This document shows positions 1 to 64,000 of a stretch of DNA of 64,000 bases, piece by piece. A model generated the notes under the pieces. That model was not told the origin of the DNA, made no database searches, and saw nothing but the letters and a program-made list of their open reading frames with translations. Positions within the stretch are counted from its first letter, which is position 1. Each line of letters starts with the position of its first letter. A program made the position numbers and the translations under genes. The stretch comes from Eremomyces bilateralis CBS 781.70 (Eukaryota): assembly GCA_010015585.1 (NCBI GenBank), contig ML975162.1; one strand, written 5' to 3'.

Positions 1-1234
1 TCCGCATCCTGGATCGGGTTCTGCCGGCTGACACGGACACGCATTACGGGATACAAGCGCAAGGCCCTCGGCGATCCTTCCGCCAAGCTGTCGGGGGATG
101 CTCCACGGGCGCACTTCACCAACATCTTCTTCAGTGAGATCATCTCGCCACTGCTTCTGATTGTCGTCTGCCTGATCCCGTACTTGTTTATCAACGCACA
201 GACGGGCGTGAACGAAAACAATAACCCCGACAAAGAGCTCGAAGCCACGAACTCGCTCATCCGCGTTGGCATTGTGGCTTTTGCACCCGTCGCCGTCAAC
301 GCTGGCGTTCTTGGAGGGATGTTTGCCCTGGCTTGTTGCGCGGGTCCTTTGCTGTCCATGTGTTGCAAAAAATTCGGCGCTGTCCTTGCCGCCATCGCCC
401 ACGCCATCGCAGTCATCATGCTGCTTGCCTTCTTTGAGGTCATGTTCTTCCTTGAAGGCTGGTCATTCAGCAAAGCCGTGCTCGGAATGATCACGGTCGT
501 TGCTATCCAGCGATTCGTTTACAAGCTGATCATCGCTCTGGCTCTGACGCGTGAATTCAAAGCGGACGCTTCGAACATCGCATGGTGGACGGGCAAATGG
601 TACGCCATGGGTTGGCACACTATCTCTCAGCCGGGCCGTGAATTCCTCTGCAAGATCACTGAGCTTGGCTACTTTGCAGCGGACTTCATCCTAGGACATA
701 TCCTGCTATTCATAATGTTGCCCCCGCTGCTTGTCCCGTATATCGACAAAGTCCATTCGGTTATGCTCTTTTGGCTGCGTCCAAGGTATGTTATGCAACA
801 TTATGTACTTGAAGGCTATCAACTAACGTCCATACAGCCGACAAATTCGACCTCCCATCTATTCCCTCAAGCAGACCAAACTCCGTAAACGACGCGTCAT
901 CCGCTACAGCATCCTGTACTTCACCATGCTGATCGTGTTCATCGCGTTGATTGCCGGACCTCTCGTTGCTGGCGGCGCTCTGAAACTTGAGGAGATGAAA
1001 ATCGAAATGCAGCTCCTGCAGCCTAGCAAGATGGAGAACAATGACACGCGGGGCTACACTAAGACCGGCCGTACACTAGAAGACCCCGAAGCCACTGCCG
1101 GCGGCGGAGGTATCGATAGCACGGAATCCAGTGGCGGCGGTGGCGGTAGCGCCACAGAATCGGCCGGCGCTGATACCACCGACAGTCCATTTGCATCCGA
1201 CAACCCATTCCCCGCACGTTATGTGATGTACTAG
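1..1234 (+). CDS. FKS1: 1,3-beta-glucan synthase paralog, 3' portion only (5' part lies outside the window); exons <1..785 and 838..1234
   Basis: Colinear with 12180-13412 of the full FKS1 (roughly 90% identity by eye). It has the same last intron (GTATGT 786..TACAG 837, branch CTAAC), an open frame, and ends ...[15 protein letters not shown]. Confidence 0.93.
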
Positions 1235-1309
1235 GGGAGCAGTGGACGGGTGCGACGCAGTGAGAGAAAACGAAGAATAAAATGGATTATGCGCGGAAGC
1301 TCTCTCAAG

Positions 1310-1436
1310 ATGGCCAGTACGTGTTTCAACCGGAAGATGATTATTGGGAGCACAGAATACTGATCTATGCAGAATCAAAGAACTCCTCCCAGCATAGCCA
1401 GTCCAAGAAGAATCACCGTAATGGATACGTCGCGAT
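1310..1436 (+). pseudogene. RPL29: Truncated RPL29 pseudogene (exon 1, intron 1, exon 2, start of intron 2)
   Basis: Near-identical to 16692-16821 (MA/KSKNSSQHSQSKKNHRNG). The intron-2 donor GTACGT is mutated to ATACGT at 1425, and homology stops at about 1436. Confidence 0.9.
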
Positions 1437-1514
1437 TAGGGTGGGTGAAGAATTCAATGAAATCTATTGTTGTTTTAATTGGCTGGTGAGATTTGTCCCC
1501 AACATTTTGAGATG

Positions 1515-1650
1515 TCGTATATCTGCAGGGCCGGAGCTGGGCAGGGGACCAGGCTTCGAGATAGAACACACAACTTACACAATACAACTCTGCTGCTTGA
1601 TGATCAAGTTACCCTGAAATCCATATATATTAGCATGTCTCAATGCGACA
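1515..1650 (+). mobile_element. Diverged or partial LTR related to the solo LTR at 1656-1849
   Basis: Shares CGTATATCTGCAGGGCC and ATAGAACACACAACTTACACAATACAAC with 1727-1788 and ends TGCGACA at 1650. The 5' end is not resolvable. Confidence 0.6.
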
Positions 1651-1655
1651 CCACA

Positions 1656-1849
1656 TGTCGCAGACCAAGGCATAATCTATAGGAGCCTAAGGCTACAAAC
1701 TGCATTAATAACCTTGCCATGAGTCTCGTATATCTGCAGGGCCAGGGAACCGGGCATTCACATAGAACACACAACTTACACAATACAACAACTTTGCTGC
1801 TGTCACCAAATCACCTGACCCCAACCATTTTAGCACTGCCCGTGCGACA
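1656..1849 (+). mobile_element. Solo LTR of an LTR retrotransposon (194 bp)
   Basis: TGTCGCA...TGCGACA perfect 7-bp inverted termini (TG..CA), with a near-identical inverted copy at 6269-6466. The 5-bp flanks are CCACA and GAATC. Confidence 0.82.
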
Positions 1850-2311
1850 GAATCTTATCGAGACTGCACAGCCAGAGCCCAGAGAGGTATTAGCCCTCTT
1901 TGGAGCTGATTGGACCGCCACTGGTTGGCAGGGGGGAGCAATCTCGCCGTATTAGACATTGGTGTATCAGGCATGAGTGTTGTCCTCCTTGGACCGTCCG
2001 ATCATCCCTAATTGAAGAAGAGGAGTACAATACAATACATCAGATCTCCAGGGACCAGTACGGACACTCAGTGGAAAGGGAGTAGCATGGAGAAGGACCA
2101 AAGATCGAAAGTCACCCTCCATGGGCAAAATCTCAAGAGTCAAGAGTCAAGACCAATGGTCTTTATTAACTGTACACGCTAATCGCAAGCTAGATCCGAT
2201 GCGAATTGCCCACGATTCTGTGGTATTATTAATGGGATTCTGGAAGGTGTGGAGACGCGGCCGAGATTCTATCCGATCCTCAATTTCCCAGTTCCAACAT
2301 GAAAGAAAATC

Positions 2312-2564
2312 CATGGCCCCTCCGGGGGGGACGAAATTGAGTTACGTCTCTTGGCATTCCCCCAACCATCACCACCATCACAGGCAGGCCCAATTCGCTC
2401 AAAAACAACATAATACCAAAAAGTATACTCTTTTCCTAACTAAGCAACTACTAGAGGTCTGTTTTGGTGAATTCTCCGCCGCGTTCTGGTTAAGATCGTG
2501 GGAACTGTGCATAGGGGAATGCCAAGAAAGGTAACTCAATTTCGTCTCCCCCGGAGGGCACATG
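2312..2564. mobile_element. MITE-like element (about 250 bp) with about 50-bp terminal inverted repeats
   Basis: 2312-2362 CATGGCCCCTCCGGGGGGGACGAAATTGAGTTACGTCTCTTGGCATTCCCC pairs with the reverse complement of 2514-2564 (few mismatches). No clear TSD. Confidence 0.6.
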
Positions 2565-5500
2565 CGGTGTCGAACTGTCAGTCTGTCAAACGTGAAATCT
2601 GAAAACTGAAAAGGAGCTGCAACAGTTCCTGGCTCCTTCGCCTTTCGGGTCGTCCGCCGGTTTTCGACCCCAAATTCCCCCCCTTGGTCGCCTCCCCCCC
2701 TTGGCCCTCGAGCCTCGACCATCAGTCCATCACTTGCTTTGTTCGGATTTCTTACCTCCTCGACCTTTCCTTATTTGGGCTTCCCCTGGAGCCCCTGGTT
2801 CATTTGGGCCGCGCCCCTAACTTACAAAAGGTCAGTGCGCAGAATCCGCCTCGGATCGAGTGGTTGTCATTGGCTGGATTGTCGGATCGAGTGGAGTGAC
2901 CGAGAGTAGGAGTGGTTCGCTGTTGCCCGCTGGGTGCTGGGCTGCTGGCGTTCCAGCACAATGTCGTCAGTCTCCCAACCGAACGTCTGAAATGCGCGAA
3001 CAACGCAGCACTCCAAGTTCTTCAAATCCAACCTGAATGAAGTCCCACCGGTCGGTCAACGTTCAGAATATCCCACGATCAGGTACTACTATCAGTCCGG
3101 ACAGTCCAACCGAACTGGTGTGACGTGTAAAGCGTCCTTTGTAGTCCTGAATCCGTACAAACGATAGAGGCCCACGATGCAATTATCGCGTGGATTGTGG
3201 CTTGTGACTTGTGAGCTACCGCTCAACGGTGGCAAAATGCCGATCTTACTTATAGGAGTCAAGAACCCACAATCATGAATCCAGAGTTCTATCGGATATC
3301 CAGTGTCTCATCGTGCGGTTTCTAAAAGTAGTCTGTAAAATTCATAGCTTCCCCTAGAAAATGGGCATCGATATGGGTCCAAAGGAAGATTTTCACACCA
3401 GTTCCACACACGCGATCAGGGATTCAAAGTAGATCCTAAAAGGACCTACCTTGCTAACTTAACGGTCTCGAATGTACCGTGAATCGAATATCGATCGTGA
3501 AGGGATTTGATGCTGAAGGTTCCGCATGCTGCTGTCCCGACCGCTCCAGAGTCCAAACTCCAGACGTATCAGAATTTATTCAAATCGCTCAACGCCACTG
3601 ACATCGGCTGCAAGAGGTCTGGCGTGCCGGCGGTTTGTCTCTGCAAGATCCGCCCGTGAAGCGCCAGAACGGCTAGGCCCACCTCTGTGGGCTTGTGGCG
3701 CTCTGCTCAACGACAGGAGTTCACGTTTGTATCCCAGCCACGCAGAGTCCCGGGGTTCCAGGAACGATATGAAGTCCGAAGTTCAACGGTCTCTGCTGTA
3801 AGCCTGTGACACAAGAAAAGGGGATGCGTCATTAATAATGCCGGAGAAGCGTGCAACCGAGCAGCAGTCCAGCTCGGGAGCTGTGGTGTGGAATGGACTG
3901 GAGTACTGCATCGTCCTCATGCTATGACGACACATCCTCCTCTACCAACATGTATTTACAAGTATCAAGTATTCAACGGAGTTGGTCGCCCATTATTTTG
4001 CTCTTCCAGTTGTACGATTTCTTTCCAAAGCTCACTCGCTTTCTACAATAAAGAATTCTTGGTATATAATAGCCAAGGAGCCCATATGGCCTTCGATGCG
4101 CCTGCGGTTGACTTTGGGACCGGCGACATGGGTGTTTGGGTGGGTAACAATTAAACACTGTGTGCCCTGCAATTTACCGGATTTCCACAATACAGCAAGT
4201 GGATGGTTGGGCGACGTCACTCTGCGCAGTAAAGAATTAACCGCGCCCTGGATCTCGCCCCACACCTGCCGGTGGCAAACATGAACACCGGATGGTGTGG
4301 GGCGGACATGGGGCACGGTTACCGTCTTCCGTAATATTGGCTACTTTAAGACGAAATTTCTGGACGCTCATCGGGAGACGGGGCCTGCATTTCTAAGCGG
4401 GTCTGAGTTAACCAGGTCCAAGGTGTGGCAAGTGGCAGCTTCATATTCACTGTTCAGTTCTGAGTTCACAGCGAGACAGCCCGACAGGGGTGCGCATTTG
4501 AGGACCAGCCTTGCCAGCGAGTACATATACGTCATCCTTCAATTACTTGGCGGGTATGATATTGGTATTGACTTAACGCTTCCAGAAGACGCATAGATAC
4601 ACATACCGTATCATATCCATCAGAATATCGCTTAGAGGAGACCTGCTGATATCATTCATAAGATTCGTTTGACTAGTTCTCAACGATAGGACCGGCTACC
4701 TCAATCGCTCCATTGACCCAGCAGCCACAGTAGCTAGTGACCCTTCATCTCTCAAGAATGCATCTGGACCGAGGACAATGGTAGTCTCGCGTTCTTACTA
4801 TCAAAATTGGCAGTCGACACAGGTTCCAGTGCCATTCCCATCGGATACCGCCCACCCTGCTAGAACCAGTTCGCTTTGTGGTGGGGACATATCTTTCAAT
4901 GAAAAACTATGGTGTCGAAGGGCTTAGATGCGAGGCGGAGACGCTATCGGTCATGCGTCGGGAGAAATTCCCAGAACTTCAAAAGGAGTTCAGCAGGGAC
5001 TGGGCCTCAGTTGGCAAGTAGGATTTTTGTGCTCAATATAAAATGCGGATTGTAGGTGTTGGATTCCGGTGACTTTCGCATTCTTCTGGTACTATCAAAT
5101 GGAATACCTATTTGCTTTGGTACGGTCCAAGTACTCCCGAGACATGGATGGAAGTTTTTGAATCATGAAGTTCAGTGAGAAGCAGGAGAACTTCTATAGC
5201 CTCCAGAATGGTCCAGCTAGTGGTTGGAAGCCTTATGAACTTGATTGCGGAAACGGCTCATTGAATCTTAGTCAACGGTCAACCGCATATTGAGCCATAA
5301 CCAAGAAGCGGCCTAAGGAGTCGATGAAAAGTGTCCGTTACCCTAACCGCTATACCGGTCGGTAGCTTGACTTAAGAAAGACTGAGATGTAAAGGAGCGA
5401 ACTGATCCTTCCGAACAAGTGAATGGTAGTAGTGTGTTTGGAAAATGGAACATATATTAAGGTCTGCTCAGAAAGAGAAACTCATCTAGTCTTCCTGGGG

Positions 5501-6268
5501 AATTGAGGCACGTTAAGACAGGATTATAGACGTTGAAATGAAATAGGACAGACTTTGGACTTGATTGCCAGGACTTGATTTAACCTCAAAGGCAATGGAT
5601 ATAGTAGACATAGTAATAAGAAATAGAGATAAAGTAAATAAATAGTATGTTGGACGTTGGGAAATGGAAATGTCGCGTTTCAATACTGGTCTAATGATAG
5701 AATCAACATCATCCCTTAACATTATACATAACAATCTTGTGCCCTTGTACTGCGAAAGCAAAATGTTGTGATTTGTAGTCGGTTCTTCCAATTATTTGCC
5801 CGAGCTATACCAGTCTTTTTCAAATAATATTTTTTGTCTCTTTTAAACAAAACGACGGCAAATTGACCTCCATTTTGGGCGGTTTGTGACGCCGTTTTGG
5901 AGGTAAATCTGCCACACTCTGACGCCAATCAGAACTCCCCTTACTCTCCGACATGGATCTCTTCAACATGGATATTCTGTGATAGGTCCCAGGCCTGTGG
6001 CCTGAGCCCCTAAGTGTGGCTGATGGGTTGCGGGCAGATTATCAGAAAAGGAGTCATGTATGAGCAAGTGTGTTAAAATAGCGGAGGAGAGAGCCAATAT
6101 CTCACACACAAAGGTGCGAGGGGATTTCCTCTTTTCTTCTCCCTCTTCAGTTTAGGTCAATGGACCTTGGTAATCGCAGACCTTGCGCATCCAAACCGTG
6201 TGTCACTGCCAAGCTTTACGCATGGGTTAGTCATCCGTACTGGTAATTTACCACCCAGGGAAATGTGG

Positions 6269-6466
6269 TGTCGCACGGGTAGTGCTAAAATGGTTGGGGG
6301 TCAGGTGATTTGGTGACAGCAACAAAGTTGTTGTATTATTATTGTGTCAGTTGTGTGTATGTGAATGCCCGGTTCCCTGGCCCTGCAGATATACAAGACT
6401 CATGGCAAGGTTATTAATGCAGCTTGTAGCCTTAGGCTCCTATAGATTATACCTTGGTCTACGACA
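6269..6466 (-). mobile_element. Solo LTR (198 bp), inverted copy of 1656-1849
   Basis: The reverse complement aligns end to end with 1656-1849 with about 7 substitutions and 3 small indels. Flanks on the + strand are TGTGG and GATTC. Confidence 0.82.
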
Positions 6467-7172
6467 GATTCTCTCAATAATAATAAGATTCCATTTCTCC
6501 ACTCTCAACCCTTGCTTGATCCCCTGTCCTCAACCTGGAGTGTAATAGCAATACACAAAGTATTAAAAAACAAGGCCTATTCCCTGTAAATAACGTGACT
6601 CCTTGTGAGGTGTGCCAGAGGGAGCCCAGAGGTTGTGAGTGCGATTCAGCGGCTGTGCATTTTCACCCTTCGGCCGTCGCAGTTCTGAATTCAGGCTTTC
6701 ACCCTTCACCAGGACCCTTCACGCGCCCCTCGCCCATTTGCCCATCCGCCCACCCACTTCCCCTATCTTTCAACAGAACCTGCCAACAAACCCGCTTCTT
6801 CCTGTTCTCCACTTCCTCCTTCGTCACCCTCTTCTCTTTCTCCCTTCTCTCGTTTCTCTCCTCATCCTCGACTTCCTCTAATCTCCTCCTCCCGGCTTCG
6901 ATTGATTCTGTCCGGGAGACCGCTCTTAACCAACGTTGCGCACCATCCAACCCAGGAGATCTCTCACTCGTTGACTTCTCCTGTCATCTGTCGCTCGCTG
7001 CAAATCATCTCCACAACAACATCATCACGATCTCCCATTTCACATTCCTCAGTGCTGCCTTTCGTTCATTGCGAATTTCCACTGCTGAGTTGATCTCTAC
7101 TCGACGACAATTCTTTCTTGCCGATTAATTCGAGGATCCTGTGCAACTAACTGGTCATGATCCAAGTTTGAA

Positions 7173-7333
7173 GTGAGTGGATCCTTCACCCCAACCTTCC
7201 AAACCGGTTCGCCTGTCAACGCGTTTCAGGAGCAATCCTGAGGCGTGTCCTGCCGCAACCCGCGCCATCAACTTTTACTCACCTGATGTCGTTGAATACT
7301 ATTTGCTGACTTTCGCATCTTGATCCTTCGCAG
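7173..7333 (+). other. Probable 5' UTR intron of FKS1
   Basis: GTGAGT donor at 7173, GCTGAC branch near 7305, and CAG acceptor at 7331-7333, 34 nt before the ATG. Confidence 0.55.
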
Positions 7334-7367
7334 GTTGTCAACTCGTTTTTCTATTCTTTGAGCAGCC

Positions 7368-10300
7368 ATGTCGGGACAACCGCAGCAGGGCTATCACGAC
7401 GACCGTAGCCATGTCCAGGGCCAAGGTCAGGCCACAGGTCAGGCTCACGGTCAGGTCCCGGGCCAGGGCCACGGGGAAGAGGCCTACTACGACGACCACA
7501 ATCAAGCCTATTATGGCCAGCAAGGTTACGATCAGCAACAACAGCCCGGTGATGCATACTATGATGAATCGTACGCCATCCCTCATCGCTCGACTGCCGC
7601 ATGATTTATCCGCTGATTTGACTGCAGAGGCTATTACGACCAGAATGGACAGACACCCCACCCGAATGACACCTACTATGACAATCAAGGCTATCAAGAT
7701 GGCTACTACGACGACCGCTATTACGATCAAGGTCATCCGGACCAGGGAGGACATGGCTATCACGAGTTCGTGTTTTTTGACCCCGCGAACTCAAACCTCA
7801 ACTAACGGCATTGCAGCGGTCAGCCGAGGGGCCACGGGTACGAGGAAGAATCCGAGACTTTCAGCGACTTCACGATGCGCTCCGACATGGCTCGTGGTGC
7901 CGACATGGACTATTACGGACGTGGCGACGAGCAATACAACAGCTACCATGACGGCCACGGACGTGGATACCGCCCGCCATCGTCCCAGATCTCCTACGGC
8001 GCCAATCGCTCGTCGGGTGCGTCCACCCCCATCTATGGCATGGAATATCAAAACGCACTTCCTGCTGGACAGCGCTCAAGGGAGCCGTACCCTGCCTGGA
8101 CTTCGGAGGCCCAGATTCCTCTCTCCAAGGAAGAGATCGAAGACATCTTCCTGGAACTCACCGCAAAGTTTGGCTTCCAGCGAGATAGCATGCGAAACAT
8201 GTACGATCACTTCATGACTCTGCTTGATTCGAGAACGTCTCGTATGCCGCCGAACCAGGCCCTTCTCTCGCTCCATGCCGACTACATTGGCGGCGACAAC
8301 GCCAACTACCGCCGCTGGTACTTTGCGGCGCAGTTAGATCTCGACGATGCTGTTGGATTTTCCAACATGAAACTAGGCAAAACGAACCGTCGAACCCGCA
8401 AGGCCCGCGCCAAAGCGAAGAAGAACGCCCCACAGAATGAAACCGAGACTCTGGAAGCGTTCGAAGGTGACAACAGCTTGGAGGCGGCCGAATACCGTTG
8501 GAAGACGAAGATGAACCGGATGTCTCAGCACGACCGGGTTCGTCAGATCGCTCTCTACCTCCTCTGCTGGGGAGAGGCCAATCAGGTTCGCTTCACACCC
8601 GAGTGTCTCTGTTTCATCTTCAAGTGTGCGGACGACTATCTCAACTCGCCTGCGTGCCAGCAGCGTGTGGAACCGGTGGAGGAGTTCAGCTACCTCAACA
8701 ACGTCATCACTCCGCTCTACCAGTTTATCCGTGATCAAGGATACGAGATCCAGGATGGCAAGTACATTCGTCGCGAACGCGATCATTCCAGCATTATCGG
8801 TTATGACGACATCAACCAACTGTTCTGGTATCCGGAGGGCATCGAGCGAATCGTCCTGGAAGACAAAACCCGTCTCGTCGATCTGAAGCCGGAGGAACGC
8901 TACGTGAAATTGCACGAGGTCCAATGGAAGAAGGTATTCTTCAAGACATATCGAGAGACTCGGTCCTGGTTCCACCTAATGGTCAACTTCAACCGAATCT
9001 GGGTCATCCACATTACCTCATTCTGGTTCTACACCGCCTTCAACTCGCCACAGCTGTACTTGACGGAACCATACGAGCAGCAGATCGACAACCAACCTCC
9101 AAACCCGTACCGTTGGTCTGCCGTCGGTCTCGGTGGTGCCGTTGCCTCGCTCATTATGATCATTGCCACCCTCTGCGAATGGATGTACGTTCCCCGAAAA
9201 TGGGCTGGAGCTCAGCACCTAACCAAGCGACTCTTGTTCCTGATCGTCGTCTTCATTATCAACCTTGCTCCCAGCGTCTACATCTTCTTCATTGCGAAGA
9301 ACAAGACCAGTAAAGTCTCCCACATCCTCGGTATCGTCCAGTTCCTCATTGCCCTGGCCTCGTTCTTCTATTTCTCCATCATGCCGCTTGGTGGGCTTTT
9401 CGGAAGCTACCTCAAGACAAATACGCGCCGCTACGTCGCGAGCCAGACCTTCACCGCAAGCTATCCACGTCTGAAGGGCAACGATATGTGGATGTCGTAT
9501 GGTCTGTGGGTCATGGTATTTGCCGCAAAATTGGCGGAATCGTACATCTACCTCACGCGGTCCTTCCGTGACCCGATTCGAATCTTGTCTACGATGAAGC
9601 TCTCCTCATGCCTTGGCGATGAAATTATCGGCACCATTCTTTGCTACTGGCAACCGAAGGTCCTACTCATCGTCATGTTCTTGACGGATCTGACCCTCTT
9701 CTTCCTCGATACCTACCTGTGGTACATCATATGCAACACCGTCTTCTCCGTCGCTCGTTCTTTCTACCTCGGCGTCTCCATCTGGACCCCATGGCGAAAC
9801 ATCTTCTCTCGTTTGCCGAAGCGTATCTATTCCAAGGTCTTGGCTACGACTGACATGGAAATCAAGTACAAACCGAAAGTCCTCATCTCCCAGATTTGGA
9901 ACGCTGTCGTCATCTCGATGTACCGCGAGCATCTCTTAGCCATCGATCACGTGCAGAAGCTCCTCTATCATCAGGTTCCATCCGAGCAGGAGGGCAAGCG
10001 AACCCTTCGCGCCCCAACCTTCTTCGTCTCGCAGGAAGACCATTCCTTTAAGACCGAGTTCTTTCCGTCTCAGAGCGAGGCGGAACGACGTATCTCCTTC
10101 TTTGCCCAGTCTTTGTCTACTCCAATTCCCGAGCCTCTGCCGGTCGATAACATGCCCACGTTCACGGTTATGATTCCCCACTACGGCGAGAAGATCCTCT
10201 TGTCGCTTCGTGAGATCATCCGAGAGGACGAGCCATATTCCAGAGTCACTCTGTTGGAATACCTCAAGCAGCTCCATCCTCACGAGTGGGATTGCTTCGT

Positions 10301-13300
10301 CAAAGACACTAAGATTCTCGCGGACGAGACCTCCCAGTTCAACGGCGACAATGAGAAGAGTGAAAAGGACACCCAGAAGAGCAAGATCGACGATCTTCCC
10401 TTCTACTGCATCGGTTTCAAGTCTGCTGCTCCCGAGTACACGCTGCGGACTCGTATCTGGGCTTCGCTTCGATCCCAGACTCTGTATCGTACCATCTCTG
10501 GTTTCATGAATTACAGCCGTGCGATCAAGCTGCTGTACCGCGTTGAGAACCCTGAAGTGGTGCAGATGTTTGGCGGCAACTCCGACAAGCTTGAACGCGA
10601 ACTGGAGCGCATGGCTCGCCGAAAGTACAAGATCGTCGTGTCCATGCAGCGATATGCCAAGTTCTCCAAGGAAGAACGTGAAAACACCGAGTTCTTGCTC
10701 CGCGCGTATCCCGATCTTCAGATTGCCTATCTCGATGAAGAACCGCCGGCGAACGAAGGCGATGATCCTCGTATCTTCTCGGCTTTAATCGACGGTCATT
10801 CGGAGATCATGGAGAACGGCCTAAGGCGTCCCAAGTTCCGCGTTCAACTCTCCGGCAATCCCATCTTAGGTGACGGCAAATCCGACAACCAGAACCATGC
10901 CATCATCTTCTACCGTGGCGAATACATCCAGCTCATCGACGCGAATCAAGACAACTACCTCGAAGAGTGCTTGAAGATCCGATCCGTTTTGGCCGAGTTC
11001 GAAGAAATGACCACCGAAAACGTTTCGCCGTACACCCCTGGCGTCGAACGCGACAAGATCGAGCCCGTGGCTATTCTTGGTGCTCGCGAGTACATCTTTT
11101 CGGAGAACGTCGGAATTCTCGGTGACGTTGCCGCCGGGAAGGAACAAACGTTCGGTACCCTGTTCTCTCGTACTTTGGCTCAGATTGGCGGTAAACTTCA
11201 TTACGGCCATCCGGATTTCCTGAACGGCATCTACATGACGACTCGTGGCGGTGTCTCCAAAGCTCAGAAGGGTTTGCATCTCAACGAGGATATTTACGCT
11301 GGTATGAATGCGCTCATCCGTGGTGGTCGCATCAAGCACTGTGAATATTACCAATGTGGTAAGGGTCGTGACTTGGGCTTCGGCTCGATTCTCAACTTCA
11401 CGACGAAGATCGGCACTGGTATGGGAGAGCAGATGCTTTCTCGCGAATACTACTATCTCGGAACACAGCTCCCTCTCGATCGGTTCCTGTCCTTCTACTA
11501 CGCTCACGCCGGTTTCCACGTCAACAACTTGTTCATCATCTTGTCGGTGCAACTTTTCATGTTCGCCGCCATCAATCTTGGTGCCCTCCGACACGAGACC
11601 ATCACTTGCAAGTACAACTCGCGTGTCCCGATTACCGATCGTCTTTACCCAACGGGGTGCGCCAACACGGCACCGATCTTGGACTGGATGGAACGTTGCG
11701 TCGTTTCGATCTTCATCGTCTTCTTCATCTCGTTCGTCCCTCTTGTCGTCCAGGAACTGACCGAACGTGGCTTCTGGCGTGCTGCGACCCGTCTTGCGAA
11801 GCACTTTTCGTCGTTGTCTCCCCTCTTCGAGGTGTTCGTCTGCCAAATCTATGCCAATTCCCTGCATTCGAATCTGTCGTTCGGTGGTGCTCGATACATC
11901 GGAACGGGTCGGGGCTTCGCTACTGCTCGCATCCCCTTCGGTATCCTCTACTCGCGGTTCGCCGGCCCTTCCATCTACATGGGAGCGCGTCTGCTTATGA
12001 TGTTGGTATTCGCCACGCTGACCACCTGGTCCGTCTTCCTGCTGTACTTCTGGATTTCGCTCCTAGCTTTGTGCATCTCGCCGTTCCTTTTCAACCCCCA
12101 TCAGTTCGCGTGGAACGACTTCTTCATCGACTACCGTGAGTACCTCCGCTGGCTCTCCCGTGGAAATACCAAGTCGCACTCCGCATCCTGGATCGGGTTC
12201 TGCCGGCTGACACGGACACGCATTACGGGATACAAGCGCAAGGCCCTCGGCGATCCTTCCGCCAAGCTGTCGGGCGATGTCCCACGAGCGCACTTCACCA
12301 ACATCTTTTTCAGTGAGATCATCTCGCCTCTGCTTCTGATCATCGTCTGCCTGGTCCCGTACTTGTATATCAACGCACAGACGGGCGTGAACGAGAACAA
12401 CAACCCCGACAAAGAGCTCAAAGCCACGAACTCGCTCATCCGCGTTGGCATTGTGGCTTTCGCACCTGTCGCCATCAACGCCGGCGTTCTGGGAGGCATG
12501 TTCGCTATGGCTTGCTGCGCGGGTCCTTTGCTGTCCATGTGCTGCAAGAAATTTGGCGCCGTCCTCGCCGCAATCTCCCACGCCATCGCGGTCGTCATGC
12601 TGCTTGCCTTCTTTGAGGTCATGTTCTTCCTTGAAGGCTGGTCATTCAGCAAAGCCATGCTCGGAATGATCACGGTCGTTGCAATCCAACGATTCGTCTA
12701 CAAGCTGATCATTTCGCTGGCTCTAACGCGTGAATTCAAAGCGGACGCTTCCAATATCGCATGGTGGACGGGCAAATGGTACGCCATGGGTTGGCACACC
12801 ATCTCTCAGCCGGGCCGTGAATTCCTCTGCAAGATCACTGAGCTTGGCTACTTCGCAGCGGACTTCATCCTCGGACATGTTCTGCTGTTCGTAATGCTGC
12901 CGCCGCTACTTGTTCCGTACATCGACAAGGTCCATTCGGTTATGCTGTTTTGGCTGCGCCCAAGGTATGCTATGCAACAATGCGCTTGAAAGCTTTCCAA
13001 CTAACATCTATGCAGCCGACAAATCCGACCGCCCATCTATTCCCTCAAGCAGACCAAACTCCGCAAACGACGCGTCATCCGCTATAGTATCCTGTACTTC
13101 GTGATGCTGGTCGTGTTCATCGCGCTGATTGTCGGGCCTCTCGTTGCTGGCGGCGCCCTGAAGAACCTTCCGGAAATTCCGTTGAATCTCCTACAGCCTA
13201 CCAAGATGGAGAACAACGACACGCGGAATTATTCCAAGACCGGCCGTACGCTGCAAGAGCCCGATGAAACTGCCGGGGGCGGAGGTACTGGTAGTACGGG

Positions 13301-13412
13301 ATCCGTTGGCAGCGCCAGCAGTGGCGGTGGCGCCTCTGAAACGGCCGGCGGTGGTACCCTCAGTCCATTTGCATCTGACAACCCATTCCCTGAACGGTAC
13401 GTGATGTACTAG
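7368..13412 (+). CDS. FKS1: 1,3-beta-glucan synthase catalytic subunit (GT48); exons 7368-7570, 7628-7765, 7817-12964, 13016-13412
   Basis: 1704-aa ORF with FKS motifs ([59 protein letters not shown]). Three GT-AG introns with branch sites join the Gln/Tyr/Gly-rich N-terminus and the C-terminus in frame. Confidence 0.98.
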
Positions 13413-14111
13413 GGGGGAGCAGTTGACGGGTGCGAGGTGGGTGAGAGAAAACGAAGAATAGAATGGATTATGACCAAATTCAAAGATAAGAGCGCCGAAA
13501 ACGATTCGGCTATGCATCATTGTATGATACACACAGCGGTTGCACGGGGTGGGGTTTCGTTTCTCGGCGGTGCATGTTTGTTTCGTCGGTTCCTGCTTAT
13601 CATTACTTCGCATCGAACCATGGGAGGGAAGGGGAGGAGCAGTCTAATGAGTGGTATTCAACAAACTGCGCGTTTATTCTCATCTTGTTGTCCCGACTCC
13701 GGGGAGAGTTAACTGTGTATTGGCGAAAATGGGGAACATGGGTTTGGTCGTTCCAGTTTCTAATGCCGTGCCCTTCGGTATGAGATGCAGTCAAATAGAA
13801 TATCAGATTACTCCAAGACCCAGCTCGACATATGTAGACTGTGATTTATAGGACTTGAGGCATGCTATTGCGGTTCGACGTCAGGAGAGGCTCTCCATTA
13901 GTTCTACCTTATGTCGCTACATCAATCGCATTGCATCCCGGATTATTCGCAGCGAGGTTCACATTAGGGAGTTCTGTCTGTATTCTCCTCGCTAGTTGAT
14001 ACTTAGGTATCTGCTCCCCGAAAAAACCTGAAGCTATATCTGTACTCATTGCCACTGCACCGACTACGACCAGGACGCATAGCTTCTGGGAGCATTTCAT
14101 AGGGAAATTAC

Positions 14112-14123
14112 AGTCACGTGACT
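14112..14123. promoter_or_regulatory. Palindromic E-box AGTCACGTGACT upstream of LCB1 (bHLH site, Cbf1/SREBP-type)
   Basis: Perfect 12-bp palindrome about 340 bp before the LCB1 ATG. The factor assignment is inference. Confidence 0.35.
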
Positions 14124-14460
14124 TTTGGGCCGTCAGCGGAAAAGGAGTTGATCATGACATGGGCATTTAGGTTGGAAAACCATCAGACAGATAGATCGTC
14201 CTTTGGTATTTTATAGGGCTGCTTCACGCACTTAACCATTGAACTCCGTGACATGGTGATGAATCTATGGCAATAGGAGCGCCTCCACCATAACCCTCAT
14301 TACCTTCTGCAGCGATTTCGCGCCCTGAACCCTCTCCTCGAATCCGCATTTACATCAGTATCCTTCCGCGCATCGCTGCTCCTGTCGCTTCCGACTCCCT
14401 CTCCTATAGACCGCCAGCTCTTCCCGAGACACCGGCATAGAAGCAGCGCAGCCGTACATC

Positions 14461-16213
14461 ATGAACGCCTTTCTCCAACCCCTCGGAAACGCCACCACCT
14501 CCGACCTCTTCTCCAGCGTGAGCACCTCCTTCTCCCGCGTCCCCGGCTCCGCCATCATCGCGCGATACATCCGATCGTCGTATCAGGACGACCCCGTCCG
14601 GTCGGCGGTCGAACTCTTCCTATTCCTCTTCGCGTTGCGGTATATTATCTCGCCACGGTATGGCGTGCGCGGCGGCAAGAAAGGCGGCGGGAAGGTGGAG
14701 TTGAGGGACGATGAGATTGAGGATCTGGTGGAGGAGTGGACGCCTGAACCTCTGGTTGGGGAGCTTACAGAGGCAGAGCTCTCGGAGGAGAAGAGCAGGG
14801 TGGTGATTGTAGGGTGTGTATCCGTCTAGGTTATTCCGATGCTGCAGGATGCTGACAGCGGCGTGAAGACAAACCGGCCCGAAAGTCAAACTCAGCACCG
14901 GCAAAACCGTAACCAATCTCGCCTCCCTCAACTTCTACAACTTCGTCGGCTCCGAAATCCTCAAGGAGCGCGCCATCCATACCCTCCGCACTTATGGCGT
15001 CGGTCCCTGCGGCCCTCCCGGTTTCTACGGCCACCAGGACGTGCATATAAAGACGGAGCATGATGTTGCGACGCACCTAGGTACGGCGGCGTGCATCATC
15101 TACGCGCAGGCATTCAGCACGATTTCGTCGGTCATCCCGGCCTTCTCGAAGCGGGGCGACATCATCGTTGCGGACAAGGCGGTCAATTATTCGATCCGGA
15201 GGGGACTGCAGATCTCGCGAAGTCAGATCAAGTGGTTCGAGCACAACGACATGAAAGATCTGGAGCGGGTGCTGAAGGAGGTGGTGAAGAATACACCGAA
15301 GAAGGCTCCGTTGACGAGGAGATTTATCGTCACGGAGGCCCTCTTCGAGAGCACCGGCGATGTGATCGATTTACCGAAGATTGTGAGTGTGTCCCGCATC
15401 GCTGTGGTCCCCTCAACACCGAGTGCATACGGGCTAATAACGGGTTTAGGTCGATCTGAAATTCCAATACAAGTTCCGCCTCATCCTTGATGAGTCCCTC
15501 AGCTATGGCACCCTTGGTCTCACCGGCCGCGGCATCACCGAAGCTCAAAACGTCGACTCCAAGAACATCGACATGATTGTTGGGTCGCTGTCCGGTCCGC
15601 TCTGTGGCGGGGGTGGCTTCTGCGCCGGCTCCAACGAAGTTGTCGTGCATCAGCGGATCAACGCTGCCTCCTACTGTTTCTCGGCTGCGTTACCGGCTCT
15701 TCTGGCCACCACAGCAAGCGAAACGATTGCTCTGTTGCAGACGGAGGAAGGCGCCGCGCTGATGGACCAGGCTCGGGAGCTCAGCCGTCTAATGCGTGCC
15801 CAGCTAGATCCGAGGAGCGAGTGGCTCAAAGTCATGAGCAAAGAGGACAGTCCCTATATCATTGCGGTTCTGAAGAACGAAGCGATCGAGGCGAAGAAAT
15901 GGAGTCATGCAGATCAGGAGGCGATCATGCAGGACATTGTCGACGACGTAAGCTTCCCAATCGTCTTTACTTCCTCTTGATTCTCAAGCTAACCGTTCCG
16001 TGTCTACAGTGCCTCAACAAGGGCGTCCTCATCACCAAAATCAAACGGATGCCTTCCGCTCAAGGTGCCAGCGTGAAGGATTTGGCGAAAGAATGGCAGC
16101 CACAGCCAGCACTGAAGATTTGTGTCGTCGTTGGCTTGACAAAGAAAGAGCTCGAGAGTGCGGGACGGGAGATCAGACATGCAGCAAAGCGTGTGATCAA
16201 TGCCAGGAAGTAA
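14461..16213 (+). CDS. LCB1: Serine palmitoyltransferase subunit 1 (4 exons; introns near 14814-14868, 15384-15449, 15948-16009)
   Basis: YIRSSYQDDPVRSAVEL, WTPEPLV, YGVGPCGPPGFYG, SSVIPAFSKRGDIIVAD and GGGGFCAG segments typical of Lcb1, in an aminotransferase class I/II fold. Confidence 0.93.
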
Positions 16214-16535
16214 CAGCCTGGTCTATTGTATAGTTGCACTGTTAGGCGTTAATTGGTTGGGGGACGGAACGATATTTGGATGTAGCGCGCAGCGCATAGG
16301 GGGGCTTGTATCATCAATTGAAGTAATCCTAATCACTGATTCCCTTCTTGTGGGCAGGGACGGGCAGTTTGCACGAGAAATTCTGAAATATGAGGATTTC
16401 TTCCGCTAGAGTCTCTATCATGGCTTCATAGTCAATCAAACCACCGTCTTAAACCCCCCGTACTGGCGTCTTGAGCGCAAAATCGTTGTTCAACTCGTTG
16501 AAGACATTCGCGAACTGACATCAGTCAACTTATGG

Positions 16536-16563
16536 TCACGTGAAGTATTATCACGTGAAGTAG
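16536..16563. promoter_or_regulatory. Tandem TCACGTGAAGTA E-boxes upstream of RPL29 (Cbf1-like)
   Basis: Two TCACGTGA copies 15 bp apart, about 140 bp upstream of the ATG. CACGTG elements are known in fungal ribosomal-protein promoters. Confidence 0.45.
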
Positions 16564-16691
16564 TTTGGCTGGGCAACCGAAAGCGGCCTAGCTCCCACGG
16601 AATTCGCACATTCAATTCCACAGCCGAAATCAACCTCACCAAACCACCAGCGAGAAACCACCAGTCAAGTACGCGCGGAAACTTTCTCAAG

Positions 16692-17122
16692 ATGGCCAGT
16701 ACGTGTTCCAAGAGGAAGAAGAAGATTATCGGGAGCATAGAATACTGATCCATGCAGAATCAAAGAACTCCTCGCAGCATAACCAGTCCAAGAAGAATCA
16801 CCGTAATGGGTACGTCGCGATCGCACCAACGCGGACTTTCGACCTTCCATCGCTCGATCGCTGCACAAAGAAGGCTTCAATGACTGACTATTATCTTCTA
16901 TAGTATCAAGAAGCCGAGGACCCACAGGTATCCCAGCTTGAAGGGAACCGACCCTAAGTTCCGACGGAACCACAGACATGTTCTGCACGGAACCATGAAG
17001 GCTTTGGTACGTTGCGACGTCGCCCACTGCTGATCCATCTCCCGCATTTGTCGACGAGGACTCGCTAACTTGCGTGCGTTCTACAGAAGGAGCTCAAGGA
17101 GGGCAAGCGTGACACGATTTGA
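16692..17122 (+). CDS. RPL29: 60S ribosomal protein L29 (eL29); exons 16692-16698, 16758-16809, 16904-17006, 17087-17122
   Basis: Spliced product [65 protein letters not shown], with three GTACGT...AG introns. Missed as a unit by the ORF track. Confidence 0.95.
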
Positions 17123-18354
17123 GGCATATCGACGATGCACAGCGCACCATCGACATACATCGGGCAGCGGCGTCCACGGGTTTATCTGCGTTTACGATCA
17201 TGTGTATTGTCCGTCCATGGAGGGATCAATAAGTCTCTAGGAATAGGGTTCAAGTCATAACTAGAGCAGCAAAAGCACGGATTCGACCACTTGGTTCCTG
17301 TGACGCTGGGCCATTTGGCCTCGACCGTCAATCGATATTATCCTGTTCCCTTCCTTTTCCATGCGATCTGGAAACATTAGCGGGATTCTAGTTACATGTG
17401 GATGTCCCGGATGCCATGCCCGCCCTACTCGACCCTACTTCCCGCAACTCGTTCCTGCCTCCTTTCCCCCAAACGTTTTCATCCCAGGTTTTGCTCATTT
17501 GATTCATTCCCCCTTCTCCAAAACGGCATATGTGTGTACAGCGCTATACTACTTTGTGTAAAGCAGCTGAAGGATTTTTCTACGTGCCAAGATTCAATTC
17601 AAGTCCCTCCAATTACCAAACATCGCCTGCCGTTGTGGCTGTCGGTGCATGGACGGAGGGATACATTACAATTCGTGACAGCTTCACTTCCCGAATCACT
17701 TATATTCGTGGGAGTAGAGTTCCTGGGGTATTTCTTAGTACATTCTTCGGGTTTCGCTTCCCTTCGAATGCAGCTTCATTCCCAGCCTATGATTTTGTTT
17801 CATGCCCATGATGTTGGTCGCTGACTCCCCTCTGCTACAATGACCCTCGAGATTCTCGCTACTTCGTTGTGGTTTGCCCACTCCTGGCCTTGCCATGCTG
17901 ACGACCTTTCCTCCATTTGACTGGCAATTGCATCAGGGCGTTGGCGCGACGAGTCTAATTATAGATCGCGACGAAGCAACCAGGAGCGAATCGGTAACTT
18001 TCCCAGGAGCTTCGTAAGTCTTTGGCGATAGAAGCATTGCTTTTTCTCCCGGCGTTTTTATACCTTACCTAGTACTGTCAAATGAAGCAAGCCTTAATTC
18101 AACAATGCTACTAAGCAATATTTCCTAAAGTGCATTCACGTCAAATCAATGTGGTCGCAGGTCGTGGGCTGACCCAAAATCCTCCACTGTGATGTCATCA
18201 TACCACTCGCAGCTTCATTTGTATCTCGACTTGGGCTCTATTCTCTACCACTGGAAGTTGTGTTCTTAGAATATAGGACATTATTCTTTGTGGACGAAGT
18301 TGAGCGCATCTTCAGTACCAAGTTTACCAATGTCCAACCCTCCATCTCTCTATC

Positions 18355-18834
18355 ATGAATCCGGACGACAAGTACGATCAGATGAACGACCTACTCTTTG
18401 GCAGTGTCCCCGTTCGTGAGGCCCAAGGCAACACCTACCAGCCGAGAACTAGGTTCTATTCAATTCCAGTCAAGGATGACGATGCGCTTGTCGAAGACCC
18501 CGTTGATCCCGACAATGCTGATAGTGACGAGCAAATAGGTAAGTATTCTTTGGCTAAACGATCGCTACTATACTTAGATACTTACGCATGGCTTGTTTGG
18601 CCTATGATGAGCGTGAGGAGATCCAACACGTCCAACATCACTGGCACCCTCAGCCGAGGTGCAACTAAATGGTCGGGATCGTACGTCGAGCTTGCAGATG
18701 AAGGGACCATCATCAGCGGCACAGAAATGTGCTTCGAGACATCCTCGACGACGATGGAACCTTCCGCATCGCTAGAGGTCGGATGTGAGCACGGATGGAG
18801 CCTGGGATTGTCCTATATAGGACCAATGACTTAG
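18355..18834 (+). CDS. Hypothetical small acidic protein or gene relic
   Basis: 159-codon ORF with a plausible ATG context and a GTAAGT donor at 18539. No recognisable family. Confidence 0.25.
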   Translation: MNPDDKYDQMNDLLFGSVPVREAQGNTYQPRTRFYSIPVKDDDALVEDPVDPDNADSDEQIGKYSLAKRSLLYLDTYAWLVWPMMSVRRSNTSNITGTLSRGATKWSGSYVELADEGTIISGTEMCFETSSTTMEPSASLEVGCEHGWSLGLSYIGPMT

Positions 18835-19098
18835 AATTCAATGCCTAGCGAGACAGCTTGAACATCTTTTGGATACAATGTCGCCTCGCAACTATAAAAT
18901 CTGTCTTAATTCCCGGATAACTAGACATAAATAATTCTGCAGCTCGCCTACTAGAATCTCGCGCCTTGACTTGGATTGGTAATTCCCATGGTATTCCTGG
19001 ATCGAAATGTATGGACTAGCACTGACACTTCGATGATAATCAAATGTATTGTTCCCTCAAATAGATCAAATGCAATGCCCCAAAAAAGCCAAGCATCA

Positions 19099-20121
19099 TC
19101 ACCTCAGAATCGTCATCCCTCTTCTTCCTCTTGCCCTCTCATCTGGCCGACAAACATCCGTCTCATGGTGATCATGATACCGACACATATCCCGCTTCCA
19201 CGGCTTACACAGGCTGTCACCCGGCCAATCCCCTGTGACAACCGCCCTCCCCCTCGCCATGCACGCGCTGCAAAACGTCTTATGACAATCCCGACACTGG
19301 CCAGCGGGCACCTGCGGCCGCAGCACGTTCTTGCATACCTCGCACGCGCGAGTCTGATCCCACCCCTTGACGCGGAACGCCTCGAAGTCGTGCCGGTCCA
19401 GCGCAGTCGACTGCGTGCGCTTCAACCGCACGCACAGGTCCCGCAGGAACATCGGGTGCCACGGGTCGGCGTGGGAGGCGAGCAGGTTGTCGGTTTTCTT
19501 GAACGCGAAGAGGTCGAGGACGAGGTCCCGCACCAGCGCGTTGTCGCGGATTGTGTCGTAGAGAATGTAGGTGTCGCTCGGCGTCGGGACGGAGTTGGTG
19601 TCTTCTGCTAGTTTGGCGATCTCGTCTACGACGCAGTTTCGAAGTGCCTCGACGGAGAGACGGTCGGCAAGCCCGTAGAGGTCGAGGAGGAGGAAATATG
19701 TCGGCTTCCCATCCTTCCAGAATGCATTGGCGTCGAGTGTCTGGGTGTACACCCAGTGGATGAAATGCTCGAAAATATCCAGGCGTTCTTCCGGGAGTTC
19801 GACATGCTGCGATAAGCCCTCGGCGAATGTGCCGTTCAGCGCAGCGGAGAAGAAGGGACTGTGGTTCGTGAGAAGTTCGCGGTGGATGAGGAAGTGGACG
19901 GGTTTGGTTTTGCCGATGGAGATTTCGGCGATTGCATTTAGGTTTTTGAAGTTCGTTCTATGTTTGCTGTCGTCAGCAGTCTGGGATGCTCCTAATGTTG
20001 TGGAATGCGTGGCTTTCATGGTCGCCAGGGGAGCTGTCGACTGTCCCTTGCACCACAGCACATACCTCAATGGCTCTAAAGAAACAGACGGAGATGCCCT
20101 TTCGACCGTAGTAAAAGGCAT
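19099..20121 (-). CDS. BTB/POZ-domain protein with Cys/His-rich C-terminus
   Basis: FLIHRELLTNHSPFFSAALNGTFAEG...VELPEE...FEHFIHWVY BTB signature, plus C-terminal CxxC pairs and CRYHDH. Confidence 0.85.
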   Translation of the reverse strand: MPFTTVERASPSVSLEPLRYVLWCKGQSTAPLATMKATHSTTLGASQTADDSKHRTNFKNLNAIAEISIGKTKPVHFLIHRELLTNHSPFFSAALNGTFAEGLSQHVELPEERLDIFEHFIHWVYTQTLDANAFWKDGKPTYFLLLDLYGLADRLSVEALRNCVVDEIAKLAEDTNSVPTPSDTYILYDTIRDNALVRDLVLDLFAFKKTDNLLASHADPWHPMFLRDLCVRLKRTQSTALDRHDFEAFRVKGWDQTRACEVCKNVLRPQVPAGQCRDCHKTFCSACMARGRAVVTGDWPGDSLCKPWKRDMCRYHDHHETDVCRPDERARGRRGMTILR

Positions 20122-21016
20122 GGTGGCCTCTATCTTGTGTCTATTCGATAGTACCGAGAGTAGGAATATCTTTTAACCAACGACTCAAAGTCGATGCCGC
20201 TCCCACTGACTTCGTGAGTACTCAACTGAGTCCTGTACGTACGCGAAGCTCAACGTAATACTCGACGCTGATCGAGGAGCAATTACTTGCACCAGCGCTT
20301 AGAATTAGTTGCACGATTTGTGGACGCTTGCTGTGTTAGTTGTACTTCGTGGCAATTGAAGGAGGATGGGAGGACGAATGGACAATCAACAGGGAGCTTT
20401 TGACCACGGAAACAAGGCGTGACGATTCCATTATTCTTATGAACAACAGAACCAGAGGGTACGTGAAGGACTTTTGCAGTGGTCCAGGGACCCGTGACGG
20501 ATTTTGTTTGACGGCCGGATGCGTCACTCACCTATCGTGACGAACTCCTTTGTTGCTTTCGGCAGGCCGAAAACGGAAATACATCACTGACCGGGGTGGG
20601 TGAAATGCACTACAAAATCGGGAGACAAGAACCGAATATGTAGATGCTTCAAATTAGAACTTGTTGAACTGAAATTCGCTGAATTCATTGAAGAACCTGG
20701 ATAGAAAGATGCGGGTCTTGCCTGCATTGTTTGCAAATTCCGTGTTTGCAGTGCTCGCGATCCAAACGGGAACGGCCCCTTGGAACCGTCGCACATGCTT
20801 CAGGTTCCCGCAGGCCCGTTCCGCAAAGATCGATTTTTAACCAGTGATGCGCCTTAATTGATGCAATCCCTTGCGCTACTGGCAATGTTTCGTCATAAGA
20901 TACCTCTCCCTCTAACTTACAATCCCATCGATGTTTTGTCCTTGCTCCCGGTGGAACGAGATCGATCGCTTCTCACTGGAGCATCTGCCGCTCTCTTCAC
21001 CATCATGTTAGCATCA

Positions 21017-22571
21017 TTACATCCGATGCTTCTCGCTTTCTGTGAGGGATATTGGTCAGAGGGGCTGATTCGTGTAGTTGGCGATAGGCTAGTCCTTCTG
21101 ATACTCACCAAGCCTGGAATAGAGCATGTAGAGCGCCATTTGGTTGCATTCGGGTGTCCCGGTAATGGTCACCAGCCGTTCGTTGCTGTTGTCCTGCGGC
21201 TCGTTGATCTTGATCACGCTACCACTGAGAGTACGGATTTCGTTGATCTTCGCACCGCCTTTTCCGATAATAGCGCCGACCATATCGTTGGGGATATAGA
21301 TTTGTTGAGTGACAGGCTGTCCCGGCATTCCCTGCATAGCCGGTTGAGCGGCAGTGGCATGAGCTGCTTGAGGCTGAGCCTGCGCGCCGTATTGTTGCGG
21401 CTGCTGAGGTCCTGCACCAGCGTAAGCCGCGCGAGGAGAGTTGGATGCGTAGTGCATCGCCGACTGAGGTTGCTGCTGAGGTGCTTGTCCGTGGAGGTAC
21501 GGAACACCATATGGGTTCGAGGGAGTTCGTTGACTTTGGTTGTTGTGACGCCTGAAATTATCGGGAGGGCCCCATTGTCCACTAGCAGGTTGTGGAACAT
21601 AAGGGACAACCTGCAATCCACCAGGCACCGCACTTGCCGGAGCACCACTTCGTGTGGCATACGCCGAAGCTGCGGGACCACCAAATCGCTCTGTCAGTTG
21701 CTCAACCAAGGTGCTCCCAACATAGTATGTCGCAATATGAACTGCATCAGCAACGCCAAGAACAACCAACGATCTCTCAGTTGAAAGGGGCAGGCAGGCA
21801 TCCGAGGCGTTCAGTCGGGCTCCAGACGCTTCCTGAATCTCGCGGATGCGGACCCCACCTTTGCCAATGATCGAGCCAATGAGGATGTGGGGGATGAGCA
21901 AGCGGAGAGGGTAGGTCTTGGATTGGGGGGTGGAAGGTGCCTCGAGATCTTCATTGTTCAACGTACGAATGATCAACCCGAAAGCCTACAACTTTGTTAG
22001 CCTCGTTGACGGGAAAGTGAGAATCCTCTGGACAGACCTTGGCCACTGCATCGACAACCCCACTCACGGTGAGAATCCGCTCCGTAGCTCCCCGTGTATA
22101 GTCGGACACCGTGCACTTGGCACCCGACATTTTTCGGATTAGAGTGACATTTTCGCCACCCTTACCAATGACCGTCGCCGCTTCAGGGCTGGAGATGATC
22201 GCTCGAATATGGAGCCAGCCTGTTTCGTCCTGATGAGCGGGGCCTTGAGACGACGCTCGTCCGTTCGCGGTGGTCGTTGACTGAATGGGCTGAGTCCCAG
22301 GGACAGCTGCGGCATTTGCTGGTGCATCGGGCACCACAGTGTCGCCTTGCTCGTCTTTGATGCCGTTGGAAACTGACGCTGCCTCTGCTTCTGCGGTCGC
22401 ATCCTGGGCAGGAGCAGTGCTCCCATTTTCACTCTTCTCCTCCTCTTTAACTACTTTATCCAATGCAGGTCGTTTTGCATCAGGCTGGTCGGCTGCACCG
22501 TTCGGAGAGGAAGGTTCCTCAAGAGGTCGCTTCTGCGATTGAGCCGTGGTGGCACTCGGAGACGCGGACAT
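21017..22571 (-). CDS. Triple KH-domain RNA-binding protein (Pbp2/Rnc1/hnRNP K-like), 3 exons
   Basis: Three GxxG KH motifs (VIGKGG, IIGKGG, IIGKGG). Introns are near 21986-22037 and 21040-21107, and the last exon encodes ESEKHRM*. Confidence 0.9.
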
Positions 22572-23613
22572 GGTGGCGGTTGCAATCCGGGAAAGTCTGC
22601 CTTCTTAGTTGCGCGAAGAGATTTGCGTGTCACAATACTCGTGATGAACGAAGGTGGTTCGAATGAAATTGCTTCGATTGCTTCTTATGTACAGCTGGGG
22701 GCTGTGTCGCAAAGGAAACGTGCTGGGTGCAGGCGGTCGGAGTGACAGCTGGAAGGAAGCAGACGGCTGTGAAGGGAGGGAGCGGTGAGGGGTGGATTGA
22801 GGGAGCGCTTCGTCGAAAGGGGTGGTGCAGTGGTGCGGGTGAGGAGGGTGAAATCGAGTCCTATGGACTGTTGGAGTGTCGAAATGCGCGGAAGCGAACT
22901 CAAAAGGTGCTGGTGCTCGAGGACGCAGAGGAGGAGGACTGGAGTGATGGAAGTGAAGGGATGATCGATGAGTGAGTTGGTGGTTGATATATCTCGCCTT
23001 TGAGGGAGATGAGGGAGACGAGGGAGCTGAAGGAGCTTGTGATCAAACCTCAAGCAGTGACGCCTCGCGTGACTGAGTCCTTCACTCCTTCTGAATTCGA
23101 GAAACTGGATCGAGGGCTCGCAGAAGGCAAGTCCTGGAAAAAGAAGAAAAAGAAGAGGAATTACCTGAAGCAACTAAAACTCTGTGAGTTGATGAAGGTC
23201 GAACAAAGATGATGGATGATGTGAAGAAAAGGGAGCGAAGACTGAGGACTGACAAGAGGCGGAGAGTGATCCGCAGAGAGAAATTCACAGTATCGATCAT
23301 CACGTGATGCTTTCCGATCATCAATCCTGAGGATTCATCACGTGGTTGATCGTGGATTCGTGGCATATGATATGGAAAGTGTCAATAACTGGGGGAAGTC
23401 TCACTGAACTACGCAGACGCAATATCAAATGAACATTGTGGGTAGAAGTCAAAAACCACCAGTGTTGTAGACTTGGTCTCACTTGGTCTCACTTGGACAA
23501 CCGTCGTGGACCCGATATCCAAGCAGAGAGGGCAAGCTTTGTTTTATCAAGTTTGGATTCATCAGATAATAATACTCGGTCCTGTAGAAGACGCTAAAAG
23601 GCAATCAGCAAGA

Positions 23614-24719
23614 ATGGATCCGATCATTGCCAACATCCGCCAATTTGCTGAGAAGAGTCGGTCTCTGCGCGATGACCCGATGGCAGTGGAAGAGCGTGGA
23701 GACAAAGATTTGGAGGGGAGCCTTGATGCCACACTCCAAGAGCTTCAGGCCCAGATCGCAACCGCTTCACAGGCACTAGAGAAGGTCAGTTTAACGGAAA
23801 ACCTGCATTTTATTTCTCGGATTTCATGGCTAACGGCAATAAGCTACGTGCTGAAAATGTGACCCTATCATCTACGGAGGATCTTGAGAACCCCAGACTT
23901 CGTCTACGCGAACTACAAGCTGTGAAACTTGGGATGGCATCGCTCGCTGCCAAACCGCCCATGCTTCCCTCAAGTGCCAGCGCTGCCCTTCCTTCTGTCC
24001 TAGCATACCAAACCATCAAACACTCCATTGCCGAGTCGAAGAAGGAGATTCCGAGCCTCGAATCCCAGATTTCCTTTCATGAGCACCAACTGCGGACGTC
24101 CAGGTCCCTCCAGACCGACCACTCCGATATCAACTTAGCATTACGAGCAAGGATCGATCTCCTACGGACCTCGTCGGGAAAAGAGTCGAGGAAAGACGTG
24201 CGGCAGATTGCGCAAGACCGCGTCAATGCCGGTAGAGCTTTACAGAAGCATCTTCGCTCTCGGGCAGCCTCGCTGAGGGCCGCGCTCCTGGAGTTTGCGG
24301 AGGAGCATCTTGCTGTTCAATTAGCCGCCGAGGAGCTCGGTGGGCCCGTCGTTGGCGATTCAATGGAAGTTGACGAAGATTCACTTGCGGCGGGTGTGTT
24401 CGGAAAGCGGAAATCTCAACCATCTGGAAAGAACGCGGAACAGAAACGGCAGCGGAGGTTGGAAGATATACGGGGCGCTGGGCCACAGACGGCCGAGAAT
24501 GAAGTCTCGGAGAAATCCTTGGCTGGGGAAGAGTTCGTCGCCTTGGTTGATGCATTGGTAGAGGCACTCGATGGGAGGAGTCAAGACGGTGTCTACGTGA
24601 GGTTGGAGCGAGAGAGTGCTGCGGTCCGGTTCCTGGTCAGAGCAAGAGTTGCACAATTTCACCCAAAAGATGCGAGAAGGATTAGGCTGGTGGACTTTGG
24701 AAGAGAGTTGGACGACTAG
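23614..24719 (+). CDS. Probable inner-kinetochore protein CENP-K/Sim4-like (2 exons; intron near 23785-23843)
   Basis: Coiled-coil protein ending AVRFLVRARVAQFHPKDARRIRLVDFGRELDD, resembling fungal CENP-K C-termini (recalled similarity). Confidence 0.65.
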
Positions 24720-27700
24720 ACTTTGTGTTTAAACGGTCCATGGACCTTCCACCGTGTCTATGGGCTTTTCAACAAACATGCTCGTGGATTCCGGGGTTTC
24801 TCTGGATCGATCACCCATTTCTCGGGTGCCGGGAATCTGTGTTCTACACTCTACAGTGCCCTGACCTGAATCCATTCAACCGATGTTCCTAGCCAGATCA
24901 ACCGGTTGTTGCTGCCGCATTCTCCAACCCGACCTCACAGACGGTCTCTCTGAATGACCGACCAAGACGCCGCACCGAAGTTTAGATGAGTTGTGAAGGC
25001 TGAAGAACACGAACCCCTGACAGTTCATATGCTAAATCTTGGGGAGTACATAGAACCGGTGCAACGACTCCAAGGAGACATGTGTTACGACCGGAGTTAG
25101 TGATGGAAACCAGCTACCGTCGCGTAGGGCAGTACTCGTGTTTCACTTGTCCGGAATTGCGCACAAAGGGACAGAGCACATCTAAATCGGGAAATGACAC
25201 GAAATTCAACATCGAAGATTGGACTCCGTTTGATCTTCAATAGGAGAAATCACCCTCTCCGGAGATGTGGGCCATGAATCCCATGAGGCACTCGCACAAT
25301 CCCGAGTGTTCCGCCGAGTATGGTAGTAAACTACATAGTAAGTCGCCTTTGTCCTGGCAATGTCGCTCCGAAAGTCGAACTGAGAAGCACTGCATCGGAT
25401 ATTTCTGCGTGGGATTTGTTCTCGCGCTGGTCATGCGACGATTACCATATCATTTCAGTCGTCTTCTCCTGTCTAAAATATCCACTTAGTCGTTTTTTGG
25501 GGTACTATCAGGTACTGGGAATTGGAAGCCAGTCTCCTGGCTCATTGCCATCGGCGAGGTCCGCCTATAATCAGCATTCTAGTCGCACTGACAGATTTTC
25601 AAGGGCATGCCAACAACACCAACCTCCATTCGGACGACTTGGGCTCGAAGAGTTTTGCATATGGGACGCGTAAGCCACCTCCAACAGCCGATCAGCCACA
25701 TGCCCACATCCTAAGCGCGAGTCACAAATCGAACGCTCCAGCCGGAACGGTTGATGGGAGTGAGTACTGCCGATCGGAGTCGCTTAGCTCATAAATGGGA
25801 CTTCCATTCGCCACCTTTCTGCTGTGATTCTGTGAAGTGCGAACTTTTCTCTCCGTGCACAACTGGGACCACCCCTAGGGGCACCCCGTGGCTTCAGGGG
25901 TTGGTGTATTAAGAAACACTACTTCCCGGTCAGGACCGATGCTTTGTCTGGACAATGGTAATAATGGTGCCTCATTGTGTCGAGAGGCGATCCCGAATAG
26001 ATCGGGCTCGCTTGGCTGGTGGCGAGTATGGACGACGTGGCTTGGTTCTCCTGAAGTTCGCGATACCTTAGGGCCCTATGCCTCGGACCGTCGATCGCTT
26101 ATTCCTCTACGTACAATGAAGATCAGTCCCCTCAGAACAAGGCCTCCAATGTCGGTTCACACACTGCTCGAATTTTCCAGAATAGAACGAAGGATACGAT
26201 CTCCAATTCATCGATTTTGATTGGTGTCCCATCGGAGACCATCCCAACCCCTCAGGAGACAGGATATGCCCTCCACACCACTTTGAGCAATTCGATTCGA
26301 ACGGCTGTCTATCCTCTCCCAACGAAGCAGTAGCAGTTTCTGTCTTTAGAAACCATGTTGGATGGCAAATCAACACAATGATATCAGGGGACAGCAGCAT
26401 AGCATACCAACGATATCGCCTGTGATGTCGTTGAGCGGAGCTGTCCAATTTGCAATGACGTCATCCACGTCTCCTCCCGCGCCCAATCGCATGAATGGAG
26501 TTACGCACATTAGCTTGAGCACTCATGCGGTGGACAAAAATCCTCGCATTGCCGAAGTGCACCCACCACCAATACTCTACAGGGGTCTTCCTCACCAAAT
26601 CACCATCTATACAGTCACTTATTATGAGTTAAAACCATGCTTGCGTTGTTGGATCTCCACGAAATTGACGGCACCACAGATACGTGATCTTTCCGTAGAA
26701 CCCCTATGGGGCCGCCTTCGGGATGGATTATGAGGGTTTTCACGAAATGGGATCATATTAAAATGATGTGTATTAATTACTTGTAGAATGCATTAAATCC
26801 TACAGGTCTTGTGTGGGCGCAGGTGCACTTCGGTAATGCGAGGATTTCTGTCCACCGCGTGGCACTATCGAGTGTCGAGGATCGGCTAGGTATTGACTAT
26901 CGAGCATCGAAAGGATCGTTCTCCGCAATTATTCGTATCATTATTGGACTAGAGTACTTGCGAACTGTGGTACATGGGCTTTCAGAGGGCTACATGTACC
27001 CGCGTTATTGATCCTCAAGGCGTCAAGCTGGTCATCCCAAGTGGCTTGTTCTCATTCATGGTCCCTGGTTCGGCATACAATAACTAACACAGGATGGGCA
27101 GCACTGCAGTACCGATGAAGCCTGAAGGCTATGATTTATGAACCTGAATTGAGAATTTATCCTGAAATTACACGGAGTGATACTGTAGACGATGCTAGGG
27201 GAGATTGACAGCCACGAGGCACGGCACAGGCTGTGGGGTTTCCTACCGTCTAACGGTTTAGTCTCAGATTGGAGCCAATTAGCCAAACTCTCAATTTCCT
27301 GCCCCCATTTTAGCAGTTTTGGCAACCGTTGAAGTTTGAACATCTTTCCGGGGCAGGTTTTCGGAGTCGGAAATCGGAGATCGGAATAGAGGTCGATCAT
27401 GCTGTCCAATGATAAGAATCGAAAAATGGGGAGGAGAGTAGTGGCGCGAGAATTGGGGGGAACTGACGTTCCAGTTTCTTCCACCGTCCCTCCAATCTCC
27501 ATTGGTCCTAATTGGAGTTAGGACTCACGATGGCAGGGGATGAGCCGGCCGAAGAGGTCCGATCGAGGCATCGATGCCGTCATCCAATTTTAACTTTGAT
27601 CATGGATGGCAGGCACTGCAGGATGGATCATGGAGCACACTACACAACGCAAGTCGACATGCGGCATGAGATAATTCGTAAACCATTACAGTATTCCGCA

Positions 27701-30491
27701 ATATCGCAATTGCTATCATTGCACGGTTCGCTAGGATGTCCAGCTCAAATTCGCCCCAATTTTGGAGGCCTACGTTGTCTCAATGTCCCGGTAAGACCGA
27801 AATTGATCACTGATGTGATGACGTCCGTGGCAATTCAGAAACCGAGGCATGGATCCCGTCGTCCAAAAGTCTACGGTCCGTGTCAATGGTCAATCATCAA
27901 TGGGCAATAAGGTGAATGCAGCTCAGTTCAACAGGAAGCATTGACATCAGACAAAACGAGGAGCGGGATGTGTCGCCGATTCCTGACCATTCAGAATATG
28001 ACAATTGACAACCAACTCAATTGTCCTCGAGATGAGAAAGCCGTGGGATGCAAGGGGAAATGGGAGGTAGCAGACTGGCAGGACAGAGGGTCAAATCGGG
28101 TAACCAGGAGCGTGTGGCAAGATTTCCGATATTATGTTTGATGTCCTATATCCTATGGGAAGAATATGAAACAATTGACAAAGATCAAGAGTGTAGGCAT
28201 CGGACTTACCCGTCGCCATACTGTACCGTATCCAGAGTCTCAGTGTCGAATGGAGTTCGGAAGACTTCAGATATGAATGCGCCGGATTATTACCGTGATG
28301 GAGAATCCAATTTCACGGAGATGAGGGGAGGCAATGTTAAGTTGCCCAGCGATATTCCATAATAATAAACAGCCCCGGAAATGTGGTTTCATTTCACGTT
28401 GACAGCGGTACCATGCGAATCGGTCTCTGGCAGCCAACTGCACTGGATGACTATCATCAGAGCGCGACGATATGACGATGAAGCTCGCGAAAAGGTCCCC
28501 GTGAACTTCCTGGGCTGCGAATACCAGGTGCTAGTTGCCACGGAGCACAGCTCCGTCGTGTACGCGTATGCCAGCGCCGACCGCTAAAGAGTCATTAGAT
28601 CATGTCTGGGACCACAGGGGACGGATCAGGGCGTGGGAGATTGTCCGAGTAGCTTGACGAGGGTTTGTTCTGAAAAATAAGTGCGAGATAAAGTGGAGCG
28701 AGATGGGTCCCGGAATTCGGAAAGGATGAAAGCGTGCGAACTGCGAAGTCCTGGAGAACGTCAGGCCGCATCAACAAAAGCCACTCACGACCTATCGAAG
28801 CTTAGGGAGCTGCTGTCGGAAGACTGGGCGACGTCGTTTTCTCGACACCTCTGTTCTTCAACCATCAATCTTAGTATTCTTCACCTCGTTAGCCAGTAGG
28901 AGTCGGCGCCGGTTGGGCATGGCCTGCCACACAACAGCCTCATAAAGTGCCGCCGCCCCGGTTAATTGTCAGTGTGCGGCAGAGCCCATGTCAGATTTGT
29001 AGATCCTACAGACAGTAGGTGAGTGGAAGCCCTTTGTCATTTGTGGCTGTGGCACGGAAATACGGAGTGGTCTAAGAATTATGAAGGGACTTAAAGATTT
29101 AGGGCGGATTGACCTCAGGGGCTACGGCTCATTTGCTCAGTCGCCCTTCAGAGTTCAGACTTCAAGTCGTACATCCGGCATCCTCGACTCTCGAGGCTCG
29201 AATGGCCGTCATTATGGAAACATTCATACATCCTTCATAGGTATTCTGTAATTCATCCGAGAGAGGTGGGTGACATCGGTGCTATCTAGATCGGGCTTAG
29301 CTTGTAGAGCTTCATTCATGCTTAAACTACGTAATAAGTAAACATGAATCTGAATGGAGAATTAACTTCCGCATCACGTTTCCTTGTCGCCCATGCATTA
29401 TTATACGAGTTACGGTATCACTTATTGATTACCTATTCGGCTTATCCATACAAGTCACAAACCACTCTACGCCGCCACCGCCCATGCGGTTCAACGTCCA
29501 CCGGTATACAGTACCAGCCCACTGCCCACTAGTTAAGGCAGGTAATGAACTAGGCAGGACGCTCTACACTCTACACTCTACAGGTGTCCACTGTAGCACT
29601 GTCCACCACTTGTGGCGGTGTCCGCCTCTCTTCGGTTCCGCATGCCCTGATGAATTAAATTCGGTTTGATGAGCTGTGCTCCCAGTCCCCCACAGTCCCA
29701 CTTGCCACCACCAGTCGCTATCTTGCCGCTTTTCTCGCTACAGGGTACTTGGAAGTCGAAAACAATGCTAGAGCCTATTAGAGCGATGCTACCGCAGTAG
29801 TTAGCAATGCTTTTGGCACACCGTGTCCTGTGTCCTTGTCTAGCCATCGAACAACCCTATTTTCGATTCCACCATCGCGAAATGGCATTCTGACCGATTC
29901 CCCCATATCTCCCAGGACTTCGATGCGGGCTTTTCTGTGGATTGGCTTGTTGGCTAATTTATTACCACTGCTATTCCCTACTCCGTACTGCTACGTACTA
30001 CCGTCAACCGTGTCTTCCCTCGCTCGACTTGTCGGTCCTCGCCAAACTCTCCCTTTCAGCCGCGCTATTGCTCCCTTTCTATCCGCTCTCCGTATAGACT
30101 TCTACCTGCATGGCCACCATCTGAAGTTCCTTTCTCGCCCTCTCCGATCTTCACTTCACTGCCCTGCTCCACCTTTCGGACGCGCAATTCTTTGATAGCG
30201 ACGTTCTCGACCCGGCCGCTCGAGGAGACCTATTCCGAATCCACACTTGTCCTCCGTCGCACTGTTGCGCTGTACGACCGAACAGCCACTTCCCATCTCC
30301 CACGCTCGTTTATGAATTCCTTGGCCCTCCTCCGCGATTCTTAGCTGTGGCTTGACTCCTCCCGCGCCAGTTTTCCAGTGTCCCCTATGCTCTCACGTTC
30401 ACCCTTTGAACGCGTTCTCTTATAGCAGTTCTCCCCGATTTAGCAGATGCTATAGCGTGTCACTTGGGCGTACTGCTCTTCCCACACCGCT

Positions 30492-33400
30492 ATGTTTCGA
30501 AACCGGTAAGTTTATGGAGTTTGATTTTGTGCATGCTACTGTCTTCATCAAACGAGACAGCCAGCCTCTGGCTGGTGATGACCGAAATACACCAAACAAG
30601 GCGCGGCTCGAAGTCCGCAACTCGGCTGACCCGACTTGTTCGCAGGACTGGCTCCCAGAAACCCAACGAGGAGTTGATAGCAAGTTTCAAGTCAAGCTAT
30701 CCACAACTCGCGACAACCTCTGGCTCCTCTGTCGCTCCTATCCAAGGCCATACGTCGCTAACCGATGCTCTGGATGTCGCTGTACAGTCCCGGTAAGTGA
30801 ATTGCGTGGATGCACCTTTACATGGCCCATCATTTCCCTTTTCGACATCACCCTTCAATCTACTCCGCCCTGCCAGTCCCTTTCAAATGCCAGTCAATCA
30901 CAGAAATAGAACCGTTTGCCCCTTCGCTTTTTAAACCCTCATTACTATCGTTTCGTATCAATAATCAAACCCGATATATACATGTCACTGTCTTTTGGAG
31001 TTATACTAACATGGCGCTCGTTTACCATAATAGTCCCTTCCCAGAGGACCATGATATCAAAGATGAGGATCCTACCCCGAGAGGAAATCCTGAGCAATGG
31101 CGGTTTACACCCTCGATAATGGATCCCAATTCTTTCACCTTTACTTCTTTCGCCAATCAGCCGCCTGGCTACTATACCCCGACGCCTGGTGGCACGAACA
31201 CCTTCTATCACAGTCAAGCTGGAGATCTTCATACTCCCGGCTTCACTATGGGGCTGGGGACTCCGCTCTCTTTACCACATGTAACCTCAGAAGGTGGACC
31301 GGCCACTACAGCCCCGTTGCACGGGTTTCAGCCATCCATCGCGCCGCTCCATTTTCAGAACCCGAACCCTTTCGCAATCCCTCATCACCCGGAATCATTT
31401 GCTCCACATCAGTTCCAGCAGCCAGAGTCTTCCTTCCATCCGTTGGAGACCAGCCACGAGGACCCTTCAATAGGCGACATGCATGTCGATGTTGAGATGC
31501 ACGAAGACCCCCAGGCGCTATCTTTTCCTGCGACCTTTGAGCAGACGAGTTTGATGCCCCATGCTCCTCAACAAGCTCTTGAGAAGTAAGCGTACCATTT
31601 GAAATTTGTTCATGATTTTGATTCTTACATGGCCCAGTTTCCGATATCACGTTACTTTGAATGCTCCGACAGCAATGATCAAACACGCAGACGAGATACC
31701 AGTCACTTATCTGAACAAAGGACAAGCATACTCTATCTCGGTCGTCGATACCAGACCAGAACACATGTCTGGGGTTATACCCCGATACCGAACGTTCGTC
31801 AGAATATCATTCGAAGACGAACAGCAGCGACAACGACCGACCGCATGCTGGCAACTTTGGAAAGAAGGCCGAGGATCAAATGAGGCTCATCACCGTGGTG
31901 GTCGACTGCAGGCCGTCGAATTCGTTGATCCATCTCAAATCGGTGGCGGCGAGCTGCTCGGACGACCACAGGTCGAAGTGGACTGCGCCTCTTTCGATGG
32001 GTTCGCGGTATTCTGGTCCCCCCCGCCAGGCGGATCAAGCGAATGCTCCATCGCTGTTAGATTCAACTTTCTCTCCACCGATTTCAGCCACTCGAAAGGC
32101 GTCAAGGGCATCCCAGTGCGACTCTGCACCAAGACCGAGTTGGTGACCTTCGAGGGTCCCCAAGGCTCTCCGGAGCAGATTCCACCGAACCAGACTATTA
32201 CCACAACACCCGAAACATGTTATTGCAAAGTCAAGCTATTCCGTGACCATGGTGCGGAACGCAAGCTCTCGAATGACGTCGCCCACGTCAGGAAATCGAT
32301 CGAGAAATTGAAAACCCAGATTTCCAACCTCGAATCTGGCTTGAAAGACTTCGGCAAACGCAAACGTGCAAGCCTGGAATCGAAGACGATTGCTGGGAGC
32401 TCACGGCCGGGCAAGGTTCCGAAGCACAAGCGCACCTGGAGCATGTCGAGTGCAAGCACTGGCGAGCGAGAGGGCAGTGGAAGAGGAGGCGCTGAGGAGG
32501 ACCTTCATCTCAAGCTGGCTACTCTTCAAGACATGTTTACCAGTACTCGACCAGCCAGTGTCCTTTATTTGAAAGGAGAGGAACCAGATGATCCGGACCT
32601 CCATCCTGTTCACCTGACCGGTACTGAGGCGTTCGATTTGGTAACAAAATTGGATGCTTCTACTGGTCCCCTGGACGCTGGCGTCTGGGAGCGCCAAAGT
32701 GGTCACTCGAGCAGCATTGTAAGCCCTACACCAAGTACGCGCAGTATCCACAGCGGCGGTCGAAGAAGCTCGCAGATTGCGCCATTTAATCCCTCGGGCA
32801 GAATTGAGAGCAATGAATGGCGCAGCATAACCGGTCAGACTGCTACTGGCGACCTTCCTGGACAATCGGTGACCGCGAACATGGCCGGGCAGTTGTCAAG
32901 CGTCCCTGAGGGTCCTGTGAAGGTCCCGAAACAAAGTACTGGCGGTGACGACGGCCACAGCTTATCAGGATGGATAGAGGCGATCGGCGTGGACTATAGT
33001 TACCAACCGCCATCCGAACAGGCGATGAAGCCAAGTGAGTCCCCCCCATTTTTTTATTTTAAAAAAAACCAAAAAACATCTTGTTTGCATTGTCTAACGT
33101 GAAGAGCAATAGTTGCAAGTTTCTATATTCTTCCACGCTTGCGCGGCCAACCCTCTGACGACCCCTATTACCGCGCCATCTACCTCATGACTCGAACCGC
33201 GAAAGACTTGACCGATACCATTTCTGCGAAATGCGGTATCGATCCAACCTTGGTGCAACGTGCTCTGCGCGTCAACGCGAAAGGACTCAGCATCCTCATC
33301 GACGACGACGTGGTCCGTGAAATGCCGGAAGGCATGGATATGGTCGCCGAGTTCGTTGATCTGAAGCCAGAGCGTGGTATCGACAGTCTGCCCGCGCCTC

Positions 33401-33516
33401 CTGCACGAACGAAGGGCGAGTGGGATCCCGATCATACCGATATTCAACTCGACAGTGACATCGGGATTGTTGAAGATAATCGAGTGGACGTGTGGGAACT
33501 ACGCCTCATTTTCTAA
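30492..33516 (+). CDS. CP2/Grainyhead-like transcription factor (about 5 exons, beginning with a 14-nt coding exon MFRNR)
   Basis: CP2 domain (PVTYLNKGQAY, RFNFLSTDFSHSKGVKGIPVRLC, KVKLFRDHGAERK). Donors GTAAGT at 30506 and 30793 and GTAAGC at 31586; the N-terminus splices to MFRNRTGSQKPNEEL. Confidence 0.9.
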
Positions 33517-36500
33517 TCCTTCTCCATGGAGCTGCCGGCCCAATAATCGCATTCCTTACGACGCATCTTTCTTTGACCAAGACTGGTTCCCAAGCGAACA
33601 AATACCTCCCTAGCTAAGGGTTCCTTAACTCTAATATTTCTTACGGACTTGCATCGGCGAAATAGGTGTTGCTTCAATGCACTCCTTTGACCATTTCGCC
33701 AACGATCACGCTAAATTTGGATCAACTATTTACTTCAATGATACCCCGAAATCTTTTTGTCCTTATTCCTTTCAACGACCAAGCAATGATAACGGGCAAT
33801 GATTCCTCCTTCATAAATTCCCTGCAAAAATTTTATTGCCGAGGGCACGGAATTTCCACTCACTCTCCTTTGTTTCTTGGAGTTAGCTTTGGATTTATCT
33901 ATCGGGATTAATTCTCTGCCACCCTACAGCCGGTCACCATTAGATCTCGCGAACTGTCTTTGCCCATGAAATTCATTTCTAATATATGAGATACCCCGAT
34001 CCTTCATGATCAACACAATAATGTGCTTTCCTACGTCCGCTTTGCCTCCCAAGCGCCATGTAGGAAAGGAGGTGGGCTGTGCGGCACACTTTGGACCACG
34101 TACTGTACCCTGGACAGGGAATTTTCTCCTTTATTCGCAGTTTCGGAATTCCTTTAACTTGTTGGCGCGGATTGGCTCGTGGCTGGCCACAGCTAGCGCG
34201 GTCATCCCCCCTTTGACTTCAGTCTGTATGTCTCCGAGCAAATATATGGCGAATTATTGGCCCAAGGGACGAGTATTGTTCTCTCATATGTAAAGGTAAT
34301 CAAAACCTGCCTAAGATAATTTACAGCGCGTTTGAAGAGGATGGGGTCTCCTTGGGCGCAATTCACCCCCACCCTTTTGTTTCAGCGGCCGACAGTTCGA
34401 TCCATTCAGTACCTACGATATAAGTTGGACGCCTTGCGATCACCTCACTCGACGTGCCAACTTTCTACAAACCATTGGCCATTCCGGTGGACTGGAAAGC
34501 TGGTTCCCTGCAGCCTTGGGCCAGTGAGGATTCTTACCGGGTTCTCGTCGAAATGGCACCCTGAGGTGTGCATTAGGGCTGTCTCTGTCAAGTTCGATTC
34601 TGCGAGTTAAATCGCTGATACGGACTTGATATCTAGGAGTCTGACGGGATACGCTGGGGAACGCTGCCTGGGAGGTGATGGCTCGGCCCTTAGGGTGTTA
34701 ATACGGGACCATTGGCTACGGCCCCAGGAGAAAGCGAGGGGGGGCTCGAAGATGCAGGAAGACGTAGCTGAGCATATCGAGTTGACGAAGGTTTATTGAT
34801 AGTGACAACGGTGATGCATCCAACGGCACATGGATCAGACCACGCGCAGGTTATTCGACAGATTCAGGGCCCTGTGGCAGAAGCCGATGCAGGAGAGTCT
34901 GCCAGGACCTAGGGGAAACCATGTGCATGGAGGAGTGGGATGTTCAGGAGAACGCGTGTCCAACGGACGGTGAGAGGTTGGAGATGTTAGGATCTTCGTG
35001 CCTTGTACCACCTTTCTCTACGAGCGCTGCAAAACCACCATAAAAAGAATGAAACCATGGGATTTGGTCGAGATCGTCCTTACTTTCAGTGTAGGAAGTG
35101 ATATGCGGACAACCCTCCTTGCGTGTACATTGCACTGCTCGCTTCCATGCGGAGGCCATTACACGACAACAGAAGGATTTACTGGGACCCTCTTCTATAT
35201 TTTAATTTTATTGAATATACCGACAGTCTGGTACGAGCACCAACAGCATCCAGGTCCATAGTGTAGTGTTGAGGCATACAGTACCCGGCGCATGTAAGGT
35301 ACATACATAGTATGTATCGATCACGATCGTGATCTATCCTGCCACCATACATGTACATCAACGTGGCAGCATGGTATAGGTACATGTCTGGCGACCATGT
35401 CAGAGATCACCTTGTTTGACGCATGGGGAGTCATTGCTGGTGGTATTTCTCTTTCACGTTACTGTTTTTGGATGTTAGGGCGTACGACGCTCGCCACCAC
35501 CGACGTTTCTTCGCGATCTGCAACTTGAAACGCTCGGAACTAGGGTTGCGCAAGAACATCCCGCTGACCACTGTGCTATTCCCAGGAGCTCCTGCTATCT
35601 ACGGGTACGATGATTGGATAACCCCCTTTTCGATTAAATTGTTTCCAGATGGGCGTGTATGACTGCGTCATTGAACGGGCGGTGCTCAGCTCGCCTTTGT
35701 CGAATATTTATCGAACCAGGACATTGAAAAGGTCTGGAAGGAGGTTGGATCCTAGGTATGCCATGTAGACACAAACTGCGGAAACGAGGGGATGCTGGAA
35801 GCCTATCTGCAAGAACCTGTAGCTGTAGGGCATCCACTGGGGGAGAAGGTTCCGGAACAATCCACTAGTACTAAATACTGCTCCATGCAAGATGCACCGA
35901 CTGACGAGTGGTGCAGGTAAAAATGGTAAGTTCGCATCATGATATCATCTGCCTGACTATGGATTCTATCACGCTGAAGCTAGGGCACACTGCCACGTCG
36001 ACAACAAGGATCGCCAACGCCACGACATTTACTACCTCGTCATCGGACCTATGCCGAGGACTACTACCTTAACAATCAGTGGCGCCGGCAACATTCAAAG
36101 GAGGCAATCTTGTATCATGGTCATTCATTAGACATGGAGTCATTTCACCAATATCAATACATAACTAGCATTTGCGTAGAGCCCTATGACCGAAACCGAG
36201 GCTCGCGAGTATTACATCATCCTCTTTAAGTAGGTCAGAACTTGTATAATACCATTCTTAGATATATGTAATATAACCTTGGCAACTGTGCAACCGCTCA
36301 ACTCCAGACAAATTGAATTGATACATCCAAATACATTCCTATACTTCTGAAGCTCTTGCGACTAGAGTGACCTATGTACAGTACATCGACGAAGTGTATG
36401 AAAGCCATGTCCCTTGGAACTCAGTATTGGCGGAAGCGAAGCTTGAACACGTCAGTAAGACACAGTAGCAACGGCTGGTGTAGTATCCACAAACCTCAAT

Positions 36501-38216
36501 GAGATCAGCTATTGAATGGGACAACACCGCCCTCTGGCGTCGACTGGACCGGCGCAGTGTCACTTGGGGCGCGGACGACTATATCTTCGACAGCGCGTTT
36601 ACTGTTGAAGGGAACAACGCCACCGTCAACAGTGGACTTCACGGGCTGGGTATCACTCCGTGCCGATACAGCTACCGATATTGTGTTAGCTAATACCAGT
36701 TCTGGTGCTTAAGTACATGCGTCCTCATACCATCGCTGACCGGAGCCGCATAGCCGAAGGCGAGGAGAGTAAAGATGGACATGAGAATGCTAGACCGCAT
36801 CTTGTTAAGTATATGTCTTGTAGTTCCGCTGAAAGTCTTCCGTGAATAAAAATGACGATAAAGAGTGAAAACAGTTGGTCGTCCGGCGACTTAGTGGTTG
36901 AATCGAAGACGGAGAATGAATGACAGCAAGATCAAGAGAGAGCTGACAGATGCAATGACATGGAAATATTCAGTGTAGGCGAGCCAGTGTATTTAGGAAC
37001 TTTGGTTTTGATGATATGAAAGGAACGAAATCCGAGACCAGACCTTCGCAGCTGAGACGTGCTATGTCGAGGCGTGTCTGGCATGACTACCGATCACCCT
37101 CGAGAAGGCAAGCTGTGGGTCAAAACCTGTCGCAGAATGGCATCCAGGCAAACTCGAGGCTAAAGGACGCTCGCAGATGCAGATATCACGCAGCAGACGA
37201 TGTTTAATTGATGGTCTACCCATATCGGACGTGTACTGTAACCTCCTCCTGATGATGATGTTGAGCTGGTTTGACCATAGAATCGGCGGCGACAACCACT
37301 GCGAAGCTTGGTGAATACACCAAATCGAGGATAGGTCCCATTATTCCTTTTCCGAGTCCGGACTAGGTTCATTTTAACCAGGAGAAAGCGAAACTCGTTT
37401 GTAACTGTCTCGAAACCGAGGGAGTATCAGGAGTAACCATGGGTCATGATCGGGATTGAGAACGGCGGACAGGAACCTTTCTACCCATTTGTCCTCCATT
37501 ACCATACTGCATCCACCTGCAGATGGGGTTCATATGGAATGATCCGGTAGTCATCAGTGTCGGGTTCGGTCTCCCGTCTGAGAAAGGCAGATGTAAAGAT
37601 TCAGTTCCGAAGCATGAAGCACATGATGCACGTGACCTTAGGTGTTTAGGAGCTGGAGCTGGAGTATGCCTTAGGCGCCAAGGCATACAGGCCTCCCGTG
37701 CCACATGCAGTTTTCACTTGCCACATGTAGTCTTAACTTTGGACCTCACTTTACTAAGTCGTGCAGGAATCTAGCTTATTATGGCCCGGCGCTACGAGGA
37801 GGAACCAGAGGATGGGACCCCTCCACTAGGTCTTGTATGGAACATCGTCGCCTTTCCTCTCTTTGTCTTTGGAACGCCTACGAGCAGTGCTATTCCTCTT
37901 AATCACGAGCGGCCGTATAATTTGCTGATTGTGAAGTCAGGCTGCATTCTTTCGACCCGCTTTCTGCTGTAGCACTTCCCAAACGCCCAGTCGGGGTCTC
38001 ACACGTGCTCGCATAGCCGCCGATTAGAGCGGACCAAAGGCTCCGTCCACGATATCGAGAGAGATCGCACTGGAGATTGCTGGCTGCCGTTCTCGAAGGA
38101 AGGATATAGTGGAATCTGGACATCATCTGCCCGCTTCTAGTTTATACCTGATATCGTCTACGTCGCAATCAGCGCCGTATAAGTGTTCTCGTGGCCTTAT
38201 CATCGTTTCTCACTGA

Positions 38217-39244
<1,028 letters not shown>

Positions 39245-39435
39245 TAACCTCCATCTTTGGATCATACCCAAAGTTAGAAGCATTCAAGGACACTGAAGTG
39301 GGCTACCTTTCTTTTCCTGCTGAAGGTAATTCCTGAATTACAACCCAAATGATTAGATGACAGATGAACAAAGCTACTCCCCAACCTTGATGACTCTCCT
39401 TTCTCAAATGGCTGAGTCGAAGAGTGATATTTCTT

Positions 39436-39575
39436 GTTTGGTGTGATGAGAGAGAGAGATTCATACGCCCGTCAGGCCTCTCAGTGAGGCCCATGTGGGT
39501 GTTTGGTGTGGTGAGAGAGAGATTCATACGCCCGTCAGGCCTCTCAGCGAGGCCCATGTGGGGTGTTTGGTGTGG
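39436..39575. repeat. Direct tandem repeat, about 64-bp unit x2 plus a partial third
   Basis: GTTTGGTGTG(A/G)TGAGAGAGAGATTCATACGCCCGTCAGGCCTCTCAG(T/C)GAGGCCCATGTGGG at 39436 and 39501; the unit start recurs at 39565. Confidence 0.85.
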
Positions 39576-39804
39576 TTTAATTGATATTTTTATTTTGGAG
39601 CCTTGTAATGGAATTTGGTGTGGTGCTAGGAAGAAGAATATTTTACGTGAGGTAAACAAGGCAACCATCATGTGATATGAATCACATGTGCACAGCATGA
39701 TGATGATCGCGAATCTCAACCGCTCAAACTGCGAGAGAGCAAAGTCATAGAACCAAATGGCCAATTTCTAAAATACTACTCCTCTAGAAGAGGATCTGAA
39801 ACTG

Positions 39805-40737
39805 ATGAGCCCAAATCTCGATGTGACAACATCCACCTCTACGGCAGACGCATGCGTCATTTGCCTCGATAACGTATCTGAAAGGGCAGAATCGGTACCG
39901 TGTGGGCACTGCTCATTTGACTTCATATGTCTTGTGAGTTGGTTACAGGAACAGGCTCTATGTCCTCTTTGTATGCTATGCTTGAATTTGTAATGCCAAC
40001 CATATACTGACATTACTGAAGGCAAAGCGCCTACTCGCGCAGTCCGATATGACCATTCCCCCACCGACCCTTCAACTTATAAGACGTTCGTGGTACGACC
40101 TCCCAATGCTCGCCCCCCAAATATCCAAGGACAGTCTGCCTCTTCGAGCCGGCACCGGAACTTCCGCATCATAACTCGCCCGTCGAGACGACCAAATCGC
40201 GCCGTCCGTCCATGGGGGTCAAGGGCAACACCTCCCCCACCTGATACTGCCCTTTTGCGTCGAAGAGAGGTCTACAGGCATGGCCTTTACTCGCTTCATG
40301 TCGGGAGTAACCGCCTTTCTCGGTACCGGACCATCACGCCGGCCATATTCTCACACGATGCAGATCTGCAGCGACGAGCGAGGGCGTGGATTCGACGTGA
40401 GTTGCGAGTCTGGTCCTGGCTGGACCCGGACGCGAGCGGCGACTCTACCCATTCCGGGCCACAGAGTAGCGCAGCTCCGCCAACTCGGAGGGCAGCCAAT
40501 GCAGAATTCCTTTTGGAATACATCATTTCCATACTGAGAACGGTGGATATCAAAGGCGCATCGGGAACTGCTGAGGAGCTATTGTCAGAGTTCTTAGGCA
40601 CAGACGATTCACGCCTGTTCTTGCACGAACTTAGCAGCTGGCTGCGAAGCCCGTTTACGAAGGTTGAAGACTGGGACCGCGCTGCTCGATATCCCGAGGT
40701 TGGTTGGGGCGTTCAGCAGGAAATAACGGATGACTGA
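39805..40737 (+). CDS. RING-finger E3 ubiquitin ligase (Topors-like; intron near 39972-40021)
   Basis: CVICLD...[23 protein letters not shown], followed by [10 protein letters not shown] and [14 protein letters not shown] segments. Confidence 0.82.
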
Positions 40738-40971
40738 AATTGCAACTTTTGCACCCTAGGGACTGAGAAGTTCGGAAAAGCCTATGCGGTTGTTAGGAAA
40801 AAGAGTGTCATGTTTCATGGGATACAGTGGTGGATGCACGGCGGCTATTAACGTTGAAAATGAAAGTTGTTGACTTGAGAAGAAAAGATTTTATTCGAAA
40901 TGAACTACTTGAAAAGAACCAATCTAGAAGGAATCGATCTGAACGGAAAGGGATTAGAAAGGAAATGGAAC

Positions 40972-42417
40972 TTACTTGAAGAGCCTGTTGAAAGTCTGGT
41001 AGATTCCGTCGAGCTCCAATTCTGTGGCATCCCAACTATCTTCTGTCGGGCCCCAAGCGGGCGTGCTGCGGTAGGAGTTCAGGTTGAGACCGTGCCAATT
41101 AGTTTTCGCAAAACCTTTCAGGAAGCTCTCGTGAAAGTCTCCACCGGCATTGGCGCGGCCGCTGTGACGCGTCTGGGGATAGGCACCGTGGAGCTTCTTC
41201 CAGATGACCACCGCCACTGCAGTTGGGTGTACATCTACCGCATTCCTTCTAGCCACGTACTCAGCCAGAGAGTAGAATAGCGATGACTTACCGATTGTCG
41301 GGGTAGACTGTTGCCACCTACGGTTCATTTTTGAGATGTAGGTGTTGATGACCACTGGCGGGCAGGAAAGATCCAAGACCAGCTCTGCGAACGAGTATTT
41401 GGGGTTACGCGATTGTTTGAGGAGACGCTTTACCTGGTCGAGAGGCGTCCTCAAGGCATATTTGCCGATTGCGCCAACGAACGCAACCCAAGAGATGATC
41501 TCGGCCGCATCGAAGGTGCTTCGATGCTGTCGGAATTCCACCGTATCCTTCGCGTAGCGGCTCTCGCTAAGCTTACGAAGATTCCTGTAGTTGACCGCAT
41601 AATTCCGAACTTCGCAGTCGAGAGCACGTTTGAGGCCGTCCCAGGTTTCCACTGATTCGATTTTCGCCGTCCACCAGGCGAGGGGGTCGCTGAGAATTCC
41701 CGGCTTGGTGGCATTGTTGTTGTATCGAAGTGTATTTGGCTTGCTCCAATGGTGGAGGGGGGAAATCCGAGAGGCGGTATGGATCTGATCGATGAACCGC
41801 TCGAAGACGGTGGTAATTCCCTCGATGGTTTTCACTGAACCCTTCGAGAAGCCCCCTTTCTTGGTGCCAATGTGGACGTGGAAGCCCGTATTACCATTGG
41901 TCAGGATGTGGAAATACGACCCGGGCTTGTTGAAGTGTACCTGAACAGCCCTGAGCACTGTTTTGATTTCTGATGACCATTTCTGCTGGTCTGAAAGCTT
42001 GTAGATCGGCGAGTTGAGTTCAATGCCGAAAGGTGTGTATGAACCGGAGTGCCCGAGGTGGGCAAGAGACCTCTCCAATCGACTGTCCTCGTCGTCCGTC
42101 AAGTGAACTGAATTGTCTTCACACACGAGCCACTTCTTGTACATCTCTTTGCTAGTAATCTCGCGACTGTCAACGAGGACGTCGGTTAATGCAGTGTTGC
42201 TGTGAATGGCATGACGAACCTCCATTAATCCCTCGAAGGGTGCCGCGTAGACGACTGAAACTCCGTTGGAGAAAATGTTCGGACGCTTGTATTTCGAGTT
42301 GTTCAGGACCAAGAGAACCAACTCAATCTCCACGCCAATCGTCAACTCTTCAGGTGAGTCATCAAGATTATGAGGGGCGGCGGCCTTGCAAAGACTAGAG
42401 ATCGTATTCTTGAGCAT
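40972..42417 (-). CDS. Putative amidoligase-family enzyme (Amidoligase_2 / COOH-NH2 ligase fold), intronless, 481 aa
   Basis: Ordered motifs TIGVEIE, GIELNSP, TGFHVHIG, RNYAVN and TVEFRQH characteristic of this family. Confidence 0.8.
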   Translation of the reverse strand: MLKNTISSLCKAAAPHNLDDSPEELTIGVEIELVLLVLNNSKYKRPNIFSNGVSVVYAAPFEGLMEVRHAIHSNTALTDVLVDSREITSKEMYKKWLVCEDNSVHLTDDEDSRLERSLAHLGHSGSYTPFGIELNSPIYKLSDQQKWSSEIKTVLRAVQVHFNKPGSYFHILTNGNTGFHVHIGTKKGGFSKGSVKTIEGITTVFERFIDQIHTASRISPLHHWSKPNTLRYNNNATKPGILSDPLAWWTAKIESVETWDGLKRALDCEVRNYAVNYRNLRKLSESRYAKDTVEFRQHRSTFDAAEIISWVAFVGAIGKYALRTPLDQVKRLLKQSRNPKYSFAELVLDLSCPPVVINTYISKMNRRWQQSTPTIGKSSLFYSLAEYVARRNAVDVHPTAVAVVIWKKLHGAYPQTRHSGRANAGGDFHESFLKGFAKTNWHGLNLNSYRSTPAWGPTEDSWDATELELDGIYQTFNRLFK

Positions 42418-43010
42418 ATTGTGGGAGATTTACTTGTTGCAATAGACCGACAAGCTTGAAATCTCTTAGTAGGGCTGCCCAATCAAGCGACGATGGTTGG
42501 TTTCCAGTTCTTCCTCAAACCAGATGTTGGCCTTGACTTATATATAATTTGCATGTTGTCACTGTTGAGGAATAGAAAAGCATTGTTCGACAATTGTGCC
42601 TTAGACAGACTCAGCACAATGGCATAGAGCTTCAAGGACAAAGCATTTGAAATAATGATCTTGTTGCAACGTGTGTTGAAGTGGAAGTTATTGAACAATG
42701 AAGGAACAAAGACTCAACAGAAACAAACTCATGATGCGTGTTCTTTCATGTCCTACTTCCCGAATATTGTAAGCTGACTGTGCCAATGGCACCGAGATTA
42801 GAGTAATACATATCTAAGTGCGATAGTAAGTCTAGGAGAGGAGATCGAACTCTAGACGGTCATCGAAGGGACATTCTAGGAGAGATTGTCTTACTGTATG
42901 CGCAGCCATGATAAGCAGCCAAACAGGAATACATGACCGGAATTGCATAGATAGCCATTTTTCGCCCGCAACATTCAGATATTGTCTTCATAAACTGAAT
43001 GAACCTTACA

Positions 43011-45095
43011 TCAGCATTTCATCTTGATTCTATGTCTTAGCTCCTCTTCCCTGAGCTCGAACATGATCTGAGCCCCAACAAAGAGTGTCCCTGATGCTGC
43101 TGCAACGTAGAGAAGGCCCGACCAACTGCCAACGATGCCGTGTACAAGACTTTTGATTCCATCCAAGCCAATGGCAAAACCGACGAGGTTCGCCACCATC
43201 ATCATTATAATGTTCCCGACGGCCCCGATGCCGCAGATTATTCGGTAGGCATTTGGCCTCGACTGCCATTGATGTTTTGGAAACAGTTTACTGGCAAGAA
43301 CCTCTGGCATCACGAAGAAGGAGACGAGCCAACCCCATTGCAGCAACCGGAGTTGGATATCGTGCCAGATGGCAACGAACATGAAGACCATCAAGAAGTT
43401 GGCTGCTGCATGGAGTTTTCCCCACACTCCTGTTGTGAGACTGCCGCCGAGGGGAATGTAGATGTATCTAACAATCCACCGATTGTAGCTGCGATGCCAC
43501 CCTCTCCAAAAGGCAAGGGCAGAGTAGTTGTTGCTCATGCAACGGACCATATTCTCGGGTGCATCGATTCCATCCAGCAGGCCCCACAGGCGGAAAAACC
43601 GCCAAGGTAGTAACAACTTCAGCCAGATGTGGTGAAGGTTGAAGAAGCCAAGCATGCTTAACTGGAATGGACTATATACGCTCCAGTCTGGTTTGGCCTT
43701 GAATATGGCGACGGCGTATATGAAATGTATGAAGAGTTCCATGGCCAGAAGTGCAGCAAAGAATCTTATTGCGTAGAGCACGGTTCGTTCTCGCGTTACA
43801 CTAGCTGCTCGGTAGCGCAGCTGGGATACATAATCATTGAATGTGAGAATGGGACCGGCGAGGTAAAGGGGAGAGTAGAGAGTATATGCCAGGTAGTTGC
43901 GAAAGTTGAAGTCCATGGGCTTGGCTGGAATGCTCACGCGATCTCGTTCAGAGAGACTAGAGGGGTCGAGCTGTTTCTTCTTTGGCGAATTAGTCCAGTG
44001 CTATAGGTCTAGAGACCACGACGTACCTCAATCGGACTGCCACCCCGTTGATTAAGGCTCCAATAATAGTCCATATTGAATGAAATGAGACGAAGAACGG
44101 TGATCTTGAAAAGAACCTCCCATCTAGGTATCAATCCCTGGTATCGGTCGAGCAACACGCCCCAATTTTCCACGGGAACACCTTTATCGACCATTCCTGC
44201 GCCCTTATGGGGAAATATGAAGGCTGCCACGTTGGCGAGAGGATAGCCTCTCCCGAACTCGTTCGCAAACAAAATAACGATGTTAAAAATCCATGTTGCT
44301 GCGGGTATGTACTTCCGGGGGAGATTCTTCCCTAACTCATAATTGATGTACAGAATAATCAAGACCTTGATCGCAGAGACGCCGTGCAATGCAGCTATGA
44401 AGGCAATTGCGAAAGCGAAATCAAATCGAGCGCGGTATGCCAATCGAGTATCAGCAGCCGCCTGTGCGCTCAATCCCTGGGAAAGCTGGGAATGGGAACG
44501 ATTGACGTTGGGCGGTGGTGCAGTATAGGAATCCAACCGCCAAAACAATTCATAGACTTTTCTTAGGAGAGGATGAAGAATCGCAACAAGAAATAAGTAT
44601 GGAAGATTGTCCCTGAAGGAAGAGAACTGTCCATCGGAGTTGTCCTAGATGGCAGTCAGAGCCAGGAGCATATGGCTACGGCGAACTTTCAAGGAAATAG
44701 AGTCACCATACCACTCGACGCCCGGGAATCCAGCCTTTAGAAAGGAGTGGGGCATATCTTGAGAAACTCGGATGCGATTCTAGTAATTATTAGTCAATTC
44801 GTTTTAGATTCGGACAGAGCATGGTCATAGCAGTACCTCTTGATACATCGATCACCGACCAAAACATCAACAGTACCGCCGTGGAGACGATAAAATAGTA
44901 GAAGTAGAATTCAGTACTCTTCCATTTTGACGGCTGTGCCTCATCGTGGAATCGCGACTTGGCTTTCTGCCTCGAACCAGACGGTTGAGGCTGGAGGCGA
45001 GCATCTGTGTTAGGGGGGTTGGTGGACGGAACTACGAACCTCGTGTCCAACGTCTCAAGCGTGTACAGGCGGGCGAAAAATGCGAGCAAGCTCAT
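43011..45095 (-). CDS. GUP1: MBOAT-family O-acyltransferase, glycerol uptake protein 1 (multi-exon)
   Basis: RLISFNMDYYWS, PLYLAGPILTFNDY, PENMVRCMSNNYS, FWRGWHRSYNRW and FVAIWHD motifs. Confidence 0.92.
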
Positions 45096-45574
45096 ATCAA
45101 ACGCTTATGTGAGTGCATGGATCTAGAAAACAACCTGAATACTGATGTATCATGTATTATCAACAGGTTGAGCCTGTTGAGGAAACGCAAATGATGAAAG
45201 ACAGCCCAGGGGTTTGACGGACTGTTTGTCTGAGACTGTAGTAATGGGGTGATGTCAGCAGGGAGACACGTGAATGTCGGTTAAACTCCGGCACCATACA
45301 TTCCGAATATTCCGAATATTAACCGAAACCTTCCCTGCCACTGGGCGTCTATCATTCACTCCCGGTCGCAGACCCGTCGCGTTTATTCAGAGGAGAGGTG
45401 AATGTACCGTAATTACAGTCTACAGCTAACCTAACCCTGTATGTGAGCTTCGCGATTCTGAAGCTCTACATCCTGGACCCAATGACCAAAGGTTACTAGA
45501 AAAAGATCCATTGACTTGCAATCCCTCGCACCATTATCCGGGACACCTAGAATTGCCAATCTACCGAAGTCCTG

Positions 45575-47139
45575 ATGTCGGCTCCGTCTCAGTTCACAGG
45601 GCCCAATGCGGCCGAATATGGCGGAGGTGAGTTCGTCTCTGTGCTGGCTCGAACCGCACTGATGTGGAAATAGATGAGGTATCTGCGATCGTCTTGGATC
45701 CGGGATACTCCTCCGTACGCGCCGGGTTTGCAGGCGAAGATGCCCCCAAATCGATCGTGCCAACATACTATGGCGCCGCGGATGGCGGCCAGCGGCTTCT
45801 CTTCGGCGAAAACGCCGTCCACGGCACCCAATTCCCCCCCGAAATCCGCAATCCCATGTCGACGGACGGGTTGGTGCAAGACTGGGATGCGGCGACGAAG
45901 CTCTGGGAATACTCGGTCACATCGAGTCTCACGGGCAAGCGGCAGACGCACCCCAGCAAGAACGGACTCAACGACGCCGCGGAAGATGAAGAAGGGGATG
46001 TGGACATGGACGGCGTCGAGGATTTAGAGAAGCCGTTGTCGGAGAATCCCCTGATCATGACGGAACCGGGCTGGACGCCACCCAAGCAGCGAGAGAAGAG
46101 CATCGAAATCGCCATGGAAGACTGGGGCGTGCCGGCGTTCTGGCTCGGGCGGACCGGCGTCCTGTCCGCCTTTTCCGCCGGCAAACCCTCCGCCCTAGTC
46201 ATCGACATCGGCGCGTCGACGACGTCCGTCACCCCCGTCCTGGACGGCATGCTCCTAAAGAAGGGGTGCGTCAAGTCCCCCCTCGCCGGAAACTTCGTGT
46301 CGCAGCAGTGCCGACTGCTCTTCGGCCAATCCGAACCGCCCATCAACATCACGCCGCACTTCATGGTAGCGAGCAAGAAGCCCGTCGACGCTGGCGCCAA
46401 AGCGCAGGCGATGCTGCGGACGTTCGAGTCGGAGATCCCGCAGTCCTTCCGGCGGCTGGGGGAGGAGCGGGTCTTGACCGAGTTCAAGGAAATGGTGGTC
46501 CAGGTCTGGGAGGGGCCGGGGAAATTCCCCGGGGTCACGAACCCGGGCAATCTACCGGCCGACCAGATGGATCCTGCGAAGCGGGCTCAGTTGCGGCCGT
46601 TTGAGTTCCCCGACGGATTCAATCAGGTCTTCAGGATGGAGCGATATCAGCCTGTCGAGGGGCTCTTTGACGCGAAGGCCGCGCTGACGGTACGCCGATG
46701 GCCTGATCCAGTTCATTTCAATTGCTAACTCCAAGTAGGACAAGGACAACCCGGCGCCGAAGCCCGAGCAGACGATCCCGGGTCTGATCGAGCAAGCGAT
46801 GAAGACCATCGATGTCGAGGTCCGCCCGACGTTGCTCAATAATGTGGTCATTGCGGGTGGATCGTCGCTGTTGGTGGGCCTCACGAAGCGGATCGATCAT
46901 GAAATCACCAACGTGCTACCCGGACCGAGGACAAGAATCTTCGCCCCGTCTAACACGGTTGAGAGACGGTATGCGAGCTGGGTTGGGGGAAGCATCCTTG
47001 CCAGCTTGGGGTCGTTCCACCAAGTACGTTTACTCTTCTTTTTCACTTTGTGCGTTGGAACTAACATCGTTAGATGTGGATATCGAAGAAGGAATACGAG
47101 GAACACGGCGCCAATATCATTGAGAAGCGGTGCAAATGA
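45575..47139 (+). CDS. ARP4: Actin-related protein 4 (NuA4/INO80/SWR1 subunit), 4 exons
   Basis: Spliced N-terminus EYGG/DEVSAIVLDPG, RAGFAGEDAPK, and WVGGSILASLGSFHQ/MWISKKEYEE. Confidence 0.92.
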
Positions 47140-47430
47140 AGTGGGTCTGCAATGACAAACCAGTAGGTATCTGGCAACATGGAGTTACCCGGTGGTGGAT
47201 AACGATGGTACGGTCTGTTGTTTTACACAAAGGCTGGCGTATTTGGGAGTAGGTTAAGCATGGTTGGAAGCATTTCCAAACAAAAGCGATGGGATCAAGA
47301 TACTCCAGCCAGCGCCGGTCAATTATAGAAAGTTCGATTGATGCGCCCAATGACCCGATGGAACTCCGTGTATGTCCGGCCTAACCATTAAATGATGTAC
47401 AAGCGTGCATTAAATCTACACGTTGATGGC

Positions 47431-48317
47431 TCATGAATCGACATCCATTTTCTCAGCGGTTCCGGCCGGTTGATCGTCGCCCAGCTCGTGGACCGTCACG
47501 TACTTTGAGATGTCGTCTCGCGTGATCACCTTCTCCTTCAACACCGCGGTCGTGCCCTGAGCAAACTTGTAGTCCCTCTGCTTCTGCGCCCGCTGATTCG
47601 GCGTCCGGAAGTTCCGCATCAACGTCGTCTTCTCCTCTGTGATCACGCACACATCCACATTACTTCCACTCCCCAAATCATTCCAGATTCCCGCCTCGAT
47701 CGCGTCCGCACACAGCTTCACCGCCGCCTCCCGCGTCATCACCTTCTCCCACTTCGTCTCAAACACCGACATGGCCGCCAACGACCCCGACCCCATCGTC
47801 ACGTACGGCAGCTTGTCTGTGGAGCCGTGCGCGTGCACGGTGAAGAGGTGCGGCCCCGTGGGGTCGACGCCGGCGACGACGAGATACGCGCCGATGTGGC
47901 CCTGGTAGCGGAAGAGGTGCTGCTTCAGCAGGGTCATGCAGGTGACGACGCGCGGTTTGCGGCCGGTGAAGAGTCCGTGCAGCTCGAGGTTGGAGGAGAT
48001 GAGCGCGGTGGTGAATTCGGTGTCGGCGGCGGTGCCGGCGCCGGCGCACCAGATCTGCGGGGAGATGTAGTGGAGCTTTTCGCAGTTCTGGAGGAGGGCT
48101 GAGTTAGTGGAGGAGCGAGATGGAGGGAGGGAGGGAAGCTTGCCTTGTCCGCGACGATGGGACCGCTGGTGGCTCGCGTGTCGGCGGCGATGACGACTCC
48201 GCCATCGAAGAGACATCCTACGATGGTGGTACCAGTGGAAGTGGCTTTGGGGAGAGGGACGCCTTGGGCGTGCAACGCGGTATTGCGGTTATGGTTGGAG
48301 AAATCGAAGCCAGGCAT
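47431..48317 (-). CDS. PUP1: 20S proteasome beta-2 subunit; one intron at 48088-48143
   Basis: [12 protein letters not shown] propeptide, TSTG/TTIVG catalytic Thr, [18 protein letters not shown] and DLGSGSNVD. Confidence 0.96.
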
Positions 48318-48550
48318 GGTGACGGGCGAGATGCGAGATGGGTATGTGTAGGGAGCCGGGGAGGAAGCGACGCGGAAAGTCGAAGGGACGAAAGGTAGCC
48401 GAAGGCAGAGTTTGTAGAGGTATAAGAGTAATGAGTGAGTACGGTAAGAGTTGGTGATGGAGTGTTGGCTATATTGTCTCTTGCTGTTTAGCCAGTTGCT
48501 TCAGTTGCAGGAGATGATGAAGCTCAAGGCCGCCTGGACAAGTTGAGGAA

Positions 48551-48610
48551 GGAGCTCCAGCTCTGGAGCTCAGGCACTCAGGCAGACACTCAGGCAGACA
48601 CTCAGGCAGA
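48551..48610. repeat. GGAGCT motifs plus a short tandem repeat (CACTCAGGCAGA x about 3) in the PUP1/NUP159 divergent promoter
   Basis: GGAGCTCCAGCTCTGGAGCTCAGGCACTCAGGCAGACACTCAGGCAGACACTCAGGCAGA read directly. Confidence 0.6.
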
Positions 48611-49087
48611 GGAGCCCTGTCGTGTCGCGGCTAACCTGGCGGGAAATTTGCACGTGGCGGCAATTGGACCATTCACCATGGGATAATAGACGCCACCCCG
48701 GCATTTGCCGCCGACGCGCCTTCGTGAACTCAGAAACATGAGAACTTCGACATTCTGATCAGCGTTGTCATGTAGTTGATAGCTGCATCTGCACTACTAC
48801 TACGGTCCTGTGCTCTTCACCAGAGTGCTCGCCGTGTACATTCACTCCGCACGATTTTCCAACGAAACTTGCAATTCTTCCGCCCCAGCCCGAACCGGCT
48901 GCCCTCTCATTCGTTCCATCGCTCCTCTGATAGCTTCCACTCCGACTACCATCGCGACGGTCACGCGTCTCCTACTCCGTCGCATTCCAGTTCGAAAGAC
49001 GAAAATAATTCGGACAGCACCCAGCAGCGGACTACCCCGTCGAAAGAGCTTGGTCCTGGTTATATCAGGGCAAAACTAGCATTCAGC

Positions 49088-52000
49088 ATGGCGGCAGCAG
49101 CTTTGGGTGGAGGCTTGCCTGCTCCGCAAGCTAATGGAGGACCGGACCTTGATGAAGTGACTACGGATGTACGTTACTCGGTGATGAGTTTGGATTGGAA
49201 TCATCCACTGACCTCATGATACAGAACCTCGGATTCCAGGCCTTAAATGGCGAAACCAAGATCAAACTCCTCCCAACGCCATGGCCCGCCGACAAATTAC
49301 CTCCACCGACCTCCTCTCTACTCAGCATATCCGCCGCGAAAGGGCTCCTCGCCGCAGCAAGCCCCGAAGCGCTAATAATATCGTCGACAGAAACTGTCCG
49401 AAACGCATTCACGGCAGAAGTACAGGGTGTGAAGCAAGTCAAACCGTTCCAGCCACAAGCCACCTTACCTGTCCCGCGTATCTCCCACGTTGCGTTCTCC
49501 GCGAACGGCTCATTCCTGGTCATATGTGCCGAGGACGGCGGAGGATTAGCCATCTATAACGTCGACTCGCTCTCCGGGGGCAACAAGGAGCCCGCTTTCC
49601 AGATCAGCACGAACGGCGTGGCGGTTCGCGCGCTGCTGCCCAACCCTGCACCGGAACTGGAGAAATATTTCGCGGTCGTGCTTACCGGTGCACAGGTTCT
49701 CTTAGCCGATCTCCAGGAAAAGCAGCTGGTGAATGGGACGGCCGGGAATCAAGTTCTTCATCAGAATGTCAGCTGCGTATCGTGGAGCAACAAGGGCAAG
49801 CAATTTGTCGCTGGCCTCGCCGACGGCACCGCTGTTCAATTGGACCCTTCCGGCAATCCAAAAGCGCTGATACCGCGCCCTCCACAGCTTGAAAGTGGCC
49901 ATGCTGGTGAGTCTGCTCATTGATACCCTCGTTGCCTATGACTGACGTGACCTAGTCTCCCAGATATCATGGCTTGCGAATGACAGTTTCTTGATGATTT
50001 ACGCTCCCACACAGTTTGAGGCCGACCGTGCGCCTGACTCAACAGCCTACCTGGTCACACGACAAAAAGGCACGACGAATTTCGCGTTCCAAAAGTTGAA
50101 TGAACCATGTGGACCCTTCGGCCTGAATCGATCCCCCCCACACCACTTCATTTCAAGGCTCCGAGAATGGCCTCCTGCGTTATCAGATTTGATAATCGTT
50201 TCATCGACTGCATCGCAAGACGTGGGGTTGTACACGCAGTCAGCCAAACCCCTAGGGCCGGTCGTGGGCGAGAAGTCGCCAGAGGCTGTGACTAACCAGT
50301 ACACGTTTACTTCGATGGCGAATGACAGTAGACGCGCTCAACTACCGATATCATTCGTAGACGACATGTCGGACACTTCGCCCATTGGCATGTCGCTAGA
50401 CCTATCGAGTCGAGAGAAAGCACATCGGCCGATCCCTGCCGAGGAAGAGATTGAAGAATCTCCTACACCTGTCCCCGCGTTGATGATACTCAATAACGAA
50501 GGGTCGCTATCCGCTTGGTGGATTATCTACAATGATTCTATCCGAGAATCGACGGCTTATCCCGGTCTCGCTTCCGCAGGAACACTCAAGAGTTCGGTGA
50601 GTTCGCAGAAGACAGAGCAACCAACAAGTCCATTTGGACAAGTAAAGCCTCAAGGCTTGGCATTTGGTGCCTCTACCTTTACAAAACCTGCGGCGCCGGC
50701 TTTTGGCTCACCGGGTGGAGGGGCAGCCTTTGGCGGAGCATCTACTCTCGGCCAGAAGCAATCAGCTTGGGGCACTTCTACTCCAGCCGGATCAGCCTTT
50801 GGTGGGCCAGCTGCTTTGGGCCAGAAACCGTCCGTGTGGGGCGGCGCTGCTGCTGGTGCGCCGCAAACCGGTGGTGTCGCCTTCGGTCAATCATCGTTCG
50901 GGTCAACTCCCACCTTCGCAAAGCCTGCCTTTGGTTCTCCGGCTCCGCTCGGGAGTACGAATACTGCCGGTACCTCTTTCGGTTCGGTCGGAGGCATCGG
51001 TGCTCGTTCATCGCCATGGGGAGCTGCTTCCTCTCAGCCTGCGAAACCCGCCGGTGGTGAGAAACCAGCTCCATTTGGCGCCTTTGCAGCATCCGGGAAC
51101 AAGGCCACAGCATCACCATTTGCTACCCTTCCGAAAGATCAAACTCGTGGCTCCGATTTTGGGTCTGGATCGGCCTTGACGGCTACTCCGTCTTCAGCAT
51201 TTGGTACCCCTCCACTGCAAAGTTTTGCCTCAACTGTGTCAATTAACTCGACTACAGGTGGATCCACTATAGGCACCTCATCTTTTGGGAACACTACCAC
51301 CCCTCAAGCGTCGGGAGTCTTCGGTCAAAAGCAACCCGAAGCCCCTGAAACGAAAGACGCGGACATGGATGAGGATACAATGGATGACTCGGCGCCGCAA
51401 CCCGCGAAAGAACCCCTTAAACCCAGCGGGGCATTTGGGGGGACTGGCTTCTCTCTGGGAAGTACATTCAAGCCTAGCACAGACAAAGAGAAGGAAAGCA
51501 CCGGTGATGAAAAGACGGACCAGAAGGCTGGGTCGGCATATAGTTCTTTTGGCAATGCTCTTGGAGATGCTCTTAAGCAACCCAACCTTCCGGTGCCGGA
51601 AACTCCACTGAAGAAAGAGTCTGGATTAGATGGACTCAAACCGACAGATATCTCTACTACATCTGCATCGCCGCCCAAACTGCCTGCCGCGCCCACTTTG
51701 TTCCCAAGCATCAACAAGGAACCAGCAAAACTGCCTGAAGCCGCTCCAGGTCTGACTACAGGTCAACCAAGCACTTCTCCCTTTGGGAAGGCCCAGCAAA
51801 CCGAGGTCGTGGAGGCCGCAGCAAAGCCACTGGATGACAATGATGATGAGGATTTAGAAGAAGAGCCTGAAGTGGCCCCCGAAGACGACGCGCCGCTTCC
51901 ACCAGATCCTACTACCGTTGCCAGACCGAGTTGGTTTTCACAGGCTCCGCCTGGAGCAAAACCCACCTCGTCGCAAGATGGTACAGCGGATAAAGAGGGA

Positions 52001-53596
52001 GACCATCCGAAGTCGAAAATTCCGAACATAATACCCTACGAACAACCGCAGCTCCTGCAGCCCACACCAGCCAAATCATTCCTAATGCCAACAGCCCCGA
52101 GTCCCCCGCCGCCTGGTGACCAGCATATATCCTCCACAACACCCGCCGGCCTTCCGAAAGGACCAACATTTTTGCCGCCATATAAAGCGGGTCAACGCTC
52201 ACCTCGCTCACCGAGCCCTGTCCGCTCGGCCTCAACTCCGGTATCCCGTCCCATTTCAGTGGGCGTTCGCCAGCCATCTCGGCCTTCCTCCCGGACAGCG
52301 CTATCGCAGACGCAGACCGCAGCGCAGGAACCCCAGGAGATCCCCGATCTTGCTGCAACTGCTCTCCAACGTCGACCCGTCACGCCGCCTATTTCCAGCC
52401 TGCAGGATGAAGAAGCAGAAGAAACCCAGCGGATGCTGGCGGCACCGACGAATCAAAAACTCAAGCTGGAGAAATTCACTGCTCGCAAGGACTACGTCGG
52501 AGCGTCGGAAACTCTCGCCTCACGTGACGATATTCCCTCGCAGATCGAGCGTCTGTTCCGGGACATCAATTCCATGATCGACACCCTCGGTCTCAACGCC
52601 CGCACGCTCAACGAATTCATCCGTGGCCACGAGGAGCTCCTCGCTGACGATGGCCGCGAAAAAGAGGACCTGCTCGACCGCGACGTGGACGCCGACTTCG
52701 ACGCCGTCCTCGCGGGCGACATCCCCCAAGACGTCTGGGTTCTCAGCGAGGTGGAGGATCTGAACATGCTCCTCAACTCTATGGAGCAGCAACTGGACGA
52801 AGGCCGCGTGACCGACCCCAGAGAGAAGGTGCGCAAGGCTGTGCAGATGAAACGCGACGTCGTCAAGCTGCGCCACGCCGTCACAGGGCTCCGGTCGGTG
52901 ATCGAGTCGGCGCGCGACCCCGCAGCGAAGGAAGCGCGGAAATCCGCCCCGCTCGAGCTGCACCAGGCGGCCGCGCAGGCGGACCTGCGGGCGAAGTTCG
53001 GCGGGCTCCAGCGGAAGGTCGTGGAGGCGGAAGATGGCATCGCGGTGCTGCGCGCGCGCATCGCGCAGGCGGAGGCGCGGGCAGGCGGGAAGAGCGTGCC
53101 GACGGTGGAAGCGGTGGCGAAGACGGTGGAGAAGATGATGCGGTTGTGGGAGGAGCGGGTGGCTGATTTGGATGTGTTGGAGGTGGAGGTCAAGAAACTG
53201 CGGCTCCGAGATGGGTCACGGCTGGATCGGAGTACTGGCGGGCTGGGTGAGAGGGACGGCTATAGCACGCCTGTGCGAGGGAGGGACGAGCCGAGCGAGA
53301 GAGGCACGCCGTTCATCACGCCAAGAAGTCGGATAGACGACGGGGCAATGACGAGCAGTGTGCGGAGCCTACGGAGCATGGGGAGTGTGAGGAGCAGTGT
53401 GAGGGGACGGACGTTCAAGTTGGACTACGGGAGGAGTTATGGGAACGAGTCGCTGGTTCAGGATGTCACGCGAGAAGACGTCAAGCGAGTTGAGGGTCTG
53501 ATGAGAAAGAGGAGAGTGGTCCAGGATACACTGAAAGGTTTGATTGCGGCCAATGGGCCAAAGATCACGGAAGTTGGGACGAAGACCTATGGATAG
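49088..53596 (+). CDS. NUP159: Nucleoporin Nup159/Nup214 (beta-propeller, FG repeats, C-terminal coiled coil); introns near 49169-49224 and 49907-49955
   Basis: N-terminal GPDLDEVTT/NLGFQ, numerous SxFG/AFG/PFG repeats, and the IERLFRDINSMIDTLGLN coiled coil. Confidence 0.88.
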
Positions 53597-56209
53597 TATG
53601 GGTACTTTACATTGTTTATTAAGCACCTATAGCGTACACATATCGTAGTTGGGCGTCAAAACACTGGACCATTTTGATACGTCCGTTGCCTATTTCAACA
53701 TGAAAGAAACCTTCCTTACACCACCCCTGAGATATCGTCAAGCTTGATCACCGCGAGCCAATCGACCACCTCGCACTAACAATCGCTCATGACTATCCAA
53801 TAACACACAATTAACCATTGCTTGATCCAATACCTACGTACGTACACATTATATTCACTTATTCTCTCAGAATTCAATAATAGGGGGCAGTTGGCTGATG
53901 TCCTTCAGCTCCACCTTTCCGAAGTTTATCCATTGCCGCCTGGCATCTCCGCGGTGGTGAACTGGTGATACGTCGAAATTTAAGGACGTTTCACGACCTT
54001 AAGGTTCATGCTGTTCCGAGACACATCACCGACTGACGTCTTCCAAAGGTAATTCCTGTGATGGCTTCTTGAAAACGCATCATTTGGTCTAGCAAAAGTC
54101 GACGTGGCTGGCATGGTTGTCACCACTGGACGCCAAGAAGCTGATCATGGTGAAAACCGGAGAGCGTCAACAAATGCGGTCGCATATCTGAATGTGTTTC
54201 TCCGGAACCGAATTTCTTGCTCCAACTACCTGCCTGGCTTCCCGATCCCACATAATGACCGGGATGGCGAAGTTCATCGTTCGATGATGGAGAGCTCTAT
54301 TCTTGTCTCGCACAGTTTGATGGATGATGCTTGCATTGCATGCCACGATTCCCGCTGGCCGATCCATGGTCTTACCATTGGGGACATGGTCGGGAATGGG
54401 GCCGTCTTGCAGTATCATGAAGCTATCCTTTCCATCTCAGTGCTGTCATCGCTTTAGTCGATCGAGACAACAGTTGTCCATCGTCTAATTAGAAAGACCA
54501 CGGTTGGCTCCAGCTGGTCACGACAGCCACTGACAGGCCCAGGCCGGGTGGGTCCTCACACCTCCCCAAGCTGGGTATTACTTGTCAGAGTCCGATGGAC
54601 TATGTGTCTTGCCGGCGAAATATACCAGATTTCGAACCGGATGAACGCCTGAACCAGCCAAATTGATGGGGCGAGGTTTGCACTTGTAGGTTTGATTTGA
54701 TGAGTTTGGCTCGGCTGACGGCGACTGCAATTTGAGGCTCTCTCAGATATATTGCACCCCTAGTCCGTATGCCCTGTCTCCATATATTGCTCTCGAGTTC
54801 TTTCTTTAGGCCTTGGCCTACCTACTATGTATTAGATGGTACTTTATTTAAAGTTCGAATGTATTTTGTACACGTGCTAACTACATGGTCAGGGAGAAAG
54901 GAGTCGGTTCTGGTAGGTATGGTATGCTTGTGGATGAAACATACGGAGTATCGGAGTATCCAAGAACCCAGACGCGTCCACCAGTGGCAAGACATCAGTA
55001 CGTGTACATGCATGTAGCATTGCAATATCTCAACTAACCTTTAATTAACAGGATTTAAGAAAGCCTCGTTTAGCCATTGGAGTCTGCCCTATTTCCTATC
55101 CGGACAAGAATATGCAATGCAGGGTTTGTCTCGGGTGCGAGTACCGCATCAACCATCATCCCTACCTGTAATCAACCGATATTCAGGGACAGGCACGAAG
55201 ACAAGGCGATGTCTGCTAAGGATCCACGTCTCGCAAACCTGATACATTATTCCGAGCTGCTGCACCAAGGACAGTCGCGCATGGAGGCGCCGCCACTCGA
55301 TCAGCCGGACAGGTCGGGTCCTCCTTGTATGCCGTCCTGCAGTGAGCCTTAACTCCAGTGTTCTGCTCTTACTTGCAAGTTGCGACGTCCTCTTCCTCCG
55401 CATCGTCACCACATTCATTCTCTCGCTTTATCCTGCAGTGAATCTGTCAAGGAGGGCATTTCAGTGGACAATCTTGTGTCTATCAGCCAGTAGCACGCCA
55501 AGTTCTACTCTACTGGCTGTTGATTCCGAGAAACGGTTGAGAGGTATGAATCAGTGAAGTCCTTCTTATTATCTGCATCCATCCTCGTCCACATTCCATC
55601 CTCAATTCTCCAGTCTCCACAACAACCCAATGCTCATTTCTCCGCATCCACGCCTTCACTAATTGACATCTGGCATTGCAGATCCGATCGAATTCGTCGT
55701 TGACGCCACGGTCTTTATCACCAGTATGTTTGTATTCCTTCATTGGCCAGTTTCGGTGCTTCTGGTTCTAGAACCTTTGCTGTTATCCTTTACCTCCTCC
55801 CCTCTATACACCTTAAATCTTTATCATCCAAAGCACTGCTTCAGAGTCTCAATTCAACTGCGAGTCTCCAATATTCTCTATCGCAGAGTATCGAGATTAT
55901 TAGCTGCCAGTGTGGCATGGACATGTAGACTGGGCTTTCACCTTCCTGTCTTATTGTATCCCCCCCTTTTGTCAACCTCGTGATCTTCTGATCGTCTGGT
56001 TGACTTACTACACCGCCGCAGCACATAGCAGCGCCTTTCTCCGCTGTGCGCCCAACTAGCCTTCGGCGCCGTCCAGTCACCGTAACCCACTCTCATTTGT
56101 GGCCAACACTCTGTTGTAGAAGCAAACTAACACTGGGGGGCGATAGTCACGGTGTCTACCATATCAGTCATTTAGCTTTTCCTACCGTCACTCGCTAGCA
56201 GCTTCTAAG

Positions 56210-57486
56210 ATGAAGCCTTCCAACCTCCTCGCTGGGGCATCCACACTCATTACAGTGACTTCGGCTCTGGCTATCGGCCAGAATCATCATGGCGGTAAGT
56301 TGATATGCCCTTTGCGCATATCAACCTTTGCTAATGCCAATTAGTCCATAGGAAGATACACGACAAGCGTGACACTGTCACGATATTGGACGTGGTAACT
56401 TCAACGGCTGCCGAGAAGGTCACTGTTATTCACGATCAATTCGGGAATGTTCTGGCAACCCATTTCCCAGTCGTGCCCGAGATGAACGAGGCCCTCAACC
56501 CCGAACTTGCCGATGCTGCTGTTAATGTTGCACCCGATCCTACGATCACATCAGTGGTCGCAGTCGAGACTGCAGTCAATGTTGCTGTGCCTGTTCCTTC
56601 ACCGAAACCGGCACCTTCTCCGGAACCATCTCCTGCGCCTGCGCCAGCTGCCGCTGCCGTTCCTGCTGGGGACGGGCTAATCTCATCTGGTCGTGGCATC
56701 AGTTGGAACCCTTGGGTTGGGACAGAAGGCGCTGCAACATGCAAGACTCAAGAACAAATCAACGCCGAGGTGGCCGAGCTCCGACATTTCAGCTATATCC
56801 GTCTGTACAGCACCGAGTGCCAGCAAATCGCAAAGATTCTCGAGGCCGGGTGGGATCGCAAGCTCATTCTCGGCGTCTGGAACCTTGACGAGGGATTTAA
56901 CGAGGACCTTAGGAGGATCACCAGCACTGTGACGGGGTCGAAGCAAGGATGGAGCCAAATCATGGCGGTCACCATTGGCAATGAAGACCATGTCCGTGGG
57001 GACCATGCATCCGCTCCTGGTAAAGTCATCGATCGCCTGAGTGCTGCCCGAGGCGTGTTACGCGCAGCCGGGTACACTGGACCGGTTGCACATGTTGAGA
57101 ACGAAGCCGGATTCGCTGTCCCGGGTGGTATTGACACCTGCCTCCAAAGTGACTTTGTTGCCCTTAATGCGCACGCGTTTTTCGATCCGAATTCGTCGGC
57201 GGAGAATGCAGGACAGGCCGTCCAGAACGCCGTGAACCGAATTAAGAAGCACTGTGGCGGCAAGCAGGTCATTGTGATGGAATCGGGTTGGCCCCATAGC
57301 GGCACCGCGAATGGACTGGCTATTCCTTCCCCTGAGGAACAAGGCAAAGCCATCCGGTCTCTGAAGAGTACGTTCCAGACGGACATCGTGTTGTTTTCGT
57401 CCCACGATGATGCTTGGAAGAGGGACTTCTCGGGTTCCTACGGTGCAGAGAAGTTCTGGGGTATCTTGGGCATGGGCGAAGCCTAA
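56210..57486 (+). CDS. Secreted GH17 beta-1,3-glucanase/transglucosylase (Scw4/Scw11/BtgE-like); intron 56294-56344
   Basis: Signal peptide MKPSNLLAGASTLITVTSALA, KR dibasic site, Pro/Ala linker, IRLYSTEC, VTIGNE and VMESGWP (both catalytic Glu present), and EKFWGI. Confidence 0.88.
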
Positions 57487-57964
57487 ATGTGCGGTCCGTT
57501 ACCCGAGCCCAGATGTTGGGGTTTCGTGTCTGGAATACACATGAACCACAAACACACGATGATCATGACCTTTTCCCCCCTTCTTATCGCCTTCAGCTGC
57601 AATTCATGTACGATATTAAGCGGCTGGACATCCATAGCGTTGAAATCTTGTCTACTGTTCATATTATCACACAGATGGGAGAGGATCACACACAGAATTC
57701 AAAAGCCAAGGTCTTCTGTTCACAGCCTTAATCCATTCCTATCTTGTGTGACGCATTCCACATCACAAAGCACCCCTAGCGGTATCGTGTAAGGTCTAGA
57801 AAGTTCTGTAAGAAACCGTTGGAGAAGAGCAGAGTTGGAGGAGTAAAATATTCCAAATCACACTCCTGTATGAAGCGGCTTGTAGGCAAGATATCCGCAA
57901 TATTAAGCGCAGGAGCGGGTGCATATGGTTGGGTATAAATATCATCTAACCGCTTGACATTGTG

Positions 57965-60943
57965 TTAGAAGCCTCTCCCAAACTTTGACCTCACTGGTTT
58001 CCTCACTACTCCGCCGGCCTGCACACTGACTTTCGTCTCCACAGCCATCGACTTCTTCACGGCCGCTTTGCTTCTATTCATTTCTTCTTGTATCTTCTTC
58101 TCCTCCCGTTCCCGGTCTTCCGCCATCTTTGCCTCCAACTCCGCCTTTCGGTTGAACTCCATCTCCGTCACCCGCTTATCCCGCGCGGAGTACCCTTTCT
58201 CTTTGATGGAGTAAAACACGCCACCGAGGTCGGCTAGCCAATGCGGATCCACCGCCGTGACGCAGGACATGTACTCCTTCGACGTGAGGATCAGCTCGTG
58301 GTAGATGACGTAGTCGGGGAGGTAGCCGAGACCGTACAGGGCGCTAGTCGGGTGCAGTTGGACGGTGATGCTGGTGCGAAGATTGACATACTCGCCGATG
58401 CCTTTGACTTTGGCGGCCTGGTGGTAGTAGCCTGAGCAAATGCACTTGCGGATGATATCCCAGTCCGTCCCGCAGCTGACGAGTTCCATTTTCTGCAGCT
58501 GCATGATGTCTTGGATCTGCTGGCGGATCTCTTTGGCGCGACGCAGCGCTTTGGGATGTAAGAAGTGCTTGATGCACCATCCGTCCGAATAGCCATTCAT
58601 TCGCCATTGGCTATAGACGTGCAAGAGCGTCAGGTGGTCGGATTCCGGGACGAAAAACTTCTCCCGGGCGGCGTCGGATTCTTCCTGGCGCTCTTTCGGG
58701 CGGTAGAAGACGCTTGGGACCGAGAGCATGGAAACGATGGTAAGAACCTCTTCGCTGCAGCCGTACTCCCGAGCAGTGATGATGAGTTTTGCTAGGGACG
58801 GGTCCATAGGAAAGGCGGTCATTTTTCGGCCAAGCTCAGTTAGCTCTCCGAGGTTGTCGATTGCTCCAAGAGCCCAAAGGTCGAAGAGCGATGTCGTGAT
58901 CGTATCCTGAGGCGGTGGATCCATGAAATCGAACTCCAGGAGATCTTTCACTCCGAGAGATTTCAATAACAGCACGGTATTCGCGAGGTTGGTCCGCTGG
59001 ATCTCGGGGATGGTTTGTATATACATCTCGTCTCTGAACGCTCGCTCAGTATAAAGATGGAAGCATTTTCCCGGTCCGGTTCGACCAGCACGACCAGAAC
59101 GCTGCTGTGCATTGGCTTGCGATATAGGCGTGATCTGCAGCGTATCCATACCCATCTTTGGGTTGTACACTTTGAGCTTCGAGTACCCACCGTCCACCAC
59201 GTACATAATGCCGTCCACCGTCAGACTTGTCTCTGCAATATTGGTCGCGACAATGACTTTTCGGACGCCAGGTGCTGCCCGGTCAAAGATCTTCGCCTGC
59301 AAGTCGGCTGGCATCTGGCTGTAAATAGGGAGAATGCTCAACTTTGACGGGTTATTGAGCAACTTGAGGCGCTCTCCGATCAGTTCACAGGTGATCTCGA
59401 TGTCCTCCTGGCCAGTCATGAAGACAAGGATATCGCCTGCGTCCTGGGATACATGGATTGCCAGTACTTGTTTGACAGCGCTGTCCACGTAGTCTTCGCA
59501 TGGGGATCGAGAATACTGCACGTCGACAGGGAACGTTCGTCCGGGGATGAAGAACTCGGGGGCGCCTCCGAAAAATCGAGAAAATCGCTCCGCATTCATA
59601 GTTGCCGACGTCACGATCAATTTCAGGTCTCTTCGCCGAGCTAAGACCTTCTTAATAAGCCCCATTAAGACGTCAGTATTCAGCGCACGCTCATGGGCTT
59701 CGTCCATGATAATGACCGAATACCTATCCAAATCGGCCTCGACTAGCGACTCCCGTAGCAAGACGCCGTCTGTCATGTACTTAATAACTGTGTTCTTGCT
59801 CGTACAGTCCTCGAATCGGATAGCGTAGCCCACTAAACCGCCCAATTTGACATCCATCTCTTCACTCACACGTTTAGCCACGCTCATGGCTGCAACACGC
59901 CGTGGTTGGGTGCATCCAATCATGCCAAACTTGCCGTATCCGTCTTCGTGGAGAAATTGCGTCAATTGCGTCGTTTTGCCTGAGCCGGTCTGGCCGACCA
60001 CGATGATAACCTGATTGTCCCGGACCACTCTCAATAGCTCTTCTCGAACCGCAAAGGCAGGCAGGTACTGCCGCTGTTCTTGGAGCGTCTTACTCCGACT
60101 GAACGTGCTCTGTCCTTCGCTTTGCTTCAAATGCTCGGCAAATTTGCTCCCTCCGTTCTTTTCCGCGTCCTCGCCTGGGACGGCAGCGGCACTGTCGCCT
60201 TCGTCGTCTTTGACGCCCATCAGGTTCCCGAGCGCCGTGCCCTTCACATTGGTCGCCTCTTGGGCCTGCTTCTGCCGTTCTTTTTGTTGCCTCCGCTCTT
60301 TGACCACGCGACTACCCTTCCGACTGAAGACCGCCATGTCACTCTGCGGGTCTCGGATTGCTGGCACGGGGTCCAGCTGCTTCGTGAACACCGTCCGACC
60401 ATCGAGAAACGGTGGGCGCAGATCATGTACTAGGATGTGTACCCGCGTTCCTTCGTCATCTTCCTCAAAGTCGTGATCGAAATGCCTTCGTTGCGCGACT
60501 CCGCTCGTCAACATTCGATTCGCCTCCCACGCATCGTTGTCCTTGTTCCGCTGCACCTGTCTGGCATTTAGCCGGGTGTTCTGCTTGCGTTCCACCAAAG
60601 CAGCCTCGCGCTGCTGCTCCTTCCATGTGCTGTCGGCTGCTCCAAACGGGTTATGCGTCTCGTCGCCAAGAGCATGGCCGTTCTCTTCACCGCCATACCA
60701 GTCGCGGTCGAGCGCGTTGGTTTCTTCTTCCGCAATGTACGGTTCCGGGCCGTCGAATTCGGACTGGCGAGGAGTTGCGCTACCATGGCGGGAAGGTTGG
60801 GGGGTGCGTGAACGGGATGATGGCCTGCTTTCACGCTTGCGAAACCGTGCTGCGAGAGACGGGCGGAGCTCATCGTCGTCTCGATGTGAAGGGGGAGGGG
60901 AATTCAATCTGCGCCGCTTGGGGCTCTGTCCACGGCTACTCAT
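57965..60943 (-). CDS. PRP16: Pre-mRNA splicing DEAH-box helicase Prp16 (start taken at MSSRGQSPK)
   Basis: [27 protein letters not shown] and QRSGRAGR motifs, plus the Prp16-type N-terminus ([18 protein letters not shown]). Confidence 0.95.
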
Positions 60944-61249
60944 GGTAGAGGATGCAAAGAATTCTGATCGCACGCTATCGTTGTAATGTATGGGATTGTG
61001 AATGTGAATTTTGCCTTCAACGTACAGAATAGAACCTGGAGGTTGGAGGTTGGAGGTTCGTTGTCGCTGATCAGATCTCGAATCTGGTATAAGGTCAGCC
61101 ACAGCGCCACACCAAATCGTCAGGGTTCGCCGCACATTTCGAACTGGTCTGTGCACTTCGACTCTGATATCTTTTTATCTTAAAATTTCCTGACCGCGAG
61201 AATTTCAGAGAAGAAGTAGAGAGGTAACAGTCTCTGCAAATCCGAGAAA

Positions 61250-62966
61250 ATGTCTATGATCACTGCGGCGACGTGGGTTCCGCGAGGAAGAGCCGCCCAA
61301 TTCCCGCAGAAGTTCGAAATCTCGGAGGAGGAGTACGACCGCATCGGAGAGCTTGCGGATCTCCGTCTGCAGGATGCGCGGGACGATTTAGAGGAGGCCA
61401 AAGCTGGGGATGCAAATGAAGAAGAGGCGGAAGAAGAGGTGGAAAATCAGGAGCCGACGGGTGATGCAGGCACATCGACAAAAGCAAGGTACATTTGCGG
61501 CCTGAGATCCGACAGTCTGAACAGCCTAACTAATTATCGCACAGTGAAGGGGACGATGACCTCAAGGAGTACAACTTGGAGCATTACGATGACGAACCAG
61601 ACGGAGCAGGCGATACGATGGCTATGTTTGGGAACGTCAAAACACTTGCTTTCCACGAGTCGAACGAGGAGGATCCGTACATCACCATCAAAGACGAGGA
61701 TGACCACGACGATGAGCGGGAGGAGTTACAGATTCTTCCGAGCGACAATCTCCTGCTAGCGGCACGAATAGAGGATGATATGGCTCATCTCGAGGTGTAT
61801 ATCTACGAAGACGAGGCGGACAATCTATACGTCCACCACGACCTCATGCTGCCGGATATCCCCTTGGCGGTCGAATGGATCAACTACAGGCCTGGCGGCC
61901 AAACTGAGAACCCGAATGCTGGACGAAGCTTTGTGGCAGTGAGTACGATGGGACCGGATATCGAGCTGTGGGACCTCGACGTAGTCGATGCGATGCTCCC
62001 GGACGTAGTCCTCGGCAAAGGAAAAGAAGACGAGACAACAAAACCGTCGAAGAAGAAGAAGAAGCGACCCAAGCTGTCGAACGACGAATACCACGTCGAT
62101 GCCGTCCTCTCCCTCGCTTCGAATCGCAGTCATCCGAATCTACTCGCCTCCGCCTCCGCAGATCAGACCATCAAGCTGTGGGATCTGAACACGAACACGT
62201 GCGCCAAGTCGTATTCATACCATACCGACAAAGTCTGCTCAGTGGCATGGCATCCGAAAGAGCCGACCGTGCTGCTTTCCGGGAGCTACGATCGGACAGT
62301 CGTCGCGGCCGACATGCGCGCCCCTGAAGCCAAAGCGCCGCGATGGAAGGTGGAAAGCGACGTCGAGAACGTGCGATGGGACCCGCACTCCGACAGCCAT
62401 TTCTACGTAAGCATCCACTATTGACCACTCCTGTCCCGTATACTAACACCGACTAGGTCACCACTGAAAACGGCCTGGTGCATTACCACGACATCCGCTC
62501 CGCCCCAACCGAAACCACCTCGCTCTCCCCCTCCGTCTGGAGCCTCCAAGCCCACGACTCCTCCGTCTCCTCCTTCGACATCAACCCCATCATCCCCGGA
62601 TTCCTCGCCACCGGCTCCACCGACAAGCAGGTCAAACTCTGGAACGTCACGTCGGCCGGGCCGAGCATGGTCGTCTCGCGGGATCTCGGCGTGGGCCGCG
62701 TGTTCGTCACGAGCTTCGCGCCCGATCAGGAGGTCGGGTTCCGGTTGGCGGTCGCGGGGAGCAAAGGGTCGGTGCAGGTGTGGGATACGTCGACGAATGC
62801 GGCGGTGCGGAGGAATTTTGCGGGCAGAGTGGCTGGTATGGGAGACGGGAGTGAGGAGGTTAAGGAGAGGATGGTGGGGAGGAATGATGTGGATGAGGAG
62901 GACTCCGATGACGAGAGGGATGATCCTAACGGCGGATCGGATGGGTACGAGGATATGTCGGAGTGA
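61250..62966 (+). CDS. PWP1: Periodic tryptophan protein 1 (WD40, ribosome biogenesis), 3 exons
   Basis: MITAATWVPRG, LKEYNLEHYD, NLYVHHDLML and WD repeats (LLASASADQTIKLWDL). Confidence 0.92.
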
Positions 62967-64000
62967 ATATTGTAACAACATTTCGGTCTCGCCGGCACCG
63001 ATGAAGCCATGGACCAGACCAGAGGCCCAAATCCCGGACCCTCTTGGCTACATTATTCAATGTCGAATTGTCGATGTGTGTCGTCAGGTGCACGGAACCC
63101 CCCTCCCCCTCCGGACGTCATAATCTTGGCCCTTGGGTTTGTCAAGGTGAATGGGTCACTTCAGGTTAAAATTAGATCGGCATCAATATATCCGTATTGC
63201 GCAAGTGGGGGTTGAGCCTCAAAGATTGGCAATTTGGCAAGCCGGTTTGTTCGTCACTTGATGATAATAATGGAAGCACTTAAATTACCGTCTCTCGATG
63301 TCCTGGAAATCAGTGTATGTATCACCCTGCCCTTGTGCATGGGAGAGGTGAGCGGAGATTAGGTCATTTCCTGTTTTCAGGTCCTATATGTAAATTGCGA
63401 GTTTAGGAGCCTCTCCTCTCCAAGGGGCGGGATGAGAGTAATTGCTCCTGGGTCCTGGCCTGGTATTGTCGTACGAAAGCAATAGATACTCATTGTCCTG
63501 CATTGAGCAGAAAAAGGAAACACAACATTGAGGCTGTCACCATGTTGTGTCACCAGAACGCGAACATGTGGAACACTGTTGCTGGCGACTGGGCAGAGTA
63601 AGATTGCTATGGACTCGCAAATTTGGAAACGAGGAGATTGGAGGATCTGGTTCATGACAAGGACGATAAGAGGATGCCACGTCATAGATTCATCGCGGAC
63701 ATCACGGGGCTAACTGCAGACTGAAATCACTGAATTGACAATGATGTTTTCAGAAACAAAAAAGGCGAAAAAGAAGTTTCATATGTAGGTCTGGTATATC
63801 TCGGTGCCTACCGTATTTAATGATACACATCGACCGAAATGAGCCCCGGCGGCACAGCATATGACAGCCAGCCTGCTTCGTCTTGCAAGTTGGGGAAGCA
63901 TTGAGGTTTGTGAAGTCATGTACTACTGCTGCCAAATCAGTTCCTGCAGTGTCTACCACATACATACAGCAAACAATGTGGATTGTGGACACGACAGAGT

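Follow-up and report, generated by a model that had tools for sequence, protein, structure and literature searches.

The yeast genes FKS1 and FKS2 are old duplicates. In Saccharomyces and Candida glabrata, FKS1 and FKS2 (GSC2) encode two close catalytic subunits of glucan synthase; the yeast genes are dispersed, and the two differ in regulation. Gene conversion between the FKS1/FKS2 paralogs is documented in PMC12006411, where Candida glabrata provides the precedent, and in PMC12715860. Filamentous fungi typically carry one FKS gene, according to PMC12715860. In Pezicula radicicola an additional FKS1 lies next to the echinocandin cluster, as described in PMC10296638; this auxiliary gene (Yue et al. 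2018, as cited in PMC10296638 and PMC10320164) is expressed, and its deletion yields a sensitive producer. The background given in the original prediction, a single FKS as the norm and the extra copy of P. radicicola, agrees with PMC12715860 and PMC10296638. A literature search for FKS duplicates in Dothideomycetes, with subscription papers outside its coverage, found no report on point.

The window analysed here is a stretch of 64,000 nucleotides of Eremomyces bilateralis CBS 781.70 (contig ML975162.1) without any N. It carries the 3' end of one FKS gene (copy A) and a complete second one (copy B). The duplication is real, old and lineage-specific, and both copies are maintained. As in P. radicicola, an extra, expressed FKS1 occurs in a filamentous ascomycete, a group normally with one; unlike in P. 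radicicola, the copies are apparently adjacent at the native locus with no cluster in view, and most of the coding region appears homogenised between them. The likeness to the yeast pair lies in the two close catalytic subunits, for which differing regulation is proposed here, whereas the yeast genes are dispersed and the present duplication is lineage-specific. The host groups with Dothideomycetes-like relatives (85–86% identity) and not with known echinocandin producers. The features of the locus are as follows.

1..785, + strand: penultimate coding exon of FKS copy A, truncated at base 1, very probably by the contig end
786..837, + strand: intron of copy A (52 nt, GT..AG), removed by splicing in a run X3 contig (joint 783->836, cut +2)
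838..1234, + strand: copy A last exon with TAG stop
1235..1291, + strand: copy A 3' flank similar to that of copy B (globally aligned, 1235–1295, 61 nt, and 13413–13476, 64 nt, agree at about 53 letters)
1288..1436, + strand: RPL29 5'-end fragment with start codon, first intron and second exon, matching 16670–16821 at 89.5% identity; second donor AT, not GT
1513..2503, no strand: high-copy repeats, including the left inverted arm 1656–1849; word depth above 10,000 against about 230
2528..5946, no strand: single-copy spacer without a Pfam-recognisable ORF; X3 cover low
5855..6466, no strand: high-copy repeat and right inverted arm 6269–6466, 91.5% identical over 201 columns to 1656–1849
6498..7367, + strand: copy B 5' UTR, single-copy in the DNA runs: exon to 7172, intron 7173–7333 (161 nt, GT..AG), exon from 7334
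7362..12274, + strand: tract present twice in the reads and near-identical between copies (about 2x flanking depth, scattered variant clusters, no indels); putative gene-conversion tract
7368..13412, + strand: coding region of FKS copy B (1961 aa) with exons 7368–7570, 7628–7765, 7817–12964 and 13016–13412; all introns backed by X3 joints
9549..9575, + strand: assembled hot spot 1 (YLTRSFRDP), which aligns with F639–P647 of S. cerevisiae Fks1
11682..11705, + strand: hot spot 2, DWMERCVV, aligned to Fks1 D1353–L1360
13473..16669, + strand: 3.2 kb present after copy B and missing after copy A; class I/II aminotransferase gene at 14473–16213
16670..17033, + strand: RPL29 5' part and next exon, source of the fragment 1288–1436

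A repeat search, MAFFT and blastn agreed that positions 1–1291 are the 3' end of a second FKS gene, colinear with 12180–13472 (blastn, 88.3% over 1303 columns, E 0.0). The original prediction had set 1–1234 against 12180–13412, with intron, reading frame and stop retained; its colinearity stands, while its limits shift outwards, since similarity extends about 57 nt beyond the stop, up to 1291/13472, and then restarts in the blastn match of 1288–1436 to 16670–16821. Each 3' end has 393 codons without an internal stop, and the copy A intron has its counterpart in the last coding intron of copy B (12965–13015). Nei–Gojobori comparison over 390 aligned codons (Sd 73.3, Nd 46.7) gave a dS of 0.31, a dN of 0.055 and a dN/dS of 0.18, bearing out the view that the changes are mostly synonymous or conservative; for the membrane part (310 codons) the ratio falls to 0.09 and for the tail (80 codons) it rises to 0.38, all joint figures for the pair in which the constraint on each copy today is not separable. 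Both copies show purifying selection across the visible 393 codons and neither is degenerating. At the 16 differences in the membrane part, the majority state is found in copy A ten times and in copy B six times, and the copy A tail differs from that of copy B, two Pro conserved in relatives being lost from copy A. In a 37-row tree, the copies form a sister pair (support 100/99), copy A on a terminal branch of 0.07 and copy B on one of 0.03; over 311 aa they share 95% identity, the next relative reaching 84%.

With the Glucan_synthase domain (PF02364) and FKS1 domain 1 (PF14288) taken together as the mark of a GT48 beta-1,3-glucan synthase, copy B (protein P0003) carries both, along with PF23605, in the precomputed Pfam annotation, and its alignment with the solved Fks1 is colinear and takes in both hot spots as well as the EL4 cysteine pair (both Cys present). 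The copy A fragment carries PF02364. Its gene model, P0123 (393 aa, on a contig of 641,277 bp), starts at base 1 without a Met, and base 1 is very probably the end of the contig and not merely the edge of the window; copy A therefore cannot be completed from this assembly. Among the proteins of 458–2000 aa in the collection, none other than copy B surpasses 87% identity to the copy A fragment, and among those of 1005–3199 aa none other than copy B itself exceeds 86% identity to copy B. No long second FKS from this contig set is present in the collection, so the assembly either lacks the 5' part of copy A or has it in fragments. Near-identical paralogs vanish at contig ends in this way, and draft fungal genomes may contain more FKS copies than are counted.

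Two public DNA runs, X1 and X2, and a further run, X3, were examined as Logan contigs, which drop rare variants and whose summed word depth does not measure copy number; X1 and X2 derive from one sample, perhaps the assembly's own data, and are therefore not independent of the assembly. Per-contig word depth over the spacer, the copy A 3' end and the downstream flank was 222–263 in X1 and 162–176 in X2, while the FKS body, which begins some 6 nt ahead of the ATG and extends to about 12274, showed roughly twice the flanking depth in both runs (bins of 429–554 in X1 and 294–333 in X2), with body contigs reaching 472 and 481 (9754–10619 and 11015–11551). Single-copy contigs stop at 7392, and several variants at about half depth occur within the body, at 8460, 10676/82/85 and 11566/71/11605. 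Uncollapsed alleles, a second strain, or a repeat mis-join placing a dispersed copy beside copy B could be suspected from the location of copy A at the extreme contig end and from the spacer repeats, whose word depth above 10,000 breaks every short contig. Alleles, however, predict half depth in the copy-specific parts and homologous downstream flanks, whereas depth is equal at the copy A 3' end, spacer and downstream flank and about twofold in the body, the flanks are unrelated after 1436, and a dS of 0.31 is far above allelic variation; a mis-join would turn "tandem" into "dispersed" with the second copy still there. We consider an assembly artefact most improbable, and the same depths, flanks and divergence uphold the earlier view of a true second copy, not an allele. 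The tandem arrangement holds in part: the second copy is real, while the order A–spacer–B crosses three high-copy repeats (1585–1793, 2348–2528 and 5946–6431) that no listed short contig spans, so that adjacency follows the assembler's path.

None of the listed runs is on record as RNA; run X3 was labelled RNA as a guess, and its spliced joints are evidence for cDNA. A further run under the same species label, X4, gave no contig on the window. The intron of copy A and the four introns of copy B are spliced in X3 (783->836, 7172->7334, 7570->7628, 7765->7817 and 12962->13014, all GT..AG), and a copy A-specific X3 contig covers 1172–1718 with one mismatch. Both FKS copies are transcribed and spliced. 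This bears on the possibility that copy A has become a remnant without function, cut short or disrupted upstream of the contig end, its RNA being read-through or a decaying transcript. Such a remnant would accord with the visibility of only 393 codons, the lack of a long second FKS in the collection from this contig set, the decay of neighbouring duplicated genes, the loss of the two conserved Pro, and a terminal branch about twice that of copy B. Against it stand the dN/dS of 0.09 in the membrane part, the spliced intron, and an X3 word depth of 800–1700 over 1–1452, compared with 24–40 in the single-copy spacer. Moreover, DNA depth is about twice the flanking level from around the ATG on, the run contigs have no indel inside 7368–13412, and an X3 contig in which the first two introns are spliced bears non-reference letters at 7844, 8725 and 8780 that are also seen in the DNA runs. 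No stop arises from any of the 36 coding variants listed; 40 of 129 variant rows were displayed, and a stop may yet lie in copy A, whose assembled part is 393 codons and whose 5' 4.9 kb is deduced from run contigs. Taken together, we judge a remnant very unlikely. Copy A looks full-length, with its 5' 4.9 kb almost identical to copy B. The predicted maintenance of both copies is thus borne out by transcription, splicing and purifying selection in the 393 codons, with an intact frame over the whole of copy A suggested by the run contigs; as for stops or frameshifts in its upstream part, frameshifts found no counterpart in the contigs and stops none among the listed variants.

The near-identity of the 5' 4.9 kb is probably maintained by gene conversion. 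The first 95 nt of copy A equal copy B exactly (P about 3e-4 at the exon's own rate). Features of concerted evolution between tandem paralogs are present, namely the same orientation, one contig, a sharp break between tract and flank, and doubled depth, with adjacency being the assembler's path through repeats. We infer recurrent conversion from a nearly identical body, from about the ATG to about 12274, next to a last 1.2 kb that is 12% diverged with the dS given above; such conversion would also account for the halt of the assembler after 95 identical bases of copy A. The reading that we favour, and hold to be probably correct, is an old lineage-specific duplication, gene-converted, with both FKS copies transcribed and retained for dosage or differential regulation. 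The products would be two near-identical glucan synthase isozymes, their genes and proteins differing in promoter, 5' UTR, a few loops and the C-terminal tail, and retention may resemble that of yeast FKS1 and FKS2. Two expressed FKS copies homogenised by gene conversion in a filamentous ascomycete would offer a natural test case of dosage versus regulatory splitting.

The sequence comparison shows a segmental duplication in direct orientation, its unit of at least 9.5 kb taking in FKS1, the aminotransferase downstream of it and the RPL29 5' end. A later deletion of 3.2 kb, whose junction shares 4 nt, removed the aminotransferase from the copy A unit, and copy A, with frame, intron and stop preserved, was left beside a dead RPL29 fragment. 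Flanks beyond 1436 are unrelated to the downstream flank of copy B. Fused gene models P0268 and P0276 match 14473–16210, the aminotransferase region, and the adjacency of FKS and aminotransferase is therefore ancestral; copy B occupies the ancestral housekeeping neighbourhood. A Pfam search of 13 spacer ORFs and four ORFs at 16.4–18.8 kb gave only a sub-threshold L29e match, and Rfam gave no match over 1–20000. One X3 joint, 6201->10421 (GT..AA, side 22), was set aside as an artefact of the repeats.

Hot spot 1 of the assembled FKS (segment aligned to 7xe4_F 589–686, E 9e-28) has Arg at the Fks1 L642 position, where all 156 relatives have Leu, and Tyr at the F639 position, where 144 of the 156 have Phe and 10 have Tyr; counts were made from the full alignment, P0002 (the copy B translation) being left out as a duplicate. 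No variant at hot spot 1 is among those listed from the run contigs, and the motif is probably common to both copies, being within the homogenised tract. According to PMC13147539, a mutational scan found F639Y to give resistance to echinocandins, the Tyr state is that of Fusarium, moulds intrinsically tolerant to echinocandins, and L642K is validated as micafungin resistant; L642R was not found in the available supplements of that paper. The locus thus resembles Fusarium in its Tyr, and differs in the Arg, seen in none of the 156 aligned relatives. The duplication could accordingly have been kept against a glucan-synthase inhibitor made or met by the fungus, one or both copies being insensitive through the altered hot spot 1. 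The two residues, with the reports on F639Y and L642K (PMC13147539) and the auxiliary FKS1 of P. radicicola (PMC10296638), speak for this reading. Nevertheless, Pfam found no NRPS, PKS or terpene cyclase among 27 ORFs of at least 180 aa at 6.5–63 kb, the families matched being housekeeping ones only. No target copy in or beside an inhibitor cluster, the arrangement of self-resistance, is seen within this 6.5–63 kb region (50 kb downstream), and the upstream side lies outside the assembly. The housekeeping setting of copy B, a hot spot probably shared by both copies, which misfits a sensitive and resistant pair, the absence of L642R itself from the available supplements, and the Tyr of 10 other relatives also weigh against it. 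We regard retention against an inhibitor as unlikely. Its more specific form, an insensitive enzyme with Tyr and Arg together with a second expressed copy, the hot spot spread to both genes by gene conversion, and an inhibitor cluster upstream of copy A or elsewhere, appears distinctly doubtful; if true, resistant-target genome mining would lead to a producer outside the known echinocandin lineages. A hot spot 1 unique among relatives is in itself a natural variant at a site important for drug binding. The hot spot 2 segment matches 7xe4_F 1303–1382 (E 7e-23) and was also aligned to Fks2/GSC2 (9wzs_A 1322–1401), and inter-copy variants lie just upstream of it, in codons 1364–1398.

The stretch 1-1291 is a direct repeat of 12180-13472, with 88.3% identity over 1303 columns by blastn, and the repeat search and MAFFT agree. 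It includes copy A, the 3' end of a gene for FKS (beta-1,3-glucan synthase) at 1-1234, and repeats the end of copy B, the full gene at 7368-13412. The relevant features are as follows.

Features of the two FKS 3' ends and the downstream genes
1-785, + strand: copy A exon, from the reading frame
786-837, + strand: copy A intron, 52 nt, GT..AG, from the reading frame
838-1234, + strand: copy A last exon with TAG stop, from the reading frame
to 12964, + strand: copy B exon end, followed by intron 12965-13015 and last exon 13016-13412, in the same layout as copy A
14473-16213, same strand as FKS: class I/II aminotransferase gene, between copy B and RPL29
16670-17033: 5' part of the RPL29 gene, downstream of the aminotransferase, from an L29e match, alignment and the next exon

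Each copy has 393 stop-free codons at its 3' end, so the original prediction of a second, colinear FKS end with intron, frame and stop retained was borne out. Its claim that the changes are mostly synonymous or conservative also holds, with dS 0.31, dN 0.055 and dN/dS 0.18 (Nei-Gojobori, 390 aligned codons); dN/dS was 0.09 in the membrane part (310 codons) and 0.38 in the tail (80 codons). All 16 amino-acid differences within the first 311 residues are conservative, and copy A carries the majority state of 156 relatives at 10 of them and copy B at six. Two prolines, kept by 78 and 119 relatives, were lost from the copy A tail. A C-terminal-region tree with 37 rows, made up of the two copies plus 35 relatives (the most similar among 156 full-length ones), places the copies as sisters with support of 100/99 and terminal branches of 0.07 (copy A) and 0.03 (copy B). 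The nearest named relatives are the Dothideomycetes Lepidopterella, Glonium, Cryomyces and Lineolata, at 85-86% identity.

Window base 1 is very probably the contig end, because P0123, a 393-aa gene model called on the 641,277-bp contig of the window and matching copy A at 100% identity, begins there with Ser-Ala-Ser and without Met, as is typical of gene callers at contig edges; the 6 kb upstream of copy A therefore cannot come from this assembly. In the protein collection, identity to the copy A fragment did not exceed 87% for any protein of 458-2000 aa other than copy B, and identity to copy B did not exceed 86% for any of 1005-3199 aa. Nucleotides 1-95 match copy B exactly, with exon differences at 8% beyond, and the probability of 95 difference-free bases at that rate is about 3e-4. 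An unresolved repeat is usually marked by a contig stopping a short fixed distance inside an exact repeat, and the break at copy A probably reflects such a repeat.

Three public sequencing runs, seen as Logan contigs, contain 84-96% of the words sampled from 1-7400. X1 and X2 come from a single sample, which is probably DNA and may be the data behind the assembly itself; X3 belongs to another study. The organism is clearly present in X1, as exemplified by a 3419-nt contig without mismatch at 2528-5946. Logan contigs carry one depth figure each, and depths added together do not give copy numbers; with this proviso, word depth was 222-264 in X1 and 162-197 in X2 for the copy A 3' end, the single-copy spacer between the copies and the flank after copy B, 472 and 481 in X1 for contigs within the FKS body (9754-10619 and 11015-11551), and 429-554 in X1 and 294-333 in X2 for bins over 8229-11616. 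Several variants in the body (8460, 10676/10682/10685 and 11566/11571/11605) are carried by one contig at about half the total depth. Upstream of copy B, both X1 and X2 have a single-copy contig that stops at 7392; since a Logan word has 31 letters, the branch point is at about 7362, 6 nt upstream of the ATG at 7368.

No indels in 7368-13412 were among the contig differences listed. Among the 40 of 129 listed variants that were examined, 37 fall in 7516-12101, of which 36 are coding (19 synonymous, 17 non-synonymous and no stops). Non-synonymous changes are concentrated at codons 523-545 and 611-616, which lie in variable loops, and at codons 1364-1398, directly upstream of hot spot 2. The stops and frameshifts upstream that would count against a functional paralog are thus absent within these 40 of 129 variants and the listed differences. 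We take the reads to contain a second FKS body that begins near the start codon, has no frameshift and differs from copy B in scattered places. Uncollapsed alleles, which the original prediction proposed to recognise by read depth, are unlikely, since they predict half depth in the copy-specific parts and matching downstream flanks, and neither was seen. Between the copies, divergence changes sharply from about 1-3% in the body to 12% in the last 1.2 kb, which points to gene conversion across a tract of roughly 7362-12274. Candida glabrata provides a documented case of such conversion between FKS paralogs (PMC12006411).

The colinear similarity ends at 1291, and 1288-1436 then matches 16670-16821 at 89.5%. 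The latter is the start of RPL29, with the ATG, intron 1 and exon 2; the L29e match is weak (21.6 bits, under the Pfam cut-off of 27), and the next exon, IKKPRTHRYPSLKGTDPKFRRNHRH, supports the identity together with the alignment. The 149-nt RPL29 copy sits directly after FKS copy A, has AT rather than GT at the second splice donor, and ends at 1436, just upstream of a high-copy repeat. The order FKS-aminotransferase is ancestral, and copy B is in the ancestral place, because fused FKS models of distant fungi, P0268 (Phaeosphaeriaceae sp.) and P0276 (Chaetothyriales sp.), match the aminotransferase with their C-terminal parts. In the simplest history, FKS, the aminotransferase and the RPL29 5' end were duplicated together as a unit no shorter than 9.5 kb; the copy A unit later lost 3.2 kb, with 4 nt common to the junction, and its RPL29 piece decayed, FKS alone remaining intact. 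That the neighbours were lost and FKS retained in itself argues for selection on the second FKS.

GT..AG joints were seen in X3 only, which therefore contains cDNA.

Splice joints in X3
783 to 836: copy A intron (contig depth 1045)
7172 to 7334: copy B 5' UTR intron, 161 nt (7173-7333)
7570 to 7628 and 7765 to 7817: two copy B N-terminal introns
12962 to 13014: copy B last intron (depth 2669)

These joints give a copy B model of 1961 aa in four coding exons. P0003, the collection's 1828-aa model of copy B, begins only at 7875 and so lacks 133 N-terminal residues (7368-7874). The missing residues are Gly/Tyr/Gln-rich and lie in two small exons backed by X3 joints. Absence of expression, named beforehand as evidence against a maintained second copy, was not observed: besides the spliced joint, X3 has a copy A-specific contig of 547 nt (1172-1718, one mismatch). 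X3 word depth, a poor measure of transcript level, was 800-1700 at the copy A 3' end, far above the 24-40 of the single-copy spacer, and 3300-3500 at the copy B 3' end. One X3 contig in which the first two introns are spliced out has non-reference letters (7844, 8725 and 8780) also found in the DNA runs. The DNA runs show the long copy B 5' UTR (6498-7367) as single copy, and the leader and promoter of copy A must therefore differ or have diverged from those of copy B.

The assembled hot spot 1 (9549-9575) is deviant; it reads YLTRSFRDP and aligns without gaps to F639-P647 of S. cerevisiae Fks1 (7xe4). At the F639 position, it has Tyr, where 144 of 156 full-length relatives have Phe and 10 have Tyr; at L642 it has Arg (codon CGG), where all 156 have Leu. 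Of 1018 columns with conservation of 98% or more, copy B departs from the relatives at nine (median of relatives two; nine or more in 16 of 156), and the hot spot 1 Arg is the sole radical change among the nine. Hot spot 1 lies within the homogenised tract, and no variant was found there among 40 of the 129 listed. According to a mutational scan (PMC13147539), F639Y, the state found in Fusarium, gives resistance, micafungin resistance was validated for L642K, and F635Y in C. auris is listed with raised MICs (Supplementary Table 1); L642R was not found in the accessible portion of its supplements. That the duplication serves as resistance to a glucan-synthase inhibitor appears rather improbable. 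Pfam searches of 27 ORFs (at least 180 aa) between 6.5 and 63 kb revealed no biosynthetic enzymes. The families there were BTB, KH, CP2, AMMECR1, amidoligase, MBOAT, actin-like, proteasome, NUP159, DEAH helicase and WD40.

A single essential FKS is typical of filamentous fungi according to a review (PMC12715860), which agrees with the original prediction, as do PMC10296638 and PMC10320164 on the known exception, which it cited: Pezicula radicicola, with an extra FKS beside an echinocandin cluster. An extra copy is likewise present here, but its organisation differs: the duplication is at the native locus, the copies show concerted evolution, and no cluster is in view. The case thus adds another example of an extra FKS copy in a filamentous fungus.

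In the DNA runs, word depth exceeds 10,000 at 1513-2503 and 5855-6292 (up to 6466 with the arm), and these spacer repeats are present in tens of genomic copies. The order copy A-spacer-copy B depends on the assembler, because none of the short contigs listed bridges 1585-1793, 2348-2528 or 5946-6431; the window contains 0 N letters. Inverted arms at 1656-1849 and 6269-6466 are 91.5% identical over 201 columns, and the high-copy repeats, in inverted arrangement, enclose 3.4 kb of single-copy sequence in which no ORF is recognisable. A second inverted pair of 51 nt lies at 2312-2362 and 2514-2564. Low-depth (24-40) unspliced X3 contigs over the single-copy spacer (2528-6326) could represent weak transcript or DNA carry-over.

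Follow-up and report, generated by a model that had tools for sequence, protein, structure and literature searches.

Structure and Expression of FKS Copy 2

The window analyzed here is a stretch of 64,000 nucleotides from contig ML975162.1 of Eremomyces bilateralis CBS 781.70. It holds a complete glucan synthase gene, termed copy 2, and at its start the 3' part of a second one, termed the sister copy. Copy 2 encodes an FKS1-type catalytic subunit of 1,3-beta-glucan synthase (GT48); the gene is intact, spliced and transcribed, and catalysis is predicted. Its exons and introns were placed as follows:

7173-7333, + strand: 5' UTR intron of 161 nt (GT..AG joint 7172>7334, in run X2 only)
7368..7570, + strand: coding exon 1, beginning at the ATG (joint 7570>7628, in X2 only)
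7628..7765, + strand: coding exon 2 (X2 joints 7570>7628 and 7765>7817)
7817..12964, + strand: coding exon 3, containing hot spots 1-3 and the three Pfam domains (X2 joints, reading frame, domain matches)
13016..13412, + strand: last coding exon including the stop codon (X2 joint 12962>13014 with the cut moved by +2; GT at 12965, AG at 13015)

An open frame of 1704 codons (7875-12989) contains hot spot 1. It matched the Pfam family Glucan_synthase (PF02364) with 1393 bits over profile positions 1-818 of 819, and FKS1_dom2 and FKS1_dom1 with 264 and 129 bits, respectively. The spliced contigs of run X2 support a product of 1961 amino acids, in agreement with the preliminary description of the locus, which had called the FKS1 gene complete. 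The C-terminus of this model is the same as that of P0004, the window's own protein in the database. Run X2 was handled as cDNA because it alone has the four GT..AG joints; its RNA label is a guess. The 3' end of copy 2, which diverges from that of the sister by 10-20%, is matched by a 440-nt X2 contig at 0 differences. Contig depth at the 3' ends was 3280 for the copy-2 contig versus 539 for the sister contig, while at 8900-9200 the window-like arm reached about 520-550 and the other arm about 1720. The two comparisons conflict on the relative expression of the two FKS copies, and the assembly phasing of the copies is therefore not checkable by depth.

An Old Tandem Duplication

An old tandem duplication of about 12.2 kb (period about 12.18 kb) produced the two genes, of which copy 2 lies downstream; the fungus is a Dothideomycete, judging by trees of FKS proteins. 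An extra copy of a drug target gene is thus present in the genome, and the following segments belong to the duplicated unit:

1..783, + strand: 261 codons from the 3' portion of the sister copy's main coding exon, with the rest of that gene beyond the window (252 of 267 residues identical to copy 2)
827..1234, + strand: intact open frame with the last exon of the sister copy (71% protein identity to the copy-2 tail)
7015..7367, + strand: likely 5' boundary of the repeat unit (contigs of runs X1, X2 and X3 have loose ends at 7015)
12180..13472, + strand: copy-2 segment repeating window positions 1-1291 (88.4% over 1304 aligned columns)
16670..16821, + strand: duplicated 3' flank, continued (matches 1288-1436 at 89.5%)

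The upstream paralog that had been suspected earlier does exist: positions 1-783 encode 261 codons of a second FKS whose protein is 94% identical to that of copy 2. The earlier suggestion of a paralog with different sensitivity is thus supported in its first half, the existence of the copy; hot spot 1 of the sister lies beyond the window. Over these codons, nucleotide identity was 92.7%, with a dS of 0.28 and a dN of 0.022. The resulting dN/dS of 0.08 (261 codons) places the two FKS copies under strong purifying selection. At the 3' side, a segment of 3.2 kb (13473-16669) separates copy 2 from the continued duplicated flank. At the 5' side, the contigs of three runs, placed on the window at 85% likeness, leave the window sequence upstream of 7015, so that copy 2 has its own upstream region. 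No match to 1437-7014 was found elsewhere within the window. Bubble arms in the DNA runs X1 and X3 stood at about 1:1. According to contigs of the public runs, hot spot 2 is apparently identical in both copies, and an X1 contig over 9483-9783 carries 7 differences from the window within that span. Within the length ranges searched, the sister copy was absent from the protein collection, where the best matches besides P0004 were 87-88% identical. In the shared C-terminal part, copy 2 has the derived residue at 7 differing positions and the sister at 4, with 2 further ones ambiguous (three positions had been dropped as intron read-through), hence no clear asymmetry of change between the copies was visible there.

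Hot Spots of Copy 2

The three drug-related hot spots of copy 2 could be aligned to the homologous TM5 (hot spot 1), TM8 (hot spot 2) and TM6 (hot spot 3) positions of solved FKS1 structures:

9546..9548, + strand: Ile directly before hot spot 1 (codon ATC; equivalent to yeast Y638; Phe in near relatives)
9549..9575, + strand: hot spot 1, YLTRSFRDP (TAC CTC ACG CGG TCC TTC CGT GAC CCG, direct translation)
9705..9725, + strand: hot spot 3, LDTYLWY (Trp retained)
11682..11705, + strand: hot spot 2, DWMERCVV (Arg retained)

The codons at 9549-9575 (+) translate as the preliminary description had stated, with Tyr at position 1, the equivalent of yeast F639, and Arg at position 4, the equivalent of yeast L642. 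The stretch aligned without gaps to the solved S. cerevisiae FKS1 and FKS2 chains, Arg standing opposite Leu. This ungapped alignment to chains 7xe4, 9pe1 and 9wzs spans hot spots 1 and 3, and the 200 residues around hot spot 1 matched the solved FKS1/FKS2 chains with an E-value of about 1e-79. The key Arg of hot spot 2 (11682-11705) and the Trp of hot spot 3 (9705-9725) are kept, as had also been noted before. The heptapeptide of hot spot 3 is the same in 91 of 123 collected FKS proteins. Met at the third residue of hot spot 2 occurred in 0 of 119 other FKS proteins (V in 106, I in 10, L in 1, gaps in 2). The retained Arg and Trp count against the reading of a less drug-sensitive enzyme that is favored below.

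Three Derived Residues at Positions 638, 639 and 642

Near relatives of copy 2 read F-F-L-T-L at 638-642. This holds for 11 of the 12 nearest Dothideomycete rows of the tree, the exception being P0139 with W at 639. Set against these relatives, copy 2 has the derived changes F638I, F639Y and L642R in yeast numbering. Leu occupies the position equivalent to 642 in 117 of 119 other FKS proteins, and L to R is the only radical copy-2 change at a near-invariant column. Ile at 638 was present in 3 and Tyr at 639 in 13 of the 119 others. Tyr at position 1, to which the preliminary description had drawn attention, is ordinary in many Sordariomycetes and in Aureobasidium. Natural variation at 638 and 639 means that, taken by themselves, two of the three changes are nothing out of the ordinary, which is a further point against the favored reading.

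Copy 2 is comparatively divergent at conserved columns. At 1092 columns with at least 97% conservation it has 8 substitutions found in no other protein, all of them conservative. Its residue differs from that of the majority at 15 of 1084 columns conserved to at least 97%, which gives it rank 2 of 120 (median 0.28%), and its end branch measures 0.15-0.2 compared to a median of 0.08-0.1. Some relaxation of constraint could explain the odd residues of copy 2 without drug-related selection.

Recurrence of a Basic Residue at Position 4

Basic residues at position 4 of hot spot 1 were found in further lineages. ALTRSFVDT and FLTRSFRDS occur in a Chaetothyriales-like clade, in which the 95%-identical neighbor P0068 retains FLTLSFRDP, and a relative of Elsinoe and Myriangium has YLTKSVREP. 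The 61-row tree needs 3 changes to a basic residue at this position. A protein search centered on the hot spot, with 114 candidates, yielded no further Arg variant; it did show Polytolypa hystricis with His at position 4. In the pneumocandin producer Glarea lozoyensis, hot spot 1 reads ALTLSFRDP and hence has an altered position 1.

The nonapeptide of copy 2 was not mentioned in the main texts of the papers searched, but Supplementary Table 3 of Durand et al. (2026; PMC13147539) lists YLTRSFRDP for Fks1 of Eutypa lata (Xylariales) and Stachybotrys chartarum (Hypocreales). The same peptide was included in the FKS1 hot-spot-1 test pool published there (PMC13147539). The Arg at position 4 had previously been described as a change that was not recognized; given the exact nonapeptide in two named species and R or K in other lineages, this view had to be abandoned. 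Judged from the trees, position 4 became basic on at least three occasions, and the two Sordariomycetes come on top.

Published Evidence on Drug Sensitivity

Copy 2 has non-consensus residues at positions with experimental effects on sensitivity, namely Tyr at 639 and Arg at 642, the latter position being implicated by five substitutions. The link between F to Y and resistance made in the preliminary description is well founded: F639Y was resistant in a deep mutational scan in yeast (PMC13147539), in C. auris, F635Y has been documented to confer resistance, and the hot spot of Fusarium was classed as pan-resistant in the deep scan (PMC13147539). In the same scan, Tyr at 639 was also frequent among hot spots assigned to the class sensitive to all three echinocandins (PMC13147539), so Tyr is not predictive of resistance in every context.

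For the position of the Arg, L642F/W in yeast was reported to cause caspofungin resistance, and L628F in N. glabratus Fks1 caused intermediate caspofungin resistance, with the residue contacting the drug. L642K was micafungin-resistant after validation, L642Y raised the enfumafungin MIC 2.5-5x, and a table row gives arborcandin C resistance for L642S. The three TM5 residues 638, 639 and 642 are reported to contact caspofungin, and Y638 and F639 clamp enfumafungin. These residues also form the lining of the glucan exit and are in contact with ordered sterol and lipid. L642R itself had 0 occurrences in the available supplementary files of the deep-scan paper (PMC13147539). A limited literature search found no susceptibility value for this fungus, Eutypa, Stachybotrys or Arg at position 4.

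Interpretation of the Variant Enzyme

Derived changes at caspofungin-contact residues, taken together with the published 642 and 639 mutants, make a less drug-sensitive enzyme likely, and we consider copy 2 probably to encode a naturally less sensitive glucan synthase. In the proposed mechanism, F to I at 638, F to Y at 639 and L to R at 642 would alter the hydrophobic caspofungin contact surface on transmembrane helix 5; two of these positions clamp enfumafungin. Going by helix periodicity, the Arg side chain may reach towards a water-filled cavity near E635. Binding of lipopeptide inhibitors, and perhaps of triterpenoid inhibitors, would then be weaker at the glucan exit gate. The size and the drug spectrum of the reduced sensitivity we likewise infer.

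The variant may also be simply tolerated. This is suggested by the variant enzymes of Eutypa, Stachybotrys and locus L044, which look like ordinary housekeeping FKS1; locus L044 has housekeeping neighbors. The corresponding alternative, a drug-neutral polymorphism of the lineage with no useful inhibitor effect, is rather unlikely. It would have arisen by drift under slightly relaxed constraint after the duplication, or by tuning of the glucan exit gate or of sterol and lipid contacts. The natural variability of 638 and 639, the second-highest divergence among 120 proteins together with the long end branch, and the apparently ordinary FKS1 role of the variant in other fungi all agree with it. 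The same is true for the location of the residues at the glucan exit and at ordered sterol and lipid, where catalysis or the membrane environment could be the target of selection. Against it, each of the 642/628 substitutions in the literature covered (F, W, K, Y, S) had an effect on sensitivity to at least one inhibitor. Leu fills the column in 117 of 119 proteins, yet a basic residue recurs there, often together with changes at further positions linked to resistance (A or Y at 1, V at 7, T or S at 9), and the strong purifying selection between the paralogs counts against this alternative as well.

The favored reading of a less sensitive enzyme can be extended into a broader and more speculative one, which we regard as rather doubtful. 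The basic residue at position 4, usually accompanied by neighboring contact or resistance changes, would be a resistance allele that arose naturally and convergently, environmental lipopeptide or triterpenoid inhibitors having selected it on at least five occasions in Dothideomycetes, Eurotiomycetes and Sordariomycetes. In the present genome it would be kept in one of a tandem pair with separate promoters, providing a sensitive and a resistant enzyme despite gene conversion homogenizing most of the gene, possibly as self-protection of a producer.

Self-protection in the strict sense, in which the fungus makes a glucan synthase inhibitor and keeps a resistant second FKS beside the sensitive one, is improbable. 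Two tandem FKS copies under purifying selection, the upstream region of copy 2's own from about 7015 and changes on the drug-contact surface would be expected of it, and position 1 is altered in Glarea lozoyensis (ALTLSFRDP) as well. We know of no inhibitor production in the fungi sharing the motif, and the apparent identity of hot spot 2 in both copies also counts against this reading. The 51 kb downstream are without NRPS, PKS or terpene cyclase. For this check, all 23 stop-to-stop frames of at least 250 amino acids were listed, and 13 of those outside the two FKS genes were scanned; these gave housekeeping families or no match. Smaller frames near copy 2 gave only an aminotransferase and a ribosomal L29e trace. 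Accordingly, no core biosynthetic enzyme was detected in 13.4-64 kb or in the 5.6-kb spacer between the FKS copies. A precedent does exist in Pezicula radicicola (PMC10296638; PMC10320164).

An assembly artefact or mis-phasing, with copies of 93-99% identity assembled as a mosaic and the I/Y/R codons belonging to the other copy, to both or to neither, is highly improbable: public contigs differ from the window near hot spot 1, among the 40 of 186 difference rows listed for instance at 9306-9321, where the letters are different at full depth in each of the three runs from the organism, variants seen at 9101-9109 and at 11657-11672 fit neither simple haplotype of the window, contig depths suggest a collapse of the two copies into one over most of the central gene, and the sister is missing from the protein collection (best non-self match 87-88%), but the three codons lie within 14 nt and are phased together in any read, a window-like path in the bin with these codons has depth in all three runs with no full-depth difference there among those listed, none of which lies in 9322-10162, and the identical motif in two named species marks it as a viable natural sequence.

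Comparison With Known Systems

A Tyr at the F639 position of a wild-type FKS is shared with Fusarium Fks1 (PMC13147539). Fusarium Fks1 and the Candida parapsilosis group, with Ala at the last position, resemble copy 2 in carrying a natural non-consensus residue at a known resistance position of an essential-type FKS. Unlike these variants, copy 2 adds Arg at position 4 and Ile at 638 and belongs to a tandem pair.

The closest match in hot spot 1 is Fks1 of Eutypa lata and Stachybotrys chartarum, which is identical there (YLTRSFRDP; PMC13147539). Both are Sordariomycetes with Tyr as the background state, whereas copy 2 belongs to a Dothideomycete, so the shared motif is convergent. Their hot spot 2 has Ser for Cys, and hot spot 3 of Stachybotrys has Phe for Trp (PMC13147539). 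The available parts of that paper report no tandem paralog for either species (PMC13147539).

In Pezicula radicicola, an extra, drug-induced FKS1 lies beside the echinocandin gene cluster (Yue et al., 2018, as described in PMC10296638 and PMC10320164), and these sources treat it as the accepted precedent for self-resistance by target duplication in glucan synthase. The genome studied here likewise keeps a second copy of the drug target, but its copies adjoin each other rather than a cluster, with none in the 51 kb downstream. Finally, the laboratory and clinical changes L642F/W/K/Y/S and N. glabratus Fks1 L628F affect the same residue on the same helix face. They are single changes, engineered or selected, and the values published for them are for residues other than Arg, in contrast to the natural triple change of copy 2.

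Significance

Echinocandins and ibrexafungerp both act on glucan synthase, and clinical resistance maps to residues that are changed in copy 2. Natural enzymes with such changes reveal solutions compatible with full function. Position 4 of hot spot 1 merits attention as a naturally recurrent variable site, beyond laboratory mutants. The tandem pair represents a natural experiment, two mostly homogenized copies in one genome, which can be used to measure the effect of the I/Y/R surface. The practical gain is small but concrete, and natural variants of this kind may flag fungi that are poorly covered by echinocandins or ibrexafungerp, or that live with natural inhibitors.

Structure, Expression and Hot Spots of the Downstream FKS Gene

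An open frame of 1,704 codons (7875-12989) contained hot spot 1 of the downstream FKS gene (copy 2) and matched the Pfam profile Glucan_synthase along its whole length (1393 bits); FKS1_dom1 and FKS1_dom2 were also matched. Solved chains of Saccharomyces cerevisiae FKS1/FKS2 were aligned with the 200 residues around YLTRSFRDP (E about 1e-79), gap-free in hot spot 1 and with the Arg opposite its fourth residue, Leu. Thus, the FKS identity of the gene and the YLTRSFRDP motif of the preliminary description were borne out by these matches and by translation, and its sequences for hot spots 2 and 3 were exact.

Public contigs from three sequencing runs of the same organism (X1, X2, X3) were aligned onto 7000-13600. 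Four GT..AG joints (7172>7334, 7570>7628, 7765>7817, 12962>13014) were found in X2 only. As they were absent from both DNA runs, X2 was taken as cDNA, its RNA label being a guess. The following features were obtained.

Features of copy 2
7368-7570, + strand, coding exon 1 (X2 joints)
7628-7765, + strand, coding exon 2 (X2 joints)
7817-12964, + strand, coding exon 3 (X2 joints)
13016-13412, + strand, last coding exon (X2 joint)
9549-9575, + strand, hot spot 1, TAC CTC ACG CGG TCC TTC CGT GAC CCG = YLTRSFRDP
9705-9725, hot spot 3, LDTYLWY
11682-11705, hot spot 2, DWMERCVV

The spliced product comprises 1,961 residues with a Gln/Tyr/Gly-rich N-terminus, and the 5' UTR carries a 161-nt intron. The database model (P0004, 1,828 aa) begins at an internal Met (7875) and is 133 N-terminal residues short; the two extra coding exons in 7368-7874, backed by spliced contigs, are absent from it. 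Copy 2 itself is transcribed, since a 440-nt X2 contig matched its own 3' end (13035-13474) with 0 differences, where copy 2 and its upstream sister are merely 78-90% alike.

Tandem Duplication and Proposed Gene Conversion

The paralog proposed in the preliminary description is real. Positions 1-783 hold 261 codons of a second FKS, a tandem sister whose protein is 94% identical to copy 2 across 267 aligned residues. The stretch 1-1291 was found repeated at 12180-13472 (88.4%) and 1288-1436 at 16670-16821 (89.5%), with a period of about 12.18 kb. The repeated unit probably has its 5' border at 7015, upstream of which the contigs of all three runs depart from the window sequence. No match to the 5.6-kb spacer between the FKS copies was found elsewhere within the window, and a Pfam scan of it yielded nothing besides a ribosomal L29e trace. 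This weak L29e match borders the duplicated unit on its 3' side (1264-1617 and 16670-16821; E 2e-4, under the Pfam cut-off), where a truncated duplicate may account for one of the two copies. Behind copy 2 only lies a 3.2-kb segment (13473-16669) that holds a class I/II aminotransferase in two frames (14867-15490, 15450-15980), while the flank of the sister continues directly into the sequence seen at 16670-16821.

At the 3' end, divergence between the copies amounts to 7% for the coding sequence (with dS 0.28, dN 0.022 and dN/dS 0.08 for shared codons) and 10-20% for the flank. Both copies have an intact last exon, with a protein identity of just 71% (827-1234 versus 13005-13412) compared to 94% for the preceding membrane region; the cytoplasmic tails diverged freely, or else under different selection. 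These values indicate that the duplication is not recent and that purifying selection kept both copies. Contrary to the diverged 12180-13472, the central gene (7400-12180) was largely found in single contigs of about double arm depth with 0-2 differences; over much of it the copies look almost the same, which suggests that gene conversion homogenised most of the gene between the tandem paralogs. At two-variant sites in the DNA runs the arms were about 1:1, e.g., at 8900 with 205/424 (X1) and 153/298 (X3).

Four other letters were found at 9306-9321 at full depth in all three runs, and run haplotypes at 9101-9109 and 11657-11672 fit neither copy as assembled. These mismatches may result from strain difference, gene conversion or mosaic assembly of the paralogs, and the assembly's phasing of variants between the copies is therefore provisional. 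Two contigs with a full difference list over the hot spot 2 region (X2 record 13, 10 differences; X1 record 7, 4 differences) both showed zero differences within 11682-11705, so that DWMERCVV is probably common to both copies. The sister was absent from the protein collection in the length ranges searched, and the part of its gene with hot spot 1 is not covered by the window.

In Pezicula radicicola an extra FKS1 copy for self-resistance sits beside an echinocandin cluster (PMC10296638, PMC10320164). No biosynthetic core gene was found in the 51 kb downstream; thus, the FKS pair differs from this layout in having no adjoining inhibitor cluster inside the window.

Rarity and Recurrence of the Motif

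In the proteins and loci compared, Arg at position 4 of hot spot 1 was rare. Among 119 other FKS proteins, position 4 was L in 117 and R in 2, position 1 was F in 103, Y in 13, A in 2 and L in 1, and the preceding residue (638, yeast numbering) was F in 92 and I in 3; Met as third residue of hot spot 2 was found in none. Only 3 of 180 long FKS proteins lacked L at position 4, namely copy 2, P0026 (ALTRSFVDT) and P0086 (FLTRSFRDS). Hot spot 1 was readable in 46 of 49 further proteins, with His at position 4 in one, from Polytolypa hystricis (P0213, FLTHSFRDP). Hot spot 1 was obtained for 72 of 80 metagenome loci; 70 of these had L at position 4, and R and K were seen once each, R in the gene of P0026 and K in L044 (YLTKSVREP). 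Hot spot 1 of eight loci (L010-L015, L067, L074) is ALALSFRDS, with changes at positions 1, 3 and 9. It is a further natural multi-site variant, probably from a lichen fungus; on the tree, one of the eight falls together with Xanthoria. Among P0103, P0052, P0069 and P0060, one protein (from Glarea lozoyensis) has ALTLSFRDP and another YLTLSVSHP at hot spot 1, and two are without the hot spot 2 Arg (DWVFHSVL, NWIQICII).

A 62-row IQ-TREE tree put copy 2 inside a 27-row clade (SH-aLRT 100) that contains every named Dothideomycete; the terminal branch of copy 2 was 0.2 versus a median of 0.1. A 61-row FastTree tree gave the same class placement (100) with a different, unsupported nearest neighbour. 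Apart from the window's own protein, the closest one in the collection had at most 88% identity over residues 400-900. As 11 of the 12 nearest Dothideomycete rows read F-F-L-T-L at 638-642 (exception W at 639), Ile-638, Tyr-639 and Arg-642 are derived in the lineage, as is the Met of hot spot 2.

Arg at position 4 had been regarded as an unrecognised change. This did not hold: YLTRSFRDP itself is tabulated as Fks1 hot spot 1 of Eutypa lata (Xylariales) and Stachybotrys chartarum (Hypocreales), both marked as part of the yeast FKS1 hot spot 1 ortholog pool (Durand et al. 2026, Supplementary Table 3, PMC13147539). The nonapeptide did not occur in the main texts of the literature searched. Tyr at position 1 is ordinary in many Sordariomycetes and Aureobasidium (25 of the 28 YLTLS occurrences shown; PMC13147539). 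P0026 and P0086 belong to a clade of Eurotiomycetes that includes Pyrenula, Exophiala and Fonsecaea, where their 95% identical neighbour P0068 keeps FLTLSFRDP. L044 joins Elsinoe and Myriangium with a support of 100 and is surrounded by housekeeping genes (kinase, AAA ATPase, DEAH helicase, ribosome-biogenesis protein, GAT-domain protein). On the 61-row tree 3 changes to a basic residue at position 4 are needed, and E. lata and S. chartarum, outside the trees, add at least one origin, probably two. Position-4 variants often carry extra changes at known resistance positions (A/Y at 1, V at 7, T/S at 9).

Predicted Consequences for Inhibitor Sensitivity

The residues reported in one preprint to contact caspofungin (10.64898/2026.10.21.760291) correspond to yeast 638, 639 and 642, precisely the three changed positions of copy 2, with L628F giving intermediate resistance. 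Yeast L642F and L642W were reported to confer caspofungin resistance, and F639 and S643 to belong to the glucan exit gate (PMC13249079). Enfumafungin is described as clamped by Y638 and F639, its MIC rising 2.5-5 fold with L642Y (PMC12979857); in a second enfumafungin preprint (10.64898/2026.02.07.704550), Y624 and F625 are given as contacts. In a deep mutational scan F639Y was resistant, L642K was micafungin-resistant upon validation and the Fusarium hot spot belonged to the pan-resistant class; the authors caution that Tyr at 639 is also frequent in hot spots that are sensitive to each of the three drugs, and in their compiled literature table the sole 642 mutation was L642S (arborcandin C) (PMC13147539).

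The best-supported account is that copy 2 would be a working glucan synthase with a remodelled drug-contact surface on TM5, for which reduced sensitivity to lipopeptide inhibitors, and perhaps triterpenoids too, is predicted; we regard the former as probable and the latter as possible. Judged from helix periodicity, the Arg would extend to a water-filled cavity close to E635, which lies seven residues back along that helix face. The account is weakened because two of the three changed positions are naturally variable and because copy 2 ranks second among 120 proteins in divergence at conserved columns (15 of 1,084 differing). Simple decay could produce such odd residues; however, the Arg is the sole radical change of copy 2 at a near-invariant column, and the 8 other substitutions unique to it in 1,092 columns of at least 97% conservation are all conservative, which argues against decay. 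The proposal of a naturally insensitive synthase, possibly paired with a paralog of different sensitivity, was partly supported: the paralog exists, while Arg at position 4 was already known elsewhere. The finding is a natural hot-spot polymorphism of FKS of an already known kind, here within a tandem paralog, and its most interesting by-product is that basic residues appear repeatedly at position 4.
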